Part shown: piece by piece, positions 1-64,000 of the stretch | How positions within the stretch are numbered: position 1 is the stretch's first letter | How the letters are laid out: every line of letters starts with the position of its first letter | DNA from: an uncultured virus (IMG/VR IMGVR_UViG_3300042446_001322) | Taxonomy: Duplodnaviria; Heunggongvirae; Uroviricota; Caudoviricetes | IMG/VR virus record: IMGVR_UViG_3300042446_001322 | Reading direction: 5' to 3' (one strand) | Length of the DNA: 64,000 bases | The notes under the pieces: generated by a model | What the model saw: the letters and a program-made list of their open reading frames with translations, nothing else | Databases searched by the model: none | Told to the model about the DNA's origin: nothing | Program-made: the position numbers and the translations under genes

Positions 1-114
1 CAGGTTTGGACTTCTCAGTAAGGGAAATGACGATGTCTATAACTTTACTACCCTCAGGAAAGTTTCTCTGATCAAGAATTACTACCTGGGGTTTTTTTAT
101 TTAAAATAGTTTAT

Positions 115-122
115 TATATTTG
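115..122 (+). promoter_or_regulatory. Bacteroidota-type -7 promoter box
   Basis: TATATTTG matches TAnnTTTG consensus; follows a T-tract. Confidence 0.55.
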
Positions 123-197
123 CTGTAGCATTATTTAAAATTGACGTTATTAGGTTAGGTAAGGAAACCTCTGGAGTAATCTGGAGGTTTTGTTTTT
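123..197 (+). ncRNA. Candidate small RNA A (promoter, 5' hairpin, linker, terminator; no ORF)
   Basis: TATATTTG at 115-122; imperfect hairpin about 126-149; 11-bp stem aaacctctgga-GTAA-tctggaggttt at 165-190 plus T-tract; shares TTAGGTAAGGAAA with 1823-1835. Confidence 0.45.
165..197 (+). terminator. Intrinsic terminator
   Basis: 11-bp stem, GTAA loop, followed by tgttttt. Confidence 0.75.
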
Positions 198-202
198 ATT
201 AT

Positions 203-210
203 TATATTTG
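203..210 (+). promoter_or_regulatory. -7 promoter box
   Basis: TATATTTG 12 nt before ATG at 223. Confidence 0.55.
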
Positions 211-222
211 TATTTTAAAATT

Positions 223-504
223 ATGAGCATGAAGGAGTATAGAAAAATAGCTACAGTAAAAGCTAAGATATTTGAGCTGGGTGATGAGGATGGATTCACA
301 TGGACATATCGTGAACTAGCAAGTGGAAGAGATGATATTCAGTTTGGGATTTCAGCACCAGAACCAACAATACCATATATATCTACATTGGAGAATCAAG
401 AACTTAAAGGTGAGTTTGGAAAACACTATGTATGTACTGGTATACAAGGTGAAAGATGGCTAGTAGAAAAAGAAATATTTGAAACAACATATACAGAAAT
501 ATGA
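223..504 (+). CDS. Small phage protein, PGDYG-like family
   Basis: YRKxATVKA...YVCTGIQGERWLVEKEIFETTY pattern; track start (190) overlaps terminator and promoter, so ATG 223 or 229 is preferred. Confidence 0.65.
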   Translation: MSMKEYRKIATVKAKIFELGDEDGFTWTYRELASGRDDIQFGISAPEPTIPYISTLENQELKGEFGKHYVCTGIQGERWLVEKEIFETTYTEI

Positions 505-660
505 AATTATGATGGGAAAAAATTTGATAGCTTTTTTCTTACTACTAATAATGGTGAAATTAAATTGACCCCGGGGGACTATGTTATAAAAGACTGGTAC
601 GGGGAATATACTTTGATGCCAGAAAAAAATTTTAATAGAATGTATAAGGTGTTTGAATAA
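505..660 (+). pseudogene. Start-less PGDYG-like domain in frame after TGA 502-504 (remnant or readthrough)
   Basis: Translates NYDGKKFDSFFLTTNNGEIKLTPGDYVIKDWYGEYTLMPEKNFNRMYKVFE*; no in-frame ATG at its start. Confidence 0.55.
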
Positions 661-672
661 TACTTATATTTG

Positions 673-768
673 TGATATCATTATTTGTTTTGCGATTAAT
701 AATGGTTCTTGTTTTAATTGGTTACTCAATGGTAGGTCTAGATGTAAAAAGTCTAGACTTATTTTTTT
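673..768 (+). ncRNA. Candidate small RNA B
   Basis: TATATTTG 665-672; 9-bp stem atcattatt/aataatggt; U-rich linker; terminator ggtctaga...tctagact plus T7; no ORF. Confidence 0.45.
735..768 (+). terminator. Intrinsic terminator
   Basis: ggtctaga-tgtaaaaag-tctagact then attttttt. Confidence 0.7.
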
Positions 769-771
769 GTT

Positions 772-788
772 TAAACTTTAATTGTTTA
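772..788. promoter_or_regulatory. Operator-like inverted repeat TAAAC-N7-GTTTA
   Basis: taaactttaattgttta; degenerate second copy at 790-806; same motif at four other promoter regions. Confidence 0.55.
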
Positions 789-829
789 ATAAATTTATTA
801 TCTTTACTGGATAATTAAAATATAATATT

Positions 830-1120
830 ATGAGTAAAGCAATTAAAAGTCTGAAAGGACGCAGAGTATTAATCAGTCAGCCAGAAAGAAAAGAATCTGT
901 GATTGAATTAAGTGAAGCTGATAAAGCACATATGGATTCTGAGGACATGAAGAAATGGACCAAGTTAACAGTGTATGCAATTGGTGAAGATGTTACTACA
1001 ATTAAAGCAGGTGATGTAGTTTACATTGGTGTTAATGCTATCAAAGGTGCAGAAGCACTTGAGGTTGATGGAGGCATCAAGTTGATGGTAAGTGAATATG
1101 ACATTGCAATTGTTTGGTAA
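830..1120 (+). CDS. groES: Co-chaperonin GroES/cpn10-like protein
   Basis: 96 aa; GRRVLI, VYAIGEDV, IKAGDVV, VSEYDIAIV follow the cpn10 pattern. Confidence 0.75.
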   Translation: MSKAIKSLKGRRVLISQPERKESVIELSEADKAHMDSEDMKKWTKLTVYAIGEDVTTIKAGDVVYIGVNAIKGAEALEVDGGIKLMVSEYDIAIVW

Positions 1121-1121
1121 G

Positions 1122-1535
1122 ATGAGCCCTTTAATTTGTGATGATTATAAAAGGATGGTAGGAAAACCTGAGACATCTAATACATATACTAAAAGTTTAA
1201 AGATTATGGCTGAACTTGCTGCAAATAAAAGCCAAGAAATGTATAAAGATTATATCAGAAAAGATTCTTTTGCAGGAGCAAAACCTAAAGCAGTTACATT
1301 ACCAGATTTAAATGCTAAACCTTATCCGTTAAGGCCAGCTCATTATGGTGGTCCTAATAATCCTTATGAAGTGTTCAATGTGCTTGAGGCATGGGGATTA
1401 GATAAAGACTTTTACTTAGGTAATGTAATTAAGTACATAGCAAGAGCTGGAAAGAAAGATGCTACTAAAGAGTTAGAGGATCTGGAAAAAGCTGAAGTAT
1501 ATTTAAAAAGAAGAATAACTGAACTGAAAAAATGA
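1122..1535 (+). CDS. DUF3310-family phage protein
   Basis: PAHYGG...FYLGNVIKYIARAGKK...EDLEKAEVYL; ATG 1122 just after the previous stop preferred over 1092. Confidence 0.8.
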   Translation: MSPLICDDYKRMVGKPETSNTYTKSLKIMAELAANKSQEMYKDYIRKDSFAGAKPKAVTLPDLNAKPYPLRPAHYGGPNNPYEVFNVLEAWGLDKDFYLGNVIKYIARAGKKDATKELEDLEKAEVYLKRRITELKK

Positions 1536-1756
1536 AATGGATTTTGATATTATTATTGTATTCATGTGCAACATCTGGTCCTAACTATAATCAAGGTGGG
1601 AGTCATAATGATGATGTAGCAATGCGTAATAAACTTGTATATAAAGAAGACCTTAGAGTTAAAAAACAAATGAATAAAGCAAGGGCTTCAGCTAGAAGAA
1701 GTATACATAAATCAAAAAAATTTAAAAATAAAAAATTAAGAAGTATAGTTAATTAA
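1532..1756 (+). CDS. Small lipoprotein with basic C-terminus
   Basis: MKWILILLLYSC lipobox-type signal; ATGA overlap with the upstream gene. Confidence 0.65.
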   Translation: MKWILILLLYSCATSGPNYNQGGSHNDDVAMRNKLVYKEDLRVKKQMNKARASARRSIHKSKKFKNKKLRSIVN

Positions 1757-1775
1757 AATATTATTTATACATTGC

Positions 1776-1866
1776 AATAACTTAAGGCTATAATTCTCTG
1801 TTAGGCTGTTAATTTTTACACATTAGGTAAGGAAATCCCAGATTAATTTTCTGGGATTTTGTTTTT
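1776..1866 (+). ncRNA. Candidate small RNA C
   Basis: TACATTG variant box 1768-1774; hairpin aataacttaa/ttaggctgtt; TTAGGTAAGGAAA then 10-bp terminator stem, same layout as RNA A. Confidence 0.45.
1833..1866 (+). terminator. Intrinsic terminator
   Basis: aaatcccaga-ttaattt-tctgggattt plus tgttttt. Confidence 0.75.
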
Positions 1867-1914
1867 ATAAAACTTTTTTGTATATTATAGTATATATATA
1901 TAAAATAAATAATC

Positions 1915-2454
1915 ATGGACATTTTAAATTTTATTTCCTGGATCAAAGCTAAGCGTGTAACTACTACACCTCCAGATGGATCTCTAGTTGCTGTAGGTGC
2001 GCCTTCAAGAAAAAGAGATGACAAGTATCTTACAGTAGCAATGACATTAAATGATGCAGTACAATCAGGTAATATTGGTAATACTAAACATTATGAGTTA
2101 GACATGGCAATTACTAGTGTTGTAACAGTAGATACTCCCCGTGGTATTATTGATATTCTTAATATGGGATCATCTGCTCCTTTAACTCCTGATCCAGCTT
2201 ATGCTACTTCAGTATCTTTCACAATTGATAATTTAGATTTAGATCTTACTTTAGCCAATAGAGATAATATATATGTACAGTATTCTGTATATTACAAAAA
2301 CACTATAACTGACAATGCTATTCCACACTTAATTGCTACAGGAGCTACAACTGGATTAGATTTTAATTTTTATAATGCAAATCCTGCAATAGCTGGAGTT
2401 AATAACTGGAATGGTGCATTGTATGTATACTTTGAACTATACACAATTAATTAA
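1915..2454 (+). CDS. Putative virion fibre/decoration protein, MDILNFISWIK family copy 1
   Basis: N-terminus paralogous to 2480 and 3565; beta-rich C-terminus. Confidence 0.55.
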   Translation: MDILNFISWIKAKRVTTTPPDGSLVAVGAPSRKRDDKYLTVAMTLNDAVQSGNIGNTKHYELDMAITSVVTVDTPRGIIDILNMGSSAPLTPDPAYATSVSFTIDNLDLDLTLANRDNIYVQYSVYYKNTITDNAIPHLIATGATTGLDFNFYNANPAIAGVNNWNGALYVYFELYTIN

Positions 2455-2479
2455 TAAATAAAAATAAAAAATAAATAAC

Positions 2480-3109
2480 ATGGATATATTAAATTTTATA
2501 AGTTGGATTAAAGGTAAGAGAATAGTAAGTACTGTTGATACTACTAAAACAGTAATACCATTAGGTCTTAAAGATGGACGTAGAGATGATGACTACTTAG
2601 CTGGTACTATTTCAGTTGCTGACTTTGCTGCTGTAGTTTCAGATCCTTCAGTAACTTTTATACAAGGTTCAATTGAACCAAACGTTCAAGCTACTATGAC
2701 TGCAATAGGTGGTACAATAACTAAGAAAAATGGTACTGTACTTAAAAGATATAGAATACAAGGTATTGCTGACCTTGCAGGTTCAAGTTCATATGCTCTT
2801 CTTATTGGAGTTGTTTCAGGTTCTAATACTTCATTTAGAGTAAGAGAAGATACAGTAATCTTAGCAGAAAATACTAATATATATGACACTGTTGCTTCTG
2901 CAATGAACTTTAATGTTTTAGTAGCTAATAATGCAGGTAATTTAATTTCAACAACAAATGCTCTTATAGCAGATGATAATACAATTAGTACTATACAAGA
3001 TCATTGGTATACTTTAGTAATGGCAGCAGCTACTCCATTTAAAGCTCAAGTAAATATTGATTTTACAATAGCAATACCTGAAGATGAAACAGTAGAATTT
3101 ATTAATTAA
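2480..3109 (+). CDS. Putative virion fibre/decoration protein, copy 2
   Basis: Identical first 11 aa and RDDxYL motif shared with 1915. Confidence 0.55.
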   Translation: MDILNFISWIKGKRIVSTVDTTKTVIPLGLKDGRRDDDYLAGTISVADFAAVVSDPSVTFIQGSIEPNVQATMTAIGGTITKKNGTVLKRYRIQGIADLAGSSSYALLIGVVSGSNTSFRVREDTVILAENTNIYDTVASAMNFNVLVANNAGNLISTTNALIADDNTISTIQDHWYTLVMAAATPFKAQVNIDFTIAIPEDETVEFIN

Positions 3110-3124
3110 TAAAACTTAAAAATT

Positions 3125-3253
3125 ATGGAAAAAGAAAATAGAGTAACCGCTTTTTTATTAAAAAAGTATGGAGCAGATGTGACAAAAAAAGCTATGGAAG
3201 TTTTTAAAAAAAAACAAAGTGAATATATTCAAAAAGATAAAGCAATAAATTAA
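3125..3253 (+). CDS. Hypothetical 42-aa protein (not in ORF track)
   Basis: MEKENRVTAFLLKKYGADV...; A-rich leader, fills the intergenic gap. Confidence 0.5.
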   Translation: MEKENRVTAFLLKKYGADVTKKAMEVFKKKQSEYIQKDKAIN

Positions 3254-3275
3254 TTAACTATAAAAAATAAATATC

Positions 3276-3497
3276 ATGGCAGCACCAATAGCATTAAAAG
3301 AAGCAAACATTAAAGTATACGCATCAGTATTGATGAATAACTCAGTATCATTAGATGAAAAAGCAGTAGCATTAACTGCAATATATGATTTTTTTGTTAA
3401 TACATATACTAATACTGAAGTATACAATGAATTTGGATTAGGAGTATATTTCCGTGATAGTGTATCAGGTGATATTAAAACTACACAGGTACCGTAA
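3276..3497 (+). CDS. Hypothetical protein
   Basis: ORF with aaaataaatatcATG leader. Confidence 0.65.
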   Translation: MAAPIALKEANIKVYASVLMNNSVSLDEKAVALTAIYDFFVNTYTNTEVYNEFGLGVYFRDSVSGDIKTTQVP

Positions 3498-3507
3498 TTA
3501 AAAAAAT

Positions 3508-3542
3508 AAATACCACAGATATAATATATTTGTGGTATTTTT
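3508..3542 (+). terminator. Intrinsic terminator
   Basis: aaataccacagatat...atatttgtggtattt stem plus T. Confidence 0.65.
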
Positions 3543-3564
3543 ACATTAAATTAAAATAATAAAG

Positions 3565-4923
3565 ATGTTAAATAACTTAATTAATTTTCTAAATCTTATT
3601 TCAAGTAAGATGATGAAAAAAGTTCCTGAAGATCAAGATTTAATTATTCTTGGTACAAGAGATTCTAAATATGGAGGTGGTTATAAACCTACAGGTATAT
3701 CAGTAGCTGATTTTTTAAGTAGTATACCTACACCTACAGTGCCTTTTGGTATTTGGTCATTATCTGATTCTGCAGGTGAAAAAACTTACTATGATACTTA
3801 TGAAGATGCAATACCTTTTTTTGATTTTGGAAATGCAATTACTTTAGAGACAAGTACTAATCTAAGTGTAAATTTAGTTCTTAAAAACGGTATAAATATA
3901 AACTTAAATGGTAATACATTAAGAGTAGATGATTCTGCATATATTACTGATAATGGAATATTCGTAAACACTGTTATATTCAATGGTACTATAAGTCTAC
4001 AAGTGAGTTCTAACTATGGCCTATACGTATTAAATGCTTCAAGCAAAATATCTATCCCTGCTATTTTAGATGGTACCGGAAACAATTTTTCTAATGGTGT
4101 ATATTCTGTAGGTACAGTGACTGATGCAAATGTAATTGCAAATGAGGGTATGTTTCAAGGAGCTAATACTGCTGTTTTTGATAATTGTAAAATAAGAGCT
4201 TTTGGACCAAATAGAGGAAATCAAGATACTGTTAATGGTCATGCTTTATACTTAGCAGGAGTAGCTTCAAATATGGAAGTTTATTCTACAGTATCTAATA
4301 AATATTGTGCAAGAGCCCATGTTGCAGGAGCTAGATTAAATAACAGTAGACTTGAATCAACAGCTCATAGATCAGTATTTTTAAATGGAGGTTTTGTTGA
4401 TGCTTGTTGGATGAGAGCTCCAAACTTTACATGTAAAGTAGAAGGTGGAGGTACACTACGTAATAGTTATTCTGAATCAAGTGCAGCAGCTCCTATATAT
4501 TGTCTTAATCAAGACGGTGCAGTAAGTGATTGTACTTTTGTAGCACAAACAGCCAATGCTTTATACTTTGTAGGAATAGGTACATGGTATAGCAATTGTA
4601 CATTTATAAGTAACTTAGCAGCTACAGGTGGATCATTCTTGTCTGGTTCAGAGGTGTTATTTGAAGATTGTAGATTTATATGTAGATGGGATAATGCAGC
4701 TGGTCATTGTGCAAACTTACCTCTTGTTAATACTTCATTTATAGACTGTAAATTTACAACAAGAAATGTTTCTGCATTAGGTATAAATGTAGGAGCTGTA
4801 GGCATCTACTTAGTAGATAATAAATTCAAAGGTCCTGCTGGATCATTAGGTTATTCAGCATCTTTAATAAACTTAGCATTAAATACACAAGATAACAGAG
4901 GTAACTCTATAATAAATTACTAA
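3565..4923 (+). CDS. Fibre/spike protein with predicted beta-helix (pectin-lyase-like) domain
   Basis: Family N-terminus; NxNLNGNT and repeated xCxF/xCxxR turns; C-terminal half parallels the 7903 protein. Confidence 0.6.
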   Translation: MLNNLINFLNLISSKMMKKVPEDQDLIILGTRDSKYGGGYKPTGISVADFLSSIPTPTVPFGIWSLSDSAGEKTYYDTYEDAIPFFDFGNAITLETSTNLSVNLVLKNGININLNGNTLRVDDSAYITDNGIFVNTVIFNGTISLQVSSNYGLYVLNASSKISIPAILDGTGNNFSNGVYSVGTVTDANVIANEGMFQGANTAVFDNCKIRAFGPNRGNQDTVNGHALYLAGVASNMEVYSTVSNKYCARAHVAGARLNNSRLESTAHRSVFLNGGFVDACWMRAPNFTCKVEGGGTLRNSYSESSAAAPIYCLNQDGAVSDCTFVAQTANALYFVGIGTWYSNCTFISNLAATGGSFLSGSEVLFEDCRFICRWDNAAGHCANLPLVNTSFIDCKFTTRNVSALGINVGAVGIYLVDNKFKGPAGSLGYSASLINLALNTQDNRGNSIINY

Positions 4924-4924
4924 A

Positions 4925-5128
4925 ATGGATTCAATAGATAAATTAGAAGCAGAAAACGGAGGTCAAGTTTTAAACCAATTAGTTGTTCAGTTAAGTGAAG
5001 AAAATGGTATTAGAACAATTAAGCAATCCAAATTCTTTACATCAATGGGTGAAGTATACTACAGTAAACTTACAAAAAAAGATAAAGAAGTGTGGGATGC
5101 ATTTGTATTAATGATTAGTAATAAATAA
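4925..5128 (+). CDS. Small partner of fibre gene (putative chaperone)
   Basis: 67 aa, directly after the fibre gene; LTxxxKxxxxxF tail similar to 10893. Confidence 0.5.
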   Translation: MDSIDKLEAENGGQVLNQLVVQLSEENGIRTIKQSKFFTSMGEVYYSKLTKKDKEVWDAFVLMISNK

Positions 5129-5133
5129 GTATC

Positions 5134-6156
5134 ATGGCAGTAGTAACAGTAATAGGCAAACAAGTTGGAGGAGTACCTTTCACAGTACGTGTTGATAGTG
5201 TAGCTGATCATGCATCTGTAGCAAATAATACAAACTTTTTAGATTTATCTGATGGTTTAGTTTATTTTAAAAATTCTACTGGTGCAATTGAAACTATTTT
5301 TAGTGCTTCTGCATCATTGCCAGCATGGTTAGAATCTAATGCAACAGATCTTACTATTTGGAATAATGGAAAAGGTAACGTTGCTACAAACACATCATAT
5401 GGTGATGGTGCACTTAAATCTAATACGTCAGGTTTTGAAAATACAGCTATAGGTCAATTAGCATTACAAAATAATACAACAGGTGCTTATAATATTGCTA
5501 TTGGTAATTCTGCTTTACAAAATAATACAACTGGAACAACAAATACAGCAATTGGTCGGTTTGCTTTACAAAATAATACAATAGGAGTTAATAATACTGC
5601 TATTGGTAATCAAGCATTAATCAATAATGTATCGGGTGCTGATAATACTTCTATAGGATATAATTCATTTATTTTTAATACAACTGGAATTAGAAATATT
5701 GGAGTAGGTTCATATTCATTATTTTCTAATACTACCGGTGGTAATAATACAGCTGTAGGTTTTGAAGCATTAAGAAGTAATACCACAAGTAGTAATTTAA
5801 CAGCTATAGGTTTTAATGCTTTATATGCAAATACAACAGGTACTAATCTTACTGCTGTAGGATATAGTGCATTAAATTCTAATACATCAGGTTATAATAA
5901 TGTTGCAATTGGTAATTCTTCTTTAACAGCAAACACTACAGGAGATAGCAATACAGCAATAGGAAACAATACTCAAAGTGGAAATTTTAGTGGTTCAGTT
6001 ATATTAGGAAATTCTGCTATAGCTACTGCAAATAATCAATTTGTAATTGGTACTGCAGCAGTAAATGCAGGAGCAGTAACAGTAGAAGTAAATGCATCTT
6101 CTCAAGTATGGAATGTAGTTATTAATGGAGTAGCAAGAAAAATCTTGTTAGCATAA
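5134..6156 (+). CDS. Tail fibre with 14-aa NTAIG repeats (autotransporter-head-like beta-roll)
   Basis: More than ten tandem ALxxNTTGxxNTAIG repeats. Confidence 0.7.
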   Translation: MAVVTVIGKQVGGVPFTVRVDSVADHASVANNTNFLDLSDGLVYFKNSTGAIETIFSASASLPAWLESNATDLTIWNNGKGNVATNTSYGDGALKSNTSGFENTAIGQLALQNNTTGAYNIAIGNSALQNNTTGTTNTAIGRFALQNNTIGVNNTAIGNQALINNVSGADNTSIGYNSFIFNTTGIRNIGVGSYSLFSNTTGGNNTAVGFEALRSNTTSSNLTAIGFNALYANTTGTNLTAVGYSALNSNTSGYNNVAIGNSSLTANTTGDSNTAIGNNTQSGNFSGSVILGNSAIATANNQFVIGTAAVNAGAVTVEVNASSQVWNVVINGVARKILLA

Positions 6157-6170
6157 TAAAAATAAATATC

Positions 6171-6389
6171 ATGGAATTAGAATTAACAGCAGAACAAATT
6201 GCAAAATCAATATCAGCAGCATATGATAGTGTTGCATTAATTGCAGAATTAAATGCTAAAGAAACTTTAACGGAAGAAGAAACTGCAACAGTAACACGTA
6301 ATGTAGAACATATTCGTATTATGATGGGTAAAGAGTGGTTTGTTGAAGGACTTACTAATTTACAAATAACTGAATTACAAGCAATATGA
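6171..6389 (+). CDS. Small acidic fibre partner
   Basis: 72 aa helical protein downstream of the fibre gene. Confidence 0.55.
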   Translation: MELELTAEQIAKSISAAYDSVALIAELNAKETLTEEETATVTRNVEHIRIMMGKEWFVEGLTNLQITELQAI

Positions 6390-6538
6390 AAGAGTTAGAG
6401 GCTAAACAAGTAATTGAACAAGCTTTAAATCAAGCATTCCTTAAAGGAGCATTTAATTTACAAGATGCAGCTATGATAACACAAGCATTAAGAGTTTTAT
6501 ATTCTGAACCAGAAGTAGAACTAGTTAGAGAAAATTAA
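6386..6538 (+). CDS. Hypothetical 50-aa protein (not in ORF track)
   Basis: ATGA overlap; MKELEAKQVIEQALNQAFLKGAFNLQDAAM... Confidence 0.6.
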   Translation: MKELEAKQVIEQALNQAFLKGAFNLQDAAMITQALRVLYSEPEVELVREN

Positions 6539-6543
6539 AAATA

Positions 6544-6573
6544 AGAGTCACAGTAATGTGGCTTTTCTTTTTT
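6544..6573 (+). terminator. Intrinsic terminator
   Basis: agagtcaca-GTAA-tgtggcttt plus T-tract. Confidence 0.7.
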
Positions 6574-6629
6574 ATATTTGTATATCTAGAATCTTTTACG
6601 TATATTATTATATATAAAATCAAATTATT

Positions 6630-7235
6630 ATGTCTGTAGGAAATTTAAAAACATATGGTGGCAAGGGTACCAATATGCCATGGCAATTAAAAATGTTATA
6701 TGGCCAAGAATGCGCCTGTGACAATTTAGTTGATATTAATAATAATACTGTTAATGTTGATTCATTACTTAACCAAATATTAACTGCTATTCAAGCAGGA
6801 ACTGAATATGAAGCAGCTTTAGTTATTGATGCTAATGATGTTACTTGGTTAGAGATAAGAATTTATAATGCAGGTACGGGAACATTTGATCCACCCGTTT
6901 ATTATTTAGCAGGAACAAATACTCCAGGTACACCAGTTGCACCAATTACTTATATTAATCCTAATACTTACTTAGCTCAAATAGTAAATAATACATCAGC
7001 TGTTACTAGAACTCCTAATTATATTAGAACTTCTACATCAGGTACAGTTGCTCCAATAACATATAGTCTTTCTATAGCAAATGTAGGAATAGGTGATGGA
7101 ACTTTTTTAGGTGCTACAATTAAACCGGGTGAATCAGTAAGTTTTGGACCTGATGGTATTAATAATTATTATGCTGCTTCTACATTTACATATGACGGAA
7201 CAGGTACTGAATTACTTATTACATATAATTCATAA
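6630..7235 (+). CDS. Putative virion structural protein
   Basis: 201 aa Thr/Gly-rich, first gene after a promoter-like TATATTA at 6601. Confidence 0.55.
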   Translation: MSVGNLKTYGGKGTNMPWQLKMLYGQECACDNLVDINNNTVNVDSLLNQILTAIQAGTEYEAALVIDANDVTWLEIRIYNAGTGTFDPPVYYLAGTNTPGTPVAPITYINPNTYLAQIVNNTSAVTRTPNYIRTSTSGTVAPITYSLSIANVGIGDGTFLGATIKPGESVSFGPDGINNYYAASTFTYDGTGTELLITYNS

Positions 7236-7240
7236 TACAT

Positions 7241-7903
7241 ATGAGTACTCAAATCTCTACAAAAACAATTGTACAAGATGAAGGTACAACTGTGCTTTCT
7301 AATGACATTATAAATTTCACCGGAACTGGTGTTACTGTAAGTAGTGTAGGAGGTGCAGCACAAGTAGATATCCCTGGAAATGTTCCATCTACAAGTTATG
7401 GGTTATATGCTCAAACAACTTCAAGCATACCTGCAACAGGAATTGCTAAAAATAGTATTATCGGTACAGGTGTAGGCACATTAACCGTTCCTGCAAATTC
7501 ATTTCAAATAGGAGATTCCTTTACTTGTGAATTAGATGGTTTTTTATCTTGTTTAGGAACGGCAACATTACACATTCACGTTGAAACATTAGCAGGTGTC
7601 ATTTTAGCAGATACAGGTATAATAAATATGGATGCAACTACTTCAAAATCGTGGTTATTAAATTTGTTTTTTACAGTTAGAAATATAGGAGGAGCAGGTG
7701 TTGCATCAATTTCATCAGGTGGTTTATTTTCTTATATTAAAAATGCAGGAGTTAATTTTGAAGGATATGTGTTAAGTCAAATTAATGCTACGACTTTTGA
7801 TACAACAGTAAATAATACCTTAGTTGTAACTGCTCAATGGAATACAGGTAGTGCAAGTAATACTATTCAATCATTTAACTTTGTTTTACAAAAAGTATAC
7901 TAA
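7241..7903 (+). CDS. Fibre protein, MSTxI family copy 1
   Basis: N-terminal IxFxGxGVxxSxxGG...IPG module shared with 7903. Confidence 0.55.
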   Translation: MSTQISTKTIVQDEGTTVLSNDIINFTGTGVTVSSVGGAAQVDIPGNVPSTSYGLYAQTTSSIPATGIAKNSIIGTGVGTLTVPANSFQIGDSFTCELDGFLSCLGTATLHIHVETLAGVILADTGIINMDATTSKSWLLNLFFTVRNIGGAGVASISSGGLFSYIKNAGVNFEGYVLSQINATTFDTTVNNTLVVTAQWNTGSASNTIQSFNFVLQKVY

Positions 7904-10887
7904 TGAGTACAGAAATAAACATAAAAAAAAGAATTGCAGTTTTAGAAGAATCTGCAATAATAACGGCAGATGTAAACAGTATTGACTTTGTAGGTTCAGG
8001 TGTTAATGCATCTACAATAGGTGGTGATGTTACCGTTACTATTCCTGGTGGATCAGGTAATACTACATATTACTTAAACCAAACTGTAGATCAGTCTCCT
8101 TATAAAGAATTTTCATCAATTGTTACTAGTGCAATAGAACAAGTTGTACCATTAACAGTTGCAGGAGGAGTAACTTCTGTAATTGCTGAGTATCAAACAC
8201 CTAGTGGTATACCAGGTACTATACAAATACCAGGAGGATTATGGCAATTCTTTTTACACTTCAATGCAGTAGCAGCAGGTCAAAATTGGATAATTAGACC
8301 TACAGTATATAAAAGAGATTTAGGTGGAATAGAAACATTGATTTTTACTCCTGATCCTGAGATAGTTACAGGAATGTCTACTACTACTACAATGTATGTA
8401 TCTGACGGTGTATTTCCAGCAACTACATTATTAACTACAGATAGAATAGTAGTAAAAATATCAATGCAAAATACTACTGGTGTATCTCAAACTGTAAACT
8501 TTAGAACAGAAGGTAGTCAACATTACTCAGTAGGATTAACAACATTAAATCAAATTATACCAACAGGAGCAGTTACAAATGTAACAGGAACAGCTCCAGT
8601 AGTATCTTCAGGAGGTACAACACCTGCTATTAGTATTCCTCAAGCAGATACACTAACAGATGGGTACCTTTCTTCTACAGATTGGAATACATTTAATAAC
8701 AAACCTGATAATCTTAGTCAACTTAATGATGTAGATATTATTACGACTCCACTAGGAGATGGTGAAATTCTTACTTATGATGGAGTATCAGGGCTTTGGA
8801 AAAATGAACCTCCAAACAGTACTCCAACAAATCAAGTTGTTTTATTTGCAGATTTAGGAACAACAGAAGCGTTAAAGGCTTGCACGTATAATAATGGTAC
8901 TTTAGGTGTTGGAGCCACTTTAACTGGTAATGTTAATGGTCAATTATCAACTATATCTTTTACAGATAGAATTGATAATGTTGTAACTGCATTAAATCAA
9001 ATAATATTAGTTAGAAGTCAATCAAACCAAACTCAAAACGGTATATATGTAGTAACGCAACTGGGAAGTCCTTCACAGCCATTTATTATTACAAGAACAA
9101 CTGATGCCGATACCCAAACTGAACTATATCCTTTACAAATAAATATATTCGGGGGTTCAACTTTAGCTAACTTGGCATTTCTACAAAAGACAGTTGATCC
9201 AGTTGTTGGCACAAGTAACATAGTATTTACAACCACAGTAGTAGGGATTCAAAATACGCCAGTATTACATATAGATACTGTTACTTCTGCTCCGCTACCT
9301 ACTTGTACTTATACATCTGGAACCAATCCAACATTACCTGGATCAGGTGCATTTTTGGAAGCAACTGTCAATGGAACTTTTCCTTCTATAAATGGTGTAA
9401 CATTAACTGCTGGACGTAGATTTCTTGTGAAAGACCAAGTAAACCAAGCACATAATGGGACGTATGCAGTATCTAATATAGGAAGTGCAAGTACAAAATG
9501 GAGAATTTTCCGTGTTGACGCTTGGGGGGGAAACTTTACAGTTTTAGAAAGAGAGTGGAAAGTAAATAATCCTTCCAGTACTAAATACGGGGCAAGATAC
9601 TCTACTAACTTACTTGGATTAGCAAATACAAACGTAGGAATTACGTCTATACCATTTTTTGAGGCAATTACATCATCTGCAGGAATATTTGGTATAGCAA
9701 ACACAAGTGGTGTTTATACTTTTTACGCAACACTTACACTAGCAATGGCAGTAGCGGTAACTGGTGACACTATTGTACAATTTGCAAACGTTATTGAAAC
9801 TGGTAACGTAACTATCACTCTTAAAAATGGAGTAAATATTAATGGTAACGGATATACATACACATATTCTAATATTGCTGGGCATTGCTTTATAGATAAT
9901 GCATCTACAGTTATTTGTAATATAATTAATTTTTACCCAATCAGATCGTCAGCAAGTGGCTCAAGTAGTGTTTGGAATATAACTGGGGCAAGTAGTGAAA
10001 TATACTTTTATGGGGGATTGACAAAAGACACTGTAAATACAGCACATACTACAGCTATATTCAACTGTAAAGTTATGGAAGGATATAACGGATTGGTAAC
10101 TGATGTCTCAGCAGGGGTTACTGGATGTGCGGTTAGTATTGGTATCTTTAGAAATGTTAAATCAATAGTCAGTTCTGGAGGTGGGACTGGTTTTTATGTA
10201 ACAGCTACGTGTGTGTCAGCAACAAATATTTATGGTTATTCTATATCCTCTTTCACCTATGGAGTCCTAATTTCTGGGGGCGGAACTTATACAAATATAA
10301 CTGGGGAATCAATTGCTGGATTAGGTCTTGGTAGTAATGCTAGTTCAGCTAAGATATATAATAGTGTTGGTAGAAGTACTACAGAAAAAGGGCTTCATTC
10401 TAGCAATGGAGGTTTATGGATTAATTGTGTTGGTATTTCTTCTTCTTATATTGGGTTAAATGCTTATGGTGGTACATTTAAAAATTGTAACGGATATTCA
10501 GCAACAGGAAATGGTGTATACTTACAAGATGGTAACGATGTTAATGATGTATCGTTCAATGGAGGTACAGCGACAAGTGATGGTGCTGTAGCTATGGTTA
10601 GGAGTGCTGGAGCTGGTTATAAAAACACTATAAAATCAGTATCAATAACTTGTAAATGGAATAATGCTGGTGGACATGCATTTCAAAAAATTAGTAGTGG
10701 TAACGTTTGGTTATCAAATTGTTCATTAGCTGTTACAAATGCATCAGCTAACTGTTTACACGCTACATCTGCTGTAACAATGACTTGGGGATTAAATACA
10801 TTTGAAGGTTCAACTACTGCGGTTAATGCTAATGTTACTCAGTTGTTAGTTAATACTGCTGATGCACAAGGAAACTTATTATTATAA
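7903..10887 (+). CDS. Large multidomain tail fibre/spike
   Basis: Duplicated LVxxQxNQxxNGxYxV tail-fibre module, LSQLNDV motif, C-terminal beta-helix-like region. Confidence 0.7.
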   Translation: MSTEINIKKRIAVLEESAIITADVNSIDFVGSGVNASTIGGDVTVTIPGGSGNTTYYLNQTVDQSPYKEFSSIVTSAIEQVVPLTVAGGVTSVIAEYQTPSGIPGTIQIPGGLWQFFLHFNAVAAGQNWIIRPTVYKRDLGGIETLIFTPDPEIVTGMSTTTTMYVSDGVFPATTLLTTDRIVVKISMQNTTGVSQTVNFRTEGSQHYSVGLTTLNQIIPTGAVTNVTGTAPVVSSGGTTPAISIPQADTLTDGYLSSTDWNTFNNKPDNLSQLNDVDIITTPLGDGEILTYDGVSGLWKNEPPNSTPTNQVVLFADLGTTEALKACTYNNGTLGVGATLTGNVNGQLSTISFTDRIDNVVTALNQIILVRSQSNQTQNGIYVVTQLGSPSQPFIITRTTDADTQTELYPLQINIFGGSTLANLAFLQKTVDPVVGTSNIVFTTTVVGIQNTPVLHIDTVTSAPLPTCTYTSGTNPTLPGSGAFLEATVNGTFPSINGVTLTAGRRFLVKDQVNQAHNGTYAVSNIGSASTKWRIFRVDAWGGNFTVLEREWKVNNPSSTKYGARYSTNLLGLANTNVGITSIPFFEAITSSAGIFGIANTSGVYTFYATLTLAMAVAVTGDTIVQFANVIETGNVTITLKNGVNINGNGYTYTYSNIAGHCFIDNASTVICNIINFYPIRSSASGSSSVWNITGASSEIYFYGGLTKDTVNTAHTTAIFNCKVMEGYNGLVTDVSAGVTGCAVSIGIFRNVKSIVSSGGGTGFYVTATCVSATNIYGYSISSFTYGVLISGGGTYTNITGESIAGLGLGSNASSAKIYNSVGRSTTEKGLHSSNGGLWINCVGISSSYIGLNAYGGTFKNCNGYSATGNGVYLQDGNDVNDVSFNGGTATSDGAVAMVRSAGAGYKNTIKSVSITCKWNNAGGHAFQKISSGNVWLSNCSLAVTNASANCLHATSAVTMTWGLNTFEGSTTAVNANVTQLLVNTADAQGNLLL

Positions 10888-10892
10888 ATATT

Positions 10893-11186
10893 ATGGAACT
10901 AATTAAAATAGACATTATCAACGGGCAAATCATTAAAAGATTTAGTGATGATTCAGTATCATCTTTGTTATTATCGGAGCTGACAAATTCACAAAAAGTA
11001 GTTGTAGATAACTGTATTGCAATGATGAAAACTATGGAGAATGAATGGTTATTCATCTCAATAAACATTATTAATCCAATAACTAGACTGGTGTTTTTTC
11101 TAACATTGGATACATTTACAGAATTTTTATATGAAGATTTGACAGATGAACAAAAAATACTATTTAACGATTTTATAAATTTATAA
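10893..11186 (+). CDS. Small acidic fibre partner
   Basis: 97 aa following the fibre gene; LTNSQK/LTDEQK internal repeat. Confidence 0.55.
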   Translation: MELIKIDIINGQIIKRFSDDSVSSLLLSELTNSQKVVVDNCIAMMKTMENEWLFISINIINPITRLVFFLTLDTFTEFLYEDLTDEQKILFNDFINL

Positions 11187-11187
11187 C

Positions 11188-13191
11188 ATGGCAGTAATAA
11201 CAGTAACAGGTTCCCCAGTAGTAGGTTTAAAATACACGGTAACAACAGCTTCAAGTGCTGATTGGGCAAGTGTATCTAATTCAACTTACTTTTATGATTT
11301 AACAGATAAGTTAGTTCATTATAAAGATTCAACTGGAACAGTATTAGAAATATTTGGTGCAGCAGGAGGTGGTTCTATACCACAAGCTAATAAAATTTAT
11401 GTAGATTCAATAAATGGGGTTGATTCAACTGCAAGAGGTAATATTAATAATCCTTACTTAACTCCTGAGTATGCCTTATCTGACATTACAAATACAGGGA
11501 CATTTGGATGTACAACAGCAACAAGTGTAACCGTGTCGGCTATTTCAGATGTGAATTATGCTTCAATAAGTGTAGGAGATGTAATATCAGGAACAGGCAT
11601 AGGAGTAAACACAATTGTAAAAAGTAAAGATGGAGGTGGAGTAAATGCAAAAGTTATCACGTTAAGTAAGGCAACAACAACAAGTGCTTCAATAACAGCT
11701 ACTAGAGTGACTCAATACATGGTTATTTGCTCAGGAACTTATATTTATTCATCAAATTTAGAAAAAGATGGGTTTTCTTTTGATTTTAACAGTTGTAATG
11801 TTATTTTTTCGGGTATTGTTTTTAATGTCACAGTTGCAAGAACAACACCGAGAATTATTTTAGGTGGTAATTGGTTTGGGAATAATTCAGCAAGTAGGTT
11901 AATTTATTCAGACTATTTAACTTGCGCAACCGATTTTATTTTTAAACCTTTAAATTATTACTCTATTGGAACAGGGGATCAAATTAGATTATCAAATGCT
12001 TATTCTTTTGGGAATATGTTAGTTGATTGCCCAAATTTTGACGCAAGATTTGGTAGTGTTGGATGGATAGAAGGTGGGAATTGTACATGGAACGGTTATA
12101 GATATGGTTTACTTGGTGGTATTCGTGCTGGTGCTGGAATTTACGAATTTAATGGCTCTCAAGTTTGCCCTGCGTCTATAAATGCTTATTTTAGTAATAC
12201 TAACGGCACTATTATAACTAGTAATGATTCAATAATAAACGGACAATTGACTTTAAATGAATCTTCAAGTAGTTATTATGTGTTTTCTGGAGGAAATATA
12301 ACAGGCACAACAATGACAATTGGAAGTACTTATGATTTAACCCCTCCTCTTTTGATTTCTTCCAACATAACGGCTACCACTATTAATATAATAGGGTCTA
12401 GGGGTGGAGTGATGTTGTCAGGAATAATAAAGGCGAATATTGTAAATACAAAAACACTAGGAAGTGTCGATATTGCAAATTTACAAGGTTCTTATACGGG
12501 ATCTAGTACTTCCGAAGCAACCATAAAAGGGGGTTGGCATACAGACGGGAATTCTTCTTCAATATCTAGCGTAACATTGACGGGAACGGCTAGTCTAATT
12601 ATTGTTGATTCTTATAAAAGTTTTGGATATACTACCAATGGGTACTGCTATTTGAACATAGCTAGTGGTTGCAATTTAAGAATAGACGGTTTTTTTAAAG
12701 GTATTATATCTTCATTAGCTGGTACAATTACAAATAATGGAGTTTTTAACATCAATGGTTATCAATCAGCAATTATTACTGGAACTGTTTTAAATAATAA
12801 TTATATTGAATTGTTTAGAACATCATCGGAAAACTCACTTGACACGCCTACAATAAAACTAGGAAACGGAGGGGTTTATCAACAGAACGGAGGTAAGTTA
12901 ATATGCAATGTAGCAACTTCAAAAAGTGGATTAATTCAAAAGACAGCCACTAACAGTAAAATTCAACTTACAGGACAAGCTTATTTAAAAGTAGCAAATG
13001 GTTTAGCACCTATCCAAATACTTTCAAATACTGGAACAGCACAAGATGTTGAAGTTTATTCTGTAATTGATAACTGCGCTGTAGGTTTCAGAATATCAGA
13101 TACGTTTTCAGATACAACTTATGGAACAGCATACGCACCAAATATATTAGTAGGTGGAACAATGTTAGAGGCAACAACTTATTTATTATAA
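11188..13191 (+). CDS. Tail spike/fibre, MAVxTVxG family
   Basis: First about 57 aa paralogous to 5134; IYVDSINGVD...GNINNPY motif typical of beta-helix starts. Confidence 0.65.
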   Translation: MAVITVTGSPVVGLKYTVTTASSADWASVSNSTYFYDLTDKLVHYKDSTGTVLEIFGAAGGGSIPQANKIYVDSINGVDSTARGNINNPYLTPEYALSDITNTGTFGCTTATSVTVSAISDVNYASISVGDVISGTGIGVNTIVKSKDGGGVNAKVITLSKATTTSASITATRVTQYMVICSGTYIYSSNLEKDGFSFDFNSCNVIFSGIVFNVTVARTTPRIILGGNWFGNNSASRLIYSDYLTCATDFIFKPLNYYSIGTGDQIRLSNAYSFGNMLVDCPNFDARFGSVGWIEGGNCTWNGYRYGLLGGIRAGAGIYEFNGSQVCPASINAYFSNTNGTIITSNDSIINGQLTLNESSSSYYVFSGGNITGTTMTIGSTYDLTPPLLISSNITATTINIIGSRGGVMLSGIIKANIVNTKTLGSVDIANLQGSYTGSSTSEATIKGGWHTDGNSSSISSVTLTGTASLIIVDSYKSFGYTTNGYCYLNIASGCNLRIDGFFKGIISSLAGTITNNGVFNINGYQSAIITGTVLNNNYIELFRTSSENSLDTPTIKLGNGGVYQQNGGKLICNVATSKSGLIQKTATNSKIQLTGQAYLKVANGLAPIQILSNTGTAQDVEVYSVIDNCAVGFRISDTFSDTTYGTAYAPNILVGGTMLEATTYLL

Positions 13192-13193
13192 TC

Positions 13194-13505
13194 ATGAAAA
13201 CAATAAACAAAATAGTATATGCACCAATCTACAAAACATTTGTAATTGATTTAGGTGAAACTGGTGAAAATATTGCTACTGATATAACAACTATGTCAGA
13301 AGCAGACCAATTAGTGTTTTTAGATCTATGGGAAGCATGTAAGTTACAGATTGATGTAATTGGTTACTTAGTGTATGATAAGTCTTCTGACGTGCTTAAT
13401 ATTGATCCCTTAGATATTTCTATTAGCTCAGTGCTATTAGATGAAAGCCAAAGAGGTAAACTAGATGCAGTTCTAGTAATTTGTGAATCTTTAATTATTG
13501 AATAA
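13194..13505 (+). CDS. Small acidic fibre partner
   Basis: 103 aa following the fibre gene. Confidence 0.55.
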   Translation: MKTINKIVYAPIYKTFVIDLGETGENIATDITTMSEADQLVFLDLWEACKLQIDVIGYLVYDKSSDVLNIDPLDISISSVLLDESQRGKLDAVLVICESLIIE

Positions 13506-14743
13506 TGGCAATAGTATATACAAAAACTGATCAAGGATTAACAGTTGCAACAGGCACAGGAGCACCTGTACATACGGCAGTTGCAGGAGATAGGTATACA
13601 GATACAGCAAACGGTAACACATATCAATATACCACAAGTTGGCAAAGTGTTTCTTATAGCGCAGGTGGATTAACTTATTTTACAGAAGCACAGAACACAA
13701 CAGCACCTAATGCTACTGTTCCTGTAGATAGTTTAACAGCTCTTTCAGCAACTACAAATGTAGACTTTGCAATTATACCTAAAGCAGGAGGTGCTTTACT
13801 TGCGGCTATTCCCGACAATACTTTTGCTGGTGGTAATAAAAGAGGTCAATTTGCGCTAGATTTACAAATGTCACGTTCAAGTGCAGTAATGGTTGCAAGT
13901 GGCAATTTTTCCACAATTTTAGGAGGTTCAAATAACACTGCAATTGGGGCAAGTAGTTTAGCGGCTGGTTTAAATAATAGTGTTACTGGTGGTAATTCTG
14001 TTGCTATTGGGCAAAATAATAGTTCAACTAATACAAATTCATATTCTTTTGGTAATGAAAACCTTTCAAATGGGCTTAATAGTGTAGCAATAGGAAGATT
14101 TAATAACGCAAGTGGAACAAGTTCTGTTGCAATAGGTGGAAATATTTCAACTTATAACCTTGCAAGTGGTACACGGTCTGTTGCTATTGGAGAAGCCAAT
14201 ACAGCAAGTGGATTAAATTCAACAGCTTTAGGTCAATTAAATATAAGTAATGGTTCATATTCATTTTCTTTTGGTAGACAAGCTCATACATTTGGAATAG
14301 ATGGAAGACAAGCATACGCAAGTGGTCAAGAAGGCACAAGTGGTGATGCTCAAGTATCTAAGTTTATATTGCACGAAAGAACTACTGGAAACACAACAAC
14401 TACTATTACTACAAACTCAAGTGCAGCGGCTACAAATAATCAAGTAATACTATCAGACCAATCTGCATATAGATTCAAAGGTAGCATTGTAGGTAAGCAA
14501 TCAGGTAGTGTAAACGCAGCAGTCTGGGATATTGATGGATTCATTGTAAGAGGTGCAAACGCAACAGCTACAACATTAAATATTTCAAATGTAAATGTAG
14601 TACAAAATACTCCAGGTTGGGGAACACCAACACTTGCAGCAGATACAACAAACGGAGGTCTTAGAGTGCAAGTAACTGGAGCAACTGCAACTAACATCCA
14701 ATGGACTGCAGTAATAGATACAACAGAGGTAATTTACGCTTAA
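13505..14743 (+). CDS. Tail fibre with YadA-head-like SVAIG repeats
   Basis: Repeated NxASGxxSVAIG; GGNKRGxxAxDLQ motif. Confidence 0.7.
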   Translation: MAIVYTKTDQGLTVATGTGAPVHTAVAGDRYTDTANGNTYQYTTSWQSVSYSAGGLTYFTEAQNTTAPNATVPVDSLTALSATTNVDFAIIPKAGGALLAAIPDNTFAGGNKRGQFALDLQMSRSSAVMVASGNFSTILGGSNNTAIGASSLAAGLNNSVTGGNSVAIGQNNSSTNTNSYSFGNENLSNGLNSVAIGRFNNASGTSSVAIGGNISTYNLASGTRSVAIGEANTASGLNSTALGQLNISNGSYSFSFGRQAHTFGIDGRQAYASGQEGTSGDAQVSKFILHERTTGNTTTTITTNSSAAATNNQVILSDQSAYRFKGSIVGKQSGSVNAAVWDIDGFIVRGANATATTLNISNVNVVQNTPGWGTPTLAADTTNGGLRVQVTGATATNIQWTAVIDTTEVIYA

Positions 14744-14753
14744 AATAAATAAT

Positions 14754-15101
14754 ATGAAATTAAAAACATTAGTGCCTGTAACTTATAATAATGGAATAGC
14801 AGGTCAAGAAACTGGAATAGTAGAAGGTATTTTATCAACTTGTAATCAACAATTAGAAGTATCATTTAATTCATTGTACATGTTTCAATATGTATCTGAA
14901 GTAGGTCAAGTTATTTCATCTAACTTATATCCTGTTACAGAAGAAGAAACAAATGCTTTGTATGTTCAAGTTAAAGATGAAGTACCAACAGGTTTAAGTT
15001 ATACTGATGCTACTACATATCTTTACTACTTAGGATTTAGAGTAAAAATGGCTATAACATTTGGTATAGAAGTAAGTGAAATAGAAATAATTTTAAACTA
15101 A
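14754..15101 (+). CDS. Small acidic fibre partner
   Basis: 115 aa after the fibre gene. Confidence 0.55.
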   Translation: MKLKTLVPVTYNNGIAGQETGIVEGILSTCNQQLEVSFNSLYMFQYVSEVGQVISSNLYPVTEEETNALYVQVKDEVPTGLSYTDATTYLYYLGFRVKMAITFGIEVSEIEIILN

Positions 15102-15106
15102 ATATT

Positions 15107-15880
15107 ATGGCAGGAGGATCATATTGGGCTGAAGAAGTTTTAGATGTAATGTATCTAAAACCTACAGAGGTATTTAGAGGTTTTACATATAATAATAACT
15201 CTACAACTGTACAAGCAGATGGTGGATTGGTTGCTTCTGCTTCTGCTTCTACATTAGCTCAATCAGTTGCATCTACTAATCTTGTATCAAAACAAATAAG
15301 ACTTAGATATTATGCAAGTGTTGTATCTGGTGGTAGATATACAGGAATAAGAGGTTCTGCTTTATTATGGTATATACATGGTGGATTTAGATTTGTTTGT
15401 GATTTTAATATTTCAGATACTTCTTATTCTGCTGGATGTCAACAATTTTATGGATTAGCAGGTCAAACAACTGACTTAGCTTATGGAACTGCATCTGGAA
15501 TTTTAGTAAGTACCTTAACTAATATAGTTGGTGTTGGTAGTGAAGTAGGTGATACTAATTTACAAGTATTTAGTAATGATGCTACTGGTACAGCTAGTAA
15601 AATAGATTTAGGAGTTGGCTTTCCTGCAAATAGAACAGTAGGAGCTATTTCAACAACTGTATATAGTATAATATTATATAATGAACCAATGTCTACAAGT
15701 GTTATATATAGAGTAATTAATAATGAAACTGGTGCAGTTGCTACTGGTACAATTTCAACAGATTTACCAGCAACATCACAAGCATTAAATTTATTTGCAA
15801 GTAGATGTATGTCAGCAACCTCTGTAACTAGTACAGGACAATTTGATTTAATGAAATTAGGAGTATACTCACAATTATAA
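15107..15880 (+). CDS. Putative beta-sandwich receptor-binding/virion protein
   Basis: Ser/Thr/Gly-rich beta pattern within the fibre array. Confidence 0.5.
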   Translation: MAGGSYWAEEVLDVMYLKPTEVFRGFTYNNNSTTVQADGGLVASASASTLAQSVASTNLVSKQIRLRYYASVVSGGRYTGIRGSALLWYIHGGFRFVCDFNISDTSYSAGCQQFYGLAGQTTDLAYGTASGILVSTLTNIVGVGSEVGDTNLQVFSNDATGTASKIDLGVGFPANRTVGAISTTVYSIILYNEPMSTSVIYRVINNETGAVATGTISTDLPATSQALNLFASRCMSATSVTSTGQFDLMKLGVYSQL

Positions 15881-15882
15881 TT

Positions 15883-16125
15883 ATGGAAAAGTTTATACTA
15901 ATACCAATAACAATTATTGAAGATGACTTAGAAGCAAATGTATGCTTAAAACCTTCAAGTTCATTAATAGAGAATTATATAGCAACATATAAAACTTTTG
16001 AAAATGAAGTTGTAGCAATTGCTGAAACACCAGCTTTTATTACTGAAATGACACCATTACTATTTGCACAGTTTGAGCAAATGGATAATGTGCCTTTAGA
16101 AATCAGAAACCAATTTGAATTATAA
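15883..16125 (+). CDS. Small acidic hypothetical protein
   Basis: 80 aa ORF, tightly coupled to neighbours. Confidence 0.55.
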   Translation: MEKFILIPITIIEDDLEANVCLKPSSSLIENYIATYKTFENEVVAIAETPAFITEMTPLLFAQFEQMDNVPLEIRNQFEL

Positions 16126-16127
16126 TT

Positions 16128-16574
16128 ATGAAAACTTCACAACAAGGCATAGACCTGATTAAGGGATTTGAAGGATGTAAGTTAAAAGCTTATGTTGATC
16201 CTGGAACTGGTGGATTACCAATTACGATTGGGTATGGAAACACAGCTAGAAAGGATGGTAGTAAGTTTAAATTAAGTGATAAAATTACTCAAGAAAGAGC
16301 TAATGAATTATTCTTAGAGTTGCTTCCTAAGTATGAAGCTACTGTAGATAAGAATATAAAGGTTACTTTAAACCAAAATCAATATGATGCACTAGTATCT
16401 TTTTGTTGGAATTGTGGTAGTTCAAAAGATTTATTTGGTTTAATAAATAAAAAGTCTACTGATGCAGTTATATATGATTGGTGGATAAACCATTATATTA
16501 CAGGAGGTGGAAAGTTACTTCCTGGATTATTAAAGAGAAGAAGAAAAGAAGCAGATTTATACATTAAAAAATAA
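16128..16574 (+). CDS. Endolysin, GH24 phage lysozyme
   Basis: IKGFEG-x-KLKAYxD...TIGYG triad, QNQYDALVSF, GLLKRRxxE. Confidence 0.92.
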   Translation: MKTSQQGIDLIKGFEGCKLKAYVDPGTGGLPITIGYGNTARKDGSKFKLSDKITQERANELFLELLPKYEATVDKNIKVTLNQNQYDALVSFCWNCGSSKDLFGLINKKSTDAVIYDWWINHYITGGGKLLPGLLKRRRKEADLYIKK

Positions 16575-16578
16575 GATT

Positions 16579-16791
16579 ATGAAAGATTTAAAAAAAAGAT
16601 GGGATGCTAAAACTCCAACATTTTGGAAAAAAATACAAAAAATTGGTATTATAGCAGGAACAATTGGAGGAATAATTGTTGCTTCTCCTGTAGTATTACC
16701 TGCAATATTGGTATCAGCTAGTGGATATTTATTATTAGCTGGAACTGTAACTGCCACATTATCACAGTTAACCGTAGAATCAACAGATTAA
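16579..16791 (+). CDS. Putative holin
   Basis: 70 aa, two hydrophobic segments, next to the lysozyme. Confidence 0.6.
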   Translation: MKDLKKRWDAKTPTFWKKIQKIGIIAGTIGGIIVASPVVLPAILVSASGYLLLAGTVTATLSQLTVESTD

Positions 16792-16864
16792 TTTTAAAAA
16801 AGTGTACTGTATCTAGCAAAATTTAACTATATTAGAATATATATTATTTTTTATTTTTATTACT

Positions 16865-17176
16865 ATGGATTCAATAATTACAATAGGTTTATTCTGTATA
16901 GGTTTTATTATTACACTTATAGGGTACTTTTTAAAGACAACACACACATCAATAATAGCAGATGTACAAATTCTTAAATCTAATGATCAAGCTCACACAG
17001 AAGAAGAGGGTAGATTAAAAGGTAAAATAGAATTACTTGAACAAGAGCATAGACTTAAATATCAGTTGATCACAGAAACAACTCAACAAGAGATTAAGAA
17101 TATGGCTACTAAAATTGGTGAGTTATCTGATACAGTTGGTAAACTAATTACCATTCAACTTAAAAATATAAAATGA
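16865..17176 (+). CDS. Single-TM coiled-coil membrane protein (lysis-associated?)
   Basis: N-terminal TM helix then heptad-like region. Confidence 0.55.
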   Translation: MDSIITIGLFCIGFIITLIGYFLKTTHTSIIADVQILKSNDQAHTEEEGRLKGKIELLEQEHRLKYQLITETTQQEIKNMATKIGELSDTVGKLITIQLKNIK

Positions 17177-17664
17177 ATCCTACATTTTTAAAAACAGGAG
17201 ATATATTACATTGTAGTGGTAAAAAATTATTAAGTAGATTAATTAAAAAAGCTACTAAATCTAAATTTAGCCACTCAGCAGTATTTATAGAAATATGGGG
17301 TCAACCATATGTATTAGATGCACAAAAAGATGGTGTTAATCTAAGACCATTAAATGATTGGTTAAAAAAATACAATTACAATATTACTGTACACAGATCA
17401 TCTAACTTAGTAAATGAAAAAACATTTGCACAAAGAGCACTTACAAAAGTAGGACATACAGCATATGACTTTGAAAGTTTACTTATAAGACAACCAATTG
17501 AATTGCTAACAGGTAAATGGGTAGAAAAAGGAGATACAACTAAAGCAATGTATTGTTCTGAATATATTGCCTGGATATATGGAGTAGAAAAAGCATATAA
17601 GTTTTCACCTCAAGATCTTTATGAATGGTGTAAAGCTAATTTCTTTTATGAAATTGTAATTTAA
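17173..17664 (+). CDS. Permuted papain-like NlpC/P60 enzyme (YiiX/YebB-like)
   Basis: LKTGDI...FSHSAVF...AYDF...MYCSEYI...FSPQDL; His precedes catalytic Cys. Confidence 0.85.
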   Translation: MNPTFLKTGDILHCSGKKLLSRLIKKATKSKFSHSAVFIEIWGQPYVLDAQKDGVNLRPLNDWLKKYNYNITVHRSSNLVNEKTFAQRALTKVGHTAYDFESLLIRQPIELLTGKWVEKGDTTKAMYCSEYIAWIYGVEKAYKFSPQDLYEWCKANFFYEIVI

Positions 17665-17707
17665 ATTTGTATTTTTATAATCAAGTTTAATCAATAAATA
17701 ATAGGTT

Positions 17708-18310
17708 ATGATTTTAAGTCAAATTAGAAATGCTATTAACTCTAAAGGCTACAAGTGGTTTGATGATGTAGCAAACAAAAGCTATGATGTTAATATAGTA
17801 GGAGTACGTAATAGTTCTACTGGTAAAAAAGTTACTAATGTATTTGATGATATTATTACAATATCATATAAAGATGCTAAAGGCATATGGCAATATCATG
17901 AATGGATGAATACAACTGAGCCAGGTAAAAAGGGTGTAATGCAGTATAGCAATTCTAAAGGTGTAGCAAGACTTATTCCTGGACAATATAGAGGTGTGTG
18001 GTCTATTGATAAGCACCAAGGTAAATATGAAGCCTTATGTCAAAGAAACGGTACTGTAGCAGTTTTTAGAGATAATAATAAAGACATGACCTTTGATGAA
18101 ATAACTAGAGATAATGGTATGTTTGGTATTAATATTCACAAAGCAGGTCAAGACTCTACATGGGTAGAAAACTGGTCAGAAGGATGTCAAGTATTTAAAA
18201 GAGTAAAAGACTTTGATGAGTTTATGAAGATTTGTAAACTAGCAGCAAAGATACACGGTAATCATTTTACCTATACATTAATAGAATCTAAAGATATAGC
18301 AGCAGTATGA
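17708..18310 (+). CDS. Putative cell-wall enzyme with YkuD/L,D-transpeptidase-like catalytic motif
   Basis: PGQY...GINIHKAG...WSEGCQV (H...SxGC). Confidence 0.65.
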   Translation: MILSQIRNAINSKGYKWFDDVANKSYDVNIVGVRNSSTGKKVTNVFDDIITISYKDAKGIWQYHEWMNTTEPGKKGVMQYSNSKGVARLIPGQYRGVWSIDKHQGKYEALCQRNGTVAVFRDNNKDMTFDEITRDNGMFGINIHKAGQDSTWVENWSEGCQVFKRVKDFDEFMKICKLAAKIHGNHFTYTLIESKDIAAV

Positions 18311-18465
18311 AATTAAGAAATGCTTGGAAGATAAAAAATAAACAATGGGATAAAGTGTGTATAAGAGTCCGTCTTGGAGTTTTAGACTTTTTTACTATTG
18401 AATTTGATATAGATAGAAGTTTTTATATGCTGACTATATTAAACTTTACAATCAAAAATAGATAA
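18307..18465 (+). CDS. Hypothetical 52-aa protein (not in ORF track)
   Basis: ATGA overlap; MKLRNAWKIKNKQWDKVCIRVRLG... Confidence 0.6.
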   Translation: MKLRNAWKIKNKQWDKVCIRVRLGVLDFFTIEFDIDRSFYMLTILNFTIKNR

Positions 18466-18486
18466 CTACTACTAATCTATAATTTA

Positions 18487-18518
18487 GAACTCAGGTAAAT
18501 AACATACCTGAGTTTTTT
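18487..18518 (+). terminator. Intrinsic terminator
   Basis: aactcaggta...tacctgagtt plus T-tract. Confidence 0.75.
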
Positions 18519-18522
18519 ATTT

Positions 18523-18560
18523 TAAATACTATAAGTTTAAACTTATTTTGTATATATTTG
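18523..18560 (+). promoter_or_regulatory. Operator-like TAAAT-N7-GTTTA (18523-18539), overlapping second copy (18538-18554) and TATATTTG box (18553-18560)
   Basis: Read directly; includes the perfect palindrome ataagtttaaacttat. Confidence 0.6.
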
Positions 18561-18583
18561 TATAAACTTTTAAAATATATATC

Positions 18584-18859
18584 ATGAGTAAAGAAAACCA
18601 ACATCAAGAAGAAGTAGAATTAACAGCAGAAGAATTAGCAGAAAGAAAGGCTGATATGCTTAAATTTTACACAGAATCAATTCCTTATTTAACAGCACAA
18701 CTAGAGTATGAGAAAGTACTATGTGATATTGATGAGGCTAGATTCAAAAGAACAAGTATTAACTATCAACTTGCAATGATGATGAATCCACCTACTGAAG
18801 GTGAAGATGATCTAGATGCACCAAAACCAGAACAAGAAAGAAAACTTAAAACTCAATAG
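18584..18859 (+). CDS. Hypothetical acidic helical protein
   Basis: First gene of the packaging/head operon. Confidence 0.65.
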   Translation: MSKENQHQEEVELTAEELAERKADMLKFYTESIPYLTAQLEYEKVLCDIDEARFKRTSINYQLAMMMNPPTEGEDDLDAPKPEQERKLKTQ

Positions 18860-18865
18860 GAACTT

Positions 18866-19228
18866 ATGGCATTAGTAAATCAAGTACAGAAACGTGCTGT
18901 AATGCCAAAATGGGAAATTGTTAAGTTTCAGATATTATCTCACTGCTATATTAATCATATAGTGGTGAGTGATTCTGACTTAAACTGTTTAACATTGTTG
19001 AGCATGTCAGGACCTATTGAATTAACTCATTTTTGTTATGATGCTTCTTCTGAAGAACAGATGATATTTAAGTCACCACAAACAGTTAGAAATGCAGTTA
19101 ATAAAGCAATGAAAACAATGTTAGTAATTAAAGATGATGTAGATAAAAAACTCATTAGATTAAATCCTACCTTGCAAGTACAAACAGAAGGAGATATATT
19201 ATTAGATTATAAATTTTTAGGAAGATGA
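18866..19228 (+). CDS. Putative winged-HTH DNA-binding protein
   Basis: VSDSDLNCLTLL...SPQTVRNAVNKAMKTMLVIK...IRLNP resembles a wHTH recognition helix plus wing. Confidence 0.5.
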   Translation: MALVNQVQKRAVMPKWEIVKFQILSHCYINHIVVSDSDLNCLTLLSMSGPIELTHFCYDASSEEQMIFKSPQTVRNAVNKAMKTMLVIKDDVDKKLIRLNPTLQVQTEGDILLDYKFLGR

Positions 19229-19611
19229 TCCCAAAAAAACCTAATACATTATACAAACAAGTTGCTGAAGATTTAAATATCTCAGAAACACTTGTAGATA
19301 ATTTTATGACTTTCTACTATAAAGAGATAAGAAAAAACTTAACTGAGTTAAATCATATCAGAATAAACTTAGATGGTTTAGGAATCATGTCTATTAAACC
19401 TAGATTAGTTACTGCACTCTTGGATAAGTATCATAATAGTATTGAAACACTAAATACGGATACTATGGCCAATTATAACTATAAGAAAAGAATAGAGGCT
19501 AAAGTTATATTATTGGAGAAAGCAGATAAAATGCTAAAAGCAGATAAAGAAATTAAAGATAAATTTTTAAAAGACAAAGCAGATGGGAAAACTGGAGAAG
19601 ATTTGGCATAA
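19225..19611 (+). CDS. HU/IHF-like DNA-binding protein
   Basis: LYKQVAEDLNISETLV...RINLDGLGIMSIK. Confidence 0.6.
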   Translation: MIPKKPNTLYKQVAEDLNISETLVDNFMTFYYKEIRKNLTELNHIRINLDGLGIMSIKPRLVTALLDKYHNSIETLNTDTMANYNYKKRIEAKVILLEKADKMLKADKEIKDKFLKDKADGKTGEDLA

Positions 19612-19882
19612 TAGAAAGCAAATTATGGAGGGTATTAAAAATTCTGTAATAAGAGATGCCTTTGTAGAAAAGATTGCAGCAGATAGAATGGAATTATGTA
19701 ATATGTGTGTAAGAAAAGATACTAAAGGTTCATCATGTGTAATGCCAGGGACGCAACCATGTTGTAATTTATGTGGCTGCTCACTTACATTTAAAACAAG
19801 ATCATTATCATCAGAGTGTCCAGACTTGAGATGGAAAGCAGTTATCACAGAAGAAGATGAAGATAAACTAGAAAAATTATAA
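19583..19882 (+). CDS. Cys-rich zinc-binding protein (DUF6171-like)
   Basis: RxxxCxxC...CxxCGC...K...ECPxxRW. Confidence 0.6.
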   Translation: MGKLEKIWHNRKQIMEGIKNSVIRDAFVEKIAADRMELCNMCVRKDTKGSSCVMPGTQPCCNLCGCSLTFKTRSLSSECPDLRWKAVITEEDEDKLEKL

Positions 19883-19884
19883 TT

Positions 19885-20199
19885 ATGACAACTGAAACAA
19901 ATTTAACAGCACAAGGTCTATATGCACCTAATCATATTGGTAGTGCTGCTCCTGATACAAGTAATGTTATATGGAGTCAAATAACAAGTAGTAATAAAAG
20001 TGCTTATATTCCAACAGAGGTATTATTAAATAAAATAGAAAAATTAGAACTTCAAAATAAGTTTTTATCATTAAGTATACTTAGATTAGAAGGTAAATTT
20101 ACTCAAGAAGAAGTTAATAATATTAAAAGTATGTTGGCATCAAATGATGAAGCATCAATTATTTTAGCTGATACAATTATAGAAAACGCACAATTATGA
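19885..20199 (+). CDS. Hypothetical protein
   Basis: ORF coupled to neighbours. Confidence 0.6.
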   Translation: MTTETNLTAQGLYAPNHIGSAAPDTSNVIWSQITSSNKSAYIPTEVLLNKIEKLELQNKFLSLSILRLEGKFTQEEVNNIKSMLASNDEASIILADTIIENAQL

Positions 20200-21002
20200 G
20201 TATAGTATTTAAAGCAGATGACCATAGTTATACTAGTATTGAAGGTGAAGAATCTATCAAATGGACTAGTGTAACAAGTCTTATATCAAAATTAAAAAAG
20301 CCATTTGATAAAGTTAAAATAGCTGCTAAATGCTCTAAACAAAAAAAATCAAAATGGTTTGGTATAGCACCAGAAAAAATAATTGAAATCTGGGATAATG
20401 AAGCACTAAGAGCTACATCATTAGGGACCTTTTATCATAATCAAAGAGAATCAGATCTATGCAGTCTATCTTCATTAGAAGTAGATGGTGTGATAATACC
20501 AATAATAACTCCGGTACCTGAAGTAAACAATTTAAAGTATGCTCCTTCTCAAAAATTAGAACAAGGTGTATATCCTGAACATATGGTTTATTTAAAGTCT
20601 GCAGGTATATGTGGTCAATCAGATTTAGTAGAAGTAGTTAATGATAAAATTAATATCATTGATTATAAGACAAATAAGAAGATTGATGTTGAATCATATA
20701 AGGATTGGGATGGGATTAGTGACAAATTACAGGACCCTGTATCACATTTGGATGATTGTAATTTTAACCACTATGCACTACAATTAAGTATATATATGTA
20801 TATTATGTTGAAACATAACCCAAAATTAAAACCAGGTAAACTGTTTATACATCATGTTACATTTGACTTAGATGGAGTAGATGAATGGGGGTATCCTATT
20901 ACTAAATATACTGATCAAGGAGATCCGGAAATTAAACAAGTAATACCAATGGAGATACCATATTTAAAAGAAGAAGTTATAGCTATAATTAAATCATTAT
21001 AA
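20196..21002 (+). CDS. PD-(D/E)xK (RecB/Cas4-like) nuclease
   Basis: SVTS, GTFYH, E...GQSDLV...IIDYKT, YALQLSIY motifs. Confidence 0.85.
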   Translation: MSIVFKADDHSYTSIEGEESIKWTSVTSLISKLKKPFDKVKIAAKCSKQKKSKWFGIAPEKIIEIWDNEALRATSLGTFYHNQRESDLCSLSSLEVDGVIIPIITPVPEVNNLKYAPSQKLEQGVYPEHMVYLKSAGICGQSDLVEVVNDKINIIDYKTNKKIDVESYKDWDGISDKLQDPVSHLDDCNFNHYALQLSIYMYIMLKHNPKLKPGKLFIHHVTFDLDGVDEWGYPITKYTDQGDPEIKQVIPMEIPYLKEEVIAIIKSL

Positions 21003-21004
21003 AC

Positions 21005-21520
21005 ATGTTAATAAAACTATTTGATGTACAAAATAATGTAGTAATACCAACTGAACATTGTTATACACTACATGCACTTAAGGATGTTATGGATGAATAT
21101 CCAGAAAACTACATTAAGATATACCAGTACTTGTTTTATATGACATGTCCTAATCCTGATATGAATCCATTTTTTCACACACCAGAGATAGATAAAGAAG
21201 ATTTAATTCTAGCTGAGATTAAAGCTGAATTTTCTACTGAGGATAAAACAATACATCAAGCATTAGTATTTTGTCAAAGATTATATGAAACTCCTACATA
21301 TAGAGCATATAAAGGTATGGCATCTATGTTAGATAGATTAGCTAGATATATGGAGACTACTCCAATTACTGCAGGAAGAGATGGTAATATAAACTCACTT
21401 GTAGCTGCAGCAAAAAACTTTGATCTTATTAGAGCTTCTTTTAAAGGAGTATATAAAGATTTACAGGAAGAGCAATCTAGTAAAGTTAGAGGAGGAATTG
21501 GTTTATCTTATGATAGTTAA
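21005..21520 (+). CDS. Conserved protein upstream of TerL (possible terminase small subunit)
   Basis: Position and size; C-terminal KVRGG. Confidence 0.45.
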   Translation: MLIKLFDVQNNVVIPTEHCYTLHALKDVMDEYPENYIKIYQYLFYMTCPNPDMNPFFHTPEIDKEDLILAEIKAEFSTEDKTIHQALVFCQRLYETPTYRAYKGMASMLDRLARYMETTPITAGRDGNINSLVAAAKNFDLIRASFKGVYKDLQEEQSSKVRGGIGLSYDS

Positions 21521-21522
21521 TT

Positions 21523-23727
21523 ATGGAAAATATGTACACGGATATTCCCACCTGGGATAATGGAACATGGACTACTACATCTTTTGATACAAGAAAAGAA
21601 TTTGGTGAGTTTGTGTTTGCATTATTTAAAGAGCCCGGTGAATATGAGTTTGATGATGTCAGCAATAAAGTATTTATATCTGAGTCAACAAAATTCAATA
21701 TAGAAAAAGTATATTGTGTAGCTCCATTTAAATCTAAAGATTTTATTAATTATTGGGATGACCAGAAAGCTAAATGCAGATTAGGTTTAATAATTAAATC
21801 AGGATCTAAAACTTGGTTCCTTACAAGAGATTATTATATGTGGTTAAACTTCTTACCTATTTTTGATAAGGAGGAGCAAAAGTTTGGATTTGCTAAGATA
21901 AGAGATGCACAATATCACATGGCCTTATATGAGATACTTGCAGAAATAAACTACATGCACGTAGCTATTCTTAAAAAAAGACAGATAGCTAGTTCATACT
22001 TTCATGCAGGTAAACTTATTAATCAGTTATGGTTTGAAGCTGGGGTTACTTTAAAAATGGGTGCGTCACTTAAAGATTATATCAATGAAAAAGGTACCTG
22101 GAAATTCTTATCTGAGTATGCAGCATTCTTAAATGAACATACTGCATGGTATAGACCTATGTCTCCAGACAAGGTAATGATGTGGCAACAAAAAATTGAG
22201 ATAAGAAAAGGAGATAGAAAAGCTGAAATAGGACTTAAAGGTACTATGCAAGGTATGTCTTTTGAGAAAGATCCAACAAATGGTGTAGGGGGTCCGGTTA
22301 AGTTCTTCTTTCATGAGGAAGCAGGAATTGCTCCCAAGATGGATACAACCTTTGGATATATTAAACCAGCACTTAAGTCTGGTATGATTACTACAGGATT
22401 ATTTATTGCTGCGGGATCAGTAGGGGATCTTGATCAATGTGGTCCTTTAAAGAAAATGATACTTGATCCAGCCAGTAATGATATATATCCAGTTAAAACT
22501 AATCTAATAGATAAAGATAATACATGGGGAGAATCAGGATTGTTTATACCTGAACAGTGGTCTATGCCACCATATATAGATGACTATGGTAATTCACTTG
22601 TCCAAGAAGCATTAATTGCTTTAGATGAATACTTTGAGGAAATTAAGAAAAATAAAGAACCTAAAGATTATCAACTTGAGGTATCTCAGCATCCAAGAAA
22701 TATAGAAGAGGCATTTGCATTTAGAAAAGAGGCTAAATTCCCACCACATCTTGTAAATGCTCAGATAAAAAGAATAGAAGAAAAAGAATACTCTTCAGAG
22801 TTTCTTGATATATCTAGAGATGAAACCGGTAAAGTAAAAGTAAAAGCTACTAATAAATTACCAATAGCTGAGTTTCCTATATCTAAGAAGACAGAAGATA
22901 AAACAGGTACGTTAGTAGTATGGGAAAGACCAGTACCAGATCCTACATTTGGTATGTACTATGGCAGTATTGACCCTGTTGCAGAGGGAAAGACAACTAC
23001 CTCAGACTCACTATGTTCTATATATATAATGAAAGCTCCAGTTGAAGTAACTAAGGTTACTAATGGTGAGGCTGAGACATTTATAGAAAGAGATAAAATT
23101 GTAGCAGCATGGTGTGGAAGATTTGATGATATTAATAAAACACATGAGAGACTAGAATTAATAATTGAATGGTATAATGCATGGACTATAGTAGAGAATA
23201 ATATATCTCAATTTATAAACCACATGATTGCAAGAAAAAAACAAAGATATCTAGTACCAAGAAACAAAATAGTATTCTTAAAAGATTTAGGATCTAATGC
23301 AAATGTATTCCAGGAATACGGATGGAGAAATACAGGTGTACTATTTAAGAACCATATGATCAGTTATACTCAAGATTTCTTAACTGAAGAGATAGATCAT
23401 ATACAGAAAGATGATGGTACTACTGTAAAGATACATTATGGTGTAGAAAGAATACCGGATATAATGTTACTGAGGGAAATGCAGGCTTATCAAGATGGAC
23501 TCAACGTGGATAGGTTAGTAGCTTTTTCTGCATTAGTTTCATTTCTTAAAATCCAACAAGCTAATATGGGTTACACAAAAAGAATTGTGAGAGATGAAGC
23601 AAGTAAAAAATTGGAAAATTCAAAAAATTTGTATACCTTAAAGAGTAGTCCTTTTAGACATATGGGTAGAAGTGGATTAGGTGAAAATCAAAAATTTAAC
23701 AGATCACCATTTAAAAATTTAAAATAA
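21523..23727 (+). CDS. terL: Terminase large subunit
   Basis: LKKRQIASS Walker A-like, FFFHEEAG Walker B, GSIDPV nuclease, VENN, NVDRLVA. Confidence 0.92.
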   Translation: MENMYTDIPTWDNGTWTTTSFDTRKEFGEFVFALFKEPGEYEFDDVSNKVFISESTKFNIEKVYCVAPFKSKDFINYWDDQKAKCRLGLIIKSGSKTWFLTRDYYMWLNFLPIFDKEEQKFGFAKIRDAQYHMALYEILAEINYMHVAILKKRQIASSYFHAGKLINQLWFEAGVTLKMGASLKDYINEKGTWKFLSEYAAFLNEHTAWYRPMSPDKVMMWQQKIEIRKGDRKAEIGLKGTMQGMSFEKDPTNGVGGPVKFFFHEEAGIAPKMDTTFGYIKPALKSGMITTGLFIAAGSVGDLDQCGPLKKMILDPASNDIYPVKTNLIDKDNTWGESGLFIPEQWSMPPYIDDYGNSLVQEALIALDEYFEEIKKNKEPKDYQLEVSQHPRNIEEAFAFRKEAKFPPHLVNAQIKRIEEKEYSSEFLDISRDETGKVKVKATNKLPIAEFPISKKTEDKTGTLVVWERPVPDPTFGMYYGSIDPVAEGKTTTSDSLCSIYIMKAPVEVTKVTNGEAETFIERDKIVAAWCGRFDDINKTHERLELIIEWYNAWTIVENNISQFINHMIARKKQRYLVPRNKIVFLKDLGSNANVFQEYGWRNTGVLFKNHMISYTQDFLTEEIDHIQKDDGTTVKIHYGVERIPDIMLLREMQAYQDGLNVDRLVAFSALVSFLKIQQANMGYTKRIVRDEASKKLENSKNLYTLKSSPFRHMGRSGLGENQKFNRSPFKNLK

Positions 23728-23733
23728 AAGAAT

Positions 23734-26484
23734 ATGCAAGTATATAATGCACTACAGTTAAAAAAAGGAGCAAAGACAGAACATAACAGGTTAGGTAGTA
23801 TAACTCAACCTTTACAGTTTATTCCTAAAGCAGAAAAAGATGATAAGTGGGCAGCTTGGAATCTTGACTGGTTAGAGTGGAATGGTCTTAAACAGATTAA
23901 AAGAAATGCCCGTAGGTTAATGAAAAATTATAAGTTAGCTAAAGGTGTTATTGATAAGTCTGATTACATTGTAGAGGAAGATAATGATTATAGAGATATA
24001 ATTGAAACTCTTACTAAAGAAGATTCTTCTGCACTTGAACTTAAATTTTATCCAATTATACCTAATGTAATTAATGTTCTTGTAGCTGAATTTGCTAAAA
24101 GATCAAGTAAGTTAACATACCGTGCTGTTGATGAAGGATCATATAATGATATGATGGAGCAAAAAAGACAAATGGTAGAAGATACATTAATGCAAGATGC
24201 ACAGATGAAGATAACATCTGCATTAATTGAGCAAGGTCTTAATCCAGAATCTCCAGAAGCACAAGAACAATTAAATCCAGAAAAACTTAAAACATTACCT
24301 GAAATAGAAAAATTCTTTAAAAAGGATTACAGATCTATAGTAGAACAATGGGCTTCTCATCAACATGAAGTAGATACTGAAAGATTCAGAATGGATGAGT
24401 TAGAAGAAAGAGGTTTTAGAGATATGCTTATTACAGACAGAGAGTTCTGGCATATGCGTATGATGGAAGATGATTATGATGTAGAATTATGGAATCCTGT
24501 ACTTACATTTTATCACAAGTCTCCTGATGCAAGATATATATCTCAATCTAATTGGGTTGGTAAAACTGACATGTTAACTGTAGCAGATGTTATTGATAAG
24601 TATGGATATATGATGAATGAAGATCAGATGGCATCATTAGAAGCTATCTATCCTATCAGATCAGCAGGATATAACATTGGTGGTACTCAAAATGACGGAT
24701 CATTTTATGATGCTACTAAATCACATGAATGGAATACTAACATGCCTTCATTAGGATTTAGACAATATTCTACTGCAGCAGCTAATAGTATATTCAACGG
24801 AGGAGACATTGTTAATTATATACTTAGAGAAGGAGAAGATTATTATGATCAAGGTACTGCATATTTATTAAGAGTAACTACAGCATATTGGAAATCTCAA
24901 AGAAAAGTAGGTCACTTAACTAAAGTTACTGACTCAGGTGAAGTAATTACAGAAATTATTACTGAAGACTACAAAGTAACAGACTCACCCGTGTATGATA
25001 CAAGACTCTTTAAAAATAAAACTAAAGACAATATTGTATATGGTGAGCATATAGACTGGATTTGGATTAATGAGGTATGGGGTGGTATTAAAGTTGGACC
25101 AAACATTCCTTCTTTCTGGGGTATGAATAACCCTGGTGGATTTACTCCTTTATATATTGGTATTGATAAACAAAACATAGGACCACTTAGATTTCAATTT
25201 AAAGGTGATAATAGTTTATACGGATGTAAACTACCAGTAGAAGGTGCAGTATTCTCAGATAGAAATACTAAGTCAACTGCATTAATAGATTTAATGAAAC
25301 CTTTTCAAATAGGATATAACATTGTCAATAATCAAATAGCAGATATTTTAGTAGATGAATTAGGTACAGTTATCTTATTAGATCAGAATGCATTACCAAG
25401 ACACTCTATGGGTGAAGACTGGGGTAAAAACAATTTAGCTAAAGCTTATGTAGCAATGAAGAATTTTCAGATGCTTCCTTTAGATACCAGTATTACTAAT
25501 ACAGAGAATGCTCTTAACTTCCAACACTTTCAGAAATTAGACCTAGAACAGACTAACAGGTTGATGTCAAGAATACAATTAGCTACATATATGAAACAAC
25601 AAGCATATGAAGTTATAGGTATTAATCCTCAAAGAATGGGTCAACAGTTATCTCAACAAACTGCAACAGGTGTAGAACAAGCAGTTGGATCATCTTATGC
25701 TCAAACAGAAATGTACTTTATACAACACTCAGATTACTTAATGCCAAGAGTACATCAGATGAGAACAGATCTTGCACAGTTTTATCAATCTACTAAACCT
25801 TCTGCAAGATTATCATATATGACTTCTGCAGATGAAAAAGTAAACTTCCAGATTAATGGTACAGATTTATTAATGAGAGATCTTAATATATTTGCAACTA
25901 CTAAAGCCAACTATAGAGCAGTATTAGAGCAATTGAAAAACATGGCTATATCTAATAATACTACAGGAGCTTCAATATATGACTTAGGAAAATTAATGCA
26001 ATCAGAAAGTATATCTGAATTAAACAGTGTGCTTAAAGATTCTGAGCAAAAAATTAAAGCACAGAAAGATGCAGAAATGAAACATCAACAAGATATGCAA
26101 GATCAAGCATTACAAGCAAAAGCTCAAGATGAAAAACTTAAAAGAGAATTTGAGGACATTAAAGGAGAGAAAGATAGACAGAGAGATATACTTGTTGCTG
26201 AAATTAGGTCCGCTGGGTTTGGTGCTACACAAGATATTAATCAAAATCAACAATCTGATTACAATGATACTTTAAAAGAGATACAAAACTCAGAACAGTT
26301 TACTAGTCAAATGAGTTTAGAGAGACAAAAAGAATCTAATAGGACTTCTAGCAATAATCAAAAAGCAGAATTAGAAAGAGAAAAACTTATGGTTCAACAA
26401 AATATTGCTGATAAACAATTACAAGTAGCCAGAGAAAACAAAAATAAATATGATGTTAAAGGAAAATCTGATAACAAAAAATAA
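23734..26484 (+). CDS. Portal protein
   Basis: 916 aa after TerL; YPIIPNVINVL, GINPQRMGQ...TATGVEQAV, coiled-coil C-terminus as in crAss-like portals. Confidence 0.85.
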   Translation: MQVYNALQLKKGAKTEHNRLGSITQPLQFIPKAEKDDKWAAWNLDWLEWNGLKQIKRNARRLMKNYKLAKGVIDKSDYIVEEDNDYRDIIETLTKEDSSALELKFYPIIPNVINVLVAEFAKRSSKLTYRAVDEGSYNDMMEQKRQMVEDTLMQDAQMKITSALIEQGLNPESPEAQEQLNPEKLKTLPEIEKFFKKDYRSIVEQWASHQHEVDTERFRMDELEERGFRDMLITDREFWHMRMMEDDYDVELWNPVLTFYHKSPDARYISQSNWVGKTDMLTVADVIDKYGYMMNEDQMASLEAIYPIRSAGYNIGGTQNDGSFYDATKSHEWNTNMPSLGFRQYSTAAANSIFNGGDIVNYILREGEDYYDQGTAYLLRVTTAYWKSQRKVGHLTKVTDSGEVITEIITEDYKVTDSPVYDTRLFKNKTKDNIVYGEHIDWIWINEVWGGIKVGPNIPSFWGMNNPGGFTPLYIGIDKQNIGPLRFQFKGDNSLYGCKLPVEGAVFSDRNTKSTALIDLMKPFQIGYNIVNNQIADILVDELGTVILLDQNALPRHSMGEDWGKNNLAKAYVAMKNFQMLPLDTSITNTENALNFQHFQKLDLEQTNRLMSRIQLATYMKQQAYEVIGINPQRMGQQLSQQTATGVEQAVGSSYAQTEMYFIQHSDYLMPRVHQMRTDLAQFYQSTKPSARLSYMTSADEKVNFQINGTDLLMRDLNIFATTKANYRAVLEQLKNMAISNNTTGASIYDLGKLMQSESISELNSVLKDSEQKIKAQKDAEMKHQQDMQDQALQAKAQDEKLKREFEDIKGEKDRQRDILVAEIRSAGFGATQDINQNQQSDYNDTLKEIQNSEQFTSQMSLERQKESNRTSSNNQKAELEREKLMVQQNIADKQLQVARENKNKYDVKGKSDNKK

Positions 26485-26532
26485 TAGTTAGCCATATAAT
26501 GCCAAAAATGAAAAAATAAAATTGCACTATTC

Positions 26533-26572
26533 TAAATTTTAGAAGTTTATTTGCATTAAAATAACTATATTA
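26533..26572 (+). promoter_or_regulatory. Operator-like TAAAT-N7-GTTTA (26533-26549) and TATATTA box (26566-26572)
   Basis: taaattttagaagttta upstream of the scaffold gene. Confidence 0.5.
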
Positions 26573-26597
26573 TTTATAGTAACATAAAAACCAACAT

Positions 26598-27854
26598 ATG
26601 AATACTGAAGAACAAGCAACACAAGAAAGCACTACCGTATCACAAGTAGATGTAAACTTGGATGAATTATTTGGAATGCCTGGAGCAGAAAACGTGATGC
26701 TACCAGAAGAAGAAGAAGAGGAAAAGAAATCTCTTTTTACTAAGGATAAAAAAACTGATTATGAGTTCCTTGACAGTAAAACTGGTGTAACAAGTAAACC
26801 AGATACAGCAGAGCAAACTATTACTAAGGAAGAAGTCCAAGAAACTATTGATGAGTTAGATGGACTTATTGCTCAGGAAGAAGATGCAGGTAACAAAGGA
26901 AGACCAAAGATAGATAAGTCAGGTCTTCATGAGTTAGCAGCTAAGATGATAGAAGAGGGTACTCTATTTGGATTTGATGATGATAAAGATTTAGAAGATT
27001 ATACTACTAAAGACTTTAGAGAGTTATTTGAAGCCAACTTTCAAGAGAAAGAAAGAAAGATTAAAGAGGCAGCTCCTAAAGATTTCTTTAATGCATTACC
27101 TGATGAATTGAAAACTGCAGCTAAGTATGTAGCAGATGGTGGACAAGATCTTAAAGGTTTATTCAGAACTCTTGCTCAAGTAGAAGAAGTATTTGAACTT
27201 GATGCAGATGATGAGAATCATCAAGCAGAAATTGCAAGACAATATCTTTATGCTACTAATTTTGGTACACCAGAAGAAATAGAGTCAGAGATTGAAGACT
27301 GGGCAGATGTAGATAAGTTAGGACAAAAAGCTAGACAGTTTAAACCTAAGTTAGATAGAATGCAAGAAGAGATTGTATCTAGAAAACTTGCTGAACAGGA
27401 AAACAAAAAAGAACAACAAGTACAAGCTGCTAAAGTATATACAGATAATGTATATAACGTATTATCAGTAGGTGAATTAGATGGTGTTAAACTAGATAAG
27501 AAAGTACAAAACATGTTATACAGTGGATTAGTTCAACCAGCTTATCCTTCTATATCAGGTAAACCTACTAACTTACTTGGACACTTATTAGAAAAGTATC
27601 AGTTTGTAGAACCAAGACATGATCTTATTGCTGAAGCTCTTTGGCTATTAGCAGATCCAGAAGGGTATAAAAATAAGATTAAAGATCAAGGTACTAAGAT
27701 TGCTACTGAAAAAACTGTAAGAATGTTAAAGACTGAAGAAGGTAAAAAAATTGCTTCATCTATTCCACATGAAGAGAGAGCACAGACTAGAAAAACAGGA
27801 TCAAACAACACAGTCTCAAGAACAGGTGGTAACAACATGTTTAAAAGATTTTAA
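26598..27854 (+). CDS. Putative capsid scaffolding protein
   Basis: Highly acidic and helical; lies between portal and capsid genes. Confidence 0.65.
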   Translation: MNTEEQATQESTTVSQVDVNLDELFGMPGAENVMLPEEEEEEKKSLFTKDKKTDYEFLDSKTGVTSKPDTAEQTITKEEVQETIDELDGLIAQEEDAGNKGRPKIDKSGLHELAAKMIEEGTLFGFDDDKDLEDYTTKDFRELFEANFQEKERKIKEAAPKDFFNALPDELKTAAKYVADGGQDLKGLFRTLAQVEEVFELDADDENHQAEIARQYLYATNFGTPEEIESEIEDWADVDKLGQKARQFKPKLDRMQEEIVSRKLAEQENKKEQQVQAAKVYTDNVYNVLSVGELDGVKLDKKVQNMLYSGLVQPAYPSISGKPTNLLGHLLEKYQFVEPRHDLIAEALWLLADPEGYKNKIKDQGTKIATEKTVRMLKTEEGKKIASSIPHEERAQTRKTGSNNTVSRTGGNNMFKRF

Positions 27855-27889
27855 AAAAGTATTATAAATAAACAAATAAATAAATACAA

Positions 27890-29506
27890 ATGGCAACTCC
27901 AGTATTAAATAATGGGATTTTCTTGCGTGATACGGCATACAATGCTAGTTCACATGTAGATTCTTACCATTTACAAAACATGCTAAAAGATGCAGAACCA
28001 ATGGATTTAGGTCCGGTAGACTTATGGGCTATGGCTCAAAAAGTTGAAATGCCTTTATACCAGTTATCTTCTTTTGGTGGAAAAAATGTTATCAATGTAG
28101 ATAACGCACGTGGTGAGTATAAATGGCAAACTCCAGTATCAATTGATCTTCCTTACATTGTTGAAGACATTGAGCCAGCAAATTCAGCAAAAGGTATTGA
28201 AGGTACTACTTTCAAGATCAAGTTGAACAAGCGTGAATTTGGACATGGTGATATCATCACTTATGACAAATACAACGGTTGTGAGATGTACATTACTGCT
28301 GAAGACATTTTACCAATTGGTGATGGTTTTATCTATACTGTACAGTTAGTTAACAATGATAACTACAAGTACATTGATAATGCTTATTTAGCTAATGGTA
28401 CTAAAGTATTCCGTAAAGGTTCTGCTAGAGGTGAGTATGGTGAGAGATTCTCAGACATCCAAACTAACACAGGATTCCGTGAGTACTACAACTTTGTTGG
28501 TGGTGCTGAAGCTCACGTTCATTACTCTATCTCTTCTAGAGCAGATTTAATGATCAAAGGTGGTATGAATGCAGATGGTACAGTTCCTGTAACTGAAATC
28601 TGGAGATCTCACTTGAAAGGTTTAGATCCATCTATTTCATCTTTGGATGATATGGTTAAAGTAATGGGTAAAGACTCAGTTAAAAAAGCATTTGACAATG
28701 GTGATTTATCAAGAACTTTCTTGACAAACATGGAAGCTGCTCACTTAACTAAGATTGCATCTGATATTGAGACTTACCTTATGTGGGGACACGGGGGTAG
28801 AGTACGTCAAGACGGACCAGATGATGTAAGATTATCTGTAGGTTTGTGGAAACAGTTAGACAACTCTTTCAAAAGAATTTATAACAAAAATAACTTTAAC
28901 TTGGATTTATTCAGAGGTGAGTTATATAACTTCTTTAATGGTAAAGTTGAATTTCAAGGACCAGATCCTAAACGTCAACTTGTTGTTCAAACAGGTATGG
29001 GTGGTATGCGTATGGTTAATGAAGCAATTAAACAAGAAGCTATTTCTTCAGGTTTATTGATTCAAGCTGCTGATATTGGTGCTATCACTGGTAAAGGTAT
29101 GGACTTAAACTTTGGATTTGCTTACACTTCTTACGTTATTCCATTCTTGGCTAATGTTAAGTTTGTATTGAATCCTGCATTTGATAATGTTCATACTAAT
29201 GATATTGAGAATCCTATTATTGATGGTTTCCCATTATCTTCTTATTCATTCATTATCTTTGATATCACAGATAACACTAATGACAACATTTACATGTTGA
29301 AATTATCTTGGGATAATCAATTGAAATGGTGGTACCAAAATGGTACAATGGATTACATGGGTAGATCTCAAGGATTCCAGTCTTCTGGACAATTCAACGG
29401 ATACCGTGTAATGATGTCTCAAACAATGCCAGCTATTTGGGTTAAAGATCCAACTAAAGTATTGAAAATTGTTATGAGAAATCCAATCACAGGTGGATCA
29501 TTCTAA
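27890..29506 (+). CDS. Major capsid protein
   Basis: 538 aa; position; EYKWQ, VVQTGMGGM, VKFVLNPAFD, IWVKDP motifs like crAss-like MCPs; C-ending codon bias suggests high expression. Confidence 0.88.
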   Translation: MATPVLNNGIFLRDTAYNASSHVDSYHLQNMLKDAEPMDLGPVDLWAMAQKVEMPLYQLSSFGGKNVINVDNARGEYKWQTPVSIDLPYIVEDIEPANSAKGIEGTTFKIKLNKREFGHGDIITYDKYNGCEMYITAEDILPIGDGFIYTVQLVNNDNYKYIDNAYLANGTKVFRKGSARGEYGERFSDIQTNTGFREYYNFVGGAEAHVHYSISSRADLMIKGGMNADGTVPVTEIWRSHLKGLDPSISSLDDMVKVMGKDSVKKAFDNGDLSRTFLTNMEAAHLTKIASDIETYLMWGHGGRVRQDGPDDVRLSVGLWKQLDNSFKRIYNKNNFNLDLFRGELYNFFNGKVEFQGPDPKRQLVVQTGMGGMRMVNEAIKQEAISSGLLIQAADIGAITGKGMDLNFGFAYTSYVIPFLANVKFVLNPAFDNVHTNDIENPIIDGFPLSSYSFIIFDITDNTNDNIYMLKLSWDNQLKWWYQNGTMDYMGRSQGFQSSGQFNGYRVMMSQTMPAIWVKDPTKVLKIVMRNPITGGSF

Positions 29507-29526
29507 TATGTCAAACTAGAAAATAG

Positions 29527-29556
29527 AAAGGGAGGGGATAAAACTCCTCCTTTTTT
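29527..29556 (+). terminator. Intrinsic terminator after MCP
   Basis: aaagggagggg...ctcctcctttttt. Confidence 0.75.
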
Positions 29557-29596
29557 ATTATATTTACAATTATAAACATTTTAAAACCAACACAAA

Positions 29597-30607
29597 ATGG
29601 ATTTTACACACGTAGAAGTATTAAACGTTAACAAGAGTAATAAGATCTCTGTTAAACCTTATTTTGACAACTCAATGTCAAACATGGGATTAGAACATTA
29701 TGGCCAATCATTATTTGATGGTGTTAAACATTATGAGCAATTAGCTTGCTTAGAACAAAATGGAGTAGTAAGATATGTAACAGGATTAAATGAATTTGCT
29801 CCTGAGATTAAATTATTACCAGCAGATGAAAGAATTGCAAAAGTTAGAGAGATCAGAATTGCAGTAGCTGAATTAGAAAAAGAATTAGCAGCTAATGTAG
29901 TAGATATTGATAGCCCAACATTCTGGAATGATATCAAGTTACTTAACCCAAGTAATAAAGAATTTTGGAATAAAATAAATATGTCATGTGGTAATGATCC
30001 AGTATATCTAGATCCTGCTAATCCATATGATAGAATTAAACTATATGCTGTTGAAGCTGGAGGATTTTCTCTTATATCAAGAAGTTATGATGATGCTAGA
30101 TCAAAAGCAGTTCCACCAAAATTTTATTTAGATAAAGTTACAGAAACTAGTGGAATTAAAACTGAATACAAAAAACTTAAAAATAAAGCACTTGCTGAAT
30201 TACAAAAACTATTTGATAAAAATAGTACTAAATTATTCTACATTGCTAAATCTGTTGATACTGCAAGTATACAGTATAAAAAACATACACCTAATGATGT
30301 TATCTATGACAACATGGATAGACATATTAATGGTGAAGGTACAGAAGGAAACAAAGAAAGAGCTGCAAAAGGTTTCTTAGAAGCTGCTGCTTTAGATATG
30401 GAAACATTAAAAATTAAAGCAATTGTCAAAGATTCCATATTTTTTAAGTATATTATTAATAAGTCAGATGGACACATCTATCATACTAAGTCAAATAGTT
30501 TACTTGGTAGAAATGTTGCTGATGTAACTGAGTTCTTAAAAAACCCTTTAAATGAGGATATACTAAAGGATTTAAATGCACAAGTTGAAAAACTGTGGAA
30601 TATGTAA
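29597..30607 (+). CDS. Conserved crAss-like protein downstream of MCP
   Basis: Synteny; LDPANPYD and LGRNVADVTEFLKNPLNEDI motifs. Confidence 0.6.
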   Translation: MDFTHVEVLNVNKSNKISVKPYFDNSMSNMGLEHYGQSLFDGVKHYEQLACLEQNGVVRYVTGLNEFAPEIKLLPADERIAKVREIRIAVAELEKELAANVVDIDSPTFWNDIKLLNPSNKEFWNKINMSCGNDPVYLDPANPYDRIKLYAVEAGGFSLISRSYDDARSKAVPPKFYLDKVTETSGIKTEYKKLKNKALAELQKLFDKNSTKLFYIAKSVDTASIQYKKHTPNDVIYDNMDRHINGEGTEGNKERAAKGFLEAAALDMETLKIKAIVKDSIFFKYIINKSDGHIYHTKSNSLLGRNVADVTEFLKNPLNEDILKDLNAQVEKLWNM

Positions 30608-30617
30608 ATAACTCTAG

Positions 30618-30647
30618 AGTATACCAGTAATTCTGGTATACTTTTTT
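30618..30647 (+). terminator. Intrinsic terminator
   Basis: agtataccag-taatt-ctggtatact plus T-tract. Confidence 0.75.
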
Positions 30648-30659
30648 AAACTATATATC

Positions 30660-30830
30660 ATGGCTAACGCAAAAGTAAATGTACAACAAAGAGCAACAGG
30701 CAGAGTAGGTGGAACCAATTCTCCAGTGTATGCATTAAAAACTCCAGGTGGAAAAACTCCAGGAAAAGTAAACAAACCACAGCCATCTCCTAAGATGAAA
30801 ATGGGAGGTACCAAAGGTAAAAAGTGTTAA
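30660..30830 (+). CDS. Small basic protein, 56 aa, KMKMGG motif (not in ORF track)
   Basis: MANAKVNVQQRATGRVGG...PKMKMGGTKGKKC*. Confidence 0.65.
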   Translation: MANAKVNVQQRATGRVGGTNSPVYALKTPGGKTPGKVNKPQPSPKMKMGGTKGKKC

Positions 30831-30850
30831 TAATATTAAAATAAATTATT

Positions 30851-31480
30851 ATGGCAAAGATAGGATGTGCTAAATGTGGAGGCACTAAAAAAATGGCATT
30901 AGGAGGATCTGCAGTAAAAAAAGCTCCAGTACAATTATATGGTATACCTCAAGAAAATATGGGGACTTCTTCTCAAATGGGATTTGGTAGAAAAGGCGGA
31001 TCAGTAAATATAAATAAAAAAACAAATGACATGACTAAAGTTAAAAAAATGCAAGTAGGTGGAATGAGTACAACTCCTAAAATGAGTACAACTCCTAAAA
31101 AACCTGTAGTTAAAAAAACAGTTGTACAAAAGAAAACAACAGTTCCAAGAAAAATAATTGACAGTTATATTCCAATGGGTGGTCCTGATAGATTACTGAA
31201 AAAACCAACAATGGCTAAGAAAGGTGGAACAGTAAATAAAATGCAAGCTGGTGGAACAAGTTCTACAAAAACAAATATGTTTGGTAAAACTAAAAATGTT
31301 TCTGAAAAAGAAGCTATGGAAAAAGTTACAAAATATGCTAATAAACCTGGCAGTACAGTAAAAAGTACAACAAATGGTACTGAAAAAACATATGTAACAA
31401 AACCTAGAGCAAATTCTAACAGATCTGTAACAACTACATTTAAAAAAATGGGTGGAGTTACTAAATCTAAAAAGAAATAG
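30851..31480 (+). CDS. Lys-rich protein with repeated MxxGG motifs
   Basis: KMALGG, GRKGG, KMQVGG, MAKKGG, KMQAGG, KKMGG. Confidence 0.7.
   Translation: MAKIGCAKCGGTKKMALGGSAVKKAPVQLYGIPQENMGTSSQMGFGRKGGSVNINKKTNDMTKVKKMQVGGMSTTPKMSTTPKKPVVKKTVVQKKTTVPRKIIDSYIPMGGPDRLLKKPTMAKKGGTVNKMQAGGTSSTKTNMFGKTKNVSEKEAMEKVTKYANKPGSTVKSTTNGTEKTYVTKPRANSNRSVTTTFKKMGGVTKSKKK
31063..31098 (+). repeat. Perfect 18-nt tandem duplication
   Basis: aatgagtacaactcctaa x2 (MSTTPK x2). Confidence 0.9.
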
Positions 31481-31482
31481 TC

Positions 31483-31860
31483 ATGGCTAATACTAATAGA
31501 GCAGTTAAGACTTCTTGCAAAAATACTAAAGTAAGAACTGCTTCTGGTGCATGTGCTCCTGAAAGAAAACCTATGATGAAATCTGGTGGAACTAGTCCAT
31601 TTGGTATTTTATCTATTATAGCGGGTATAGATAATAATCCTAAACCAACTGCTGCTGATAGAATTTCTGGAGCTAAAATGAAAAATAAAAAAATGGCCAA
31701 AGGAGGTACTGCTCATCCAGGTTTTAAATCAGTACAATCTAGTATTGCTGCTAAACAAGGAATTAGTAAACAAGCTGCTGGAGCTATATTAGCTGCATCA
31801 ACTAGAAAAGCTAGTGCTAAAGCTAAAGCTGCAAATCCTAGACTTAAAAAAGTAAAATAA
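31483..31860 (+). CDS. Basic protein with MKSGG/MAKGG motifs
   Basis: C-terminal HPGFKSVQ...AGAILAASTRKAS...NPRLKKVK module. Confidence 0.7.
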   Translation: MANTNRAVKTSCKNTKVRTASGACAPERKPMMKSGGTSPFGILSIIAGIDNNPKPTAADRISGAKMKNKKMAKGGTAHPGFKSVQSSIAAKQGISKQAAGAILAASTRKASAKAKAANPRLKKVK

Positions 31861-31865
31861 TTGTT

Positions 31866-32204
31866 ATGCCAAAAGATGCATGTTATTCTAAAGTAAAAGC
31901 ACAGTATGCTGTGTTTCCTTCAGCAAGAGCTTCTCAAGCTATTGCTAAATGTAGGAAAGGTTCTGGTGTTGTTAAAAAAACAAAAGCTGGGACAGACTTA
32001 AAAAGATGGCAAGCAGAAAAGTGGCAAGATACAAAATCAGGAAAAGCTTGTGGGGCTGGTGGTAAAAATGAATACTGCCGGCCAACCAAGAAAGTATCTA
32101 AGGATACACCTAAAACTAAGTATGAACTTACTCCTTCTAAACTAGCTGCAAAGAAAGCTGAAAAGTCTAAAGTAGGTATGGGTAGAAGAGTTAAAAATGT
32201 ATAG
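31866..32204 (+). CDS. Basic Cys-containing protein (DUF5872-like)
   Basis: LKRWQAEKWQD...CG...YCRP...TPKT. Confidence 0.6.
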   Translation: MPKDACYSKVKAQYAVFPSARASQAIAKCRKGSGVVKKTKAGTDLKRWQAEKWQDTKSGKACGAGGKNEYCRPTKKVSKDTPKTKYELTPSKLAAKKAEKSKVGMGRRVKNV

Positions 32205-32206
32205 TC

Positions 32207-32716
32207 ATGGCAAATAAAGTTAAACTTACTATAGGTACTGAAAAGCATGTAGTATATAAAAAGACTACTAAAAGAGGTGAAGGTAAAGTTGGTGATATTA
32301 TGGTGAATCATACAAATAAAAATAAAGGTTCATATGATACTATTAGCTTAACTAGAACTGCTAAAGCTAAAACTGTTGCTCAAGGTGTTAAAGCTGAAAA
32401 GGATTGGCACAAAAAGAATGATAAAATGCCCAAAATGAAAAGTGGAGGTAGTACTCCTGCTTGGACACGTAAGGAAGGTAAAAATCAAACAGGTGGTTTA
32501 AATGCTAAAGGAGTAGCAAGTTATAGAGCTGCTAATCCTGGAAGTAAACTTAAGATGGCTGTTACTACTAAACCTTCTAAGTTAGATCCTGATAGTAAAG
32601 ATGCTAAGAGACGCAAGAGCTTCTGTAGTAGAATGTCAGGGATGCCAGGTCCTGCTAAAAAACCAAATGGAGAACCAACAAGAAAAACTCTTGCTTTGAG
32701 AAAGTGGAATTGTTAA
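32207..32716 (+). CDS. Basic protein with C-terminal DUF6321-like domain
   Basis: After KMKSGG: AWTRKEGKN..GGLNAKG...RRKSFCSRM...LRKWNC. Confidence 0.65.
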   Translation: MANKVKLTIGTEKHVVYKKTTKRGEGKVGDIMVNHTNKNKGSYDTISLTRTAKAKTVAQGVKAEKDWHKKNDKMPKMKSGGSTPAWTRKEGKNQTGGLNAKGVASYRAANPGSKLKMAVTTKPSKLDPDSKDAKRRKSFCSRMSGMPGPAKKPNGEPTRKTLALRKWNC

Positions 32717-32728
32717 AATTTATATATT

Positions 32729-33406
32729 ATGAAAAAAATGCAAACAGGTGGTGCAAAAAAAACAGTTAAAAAAGTTGATGATAAAACATCATTTAAAGCT
32801 GGATTTAAAACTACTCCAATACCTCAAGCTTATAAAGCAGTTGGTAAAATGGCAAAGAATGTTGATGATGCAATTGAAAAAAGATATCCTAATTATACAG
32901 GTCCAACATCTTTTTATGCTGGACTTAAATCTGGAGCAAAAACTTTACTTGGATATAAAAAAGGTGGAGTAACTAAAGAACATCCAATAACTGCATTTAG
33001 AAAAGCTAATGAAGCTAGAGATGTAGTAGTTAAATCTTCTATGAAAAAAATGCAGACTGGCGGTGTTAAAATAAAAGAATCTAGTAAAGATGCTTATTAT
33101 AAAAATAATACTCAAAATTTTAAAGAATATAAAGCTACAACAGATGGTACTGTAAAAAGTACAAGAAAAACTTTTCCTGATGTTTCATCAAAACCTGCTA
33201 TGGAAACTACACAATCTATGGATACTACAGGATATGCAAAAGGTAAAAAGTCTTTTAAGTTAACAAACTCATCTGTAGATTTAATTGATAAAAAAGTATA
33301 TGGTGCTAAACCAAAAGTAACTGTAAAAAATATATCTAGAAATGATGTTAAAAAAGTTATTGGTGGTATGAAAAGCAATATTGGTAATGCTTCTAAAAAA
33401 AAATAA
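32729..33406 (+). CDS. Lys-rich protein with KMQTGG repeats
   Basis: MKKMQTGG twice, YKKGG once. Confidence 0.7.
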   Translation: MKKMQTGGAKKTVKKVDDKTSFKAGFKTTPIPQAYKAVGKMAKNVDDAIEKRYPNYTGPTSFYAGLKSGAKTLLGYKKGGVTKEHPITAFRKANEARDVVVKSSMKKMQTGGVKIKESSKDAYYKNNTQNFKEYKATTDGTVKSTRKTFPDVSSKPAMETTQSMDTTGYAKGKKSFKLTNSSVDLIDKKVYGAKPKVTVKNISRNDVKKVIGGMKSNIGNASKKK

Positions 33407-33409
33407 CAG

Positions 33410-34108
33410 ATGCTTAATAGTACTATAGTTATAAAAGTAAAACAACGTCTTAACAAATTGGACAGCCAAGACTATGACAACATTGAATGTTGGCAAGTAG
33501 TAGAGTCTTTTAATAAGGCCCAAGTTGAATGGATCAGAAGACAACTTCATGGTATCAATATTGTAAAAGAAGGTGATGAGCAGTCTACTAGAAGAATAGA
33601 TGACTTACAAATATTACTAGATACTATTAGCGTACCATTTGTTAAATCTGATATATCTTCTTATTCTGATTTACCTCCTGATTATTTACAATGGAAACGT
33701 GTAGATATTCAAGCTAAAAAAGGATGTTGTGATGATAGAAGAATGTCAGTGTATCTTGCAGAAGAGGGCAACTTAAATCAATTACTATTTGATAATGCTA
33801 AAAAACCTAGTTTTGAGTGGGCTGAAACATTTGCAACTTTAAAAAATAATAGAGTCAATGTGTATACAAATAATGATTTTGATATTAGTTCTGGTAGTCT
33901 TACATATTATAGACAACCAATAAAAATCCAGATACAAGGATGTATAGATCCTTACACTAGTGTAGAAACTATTACAAATGTAAATTGTGAATTTAAAGAT
34001 GATATAGTTGAATTACTAATTGATGAAGCAGTTAGTATACTTGCTGGTGATATTGAATCAGGTAATCAATTCTCTAGAGGAACAGAAACAGCAGAAAGAA
34101 ACAATTAA
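33410..34108 (+). CDS. Putative tail ring/head-tail connector protein
   Basis: FNKAQ, RRIDDLQIL, LPPDY, YYRQP, LIDEAV pattern of podovirus-type adaptors; synteny. Confidence 0.65.
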   Translation: MLNSTIVIKVKQRLNKLDSQDYDNIECWQVVESFNKAQVEWIRRQLHGINIVKEGDEQSTRRIDDLQILLDTISVPFVKSDISSYSDLPPDYLQWKRVDIQAKKGCCDDRRMSVYLAEEGNLNQLLFDNAKKPSFEWAETFATLKNNRVNVYTNNDFDISSGSLTYYRQPIKIQIQGCIDPYTSVETITNVNCEFKDDIVELLIDEAVSILAGDIESGNQFSRGTETAERNN

Positions 34109-34119
34109 TATTTATTATA

Positions 34120-34617
34120 ATGGAACAAAACAGAATGTTAAAAAGAAATCCTGATACTACAAAAATCAGTAGACCTCAATTTAAAATTGAAGAAGTTAAA
34201 CCTCAACCTACTAAAAATGCAAGTGTAGGTGGTAGTTCACTAGATACAATGGTTTCAGCATGTGCTACTGAATTAATGAATGCAAGAACAAGTATTCACA
34301 AGTTGCATTTAAAAGTAACAGGAGAAGGATCATTTGCTGCACATAAAGCATTAAATGAATTATATGATGCTTTACCTGATCATGCAGATACTCTTATAGA
34401 AGGATATCAAGGAGCAGCTGAAAAAATTCTTTCTTATAGTGAAGTGGCTCCAAGAACTCTTGATACTGTAGCAGACGGTGTAAATTATCTTAGAGATATT
34501 TATGCAATGATAAATAAATTACAAGGTATGTTACCTTATTCAGAAATAGTAAATAACTTAGATCTTGTTAAAGATAGTATTAACTCAACCAAATATAAAT
34601 TATTATTCTTGAAATAA
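34120..34617 (+). CDS. Ferritin/Dps-like protein
   Basis: HKLHLKVTG..SFAAHKALNELYD...DTLIEGYQG...KYKL. Confidence 0.8.
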   Translation: MEQNRMLKRNPDTTKISRPQFKIEEVKPQPTKNASVGGSSLDTMVSACATELMNARTSIHKLHLKVTGEGSFAAHKALNELYDALPDHADTLIEGYQGAAEKILSYSEVAPRTLDTVADGVNYLRDIYAMINKLQGMLPYSEIVNNLDLVKDSINSTKYKLLFLK

Positions 34618-34680
34618 TTTTGTAAATAGAAATTATTTTATTATATTATATATATATTTATTAATTAAAATTAAATTATT

Positions 34681-35997
34681 ATGGCTTATTTTAATCATGC
34701 CTTTCAAAAGGCTTTTGTTGGAACACAAGGTTTTACAGGTCTTGGTGAAGGACAATTAGGAACACCAGGTAACATTCTTACTACAGGTGATTTTGCATTT
34801 GTTGATCCAAAAACTTGGGAAGTTCTTGCTATTGATGCACCTCCTACAGGATGTTGCCCATTAATTCTTGCTTCAGGATCTTTGTATTCTAAAGATAAGA
34901 TTGGTTCTCACGGTGGATATTTAGAATCTAATAAATCTAAAATCATCAACCCTAAGTATGTTAATAGATTCTACAGAGTAGATCCTAACATTGCTCAACA
35001 AAATGTTATCAACATTGGGTTCACACCTTTTACTGCTGAAGATGGTGGTACTTGTGAAAGAGAATTTTTATGTGATGAGACTTACTCTTTACGTATTGAC
35101 GTTAAAGGTTCTCCTGCATTAAGATTTTTAAATCACAATGCTTACTTAACTGTTGATGCTTACACAGGATGTTGTCCTGCAGGAGCACTTGCTCCAACTC
35201 CAGTAGATGGTACTTTAGTTATGATCCAATGGGCTCAAGCAATTGTTGGTGAGATTTTACCTAATACAATTGTTAGTTCAGCAAGAACAGTAATTTCTCC
35301 ATTTGTATTGCCAGTAGTTACTGCTGAAGATAATTCTTTATGGTATGCTCCAGGAACTGATACAACAGGTTTTGTTGCTCCAGTTGGTTATACAATTGGT
35401 GGTACTTGGGATAACTATGTATCTCCAGGACATACTCCAGGTGAATACGCAGGTATTACTTTATTTGGTGCTTATGTTGGAACAGACTTCAGTGACTGTA
35501 CATTTCAAACTTCTGATTTCTTTGAAAAAGAACCAGTTAAGTTGTATGCTTCTTTAGTAGATTACAATGGTGCTCCATGTGAATTTGAAGGATTATGTGT
35601 TGTTACTGAGTGTGCAGGTTTACAAGCAATGGGTCTTGGTGAATCAGTTGCTAGAGATGTAATCTTGTCAGAAAGATATAGACAAAACTTCTTTGCTACT
35701 GATCTTAGAATAAGAGAGGTAACTCAAGGAAATGAAATCTTGAATACTATTAACAGAACTGCATTCTATACAAGATATTACTTGCAACATTCAGTTCCAC
35801 GTTTCAATAACCCAACTGGTACATTTGATAATGATCAATACTTATTAGAAGTTATTACAACTGGTATTGATTTAGATTTTGAAAAATTTGTTGATGAGTG
35901 GATTCTTGCATGTGGTAACTGTATTGAATTAGAAGTAGTAGAAGCTATTACAGCTTGTACTCCACTTATTCCATTGGAAGCTGCACTTATTCCATAA
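34681..35997 (+). CDS. Abundant structural protein (putative auxiliary capsid protein)
   Basis: Own promoter-like box (34642) and terminator; crAss-like synteny. Confidence 0.55.
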   Translation: MAYFNHAFQKAFVGTQGFTGLGEGQLGTPGNILTTGDFAFVDPKTWEVLAIDAPPTGCCPLILASGSLYSKDKIGSHGGYLESNKSKIINPKYVNRFYRVDPNIAQQNVINIGFTPFTAEDGGTCEREFLCDETYSLRIDVKGSPALRFLNHNAYLTVDAYTGCCPAGALAPTPVDGTLVMIQWAQAIVGEILPNTIVSSARTVISPFVLPVVTAEDNSLWYAPGTDTTGFVAPVGYTIGGTWDNYVSPGHTPGEYAGITLFGAYVGTDFSDCTFQTSDFFEKEPVKLYASLVDYNGAPCEFEGLCVVTECAGLQAMGLGESVARDVILSERYRQNFFATDLRIREVTQGNEILNTINRTAFYTRYYLQHSVPRFNNPTGTFDNDQYLLEVITTGIDLDFEKFVDEWILACGNCIELEVVEAITACTPLIPLEAALIP

Positions 35998-36022
35998 GTA
36001 GTACAAAATTATATTACTAACA

Positions 36023-36056
36023 AAGGGAGGTGAATTTATTTTCCCTCCCTTTTTTT
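36023..36056 (+). terminator. Intrinsic terminator
   Basis: aagggagg...cctcccttttttt. Confidence 0.75.
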
Positions 36057-36066
36057 ATAAATTATT

Positions 36067-36612
36067 ATGGCACATCATTTATTAAGTTTAGAAGTACCTA
36101 CTGTAATGAATACTTGTATAATATCAGTATTAGATACAAGTATTTATTCTCCATTGATGCCCGTATCATGTCCTACATTAAATGTAACTGTACCTGGATT
36201 TAATTATTCAACTCAACTTACAACAGTGCAAGGTGCAAACACAATTCTTACAGCATGTGATTTACAATTACAAACTCAAGGATGTGATGGTACAACATTT
36301 AGTGATTTACCAGATGGTATATATGTTATTAAATATAGTGTGTCACCTAATGATACAGTATTTGTAATATATAACCATTTAAGAATTACAAGAGCATTAA
36401 ATATTTATAATAATATTTTATGTAAATTAGATCTTGCTGCGTGTGAACCACCTGCAAGTATTCAAAAGAAATTAGAGATATTGAAGATGGCTAAGATGTA
36501 CTTGGATGCTGCAAAAGCAAAAGTAGAATTTTGTCATGAACCAACTCACGGAATGACCTTATATAATTATGCATTAAAGATAATGCGTAAGATAGAATGT
36601 AAAAATTGTTAA
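36067..36612 (+). CDS. Putative tail hub/structural protein
   Basis: LPDGIYVIKYSV Ig-like motif plus helical Cys-containing tail. Confidence 0.55.
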   Translation: MAHHLLSLEVPTVMNTCIISVLDTSIYSPLMPVSCPTLNVTVPGFNYSTQLTTVQGANTILTACDLQLQTQGCDGTTFSDLPDGIYVIKYSVSPNDTVFVIYNHLRITRALNIYNNILCKLDLAACEPPASIQKKLEILKMAKMYLDAAKAKVEFCHEPTHGMTLYNYALKIMRKIECKNC

Positions 36613-36631
36613 ACCATTAAAAACCAACAAG

Positions 36632-36769
36632 ATGGCAAAATGTTCAAACTGCAGTAGAAATTTATCATGTGGCTGTCAAAAAAGAGTTGCATCAAATAAA
36701 GCACAGGTATGTACAAACTGTATTTCAGCTTATGAAATGAAGCTTAAGCAATTACAACCAAAAAAATAA
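36632..36769 (+). CDS. 45-aa Cys-rich protein (not in ORF track)
   Basis: MAKCSNCSRNLSCGCQKRVASNKAQVCTNC...; AAACCAACAA leader. Confidence 0.65.
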   Translation: MAKCSNCSRNLSCGCQKRVASNKAQVCTNCISAYEMKLKQLQPKK

Positions 36770-36774
36770 TTAAG

Positions 36775-38337
36775 ATGGCAATATATAAGTTATATAATTG
36801 TGAGAATGATGAAATAATATATACGGATACTGCTAATTGTCCTTCATGTAGTGCATATATTAATAAATTAATGCCAACTAATGGTTTATCACTTCCTTGT
36901 TGGTATGTAACAATAGTAGATGTTCCAGTATATCCATTAGCTTTAGTTGGACCAAGTGAAGGAACATGTAGACCTTGTGAAACTAAATGTTATACAATTA
37001 CTGGTATAGGCAATGTAACTTATATTAATTATTCTAGTCAACTTATAGAAGATACTATTCCAACAAGAATATGTTCAAAGTCATATCCAGATGCTGTAGG
37101 CACTGATATTATTATTACAATGGGTGAACCATGTGTAGAAGTTCCTAATGATAAACTACTTATATGTTCAGATGTATGTTATGAATTAACTAATTGTAAA
37201 ACAGATGAGATAATAAATTCTAATTCACAAGAATTAGCATTTCCATATTCACTTAGTGAAACTGTTACACTTGCTGAATTTGAAGGATGTTGGACAATAT
37301 CAATTGCAGAGGTATGTACATCTCCTATTCCTGTAACAGTACTTATTACATATACAGATTGTATAGACTGTCTTCCTGTGATTAATTACAGATTAGAATC
37401 ATGTGATCCAGCTAGTGACTTTGTATTATATACATCAGAAGACTTATCAACATATGTTGATAGGATAGTAACTCTTGATGAATATGAAGGGTGTTTTTAT
37501 GTGACTATATATGTTGGTGAAGTACCTTCTCCAGTAATAGCAACAGTATCTCTTGCTTATGATACATGTCAAGAATGTACTGTAACAAGATATGCAGTAA
37601 TAGATTGTGAAGGCATAGCTCCAACAGTATACACAACTACTGATTTATCTGCATACTTAACATCTATTATTAAACTTAAATTTTGTCCTGAGTCATGTTA
37701 CTATGTTGAAGAAACTGATATAAATACTTCAGATGATTTAGTTGTAGTAGATGAAGTATATGAGTCATGTGAAGAATGTTTAACTAATACAGTATGTTTC
37801 TGTAGTACAATAACTAATAATAGTACTGCAACTGCAACTTTTTCATTTAAAGATTGTGATAATGTAACTAAATCAATTACATTAGCAGCAGGAGCTACTA
37901 GTGTAAAGTTTTGTGTATTAAAATGGATATATCCTTTAGACTGGGATCTTCCTAAAATATTTACTGATAATGGTCCATGTGTAGATAATAGATGTCCAGC
38001 AGATGTTCCTTTTAAAAGTGTAAGACCAGGATATAATTCTCCAGCATGTTCAACTGAATACTATGAAAGAATAGCTTGTTCATACTCTCATATCTTATAT
38101 AAAGACGTTATAGCACAAAGATATGGTATTGCTCCATGTTGTCCGGAAGATGACTTGTATAGACTTGATATTAAATTTCAGTTATTAGAGTTACAAGCAA
38201 TTATGAATCCTGATTATGTATGCAGACCTTTCCAAGATTGTTGTACACATAATACAGGTTGCGGATGTGGATGTAATACTCCTAATACTAATAGTTGTCA
38301 ACAAACTATAAATTGTGGTTGCGGTTGCAATTCTTAA
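36775..38337 (+). CDS. Cys-rich tandem-domain structural protein
   Basis: Repeated YxLxxC...YT..DLS.Y...GC.Y...YxxCxEC units; CGCGC tail. Confidence 0.6.
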   Translation: MAIYKLYNCENDEIIYTDTANCPSCSAYINKLMPTNGLSLPCWYVTIVDVPVYPLALVGPSEGTCRPCETKCYTITGIGNVTYINYSSQLIEDTIPTRICSKSYPDAVGTDIIITMGEPCVEVPNDKLLICSDVCYELTNCKTDEIINSNSQELAFPYSLSETVTLAEFEGCWTISIAEVCTSPIPVTVLITYTDCIDCLPVINYRLESCDPASDFVLYTSEDLSTYVDRIVTLDEYEGCFYVTIYVGEVPSPVIATVSLAYDTCQECTVTRYAVIDCEGIAPTVYTTTDLSAYLTSIIKLKFCPESCYYVEETDINTSDDLVVVDEVYESCEECLTNTVCFCSTITNNSTATATFSFKDCDNVTKSITLAAGATSVKFCVLKWIYPLDWDLPKIFTDNGPCVDNRCPADVPFKSVRPGYNSPACSTEYYERIACSYSHILYKDVIAQRYGIAPCCPEDDLYRLDIKFQLLELQAIMNPDYVCRPFQDCCTHNTGCGCGCNTPNTNSCQQTINCGCGCNS

Positions 38338-38372
38338 TTAAAATTGTTATATTATAAATAGATACTAAAGAT

Positions 38373-39818
38373 ATGAAACCATTAAATTTTGATAATTCAC
38401 CATGTAGTCCAACTTCTTCAAATTGTGTAATTTGGGCAGGTCCGGATTTAAAGTGTATAAACTTATGTAGAGGAGATTCTATTACTGATGTAGTTGAAAA
38501 ACTTGCAACTGAGTTATGTGCAATTTTAGATACATTAAATATTAATTCTTATGATCTTGATTGTTTTAATTTAGTAAATTGTGCACCAAGTACTTTTACT
38601 GACTTGATTAATTTCTTAATACTTAAAGTATGTGAACTTGAAAATATTCCAGTTACTCCTGATGTACCTCCTTCAAATGGATGTCCTACAGATTGTATAG
38701 TATCAATAGCACCATGTTTTGTAAATGGTACTACAACTACAATGAATCTTACTGAGTATGTAATTGCTATTGGTGAAAAAATATGTGCAATTATTGATGT
38801 TAATGCATTACAAGATATAGCAATTGCTGATCTAGATGTAAGAGTAACTGATTTAGAAAATACATCACCTCCATCATATACTACACCTACTTTTACATTG
38901 GGTTGTACTATAGATACATTACCTAGTGGTAGTACACAAGCAATAGATCTTATATTACAAGTATTTATAAATGATATATGGTGTACTTATGTTAGTACAA
39001 CAGGTGATGCTGGATTATTAGCAACTGCAATTGCAAATCAAACTGTTGCATCTACTGATCTTTCAATAGCAAATCCTCTTGCACAGATGTCTGTACAATA
39101 TGCAGTATTATGGTCAACACAATTACCAACACCTACTGTTGCTGGTACAATTAATAATATTTGGGCATGTATTGAAGATTTAAGAAATGGAAAAACAACT
39201 CTTACTGCTTTAGATACTGCAACAATCAATATGACAGTAACAGGAGGGCCAGCTTATGTAGTTAGTGCAGATGTAATTCCTTCAGCTCCATCAGTTGCAG
39301 ATACAGCAACTGTAAACTTATCAGTTGGTGCAGGTCCAACATATACATTAACAGCTGATACAATAGTACCAGGTGCAATGTTTGCACAAATACAACCACC
39401 AAGTTTAACACTTGTTGTACCAGATTTAACAACTAGTTTAATTGATGGTACTACAATACTTTTAACAGAAATATATGATGATGATAATGCATATAATGCT
39501 TTAACAGGTTTGTGGACTTGTCCAGCAACAGGAATATATAATTTTAGTTTTTATGTACATTTATCAGAAGGACTTGTTGGTTTTACATCAGGTAGTATTG
39601 TAGCTGGTATTACAAGTAGTACAGGTTCAATATATCATGTAGCTTCTACATGTGGAATTACTAATCAATCATTATATGTTGATCTTAATGGAACTATGTT
39701 AGGATTAGAAATGAATATAGGTACTCAAGTATGTCTCAGAGTAGTTAATTTTTCTAATGTAAATTATACAACATCTAGTGGTGACATTGCAAAAATGACA
39801 ATACAAAAAGTTAAATAA
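38373..39818 (+). CDS. Fibre protein with C-terminal C1q/TNF-like domain
   Basis: SSNCVIWxGP N-terminus, coiled coil, YNALTGLWTCPATGIYNFSF C1q-like motif. Confidence 0.65.
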   Translation: MKPLNFDNSPCSPTSSNCVIWAGPDLKCINLCRGDSITDVVEKLATELCAILDTLNINSYDLDCFNLVNCAPSTFTDLINFLILKVCELENIPVTPDVPPSNGCPTDCIVSIAPCFVNGTTTTMNLTEYVIAIGEKICAIIDVNALQDIAIADLDVRVTDLENTSPPSYTTPTFTLGCTIDTLPSGSTQAIDLILQVFINDIWCTYVSTTGDAGLLATAIANQTVASTDLSIANPLAQMSVQYAVLWSTQLPTPTVAGTINNIWACIEDLRNGKTTLTALDTATINMTVTGGPAYVVSADVIPSAPSVADTATVNLSVGAGPTYTLTADTIVPGAMFAQIQPPSLTLVVPDLTTSLIDGTTILLTEIYDDDNAYNALTGLWTCPATGIYNFSFYVHLSEGLVGFTSGSIVAGITSSTGSIYHVASTCGITNQSLYVDLNGTMLGLEMNIGTQVCLRVVNFSNVNYTTSSGDIAKMTIQKVK

Positions 39819-39828
39819 ATAAAATACT

Positions 39829-42129
39829 ATGAATACATGTATAAAATGCGGATGTGATGATGCTTATCCTTCTTTACCTCCATGTCCAACTCCAATAGAT
39901 TGTCCTAATCCACAACCATGTGCAGAATTTTTTGATGCGCAATGTGTAAGATATACATTACCAGATATTATGTGTGGACTAAATATTGTTGTTGCACAAG
40001 ATTCTTCAATTGCTGAGGCATTAGAAAGTATTGTATTGTTTTTTTGTACAAATTTTTCAAATAGTGTACAATCAGTAACGGGTTTAAATACAGACAATAC
40101 TGATCCACTTAATCCTATAGTTAAAGTTTCTGTAGATGGAATTACAATTACAGGTTTGGGTACACCAGCAAGTCCACTTATTGCTGTAGCAGGAGGTGTT
40201 GATGGTTCAGGAACACTCAATTATCTAGCAAAATGGACACCAGACGGAAATACATTAGGTAATAGTTTAATAAGAGATGATGGAACAACTATTGGAATTG
40301 GAATAGCACCTTCTTCTAATGCACTTTTGTATGTTAGCAATGCCTCAAACAATGTAGCTGTTAGAATAGAACAATTATTAAATGCAACTACTACAACAAA
40401 TGGAGCTTATATTACTAACACTGGTATTAATACTGGAGAAAACAGAGGTTTAGAAATAAGTGTTAATAATTCAAGTTTAATAAATACTGGACTTTTAACG
40501 GTAGTTACAGCAAATGCTCCTGCAACTGGTGTTGGTGGCCAATTTATAGTAACAGGTACTTCATTAAGTAAATATGCTTTACGATTACAGGATGGAACTG
40601 AAGGGTCAGGTAAGTTTTTAAAATCAATTACAGCAAATGGAGAAGCAAACTGGGCTAACATTACAGCAGCAGATGTTTCTGGAGTTGTAGGTGGATCTGG
40701 TACAGTTGATTATCTTGCTCGTTGGACACCAAGTGGTACTCAATTAGGTATAGGATTAATACGAGATGATGGAACTACAGTAGGTATAAATACAGCACCT
40801 GTGAGTACAATTCAGCTACAAGTGCTTTCTTCTAAAACAAATGCGGTAGTAGGGATAACAAATAAAGCCACTGGAAATAATGTTGGTGTTTATGGAGAAG
40901 CCAACGGTGTTGGGGCTGGACAAAATAGTGGAGTCAGAGCTCTTGCTTCAGGAGGTACTGTTGTAAATATTGGTGTTTACGGAGAAGCAAATGGTGCATC
41001 AGTTTCTGGGTATGGTGGTTCTTTTTATGCAATTAATGCAACAAGCACTAATATAGGTGTTATAGCTAGTGCAGGTGGAGGAACAACTGCTATTGGAGGT
41101 CAATTTAGTACAAGTGGAGCTGGTTCAAATTATTCACTAAAACTTTTAGATGGTAGTGAAGGTGTTGGAAAAGTATTGACTTGTATGACTGCAACTGGAG
41201 AAGCTAATTGGGTAACTCCTAGTGGAGGAGGAGTTTCAGGTTCTGGTATAAATAATTATGTAGCACGTTGGACTCCAGATGGTGCAACTTTAGGAACTGG
41301 TTTAATTAGAGATGATAATACTAGTGTTGGAATTGGTGCATCTCCTACAGCAAACTATAGATTACGTATTGAGACATCTACACAATTATATGGTATGTAT
41401 GCTAAAACAAGTTTAGCAGGTACAGGTAATCAAGTTGGTGTAGCTGGTTTTTCAGATGGTTTAAGTACGGGAGGTCAAAATGCAGGTGTTGTAGGATTAG
41501 CGTCAGGAAATACAAATATAAATATAGGAGGTAGTTTTTCTGCGCTTTCAGCAACTGTAGGTACAAATATAGGTGTTTATGCGCAAGTCCAATTTGGTGC
41601 TAATAATTATGCTGCTCAGTTAAGAGATGGAACAGAAGTTGTTGGAAGAGTTTTAACATGTATGACTGCTACTGGAGAAGCTAATTGGGCTACATTACCT
41701 ACTATAGGGGGATTAACTTGGACTACCCTATCAGGAACTAACCCTTCAGCAACACTTGCAGCTAATAATGGATATCTTATTAAAAATACTACAGGTGCAT
41801 TTACATCTGTAACTCTTCCTTCATCAGGAGTAGTTGTAGGAGATATTATAAAAATCATTGCTACCGATGGTGGTGGTGGTTCTTTATCAACATGGAGAAT
41901 TTTAGAAGGTAGCGCAACAGATGTTATAATTTACTCTTTTTATGATATAACTACTGATTCTGAAATTACAGGTGTAAAAAATACTTCACCATTATTAACT
42001 TTTGATGATAATGTAGCAGGATCATATACAATGTTTAGAAATCAATCTTTAACATTAACTTGTGTGGAAGTTTTAGGAGCAGGGTATGCTTGGAATGTAG
42101 AATTAGCAAATGGTAAAATGATTAGTTAA
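39829..42129 (+). CDS. Long tail fibre with three internal repeats
   Basis: GSGxxxYxAxWTPxGxxLG...LIRDD and DGxE..G..L...TA.GEANW each occur three times. Confidence 0.7.
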   Translation: MNTCIKCGCDDAYPSLPPCPTPIDCPNPQPCAEFFDAQCVRYTLPDIMCGLNIVVAQDSSIAEALESIVLFFCTNFSNSVQSVTGLNTDNTDPLNPIVKVSVDGITITGLGTPASPLIAVAGGVDGSGTLNYLAKWTPDGNTLGNSLIRDDGTTIGIGIAPSSNALLYVSNASNNVAVRIEQLLNATTTTNGAYITNTGINTGENRGLEISVNNSSLINTGLLTVVTANAPATGVGGQFIVTGTSLSKYALRLQDGTEGSGKFLKSITANGEANWANITAADVSGVVGGSGTVDYLARWTPSGTQLGIGLIRDDGTTVGINTAPVSTIQLQVLSSKTNAVVGITNKATGNNVGVYGEANGVGAGQNSGVRALASGGTVVNIGVYGEANGASVSGYGGSFYAINATSTNIGVIASAGGGTTAIGGQFSTSGAGSNYSLKLLDGSEGVGKVLTCMTATGEANWVTPSGGGVSGSGINNYVARWTPDGATLGTGLIRDDNTSVGIGASPTANYRLRIETSTQLYGMYAKTSLAGTGNQVGVAGFSDGLSTGGQNAGVVGLASGNTNINIGGSFSALSATVGTNIGVYAQVQFGANNYAAQLRDGTEVVGRVLTCMTATGEANWATLPTIGGLTWTTLSGTNPSATLAANNGYLIKNTTGAFTSVTLPSSGVVVGDIIKIIATDGGGGSLSTWRILEGSATDVIIYSFYDITTDSEITGVKNTSPLLTFDDNVAGSYTMFRNQSLTLTCVEVLGAGYAWNVELANGKMIS

Positions 42130-42140
42130 TTTAAAAATAT

Positions 42141-42210
42141 GTCGCAGTTTGTTGGTTTCTGTGGCTAACAACGAGACCCCGGTATGTATTTTATTACCGG
42201 GGTTATTTTT
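42141..42210 (+). ncRNA. Structured 3'-UTR element / candidate antisense sRNA
   Basis: Stem gtcgcag/ctgtggc with loop tttgttggttt, complementary to AAACCAACA leaders; followed by a terminator. Confidence 0.45.
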
Positions 42211-42211
42211 T
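42176..42211 (+). terminator. Intrinsic terminator
   Basis: accccggta...taccggggt plus tatttttt. Confidence 0.8.
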
Positions 42212-42292
42212 ATATATGAGTTATATATATTATATTTGTTTAACTTGTAATTTTTATAAGTCTGAAAAATTTAGTATATTAATGTATAAGGT

Positions 42293-42883
42293 ATGGAAAG
42301 TAAAATATTTAAGGGACCAGATGTAAAAGGTAAAAGATTTAGACAAGATGTATATCATGTATTAAATAGACAATTCTATAAAGCATTTAAAGAAAAGTAT
42401 CCTAAATATAAGGATGTAAGTACTAAGGACCTATATAAAATATGTACAACATTCCATAACTTATTTTTTGAAACAGTAATTGAAACTAGGGATGGTGTAA
42501 AGTTACCAGAAAATTTAGGTAACATATTTATTGGTACATGTCAAACAAGTAAGTTTAGAAGAAACATTGATTTTGGCAAGTCAACAAAATATGGAGTAAT
42601 AGTAACAAATACAAATTGGGATACAGATGGCAAGCTTGCTAAAATCTTTTATACTAATAATGCTACTAAGTATACTTTTAGTAATAGAGAGTGTTGGGCT
42701 TTTGCAGGATGTAGAAACTTTAAAAGAAGTGTAGCTAAAACATATTCAGAAAATTGGCCTATGTATATACAGGTTGATCCAATGAAAAAAATACGTAAAA
42801 TGTTTACTAAGTCTAGGCAAAAGGATTACGTTAAAAGTATTGAAAAAGAAAAGTTAAAAACATATAATGAATTTGATATATGA
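42293..42883 (+). CDS. HU/IHF-like protein (crAss-like tail-region gene)
   Basis: Basic; DGVKLPENLGNIFI; synteny before the ring genes. Confidence 0.55.
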   Translation: MESKIFKGPDVKGKRFRQDVYHVLNRQFYKAFKEKYPKYKDVSTKDLYKICTTFHNLFFETVIETRDGVKLPENLGNIFIGTCQTSKFRRNIDFGKSTKYGVIVTNTNWDTDGKLAKIFYTNNATKYTFSNRECWAFAGCRNFKRSVAKTYSENWPMYIQVDPMKKIRKMFTKSRQKDYVKSIEKEKLKTYNEFDI

Positions 42884-43551
42884 CAACAATTGGTGAAGCA
42901 ATATCAAGAGTTAGGAATGCACTTAAAGCTGTAAAGGAGGATCCATTCTTAACTGATAGAACAATATATTTTGCAATATCAAAATATGGGAAATCTCTTT
43001 TAAAGAGAGAAGATAATCAGAATAGGTTAATGAAGATAAGCTCAATATTTTCTACTTTAACATTTGTTGAATTAATAGATGTAGATAAAGTAGAGGCAGG
43101 ATGCTTTGGTATTACTTCTGGTTGTTATATAAAAAGAACTAAAGAAAGACTACCTAAGTTTTTTGATGGACTTAATGGGCCACTTATACGTACTGTATCT
43201 TCATTAGATACATCAGTAGAATTATTCAGAACTGATCCAGGTACATATTCTTCTATGACTAAAGTAAATAGTTTCAGATATAATACTAGAAAATATTTCT
43301 GGTATTTAGATGGTTATTTATATATGCCTAATGTTCCATGGGAAGCAATTAAAGTAGAAGGTATGTTTGAAGATACTATTACAGGATTTACATGTGATAC
43401 ATCTCAAGAATGTAGATTCAGAAATGATGATCAATTAATGTTTCCAGATTACTTATTTGGTGAGATTGAACAATATGTATTAAAAGAATTAACTATGTCT
43501 ATTAATGTACCTGCAAATGGTCCTGATGATAGTCAAAACTCATTAAGATAA
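42880..43551 (+). CDS. Putative tail ring protein
   Basis: Synteny; YFWYLDGYLY...GMFED. Confidence 0.6.
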   Translation: MTTIGEAISRVRNALKAVKEDPFLTDRTIYFAISKYGKSLLKREDNQNRLMKISSIFSTLTFVELIDVDKVEAGCFGITSGCYIKRTKERLPKFFDGLNGPLIRTVSSLDTSVELFRTDPGTYSSMTKVNSFRYNTRKYFWYLDGYLYMPNVPWEAIKVEGMFEDTITGFTCDTSQECRFRNDDQLMFPDYLFGEIEQYVLKELTMSINVPANGPDDSQNSLR

Positions 43552-44567
43552 TGGACTTTAACTATACTCTCAAATTCCGTACATTTGACCAATTACTGGA
43601 AGATGTTACTATTGACTTAAATACATATGCTCTTGAAAATTTAATTGAGCCTCAACAACTAATTAAAGTTGCAAAAAGAGTAACATATGATTTAGGTCTT
43701 AGAATCAATATGACCAAAGAAGCTATATTAGAAGTAGAACATCATAAGATAAAATTACCTGATGATTTTTACACTATGAACTTTGGGTCAATATGTGGAT
43801 CATTTAGACAAAATGTAGGTTATCAATCTGGAGGTACTACTACTATGGAAGTACCTTATACTGAAGTACCAAGTACAATAGATATATGTGCCCCTCCTAC
43901 AGTTAATTGTAGCACTTGTAATGCTAATCCATGTAATCATACTGTTGCTTGTGCAAATAGTACATTTAATAATACTCCTATATTAGTTCCACAATATGAT
44001 CCTAATAATCCATTTGGTAATACTTGTGTAAGACCAAGAGTATTTTCTAATTGTAAAGGTGAAGCATTTGAATTAATTCAAGTATTACCTACTGGAGAAA
44101 CAAGAACATATGAATCACTTATTCCTTTGAGGTTTAGATCTTCAAGAGAAATAGAATGTGATTGCCCTAATCTTTATCTTAATGCACCTAATGAAGCATG
44201 GATTAAAGATGGTTTCTTACATACTACATTTGATTGTGGTAAAGTATATATTAATTATCAAGGAACACTAGAAGATGATAATGGTAACTTATTAGTTCCA
44301 GATCATGATGAGATTAATGAGTATTATGAATATGCTGTAAAGCAAAGAATATTTGAAAACTTATATCTTAATGGTGAAGATGTAGTACAGAAATTACAAC
44401 TCATAGAACAAAGATTAAAAGCTGCAAGAAATTATGCTTTATCAATTGTTAATACACCTAACTTTGCAGAGATGAAAGGATTATGGATGGCTAACAGAAG
44501 AGCACAATATTCTAAATACTATGACATGTTTAAAAGTTTTAACTATAACAGTATGCGGATATTATAA
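43551..44567 (+). CDS. Putative tail ring (tubular) protein
   Basis: KLPDDF, IKDGFLHTTFDCGKVYINY, DDNGNLLVPD. Confidence 0.65.
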   Translation: MDFNYTLKFRTFDQLLEDVTIDLNTYALENLIEPQQLIKVAKRVTYDLGLRINMTKEAILEVEHHKIKLPDDFYTMNFGSICGSFRQNVGYQSGGTTTMEVPYTEVPSTIDICAPPTVNCSTCNANPCNHTVACANSTFNNTPILVPQYDPNNPFGNTCVRPRVFSNCKGEAFELIQVLPTGETRTYESLIPLRFRSSREIECDCPNLYLNAPNEAWIKDGFLHTTFDCGKVYINYQGTLEDDNGNLLVPDHDEINEYYEYAVKQRIFENLYLNGEDVVQKLQLIEQRLKAARNYALSIVNTPNFAEMKGLWMANRRAQYSKYYDMFKSFNYNSMRIL

Positions 44568-44579
44568 TATTATTATGTT

Positions 44580-47500
44580 ATGGCAAAGAAAAATATACAA
44601 GATACAGGTCAAAATAAAACAAATACCTTTATAAAGGGATTAAATAAAGATTCAGATCCTACATTTGTAAGTGAGGGCATGTGGACTCATGCGCGTAATG
44701 CAGTTAACAATACATTAGAAGGTAATGTTGGTACATTATCAAATGAAACATCAAATGTATTTTGTGCAGAAGCAGGAGCAACTTTAGGTGGTAAAAAATA
44801 TATTATAGGTGCAATACATTTATATAGTGATAAATGGATTCTTTTTACTGTAGCACATCCATCATCAGGAGTTGGTGCAGCTACTGGACATGAAATAGGA
44901 TTATTTGAAGAAGATACCTGTAGATATAGAATTATTGTACAGGATACATGTTTAAATTTTGATAAACAATTTTTAATTACTGGTGCATCAAGAGAAAAAG
45001 AAGATTGCTCATGGTCTGTATATTTTGCTGATGGTAATAATCCTGATAGATATTTAAATGTTGGGGATGATGCTTTATGGCCATCTTCTGATTATATATG
45101 GATTGGTAATAATACATATGCAAATGGATCAGGTGTAAATATTCAATGGCCAGGAGTTCAATGGGATCAAGAATGTAAAGATGAAAACGGTATAGTAGTT
45201 CCAGCTCCAGGTGGTTATATTCCTGTAGGATGTATTATATGTAAAGATTTAACAACATTAAATTGTGAAGCCTTAAGACTTGCAAGATTAATGAATACTC
45301 CAACTATTCAAGTTGAACCAGGTGTTGGTGGAGGTGTATTAAGAAATGGATCATACTTTGCAACTCTTGCGTATACTATTAAAGGTCAAAGAGTTACAGA
45401 TTATTTTTCACCAAGTAATACTCAACCAATTTGGAATGTTAATGATGTACAAGGATCTATTGATATATTAATTACAGCTGACTCAACACATTTTGATGAA
45501 TTTGAATTAGTAGTAGTACAAATAATTAATCAAGGAGCAGTAGCAAAAAGAATAGGTTTATATTCTACAAATACTTCTGTAGTACATTTAGATCAGATTA
45601 AAGATGATTTAATAACTATTCCAATTGAATTTCTTCCTTTAAGAACTCCGGTGTATGAAACATCAGATCAAATTACTGAGGTTAATACATACTTATTAAG
45701 AATTGCACCAAGATCTAAATTTGATTTTAACTATCAACCTTTAGCTAATCAAATAAGATCACAATGGGTATCAGTAGAGTATCCAGCAGATTATTATGTA
45801 AAAGGAGGAAGTAATACAAGTTACTTAAGAGATGAAGTATATGCTTTCTTTATCAGATGGGTGTATAGTACTGGAGATAAATCTTCTTCATATCATATTC
45901 CTGGACGTGCTCCAACACAATACGGAGCAACCTTTGAAACAGATCCTGCAACAGGTATAGATGTTTTAGATACAACTGATAGAGTATTTGAAGTATATAA
46001 TACAGCAACTTTAGGTGGCTTGCCTCCTGTAACAACATTACCTGATGGAGGCATAATTAAAGCTCAAGGTAGAATGGGATACTGGGAATCAACAGAAAAA
46101 TATCCAGATAATAGAGATGATATATGGAATGCATCATCACAATGTTGGTCAGGTACAACTGATCCTCAATTTGATTTATGTGCCAAACCAATAAGACATC
46201 ATAAATTTCCTGATAACATTACTCAAGGTTCACTTTTAACTAATCATTATTCTCAAGGTGGTAATGGTATTAGATTAATGGGTGTAAACTTTACTAATAT
46301 ATTTTTACCAAAAGATAATGATGGTAATGATATACCAGGAATAGTAGGTTATGAAATACTAAGAGGATCTAGAGAAGGTAATAGAAGCATTATTGCTAAA
46401 GGTATGGTAAATAACATGCGCACCTATGACATTAAAGGTAACAGTGCTGGAAACAGAATTGGTTTATATCCTAATTATCCTTTTAATACTATTACACCAC
46501 TTTCAAGTTTATTAGGTGGAAATGTTTCAGGTGTTAATGATCCATATATTAGATTGACAAATAGCAATGATCAAATTGTAGATCAAATAATACCAACTAA
46601 TTTAATGACTTTTCATTCACCAGATACTAATTTTAGAAATCCTTATTTATCTGTTACTGAATTAAAAATATATGGTAGTTTAAGAGGTACTTCAATACAG
46701 TATTTTCAAGAACCCAATAATCATCCAAAATTTAAACTGTTAGCTGATATAGCAGTAGCTGCAGGGATATTAGCCGGTGTTATTGAAGTTGCATTACAAC
46801 AAGGAGGTAAATGGACAATTAATGAAAATACAAGTACTCCAGGTACTGGTGCTGGAGATATTGTTGGAGCTGTATCACGTACAGCTGGAGGTATTTTTCA
46901 ACCAATAAAAAGTGCTTATGATGCTACAGTTTCAGCTTATTTGACATCAGGTGGATTTTTACTTGATTCAGTTAATCCAATTGGTGATCCAATTTATCAA
47001 CTTTTTAATATCCCATATCAAGCTGCTGCTGGAGTTGCTGCTGCTGCTGGAGCAATTAGTATTAATGGTAAAAGTTATACAAAAGATATACCTAAATATA
47101 AATACGCAGGTCCTTTTGGTATTGCTAATTTTATTCAACAATCATTTTTCTATTTTTCAGAAGGAGCAAATACAACAATTAGATTAATATATGCATTAAT
47201 ACCATATAGACAATATGCATTACAAGCTATTGCAGAAGGTTATTATAGTAGTTTTGCTGCACCAATTGCAGGTAATAGACAAAGATTTAATATTGAGGAT
47301 AGTTTATATTTAAAAAATAATATTCAAAGTATTAAACCTTTTAGTGGGATTAGTTATATAATTAATAATCTTCAAAGACAGACAACTGTTACTTTAAGAA
47401 CTACTAATAACTTAAATCAAAATTTTGGACCTGATTTTATTACAGATCCTTCTTCTCCTACAGGATTAGCTGATACTTCACTTGTAACATTAGGTACTGC

Positions 47501-49868
47501 TATACAAGCAGGTATAGGTTTACCAGTTAATATGACATCAGGTAAAACTAATGAATTTAATCTTAATATTGCAAGTCATTATGTTGGTATAAAAGTTAGA
47601 TTAAAAAATCAATATGGTCAACTTGATTCTCTTAAACAAATACCTATTACACCAGCAGAACAAAAATTAAATTATAATAATCAAAACATACCAGTAGTAT
47701 TTAGTAGTTTCTGGTGTACTATTAGTACTCCTTATGGTACTGCAGCTAAATTAGTTACTTTAGAAGTAATAACTCAAACCCCAGTATTATTTGGAGGAGA
47801 TGTTTATGTAAATAGATATACTGAAAAGAATAACATGTTCTTTTTCTATGATTGGTTATATGGTCAACCTGATGGTTATGAATATAATTATATTTTAAAA
47901 CATATGATTGCTGAACCAAGGTTCTGGGCTAATAGTGCAGAATATGATGTAGGTGATCTTACACCAGGTTCAATTGCAGATTTACTTGATCCACCTCCTG
48001 GAACAGGACTTTTACCAACAGGTTTTTATAATTTAGATTACTATGTAGGTGACTTACGTAAATATGATTATAATCAAGATCAACCAACAGGTTCTCCAGA
48101 TAAATATCCTGGAATCTTTGGTGCTAAAGATTCATATTTTTATTTAGCTAATTCTTCAGTAAGAGATTTCTTTGTTGAGTCAGATGTAATAGTAGATTTT
48201 AGACAACCTGGTTTAGAAACTTGGCAAAAAAATTATGATGTAAATACATATACCAATTTACCAGAAATGTTTAATATGGACCCTAATACAATAACACTGG
48301 GTAACTATTATGCATATGACTATTCATTAAGTATATCTAAAGTATTTACACAATATTTTTCACAAGGTAATCTTCAATCAAGATATTATGATCCTAATGT
48401 ATCTCAGTTATGTTATACTTACTATCCTGATAGAGTAGTATATTCATTACCACAACAAAATGAATCATCAAAAGATTCATGGTTTGTATATTTAGTAAAT
48501 AACTATAAAGAATTTAAAAATAGAATTACTAGTATAAAACCTTATGCTAAGACTGGTATGTTTATTACATTCCAAAATGCTAGTCCATTAATGTATCAAG
48601 GTGTAGATACTCTTACAACTGAGTTGGGTACCAAACTTACTATAGGTGATGGTGGTTTATTTGCTAACCCTCCTCAGAATGTTACTATATCAGATGTACA
48701 GTATGAGTATGGTTCTTCTCAAAATAAATTTGGTGTTATTGGAACTCCTGCTGGCATGTATTATATGTCTCAAAATCAAGGAAGAGTATTTTCATTTACT
48801 CAAAATTTAACAGAAATATCTCAAGCAGGTATGAAATGGTGGTTTAGTTTATTCTTACCATATAAACTTACTGAAGATTTTCCAGAATATCCACATACAG
48901 ATAATCCTGTAGCAGGTATTGGTACTCAAGCAGTATATGATAATTATAACGGTGTTATATATTTCTGTAAAAAAGATTATAAACTAAGACCTGAATATAT
49001 AGGTAAAGTAGTATATGTTTCTTATGGTGATTATTTCTTAGTAAATGGTTCAGCAAAAGTAGAATTAGGTAATCCACTTATATTTGAAAATGCTTCATGG
49101 ACCACAAGTTTTGACCCTAAAAATCAACATTGGATATCTTTCCATGACTGGCATCCAGATTTTGTATTACCAGCAAGACAATATTTTGCAACAACTAAAG
49201 GAGGTAAGGTATGGAAACATAATGCAGTATGTAACAGTTACTGTAATTTCTATGGTGTTCAACATCCATTTGAAGTTGAAATACCCCTTATTACGGGACA
49301 AACAGTTACCACTCTAAAATCTATAGAGTATATACTTGAATGCTATAAGAATCATTCTAATAACTGTGTAGATCAATTCCATGTGTTAGATTATAATTTT
49401 GATAAAGCAGTAATATTTAATTCAGAACAAGTATCAGGATACTTAAATCTTAATATTTTTCCTAAGAATAATATTACTCTAGCTAATACATATCCAATTA
49501 TTAATCCTACATCTATAGATATATTATTCTCTAAAGAAGAAAATAAATATAGATTTAATCAATTCTGGGATATAACAAGAAATAGAGGTGAGTTTCCAGT
49601 TGGATCTAATTATCCTCCAACAGGACCATTAGTTCCTGGTACTACAGTATTAGCAGGAAGTTATGATCAAGAATCAATATGGGTAACACAGTCTAATGGA
49701 TATATAAAAACATTAACTCCAACAAATTTGAATTATAATAAAACAGAGCTACAAAGAAAAAAATTCAGAAATTATTTAAATTTTTTATATTTAAGCAGAA
49801 CTGATTCAAAAGATGTTAATATGATTATTAAATTGAGTAATAGTAAAAATCAAATATCACTAAGATAA
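44580..49868 (+). CDS. Tail muzzle/stabilisation protein
   Basis: 1762 aa; FIKGLNKD...ARN N-terminus, beta-propeller-like regions, WISFHDW; crAss-like synteny. Confidence 0.75.
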   Translation: MAKKNIQDTGQNKTNTFIKGLNKDSDPTFVSEGMWTHARNAVNNTLEGNVGTLSNETSNVFCAEAGATLGGKKYIIGAIHLYSDKWILFTVAHPSSGVGAATGHEIGLFEEDTCRYRIIVQDTCLNFDKQFLITGASREKEDCSWSVYFADGNNPDRYLNVGDDALWPSSDYIWIGNNTYANGSGVNIQWPGVQWDQECKDENGIVVPAPGGYIPVGCIICKDLTTLNCEALRLARLMNTPTIQVEPGVGGGVLRNGSYFATLAYTIKGQRVTDYFSPSNTQPIWNVNDVQGSIDILITADSTHFDEFELVVVQIINQGAVAKRIGLYSTNTSVVHLDQIKDDLITIPIEFLPLRTPVYETSDQITEVNTYLLRIAPRSKFDFNYQPLANQIRSQWVSVEYPADYYVKGGSNTSYLRDEVYAFFIRWVYSTGDKSSSYHIPGRAPTQYGATFETDPATGIDVLDTTDRVFEVYNTATLGGLPPVTTLPDGGIIKAQGRMGYWESTEKYPDNRDDIWNASSQCWSGTTDPQFDLCAKPIRHHKFPDNITQGSLLTNHYSQGGNGIRLMGVNFTNIFLPKDNDGNDIPGIVGYEILRGSREGNRSIIAKGMVNNMRTYDIKGNSAGNRIGLYPNYPFNTITPLSSLLGGNVSGVNDPYIRLTNSNDQIVDQIIPTNLMTFHSPDTNFRNPYLSVTELKIYGSLRGTSIQYFQEPNNHPKFKLLADIAVAAGILAGVIEVALQQGGKWTINENTSTPGTGAGDIVGAVSRTAGGIFQPIKSAYDATVSAYLTSGGFLLDSVNPIGDPIYQLFNIPYQAAAGVAAAAGAISINGKSYTKDIPKYKYAGPFGIANFIQQSFFYFSEGANTTIRLIYALIPYRQYALQAIAEGYYSSFAAPIAGNRQRFNIEDSLYLKNNIQSIKPFSGISYIINNLQRQTTVTLRTTNNLNQNFGPDFITDPSSPTGLADTSLVTLGTAIQAGIGLPVNMTSGKTNEFNLNIASHYVGIKVRLKNQYGQLDSLKQIPITPAEQKLNYNNQNIPVVFSSFWCTISTPYGTAAKLVTLEVITQTPVLFGGDVYVNRYTEKNNMFFFYDWLYGQPDGYEYNYILKHMIAEPRFWANSAEYDVGDLTPGSIADLLDPPPGTGLLPTGFYNLDYYVGDLRKYDYNQDQPTGSPDKYPGIFGAKDSYFYLANSSVRDFFVESDVIVDFRQPGLETWQKNYDVNTYTNLPEMFNMDPNTITLGNYYAYDYSLSISKVFTQYFSQGNLQSRYYDPNVSQLCYTYYPDRVVYSLPQQNESSKDSWFVYLVNNYKEFKNRITSIKPYAKTGMFITFQNASPLMYQGVDTLTTELGTKLTIGDGGLFANPPQNVTISDVQYEYGSSQNKFGVIGTPAGMYYMSQNQGRVFSFTQNLTEISQAGMKWWFSLFLPYKLTEDFPEYPHTDNPVAGIGTQAVYDNYNGVIYFCKKDYKLRPEYIGKVVYVSYGDYFLVNGSAKVELGNPLIFENASWTTSFDPKNQHWISFHDWHPDFVLPARQYFATTKGGKVWKHNAVCNSYCNFYGVQHPFEVEIPLITGQTVTTLKSIEYILECYKNHSNNCVDQFHVLDYNFDKAVIFNSEQVSGYLNLNIFPKNNITLANTYPIINPTSIDILFSKEENKYRFNQFWDITRNRGEFPVGSNYPPTGPLVPGTTVLAGSYDQESIWVTQSNGYIKTLTPTNLNYNKTELQRKKFRNYLNFLYLSRTDSKDVNMIIKLSNSKNQISLR

Positions 49869-52573
49869 TGGGATTTAATAAAAAAGTATTATCTAAAGCT
49901 GTATCAGAATTAGATAAAGCAAAAGCACCAGCAAAGCCAAGAGATATAACTGTTGATCCTATGGGTTATTGGAATCCTGCTAATCAAGGTCAACCAGTAA
50001 GAATCCCTGGTAATGATATTACTATGCAAGGTGTACCTTATCCTGTATGGGCTCAACCTAATGTAGGTCCTGGATCAATGATGCAGCCTAATCAAGATTA
50101 TAACTTTCCTGGTGCATCTTATGTAGATGAAACACCTATGGCAAAAAAGGGTGGTACTCTTCAAAGCAAAAAGTATTCTAAGAGTATGTCTGCTACTAAT
50201 AAACTCTTTGCTAAGAATAAGTTATTCCAAAATAAAAAGAGTAAGATATTTGATCCTAATGCTGAGTTTAAAACAGGAGGTTCTAAACTTGGTACTATTA
50301 ATCTTAATCCTAATCCATTAAGTCACTATGAATTAAATTATGGTTTTAATTTACCTACTGAAGAAGATGGTGGAGAAGCTGATTATGAAGACCAAGATCT
50401 TACTGATGAAGAGATACAAGCATATAGAGATGCAGGATATGAAATAGAAGAATTACCAGAAGCACAAGTAGGTGGTCCACAAAATACTGCAGGTCCAAGA
50501 GCAGAAGAAATATCTACTAATGTAGATGCTATGAATGCAATGATGAAAGCTAGAATGGCTACAGATGCTGCATTTGGAAATTCATCAGCTCAAAGAATGA
50601 TTTCTCCTAATCCTAAAACTTATGATTTTGGGAATGGAAATTTAGGTACACATTTTATGGCTTCCATGGGAAATCAAGCAGTACCATTGTTACAAGATAA
50701 AGGTGGTAATGAATTAGAATATAATGAAAACCCTCCTCCAAGTAATGAAGATATGAATTTCAGAACTCCTGAAGAAGCTCAATATTTTGCGGAACACTAT
50801 AAAGAAGTGGCACCAATGATGAAAGGATTTAAGAAGGGTGGTTATGTACAACATGAACTTGCTAAAGCACAAAAAGGTGAAGAAAAACAAGATCCTGATA
50901 TTTCTTTAGAAGATTATTTAAAACTATATGAAAACTCTTTAGCTTTAGAAAAAGGCATTACAAGTATGCCTAATTATAAATTAGAAAATACTGATACTAA
51001 TGTAGATGATTATTTAAAACAATTAGAAACAGCAAGAAATAATTGGCTTGAATATGACACAGTTCATAATAAAAATAGAAAAGAAATACAAGACCGTTTA
51101 AATGATAAAAAATCTCCACCAACAGAAAAAAATAGGATAGCATTTGAAAAGATATTAAAAGAAAAATTACAACCTAGAGAAATTCAGGATTATTATACTG
51201 TTGTATCACCAAATAATTTTTATCAAAGAGATATCACAAATGCTTTTGTAAATAAAGAGTTTACACCTGCATATTATGATTCTAGAATAAAACCTTCTTC
51301 AAGAAATACTTATTATGGCTACCGTCCAGGACGAGATGGTACTGAGGAAACATTTGATAAAATTGAATTATATAAATATGATCCAGTTGAAGTTAAAAAA
51401 CAAGCTTTATTAAAATATACTGATTCTGAAGAAGCTTTTCAAAATGCTTTAAATAAATCTACAGGCAATGATATAACTCCATTAAAACGTATACAATATG
51501 CACAATCTGTGCAACCCAAACAAGAAATAATACCTGCTGTACCATATGTAAAACTTAAACATTATAGAGATTGGAATCCTACTGGTTATCATGGTGAAAA
51601 TATAGAAATGCCAGAAGGATATACTCAACAAGATGTTGAAAAAGAAATAAGAAAAAGGCAATCAGCAGAATATGATAAAAGAGCATTAGAGTATCAACAA
51701 CAAGAAAAAGCTAAAATTACTAAAAGATTAAAACCAGTAGGTCTTACTGAAAATTTTAAAGAAGGTGGAACACTAGTTAAAGCACAGAATGGTAAAACAG
51801 TAAAACCATTATTAATATCAGATCCTAAAAAGTATGCTTATAGAAAAACTGCATATGATGACAGTTTAAAAATATATAATATTGATAAAAATGTAATAGA
51901 TTTATCTAAAAAAAATGCAATTGGTAATTTACCAGATGATGTATATTTTAATAATGCAAAATTAATTATGAATTATCAGGATCAAATTAATAAAATAAAA
52001 AAAAATTCAAAAGTAAAACATAATATGGTAAAACTCCCTGGTAATCAAATTAAAGGGGATATTGCAAAAGGTTATAAAAAACCTGTAGAACCAGTAAACT
52101 ATATACAATCATTACAACCAATAGATAAAAAACCTGTAAAGCATATACCTCCCAAAAATGTTGTTATAAATAAACCTGCTCCTGCTGTACAAGAAAACAA
52201 TATAGTAGGTACTTTAGTTCCAAGAATCATACAACAATTTGTAACACCAAATACTGAGTTACAACCTACTAATTTTCAAACAATACCTAAGAAACCACAA
52301 GGTCCAAGATACGGTACATTAGCTGGTGATGAGAATTTAAACTTACCTGAGAACTACACTCAACAACAAAGAGAAGCAGCTAGAAAAAAAAGAGATGCTG
52401 ATGAGTTTACAAGAAAAACATTAGAGTATCAAGCTAAACAACGTGGTACAAAGGCACCTATAGCACAGATGTTTCAAAAAGGTGGTGATGTTGAATCTTG
52501 GGAAGATGAACTAGATGATGATGAAATTAAAGCCTTAGAAGCAGCAGGATATACTATAGAAAGAATTAAATAA
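49868..52573 (+). CDS. Modular cargo-like protein punctuated by xxGG motifs
   Basis: IPGNDITM...FPGASYVDETPMAKKGG domain; internal duplications. Confidence 0.6.
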   Translation: MGFNKKVLSKAVSELDKAKAPAKPRDITVDPMGYWNPANQGQPVRIPGNDITMQGVPYPVWAQPNVGPGSMMQPNQDYNFPGASYVDETPMAKKGGTLQSKKYSKSMSATNKLFAKNKLFQNKKSKIFDPNAEFKTGGSKLGTINLNPNPLSHYELNYGFNLPTEEDGGEADYEDQDLTDEEIQAYRDAGYEIEELPEAQVGGPQNTAGPRAEEISTNVDAMNAMMKARMATDAAFGNSSAQRMISPNPKTYDFGNGNLGTHFMASMGNQAVPLLQDKGGNELEYNENPPPSNEDMNFRTPEEAQYFAEHYKEVAPMMKGFKKGGYVQHELAKAQKGEEKQDPDISLEDYLKLYENSLALEKGITSMPNYKLENTDTNVDDYLKQLETARNNWLEYDTVHNKNRKEIQDRLNDKKSPPTEKNRIAFEKILKEKLQPREIQDYYTVVSPNNFYQRDITNAFVNKEFTPAYYDSRIKPSSRNTYYGYRPGRDGTEETFDKIELYKYDPVEVKKQALLKYTDSEEAFQNALNKSTGNDITPLKRIQYAQSVQPKQEIIPAVPYVKLKHYRDWNPTGYHGENIEMPEGYTQQDVEKEIRKRQSAEYDKRALEYQQQEKAKITKRLKPVGLTENFKEGGTLVKAQNGKTVKPLLISDPKKYAYRKTAYDDSLKIYNIDKNVIDLSKKNAIGNLPDDVYFNNAKLIMNYQDQINKIKKNSKVKHNMVKLPGNQIKGDIAKGYKKPVEPVNYIQSLQPIDKKPVKHIPPKNVVINKPAPAVQENNIVGTLVPRIIQQFVTPNTELQPTNFQTIPKKPQGPRYGTLAGDENLNLPENYTQQQREAARKKRDADEFTRKTLEYQAKQRGTKAPIAQMFQKGGDVESWEDELDDDEIKALEAAGYTIERIK

Positions 52574-52615
52574 ACTTTTAATGTTTATTCAGTAAACCAA
52601 AAATTATTATATTTA
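52571..52615 (+). promoter_or_regulatory. Operator-like TAAAC-N7-GTTTA (52571-52587) and TATATTTA box (52608-52615)
   Basis: taaacttttaatgttta. Confidence 0.55.
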
Positions 52616-52633
52616 ATATATATTACATGTTAT

Positions 52634-55156
52634 ATGAAAAAGAGAGTAAGAATATATAAAAAAGGAGGTCAGTCAAATGCACCTACTCAAGAACAAATAT
52701 ATAAACATATTGCTGATAGAATGTCTGCAGAAGATTATGACGGTGATGCTGATACTATTTTACAAGAATTAACACAAGTTGGTATAGATCCTCAGACTGC
52801 TGATAGTTACATTACTGAAGTAGGTGATTATCTTGAACAAAATAATTCTGCTCAATCTGCTGAACAAGAACAACTTAGTGCAGAAGAAGCACAAGCACAG
52901 GCTGAAGAAGAACAAGCAACAATTGAAGCACAAAATGCAGCAGAAGAAGAAGCAAGAAAAGCTCAATTATATGCAATGTATAATACTGATACAGAAGAAA
53001 CTACTCAAGATGATAATGCAGATGAAGAAATCATTATGAGACAAGGTGGTTCTAAACCAAGTAAAAGAAGTTTTATTAATCAATATACTAAACTTGCTAA
53101 AAGACAACAAGGTGGAAACACACCTTCTCCAGGAGCAGATGATGTACTTGGTGGTAGAGAAGAACATGTAAGTAATTTCTTTAAAGGTATAGGTGAATCA
53201 GTTACTTCAGCACAACAAAAACAAGCAGCTGAAGAACAATATAATGCTATATACGGTAATCCACAAGTTGGTGCATATGCACAAGATGGTGGTATACAGC
53301 AAGAACAAATAGATACCGAAAGCCCGTTAGATCATTGGAGTAAACAAGGTGCTGCTACAAGACATATATTTTCTGATAATATGTATACTCAAAATGATGT
53401 TGCAGCATTAGAACAATATGGAGGTAATACAGGTCAAGGTCTATATAAATTTATAGGAGGAGGTGATAATGAATCAGCAGATGAACAATATCAAGATTCT
53501 GATTTAGATTATCAAAGATATGCTAAACGTGGCGGAACTTTAAATAAATATCAAGATAAAGGAGAAGTTAAACCTAATCTTTATAATCCTACCACAGGAG
53601 TTTTATATACACCTGAGGAACTTGCTGCTAACAAAACATTAGCAGATAAAGAACTAGCAGATAAAACTGCAACTCCTACAGATACTGAAGATTATAAAAA
53701 AAAGTATAATGAATTAATTAATCAAAATACTACTGATGCTCAAAAACAGCAACAAATGATGCAACAGTATATGATGCAACAGTACATGCAACAAATGGGT
53801 AATCAAGGTATGTTTAGATCTCCTATTATTAGTAGAGGTGAACAATATAATAAAGCTGTTGGTTCTCCATACTATACTCAATCAGGTGAAAGATATACAG
53901 GACCAGATCTTGCCGGTAGATTACCATCAAGTGTAAATGTAGATAAATATGGTATATTTGGTAGACCTAAAAAAATGACATATAACTATGGTGATAATGA
54001 AAATTCATCTTCTACTGTTCCTCCATTAATTAAAATGCCAGAAAATGGAGAGTCAGAAGATGCACCATATAGAGGTAAAACTTTTGGTGAAAGATTAGGT
54101 AGAGGAATGGTGAATACAAAAATACCAGGAATACAACAACTTGGAGCTAAACTAATACCCTCTAATTTTGATTATGATGGTTCTAATAACCTTACTGAAT
54201 CTTCAAGAAATAGTCCATTAGTTACTAGTAATGAACCTTATTATCCGCCTATGAGCCCAAGAGCTCAAAGAAGAGAAAATAGAGATGATAGACAGTTAAA
54301 TAGATTTCTTGGTAATAATAATTTTACAAATTCAAATCCTGAATCTGAATTTATTAATACACCAGAAAATCAAAAACAAATTGATCAAGCAAAAAAAATT
54401 GAAGCATTAGCAGCTGGTAGTACAAATTCTAATTTATCAGATGATCAAAATGCATATCAAGATTTTTTAATTAGACATCAAGGACCAGCATATAAAGAAT
54501 ATGGTGGACCAATTGATTATACTCAATATGCTTATGGAGGAGATATATCTGTACCAGAATTATATAGAGCTCAAGTAGGTACTCAAGTAGCAGTTGATCC
54601 TAATGCTAATAATATGAGTTTTGCAAATCTTCAAGGATTTTTTGCTGGAACAGGTGCTGTAGATGCAGAGGGTAATACAGTTGATGCAACACTTCCTGAA
54701 AGTATGCAAGTTGATAATATTACAATTGATCCTAATCAACCAAATAGAGCACCAATAACTGATACTCCAGAAGGTGTTTCTCAAAAGTTTAGAAATAAAC
54801 AAGCTTGGGATATTGATAAAGCAGGAATTGGAGATTTAAGTTTATTAGCAGCTAATGCTTTTGCAAATACTGCTGATGAAGTTAGAGCTAATAGACAAGA
54901 GAATCAAATGTTAGAAAATATAACATCTGCTGAAACTAATTTTGGTATTAATAATACTTATGATCAAGGAGACTATGATCCTAACTCAGGTTTATTTAGG
55001 CCAAATAAAATGGGATTCAATGGTGTTTCAAAATATGGTGGAGGAGTTTATGCTATGGGTGGAAACACTGAAGATGAAAATGAAGATACTCAATACATGA
55101 CTCAAGAAGAAATAGATGACTTCATTGCTAATGGAGGTGAATTAGAATACTTATAA
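52634..55156 (+). CDS. Acidic Q/N-rich cargo-like protein with many xxGG motifs
   Basis: Low-complexity; about 12 motifs. Confidence 0.6.
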   Translation: MKKRVRIYKKGGQSNAPTQEQIYKHIADRMSAEDYDGDADTILQELTQVGIDPQTADSYITEVGDYLEQNNSAQSAEQEQLSAEEAQAQAEEEQATIEAQNAAEEEARKAQLYAMYNTDTEETTQDDNADEEIIMRQGGSKPSKRSFINQYTKLAKRQQGGNTPSPGADDVLGGREEHVSNFFKGIGESVTSAQQKQAAEEQYNAIYGNPQVGAYAQDGGIQQEQIDTESPLDHWSKQGAATRHIFSDNMYTQNDVAALEQYGGNTGQGLYKFIGGGDNESADEQYQDSDLDYQRYAKRGGTLNKYQDKGEVKPNLYNPTTGVLYTPEELAANKTLADKELADKTATPTDTEDYKKKYNELINQNTTDAQKQQQMMQQYMMQQYMQQMGNQGMFRSPIISRGEQYNKAVGSPYYTQSGERYTGPDLAGRLPSSVNVDKYGIFGRPKKMTYNYGDNENSSSTVPPLIKMPENGESEDAPYRGKTFGERLGRGMVNTKIPGIQQLGAKLIPSNFDYDGSNNLTESSRNSPLVTSNEPYYPPMSPRAQRRENRDDRQLNRFLGNNNFTNSNPESEFINTPENQKQIDQAKKIEALAAGSTNSNLSDDQNAYQDFLIRHQGPAYKEYGGPIDYTQYAYGGDISVPELYRAQVGTQVAVDPNANNMSFANLQGFFAGTGAVDAEGNTVDATLPESMQVDNITIDPNQPNRAPITDTPEGVSQKFRNKQAWDIDKAGIGDLSLLAANAFANTADEVRANRQENQMLENITSAETNFGINNTYDQGDYDPNSGLFRPNKMGFNGVSKYGGGVYAMGGNTEDENEDTQYMTQEEIDDFIANGGELEYL

Positions 55157-55165
55157 TTTTATATT

Positions 55166-58138
55166 ATGTACTTTAAAGTAAAAATAACTAAGGGATTACC
55201 ACAAGCAAAATCAGGAGGTTTTACAGGTAACAATTTAAATAAACAAGTAATTAGTTTTGGTGGTGCTGATATGAATGCTGCATCAAGACATCTTGAAAAT
55301 ACTAGGTATCTAAAACAAGTACCAAGAGATGAAGCTAATCTAGAAGCTGAAAAAGGTGAGTCTGCATTTGGTGATATCAATGGAGATGGGTTTCCTGAAC
55401 ATATGCTTATTGGTGGAAAAAGACATAGTAATGGGGGAACTCCTTTAAATTTGCCTGATGGTACATTTATCTTTAGTGATACTGCATCTATGAAAATTAA
55501 AGATCCAAAAATACTTGCTAAATTTGGTAAAAAAACTGGTTCTTTTACTCCTGCTGAATTAGCTAAACCATATGATATTAATAAGTATAGAAAGATACTA
55601 GAAGATCCTAACTCAGATAAAGTAGATAAAAAGTCTGCTGAGTTAATGATTAAAAATATTAATATGAAACTTGGTGCATTAGCTCTTGCACAAGAAAGTA
55701 AAAAAGGATTCCCACAAGGTATACCTGAAGTAGCTAAACCATATATGGAAGCAATGGGTATAAAAGAAGAAGACTTGATGCCACAAAAACCACAAGCAGA
55801 AGCACAGGTTAATAGTCAAGCAATGCAAAACCCATATGAAAATCAAGGTATGGGTATGCAATCTCCTGAAGAAGAATCTGTAGAACAAGTTCAAGGTATG
55901 CAAAATTCTCAAGAAGAGTCTATGGAATCTCCAATGGGAAGATATGGCTTTCAAATGGGTAGAAGATTGAGAGTTGCTCAAGAAGGAATGCAACAAGGTC
56001 AACCTTCTCCTGAAGAAATGGCAATGATGCAACAACAAGGAGCACCACAACAACAAGGTGGGGCTGATCCTCTTGCACAAATGGTACAACAAGTTCAACA
56101 AATGTTACAACAAGGTGTACAACCTGCAGATGTAGTAATGCAATTGTTACAAAAACAAGTTCCACCTCAAGCAATAATGCAAATACTTGTACAAGTAGGT
56201 ATGCCTCAAGAAGAAGCACAGGCTACTATTCAACAAGTAATGGAACAAGGACAACAAAATCCTCAAGAGGAAATGATGGAAGCTCCTATGGCTCAATATG
56301 GAATGAGTATGGGTGGTTATGACATGCCGTTTCATGATACACAATATAGAAATGGTGGTTCAATAAATAGATTTCAAGGAGGTGGTTCAACATATAGTAT
56401 TCCAAAAGATGCACTTGTAATTGATAGAAGTAAATATAAAACTGATGCAGAATATGAAATAGGAAGAAATTTAGAATTTGCTAAAGCAGGTACTAAACCA
56501 GTTTATATATTATATCCAGATGGAAAATATAAAAAAGTAACACAAAAAACTAAAGCAAAAGATCCATATACAGGTACTGATTTAGGACCTACTTTTAATA
56601 ACTCAGCTGATGCAGCAATACAGTTTAGAGAAATGGGTAAATCCATTAATACTCCTGAATTTACAAATTTACTTGCAGATTATACCCTTAAAGCTATTAA
56701 GGATGAGTCCAAATATATAGGTAAATCTGGTAAACGTAGTAAAGCATTTGATGATTTTAGTAAAGAAAACTTTACTCCTGAGCAAATTAGAAATGCTTTT
56801 ATGCAACATCAAAAAAGAAATATTGCATTACAAGCAAATGGTATACAAGCAAGATATTTTGAAGATGCACCAACTGGTAGATTATTAACTCCTGAACAAA
56901 TTGTTTCTAAAAAAATAATGGATAAAGGTAAACCAGTAACATTAGCTCAAGCAAAAGAAGTTGTTAAAAAATATAAAGAAAATGACATTACTGATTTAAA
57001 TAAAGCATTTATTAAAGTTGGGATCCCATTGGAAAATACAGCATTAGAACAAGCTACTTTTCAAGGATTTACTGATGCATTAAAAAATAAAGCAAATTTA
57101 ACACCTGAACAACAAAAAACATTAGAAAACTGGGGAGAATATGAATCAGGAGCAGCAGATGAAACCGGTCAATTAAATAATCAAATATCTCCTATTGATA
57201 GAGTATATACTAATACTACAGGTGAACAGTTATCTGAATATAATTTACCAACTGAATATGATTATACTGAAGATGATGTAGAACCAATAGACCGTACTGT
57301 TGATACAACAGAAGAAGAAACAATATATCCTCCAACAATGCCAGCTAAACCATGGGCACAAGATAAATTAAATAGACTTAATGCTGGATTAGATTATTTT
57401 AGTGCTGAAAAATATTTACCATGGGCAGCTAGTTATAATCCTGAAATGTTAGATCCTACTTTCTATGATCCTACTAGAGAATTAGCAGCACAATCTGAAC
57501 AAGCAAATATAACTAATCAAGCATTAGGACAATTTATGGGTGCACAAGATTTATCTTCTAGAGCAGCATCTATTCAAGGTCAAGGAGCTAAACAAGCAGC
57601 AGATACATTAGGAAGATATAATAATCTTAATGTAGGTGTAGCAAATCAATTTGCTGGTAATAATGCACAAATAAGAAATGAAGCTCAAAGATATAATCAA
57701 GCACAAAATAAACAGTTATATGATCAAAATGTAATTGCTAATCAACAATTTGATAATAGTAAACGTGCACTAAGACATAACTTAGGAGATGCAGAAAATA
57801 CATTACTTACTAATATGTATAAAACTGATGCATTAAATCAACAGTTTCCACAATATGCAATTGATCCTAGTACAGGTGGTAAAATGTATTTTACAAGACC
57901 AAAAGCTCCAAAACCTACTACATATCAAGATGATTTAGATTATGCTGATAAAATACAAAATTCAAATTTAGATCCTAAATTAAAAGAAATATTATTAACT
58001 CAGCATTTAAAAAGTTCACGTGGTAATGTTGCTAACACAGATGCAGAATCAGTACTTGCACAATATCAAAAGAAAGGTGGTACTACTCAAATGGCATATG
58101 TAATGGGGTCTAATGTTTTTCCTTTTATGTTTACATAA
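55166..58138 (+). CDS. Cargo-like virion protein
   Basis: ANLEAEKGE...GKRHSNGG...FIFSD domain, Q/M-rich helical block, N/Q-rich coiled C-terminus. Confidence 0.6.
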   Translation: MYFKVKITKGLPQAKSGGFTGNNLNKQVISFGGADMNAASRHLENTRYLKQVPRDEANLEAEKGESAFGDINGDGFPEHMLIGGKRHSNGGTPLNLPDGTFIFSDTASMKIKDPKILAKFGKKTGSFTPAELAKPYDINKYRKILEDPNSDKVDKKSAELMIKNINMKLGALALAQESKKGFPQGIPEVAKPYMEAMGIKEEDLMPQKPQAEAQVNSQAMQNPYENQGMGMQSPEEESVEQVQGMQNSQEESMESPMGRYGFQMGRRLRVAQEGMQQGQPSPEEMAMMQQQGAPQQQGGADPLAQMVQQVQQMLQQGVQPADVVMQLLQKQVPPQAIMQILVQVGMPQEEAQATIQQVMEQGQQNPQEEMMEAPMAQYGMSMGGYDMPFHDTQYRNGGSINRFQGGGSTYSIPKDALVIDRSKYKTDAEYEIGRNLEFAKAGTKPVYILYPDGKYKKVTQKTKAKDPYTGTDLGPTFNNSADAAIQFREMGKSINTPEFTNLLADYTLKAIKDESKYIGKSGKRSKAFDDFSKENFTPEQIRNAFMQHQKRNIALQANGIQARYFEDAPTGRLLTPEQIVSKKIMDKGKPVTLAQAKEVVKKYKENDITDLNKAFIKVGIPLENTALEQATFQGFTDALKNKANLTPEQQKTLENWGEYESGAADETGQLNNQISPIDRVYTNTTGEQLSEYNLPTEYDYTEDDVEPIDRTVDTTEEETIYPPTMPAKPWAQDKLNRLNAGLDYFSAEKYLPWAASYNPEMLDPTFYDPTRELAAQSEQANITNQALGQFMGAQDLSSRAASIQGQGAKQAADTLGRYNNLNVGVANQFAGNNAQIRNEAQRYNQAQNKQLYDQNVIANQQFDNSKRALRHNLGDAENTLLTNMYKTDALNQQFPQYAIDPSTGGKMYFTRPKAPKPTTYQDDLDYADKIQNSNLDPKLKEILLTQHLKSSRGNVANTDAESVLAQYQKKGGTTQMAYVMGSNVFPFMFT

Positions 58139-58180
58139 ACTTTATAGGTTTAGTAAACTTATAAAATTTTAATATATTTA
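58136..58180 (+). promoter_or_regulatory. Operator-like TAAAC-N7-GTTTA (58136-58152), second TAAAC at 58154, TATATTTA box (58173-58180)
   Basis: taaactttataggttta. Confidence 0.55.
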
Positions 58181-58203
58181 CAATATAGATTAATACTAAT
58201 AAT

Positions 58204-61191
58204 ATGAGTACTTACATAAGTGGTGTCACTGATTTTATTCCTCAATTTCAACCTTTTCAACCTGATTTAAACTTTTATGCAAATGCATTGCAAACAAAGC
58301 AGAATCAGTATGATACAAACTATAAAGCATTAAATAATGTTTATGGTCAATATTTCTATGCAGATTTAACTCATGGGGATAATCTTAAAAAGAAAGATGA
58401 ATTACTTAAAGCAATTGACTTTAATTTAAAACGTGTCTCTGGTTTAGATTTATCATTAGAGCAAAATGTTGATCAAGCTACTCAAGTATTTAAACCATTT
58501 TATCAAGATAAATATCTTATGAGAGATATGGCTTGGACTAAAAATAAAAATAGTGAGAGAGAATATGGCCTTGGTTTAAAGAATAATAGAGATGAAAAAC
58601 AAGGAAAGAAATATTGGGAAGAAGGTATAAGATTTTTAGATTATAAAACTGAAGAGTTTAAAAATGGATCACTTGAAGATACAATGAATATGGGAAATGC
58701 AACATATACTCCTTATGTCAATGTAATTGAAAAAGCTCAAAAAATTGCTAAAGATCAAGGTTTTCATGTTGAAAGTGTAGATACTAGTCCAGATGGTAAA
58801 TGGATGATTACTACTACAAACGGTAAACAAATATTACCTCAATTAAAATATTTACTTGAAGCACAACTTGGATCTGATCCTGGTGTTATTGATGTATATA
58901 GAACTCAAGCATATGTAAATAGAAAAGATTATGCATATTCTAATGCAGCTCAATTTAATGGGGATAAGAATGCTGCTGAAATGAAATATCTTTCAGATAA
59001 TTATACTATACTTAAGGCAGAAAATGATGCAAGAAAAAAACAACTAGAAAAAAATAGCCAAGTATATGATAATAAAGCAAAACAAGTTACTCAAGCTATA
59101 GAAAGTGGATCATCTACCCCAGATACAGAATCATATCTTGAAAGAATAAGTCATGCAACTGCTGTTAATTCAGCTGTACTTGCAACTACTGATGCTACTG
59201 TGTCAGCTTTATCAACTAGTACTGGAACATTAACTACATCTACAGGATTCACAAATCCATATGGAGATATTGAATCTTTAAGAAATAAAATTGATAATGG
59301 AATGGCATCTAAATTGATGCAAAAAGATTTAAGTGAAGCAGCAGATATCTTTGTATCATTAAACGCTAAACAAAAAGTAGATGCAAATCCATTTGCTATT
59401 CAAGAAATAGCTCATAACTATAGAATGCAAGAAACTGCATTAAGAAATCAAGGTACAATGCAAGCAGCATTGTTAAGAAATCAATCAGATAGAGAAATTG
59501 CTAATGATAAAGTTCTTTATGATACTGGAGCTTATGTACCAGATCAAGAAAAATATGTAATGGGTCCTAATGGTGAACAAATGTTAAATCCAAATTTTAA
59601 CAGACCTGTACTTATGGAAGGAGCAGATGAAATTTCTGTTGAAAAAGTTGGTTCTGGATCAACTGGAATAGTTAATGTTCAAGATGTTGTAAATAATCAA
59701 TCAACTAAAGCTGCAAAAGATATAGTTGAACCATATATGAATAACATGTTTGCATCAATGTCAGAATTATGGGATAAAAATTTATTATCAGCTGAAGATA
59801 GAGATATGATTCTTGGTAAAGGAAGTAGTATTGTAGAATTTAATAAAAAATATCAAGAAAATCCTGCTGCATATATTAAAAGTATGGGAGCTCAAAAACT
59901 TAAATCAATTTCAGCTGCTTTTCAAAAATATTTAACAGATAATAATAATGTTGGTATTAATGATATTGATATAACAATAGATAAAATGTCAAAACTTAAT
60001 ACTAATGTAAATGATTATGTAAGATATAAAGAAGATGTTACAGATTGGAAATTAAAAAGTGTTCCTCTTGTTAAAGAGCATGTAGCTAAAAATAATCCTG
60101 CTCTTAAAGACTATTTAAAAGATATATTTGATAAAAATGGTAATTTAATTAGTGAAAATGCATTTAATAAAAAATATAATTTAGCATCTGCAAATAAAGA
60201 AGCTCTAAAAGGATATATACAATATCAAACAACAAATCCTAAATCAAGTGGAATCATAACACAAAGTACAATAGATAGAGTTCAAGGATTTGATATATAT
60301 AATAAAATTAAAGAAGCTGTTCATGAAGCATATGGTTCTTCACAAGTAAATTCAAAAGTTCCATCAGGATTTAATCCATTAGGTGCTAATATTAAAGGAG
60401 CAGGATTAAGTGTTGAAAGAAATATAATGAATGTACATGGTGGTGCTTATTTAACTACAAATGCTCAATATTGGAATCAAACTAAAAAAGATATAAGCAG
60501 TATGGATTTTGGTGATAGCAAATCAGTACAAACTTCATTTAGTGGACCAGTTTTAGGTGTTAATGGAACTAAAAATCAAACAGCTAAAGCATTACTTGAT
60601 GCTTATATTGCACATGTTAATAAAAAAGAAAATAAAGCAACAGGGTTTAAAGTTGGTTCACAAATGATTGCAGCTGGAGATTACACAAAAGGTGCAATGA
60701 TATTTTATCCAGATAAAGCATTTTTAAAAGAATATACAGGTGCAAAAGTAAAAAATGAAAATGATGAATGGGTTATGTCAAATTTAATAACTCCACAAGA
60801 AGAACAAGAAATTTTAAAAAATGGTATATCAGTTATATCTAATGTAAATAATTTTCAAAATGGACTTATGAAATCTTCTTATATGAGCCCTTTACAAGCG
60901 TCAATTGCATATAATAAAGAAAAAGGAGTTACTATAGTAGATGCAAAAGATAAAACAGGTTATAATACTTTGAATATTAGAGTTGATGAATTTAATACTG
61001 GAGATTATATATATACTCAAACTTATTCAGTATATGATCCTAATACTAAAAGTTTAATAAAATCAAAACCATATACTGTTTCATCTGTTAATACTGGAAA
61101 CAATGTTGATGCCGTAAGAGATAATATGATGGTAAAATGGGATATGCAAAGAATTCAAAATAATGAATTATTTAATAATGTAAGTAGATAA
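58204..61191 (+). CDS. Large putative ejected/cargo virion protein
   Basis: 995 aa; FQPFQPD...KQNQYD N-terminus; sits before the giant ORF as in crAss-like phages. Confidence 0.6.
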   Translation: MSTYISGVTDFIPQFQPFQPDLNFYANALQTKQNQYDTNYKALNNVYGQYFYADLTHGDNLKKKDELLKAIDFNLKRVSGLDLSLEQNVDQATQVFKPFYQDKYLMRDMAWTKNKNSEREYGLGLKNNRDEKQGKKYWEEGIRFLDYKTEEFKNGSLEDTMNMGNATYTPYVNVIEKAQKIAKDQGFHVESVDTSPDGKWMITTTNGKQILPQLKYLLEAQLGSDPGVIDVYRTQAYVNRKDYAYSNAAQFNGDKNAAEMKYLSDNYTILKAENDARKKQLEKNSQVYDNKAKQVTQAIESGSSTPDTESYLERISHATAVNSAVLATTDATVSALSTSTGTLTTSTGFTNPYGDIESLRNKIDNGMASKLMQKDLSEAADIFVSLNAKQKVDANPFAIQEIAHNYRMQETALRNQGTMQAALLRNQSDREIANDKVLYDTGAYVPDQEKYVMGPNGEQMLNPNFNRPVLMEGADEISVEKVGSGSTGIVNVQDVVNNQSTKAAKDIVEPYMNNMFASMSELWDKNLLSAEDRDMILGKGSSIVEFNKKYQENPAAYIKSMGAQKLKSISAAFQKYLTDNNNVGINDIDITIDKMSKLNTNVNDYVRYKEDVTDWKLKSVPLVKEHVAKNNPALKDYLKDIFDKNGNLISENAFNKKYNLASANKEALKGYIQYQTTNPKSSGIITQSTIDRVQGFDIYNKIKEAVHEAYGSSQVNSKVPSGFNPLGANIKGAGLSVERNIMNVHGGAYLTTNAQYWNQTKKDISSMDFGDSKSVQTSFSGPVLGVNGTKNQTAKALLDAYIAHVNKKENKATGFKVGSQMIAAGDYTKGAMIFYPDKAFLKEYTGAKVKNENDEWVMSNLITPQEEQEILKNGISVISNVNNFQNGLMKSSYMSPLQASIAYNKEKGVTIVDAKDKTGYNTLNIRVDEFNTGDYIYTQTYSVYDPNTKSLIKSKPYTVSSVNTGNNVDAVRDNMMVKWDMQRIQNNELFNNVSR

Positions 61192-64000
61192 TGGAAAATA
61201 CTTTTAGCCCTTTAGATCCACTTGGACCAGAATTTGGTAAAGTTCAAGGACCTGCAATTAATGCACAAAGTTTATCTCCATTTGAAGGTGATGTATTAAA
61301 AGAAAATAAAATTGATTTTTTTCCTATTGCACATGATTTTAGTATTGCTGCACATCCTAAATATCCTGTACAAGATGTTGTAACTGGGCGTAGTCCAAAT
61401 AGACCAGGTTATCAAAATCCAAATAAAAATCTTACAGCACAACAACGTGCAGATGCATGGGCAGCTGATAGTGAGATGATGATCAGATCACATAATGATA
61501 AAAATACATATGCAAAAATGAATATGTATAATGCTGGTCCATCTGGTAATTCATTTTATAAAAGATATGCAGCTTTTGGTGAGAAAAAATTTAATGAATT
61601 AGGTTTTTCTCCAATGAGAGATAATGAAGCAATATATAATGCTAATACAACTTGGGGAGAAAGAGCATCAAGAATGATGAAAAATTCATTTTTACCTTTA
61701 CTAGGTAGAGGATTTGTATCTGGTCCAAAGAGTTTATTTAAAATGATGCAAGGTGATTTTAGTTCTGATCTTGAAGATGCAAGAGCATATGAAGAAGCTG
61801 CAGCTATAGGTCAAGATACATCAGGAGGTTTTGGAGCATTCTTTACTAATACTTCAATGAGTTTTGCATATACTGCGGGTATTATTGGTGAAGCAATTGT
61901 TGAAGAAGTTGCAGGTGCTTTACTTGCTCCTGTTACTTTTGGTGGTTCTTTTTTTGCTGCTACTGCTAACAATTTAAGAAAAGTTGGTAAACTTGGTGAT
62001 GCTGTTGATTTAGCTGTTGATGGATATAGAGCTGTTAATACTACACTTAAAGAAGCAAATAGTATCAATGGTGCTAGAAAAATGTGGAAAGGAGCAGAAA
62101 CTTTTGGCAATAATAAACTTGTTAAATTTTTAAATCCACTTGAAAATACATATAGTGCAGTTATGGGCATTGGTAAAAATGCAGATAACTTAACAGGTCT
62201 TGCAAGATTATCACGTGAAACTAGTAAAACAGCAGGTGGTTTATTCAGAGATGTAAGAAATATTAATATGGCATTATCAGAAGCCCGTCTAGAAGGTGGT
62301 ATGAATGATAATAAAGTATATGATGAATTATATGATGAATACTACAGAAAGAATGAAAGAGCTCCAAGTGATGAAGAGCAATATGAAATGACTAAAACTG
62401 CAAAAGCATCTGGTATAAATACATTGATGTGGAATACTGCATTAATATTTGCATCAAATAAAATTGTACTTCCTAACTTAATGAAATCCGGTGCAGGTAA
62501 AAATGCAATTGGTAATAAGTTAGATGATGTATTAACCATGAAAGATGGTAAAGTTGTACTTGAAAAAAAATTTGATGCAGGTAAAAAAATTGCAAAAGGT
62601 GAATTTACATATGTTGCTAATTCATTTAAAAACTCACTTAAAGGATTTAAAGCTGCTCCAATTAGAACTACTGCTAAAGTAGCTGGAACATATCTAAAAG
62701 GTAATTTACTTGAAGGTGTTCAAGAAAACTTACAAGATGTTATATCAGTAGCTAATGAAGAATACTATATTAATTCATATAAGAATAAAGAATTAGGTGC
62801 TCACTTATATAATAAATCACAAAGTTCATTAATGCTAGATGGATTAAAAAATCAATTCTCATCACAGGGATTTGAAACATTTGCTTCAGGTGCATTAATG
62901 GGTTTATTTTCTGGTGGATTAAACTTAATTAAAGGAGGTTTAGATGCAGGTTATAATAATATATTTAATAAAGAAGAATATAATACATATAAAGCAGAAA
63001 GAAAAACACATGGTGAAAATGTAGCAAAACAATTAACTGCATTGTATAATGACCCTAATGAATTCTTTGACCCAAAGTTATTTAATTATGGTAATCAAAA
63101 TAATGTTGTAGCAAATACAGAAGATGCAGATACTAAAGATAAAAAAGATGATTTGCGTGATGCATTCATGAGTCAAGTATGGACATCATTAAGTTCTAAT
63201 ACACTTAATTATTTTAAAGATCATATCTCTTCATTTAAAGATGTAACACCAGAAGAGTTTGAAGATGCATTTGGATTTGAAAAAGGTACTGGTATTGAAA
63301 GACAAGGTAAAATTGATACTATTATATCTAAGATAGATGATGTTAAAAAAACATATGATTATGCAAGTGATAGATTTCCTAATCCAATTGACTTAAGTAA
63401 ATATGATAAAGCTTTACCTGAATATAGAGAAGCAGCATTACTTAGTAGAGCTTGGAATGAAGGGGTAAGGCAATATGTTTTTTCAAACCATAAATATATG
63501 GACAATGTTGATAGAATGGTAAGTATTTCTGGTACCATTCTAGATAATCCATCTATGAAAAAGATGTCTCAAACAGACATGCAAATGATACTTCAACCTT
63601 CAAAAATAAATGATGAAGTACAATTACTTAAATCAGAAATAGAAGGGCTTAGTCAATTAACTGATTCTAAGTCTAAAGCAGAATTATTAAAAAAACAAAA
63701 TAAAGTAACAGCTTTAGAAGAATATGCATCTGCACATAATATGCATGAAGCATACTATAACAGTTCTACAAGAGATCAGTTTATTAATGATTTATTTGAA
63801 GAAGTAAAAAAACAACAAGGTGTTGCAGAATTAACAGAAGATGATAAAAAACAAATACTTGAGATTCAAGAAAATGCAGTTGATAATGATTTAGAATTAG
63901 CATATAAAAACTTTTTAAAAGTTGCAAATGGCATTGATTCATCTTATATATTTGATACTGATGTTGATGAAAGTTTTAGTAAGCTTAAAGATCATTATAA
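61191..64000 (+). CDS. Giant virion protein, 5' part only (by synteny possibly the virion RNA polymerase-containing protein); not in ORF track
   Basis: ATG 61191 overlaps the previous TAA; frame appears open to the window end; Gly/Ala-rich hydrophobic helices; no DxDxD polymerase motif seen in this part. Confidence 0.7.
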   Translation, partial: MENTFSPLDPLGPEFGKVQGPAINAQSLSPFEGDVLKENKIDFFPIAHDFSIAAHPKYPVQDVVTGRSPNRPGYQNPNKNLTAQQRADAWAADSEMMIRSHNDKNTYAKMNMYNAGPSGNSFYKRYAAFGEKKFNELGFSPMRDNEAIYNANTTWGERASRMMKNSFLPLLGRGFVSGPKSLFKMMQGDFSSDLEDARAYEEAAAIGQDTSGGFGAFFTNTSMSFAYTAGIIGEAIVEEVAGALLAPVTFGGSFFAATANNLRKVGKLGDAVDLAVDGYRAVNTTLKEANSINGARKMWKGAETFGNNKLVKFLNPLENTYSAVMGIGKNADNLTGLARLSRETSKTAGGLFRDVRNINMALSEARLEGGMNDNKVYDELYDEYYRKNERAPSDEEQYEMTKTAKASGINTLMWNTALIFASNKIVLPNLMKSGAGKNAIGNKLDDVLTMKDGKVVLEKKFDAGKKIAKGEFTYVANSFKNSLKGFKAAPIRTTAKVAGTYLKGNLLEGVQENLQDVISVANEEYYINSYKNKELGAHLYNKSQSSLMLDGLKNQFSSQGFETFASGALMGLFSGGLNLIKGGLDAGYNNIFNKEEYNTYKAERKTHGENVAKQLTALYNDPNEFFDPKLFNYGNQNNVVANTEDADTKDKKDDLRDAFMSQVWTSLSSNTLNYFKDHISSFKDVTPEEFEDAFGFEKGTGIERQGKIDTIISKIDDVKKTYDYASDRFPNPIDLSKYDKALPEYREAALLSRAWNEGVRQYVFSNHKYMDNVDRMVSISGTILDNPSMKKMSQTDMQMILQPSKINDEVQLLKSEIEGLSQLTDSKSKAELLKKQNKVTALEEYASAHNMHEAYYNSSTRDQFINDLFEEVKKQQGVAELTEDDKKQILEIQENAVDNDLELAYKNFLKVANGIDSSYIFDTDVDESFSKLKDHY

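Follow-up and report, generated by a model that had tools for sequence, protein, structure and literature searches.

A conserved hairpin behind the probable tail fibre gene of crAss-like phages, complementary to boxes at late-gene starts: a candidate antisense RNA

The late region and the element in a 3' untranslated region

The window analysed here, a stretch of 64,000 nucleotides from an uncultured virus (IMG/VR record IMGVR_UViG_3300042446_001322), comprises the late region of a crAss-like phage. Genes for terminase (21523), portal (23734) and capsid (27890, PF23898) are present, and two ring genes (42880 and 43551) and a muzzle gene (44580) complete the crAss-type late gene set. Crass-type family matches were obtained to PF23898, PF25702, PF24228 and PF25731, and the portal and terminase were assigned by PHROG; these capsid, portal, terminase, ring and muzzle genes, together with the portal tree, place the window among the crAss-like phages. 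In that tree the window shares a branch (99/98) with G009, G013, G014, G016, G018, G019, G021, Lbo-JY46, phi17:2 and csAssE-Sib, and crAss001, phi14:2, Fpv1 and p-crAssphage lie outside it. The relatives of the window are IMG/VR contigs with 41-100% identity, and the GC content of the genome is about 31%. Two GTDB contigs with the element described below and crAss-like genes sit in Chitinophagaceae bins, a weak hint of a Bacteroidota host. The recorded host of Lbo-JY46 (PP438436.1, L277) is a cyanobacterium, yet this phage groups with Bacteroidota crAss-like phages and its starts are A-rich and without Shine-Dalgarno sequences, so that the host assignment on record may need checking.

The element lies between the stop codon and the intrinsic terminator of the mRNA of a 766-aa protein, which is probably the tail fibre, as judged from its position and variable C-terminus; a PHROG search with this protein gave no match. 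The hairpin begins 11 nt past the stop codon in the window, and in phi4:1, G030 and G033 its stem starts at the stop codon itself. Its stem, two G-U pairs included, is where an earlier sequence-only reading of the window had placed it (Table 1), and the terminator noted in that reading is also found (structure z -3.8); it is absent from the listing of a terminator scan because its 10-nt loop exceeds the limit of 8 set by the tool. The U tract is the predicted 3' end of the RNA. Past the terminator lies a TAnnTTTG sequence, which we take to be a Bacteroidota -7 element and which probably drives the ring and muzzle genes. A second motif, a T-rich stretch plus TATATT(A/T), recurs 15-30 nt upstream of many late genes in the window and its relatives and is a candidate late promoter. 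Elsewhere in the window, small Lys/Gly-rich genes with repeated KKGG motifs are clustered at 30660-33406 and vary greatly in length among relatives, and an uninterrupted reading frame at 61192-64000, after the stop of the 58204 gene, leaves the window end in a region of large virion-cargo-type genes.

Table 1. Positions of the element, the boxes and neighbouring features in the window
Feature	Position	Strand	Remarks
Target box	18595..18603	+	codons 4-7 of gene 18584-18859; 34/36
Target box	26588..26596	+	before scaffold-position gene 26598-27854; kept 44/44
Major capsid gene, internal control	27890..29506	+	directly 3' of scaffold-position gene; PF23898; never boxed
Target box	29584..29592	+	before post-capsid gene 29597-30607; 44/44, as many as 3 in tandem
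Box before internal ATG 31211	31202..31210	+	in 1/16 homologues; treated as chance
Target box	36621..36629	+	before 45-aa Cys-rich gene 36632-36769; kept 14/14
Upstream gene	39829..42129	+	766 aa; element lies in its 3' UTR
Seed hairpin	42141..42165	+	7-bp stem (two G-U pairs), 11-nt U-rich loop 42148-42158
Intrinsic terminator	42175..42211	+	10-bp stem 42175-42184/42195-42204, U tract to 42211
TAnnTTTG promoter-like element	42231..42238	+	past terminator; similar motif in relatives
TATATT(A/T) motif, examples	1880-1900, 6610-6625, 26560-26580, 34640-34660, 42270-42285		intergenic

Rfam covariance models, c4 included, gave no match to the element. The only Rfam hit in the window was a sub-threshold sR14 (18772-18833, E 0.015) inside gene 18584, which is probably due to chance. 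One RNA run (X1; contigs, 10% of words), of a kind unable to show RNA ends, had zero cover at 41850-42483, and the contigs of relatives, at low depth, point in neither direction.

Conservation and distribution of the hairpin

The hairpin with its terminator was found in all 22 relatives picked by the neighbouring downstream protein; at 21 of these loci it directly precedes the downstream gene, and at the remaining one it lies about 0.9 kb upstream. The end of the upstream gene differs even among near-identical phages, and conservation begins abruptly at the stem. Such variation of the coding sequence argues against an internal promoter; it does not mark an RNA end. Over 32 aligned sequences the 7-bp stem is 94% paired and three of its seven pairs show two-sided change, counts which the relatedness of these sequences inflates; this combination was reached by none of 500 shuffles, and slid controls gave 21-62%. 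RNAalifold on the MAFFT alignments A4 and A5 picked pairings between invariant columns and not the stem, and the named stem was counted and tabulated instead. The terminator follows the hairpin in the relatives too, with compensatory changes in six pairs of alignment A5. A 416-aa gene stands after the terminator in the group of L243 and L273 (G013, G014), and its copy in G013 has the box core in the first codons.

Across groups, 39 different stem-loop variants with unrelated stems were collected, in which the loop core UGGUUU is constant while the stem changes completely yet remains paired. The hairpins score 15.9 with their own flanks vs 5.0 with flanks exchanged between groups, and the plus strand gives the better fold in 55 of 70 variants. 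Among the 120 matches listed in a pattern scan of viral contigs, 62 passed the stem-and-terminator filter; these loci are uninformative on the invariance of the loop because they were chosen by it. In genomes selected by protein, the loops vary around the fixed UGGUUU core. This comparison shows the hairpin to be conserved as an RNA structure of the plus strand: the core is kept, the stem is compensated and in 66 of 70 variants the seed is mostly open; loop conservation had been proposed as a check.

The sequence-only reading had further suggested that the loop could pair with a downstream segment and hide the seed, so that the element might switch. Such a fold is present in the window (-26.2 vs -26.1 kcal/mol for the open form), where the seed is only about 45% unpaired. 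Because the seed is mostly open in the variants and the alternative pairing is rare in relatives, a conserved switch is rejected, and any switch would be local to the window. An attenuator or riboswitch was also considered and discarded, as we found no conserved fold that excludes the terminator, and both folds of the window element keep it.

The element occurs in 10 of the 11 members of the portal-tree branch of the window, the exception being csAssE-Sib; six of the ten carriers were found via the loop itself, which played no part in finding the window, G009, Lbo-JY46 and phi17:2. The late regions of csAssE-Sib, crAss001, phi14:2, Fpv1 and p-crAssphage contain neither hairpin nor box. In csAssE-Sib, a gut phage, a diversity-generating retroelement is annotated at the tail-fibre gene (L284, 30752-32817). 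Among 16 genomes chosen by capsid protein the ring gene was located in nine: all seven epsilon-like genomes outside the gut group carry the element, and the other two, of the csAssE-like group, have neither element nor boxes. Four additional genomes gave two clear elements, one loop sequence with an unclear stem and one genome without the region. An automatic scan picked up 19 of 21 carriers, G021 and G023 being recognised by eye only, with six stray hits, and found none in 240 kb from seven non-carriers. The 7-mer box stood at 71 of 1206 starts of the 21 carriers, where shuffling gives 18, and at 0 of 188 starts of five non-carriers, where it gives 1.3. In the late regions of these five annotated crAss-like phages hairpin and box are jointly absent. 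Together they reach phages at only 21-28% capsid identity, two cultured phages of Cellulophaga, phi17:2 and phi4:1, among them, and the carriers make up a large group of aquatic crAss-like phages. Single distant capsid proteins used as queries returned only the same phage or a near twin. When GTDB was scanned for a cellular version, three of the 120 matches listed passed the stem filter, two on crAss-like contigs and one on a contig without phage genes.

Boxes at the starts of late genes

The complement of the loop, AAACCAACA, precedes the ATGs at 26598, 29597 and 36632 by 1, 4 and 2 nt, respectively. Another copy occupies codons 4-7 of gene 18584 and one more stands ahead of the in-frame ATG at 31211; all these sites had been listed in the sequence-only reading. 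Seven matches to AAACCAACA occur in the window on both strands vs 1.28 expected, a number reached by none of 100 shuffles; one of the seven is the loop itself and one, at 39575, absent from that earlier list, lies within a gene in opposite orientation and looks like chance. The site at 31211 did not survive comparison with homologues (Table 1). When the 61 starts of the window are ranked by the energy of their duplex with the loop, the four other start-site genes take the first four places, with -10.5 to -12.1 kcal/mol; the next start has -7.7, a gap of 2.8 kcal/mol.

Enrichment at particular starts, which had been proposed as a check, was clear in homologues. AACCAAC is present at all 44 distinct post-capsid starts (80 loci around the post-capsid gene) and at 39 of 46 scaffold-position starts, where six of the others have an A-to-G change opposite U and one lacks the last C; it is present in none of 37 capsid rows, although the capsid leaders are A/C-rich. 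A relaxed box at 102 loci marked 44/44 scaffold-position, 44/44 post-capsid and 14/14 Cys-rich starts. In 20 other families the count was 2 of 306 starts, and for capsid it was 0/32. The last box mostly ends 3-8 nt upstream of the ATG, a Shine-Dalgarno-like spacing, and reversed boxes were seen at none of 622 starts. Next to the box core, the position opposite U is A in 143 and G in 5 of 148 cases, the Gs coming from few lineages, and the position opposite G is C in 122, U in 15 and A in 10.

In gene 18584 the two homologues without the box have mis-called starts. Asn-Gln in these target sites is coded AAC-CAA in 29 of 30 cases vs 8 of 70 in the reading frames of the window, and five homologues without the coding box have a box in the leader. 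The box is kept by synonymous codon choice, and it relocates between coding region and leader. The following gene, 18866-19228, was considered as a regular target and rejected, as only 3 of 35 close homologues are boxed; boxes were noticed in G005, where its homologue has one, and in G013 and G016, where genes of similar size in that region have them. The 120-aa product of 18866 has 1231 homologues. Family searches returned nothing for it, and its resemblance to winged-helix proteins is weak (no match at E 0.001); it is a candidate late transcription regulator. Five Bacteroidota genomes (3.7-5.6 Mb) contain only 17-29 box-ATG matches apiece; therefore, the box is no general start motif of the host.

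Co-variation of loop and leaders, which the sequence-only reading had proposed as a check, was observed in part. In phi17:2, phi4:1, G029 and G033 the first G of the loop is U and the last C of the post-capsid box is A, and these variant loops and boxes give 10-13 contiguous pairs. When own-lineage pairing was compared with permuted pairing in 13 lineages, which are not independent and five of which were found via the loop pattern itself, p was 0.008 for post-capsid, 0.046 for scaffold and 0.27 for capsid. In five other lineages (G014, G018, G026, G028 and G030) the box pairs through the core only, and the 5' extension of the loop is mismatched; the invariant loop core is just 6 nt. The core is missing at the post-capsid gene in G023, G043 and G044, at the scaffold gene in G021 and at both in Lbo-JY46. 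Mean duplex energies over 15 genomes were -9.4 (scaffold), -5.7 (capsid), -9.8 (post-capsid) and -5.0 kcal/mol (next gene).

The targets had been taken for structural genes. They are indeed late genes boxed at their starts, but their products look like non-virion proteins. We infer from its position between portal and capsid that the 26598 gene encodes the scaffold. In the model of the 29597 product (pLDDT 83) a small SAP-like helical domain is followed by one that resembles the RecA C-terminal domain (Z 10, rmsd 1.8 over 62 residues), and crAss001 gp33, at the equivalent position, is annotated as double-stranded DNA binding; the post-capsid protein is a probable DNA-binding protein of gp33 type. 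In phi17:2 the scaffold-position and post-capsid genes are 'hypothetical' amid virion-protein neighbours, and in phi14:2 they are without the mass-spectrometry note that their neighbours have, annotations that fit non-virion roles. The 18584 product has 91 aa, and its gene heads the cluster leading to the terminase. Family searches gave no hit for it or for the Cys-rich gene, and the four targets together yield just one weak PHROG of unknown function.

Possible function and known systems

The central proposal, that the loop pairs with start regions of late genes, held in every proposed comparative test that could be run. Since the loop is complementary to tags at these starts, it probably dampens their translation by base-pairing, and we think it probable that the element is a phage antisense RNA, derived from the 3'-terminal part of the tail transcript, which represses translation of non-virion late proteins. 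We infer in this the existence of the RNA, its pairing in vivo, the repression and the purpose. Late transcription would end at the terminator, and mRNA decay or cleavage would then yield a stable fragment of some 70 nt that both hairpins cap; alternatively, the 3' end might act while still part of the transcript. The exposed U-rich loop would pair over 6-13 bp with AAACCA(AC) boxes, in a stretch that begins about 12 nt upstream of the start codon and reaches 20 nt downstream of it, and block loading of the 30S subunit on the A-rich, Shine-Dalgarno-less starts of a Bacteroidota host. Bacteroidota starts are described as A-rich, without Shine-Dalgarno sequences and dependent on upstream adenines (PMC6847099). 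The targets would be late proteins needed in small amounts or briefly, namely the scaffold, the probable gp33-type DNA-binding protein and two small proteins, and the adjacent capsid gene would escape repression; the circuit would thereby set stoichiometry and give a delayed shut-off. Start-codon pairing by GibS in Bacteroides, which have no obvious Hfq or ProQ (PMC7366714), is a precedent for such repression.

One alternative, in our view fairly unlikely, is that the pairing is real and its outcome is another: it may stabilise the target mRNAs or promote their translation, or the boxed mRNAs may act on the hairpin, either titrating it or altering the stability or termination of the tail transcript. 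All of the pairing evidence fits this equally well, the spacing of the last box would suit it, and the tandem boxes before the post-capsid gene could be a sponge. However, the box can also lie within codons 2-7 and has switched sides of the start codon among homologues, which fits occlusion, and there is no conserved loop-terminator fold and a promoter-like element stands after the terminator. It seems quite improbable that the loop is a trans-acting guide, whose pairing at Shine-Dalgarno-like spacing would turn selected late genes on after the tail transcript is made. The phage would then provide both the box and the RNA complementary to it, in a host whose ribosomes ignore Shine-Dalgarno sequences; our literature search found no phage RNA acting as such a translation guide.

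An explanation not requiring pairing, which we consider unlikely, is that a protein binds the box, either in DNA, at an operator just past late promoters, or in RNA, as a translational repressor (the gp33-type protein, for example). The hairpin would then contain this double-stranded site in inverted orientation or be bound by a different ligand, and the complementarity would be incidental. The boxes do lie shortly downstream of promoter-like motifs, the RecA C-terminal-like fold of the post-capsid protein and the weak winged-helix resemblance of the 18866 product offer candidates, and the mismatched loop extension in five lineages is consistent with it. A DNA site, however, needs no compensated stem with G-U pairs on one strand, and the lack of reversed boxes, the wobble-biased substitutions and the joint change of loop and box in three lineages also speak for pairing. 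It is very improbable that the hairpin serves only in RNA stability or processing, or as part of a double terminator, with the box a generic A/C-rich feature of Bacteroidota starts. Although the low GC content of the genome and the A-rich starts described for Bacteroidota would favour this, the box specificity data argue strongly against it: the capsid leaders are equally A/C-rich and never boxed, the starts of non-carriers lack the box, matches in Bacteroidota genomes are few, and synonymous bias and site turnover were observed.

We found no description of this element in a literature search and Rfam. Four supplementary files of Fremin 2023 (PMC10690425) gave no hit, and the motif may be among the 10,000 candidates of that study. 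Phage base-pairing RNAs so far concern mostly lysogeny, exclusion or host genes, according to the available text of a review in which neither 'crass' nor 'capsid' occurs (PMC12197685), and a review of Crassvirales (PMC10136315) nowhere mentions small or non-coding RNA. If the reading is true, a self-targeting multi-gene RNA circuit has been kept across phages that share just a quarter of capsid sequence, an extra layer is added to the timing and balance of virion assembly in crAss-like phages, and RNA would act on Shine-Dalgarno-less starts, probably without Hfq. The comparison flags four uncharacterised genes as co-regulated, and the circuit is testable now because the cultured phi17:2 and phi4:1 carry a variant of it.

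Bacterial small RNAs derived from 3' UTRs are known, of the CpxQ, SroC and DapZ type, and the element would function like one of these. It resembles them in using the intrinsic terminator of an mRNA, in its short seed and in having several unlinked start-codon targets. The c4 antisense RNA of P1 and P7 acts in lysogeny control via icd/ant, folds into several stems and is represented by an Rfam model; in c4, as in the CI RNA of P4, an exposed phage RNA loop pairs in trans with short repeated mRNA boxes, as proposed here, whereas our element has a single seed loop, its four late targets are unlinked and it lies in a 3' UTR. Unlike the CpxQ type, the element is phage-encoded, would target the late genes of its own genome and has a hairpin loop as seed, and Bacteroides are without obvious Hfq and ProQ (PMC7366714). 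The same study describes GibS of Bacteroides thetaiotaomicron, a Bacteroidota RNA that also represses by pairing with translation initiation regions; it differs in being chromosomal, with its own promoter, a length of about 145 nt, a long single-stranded 5' seed and metabolic targets. SviR of the PLE satellite (bioRxiv 10.1101/2022.04.08.487710) is likewise a conserved small RNA that lowers translation of lytic-phage genes, a putative structural one included, but there a satellite acts against its helper phage, and here the phage would regulate itself. The autoregulated scaffolding protein of P22, which is recycled and translationally kept at a lower level than coat protein, offers a parallel in purpose, although there a protein, not an RNA, acts, and on a single gene (bioRxiv 10.1101/2022.12.13.520362).
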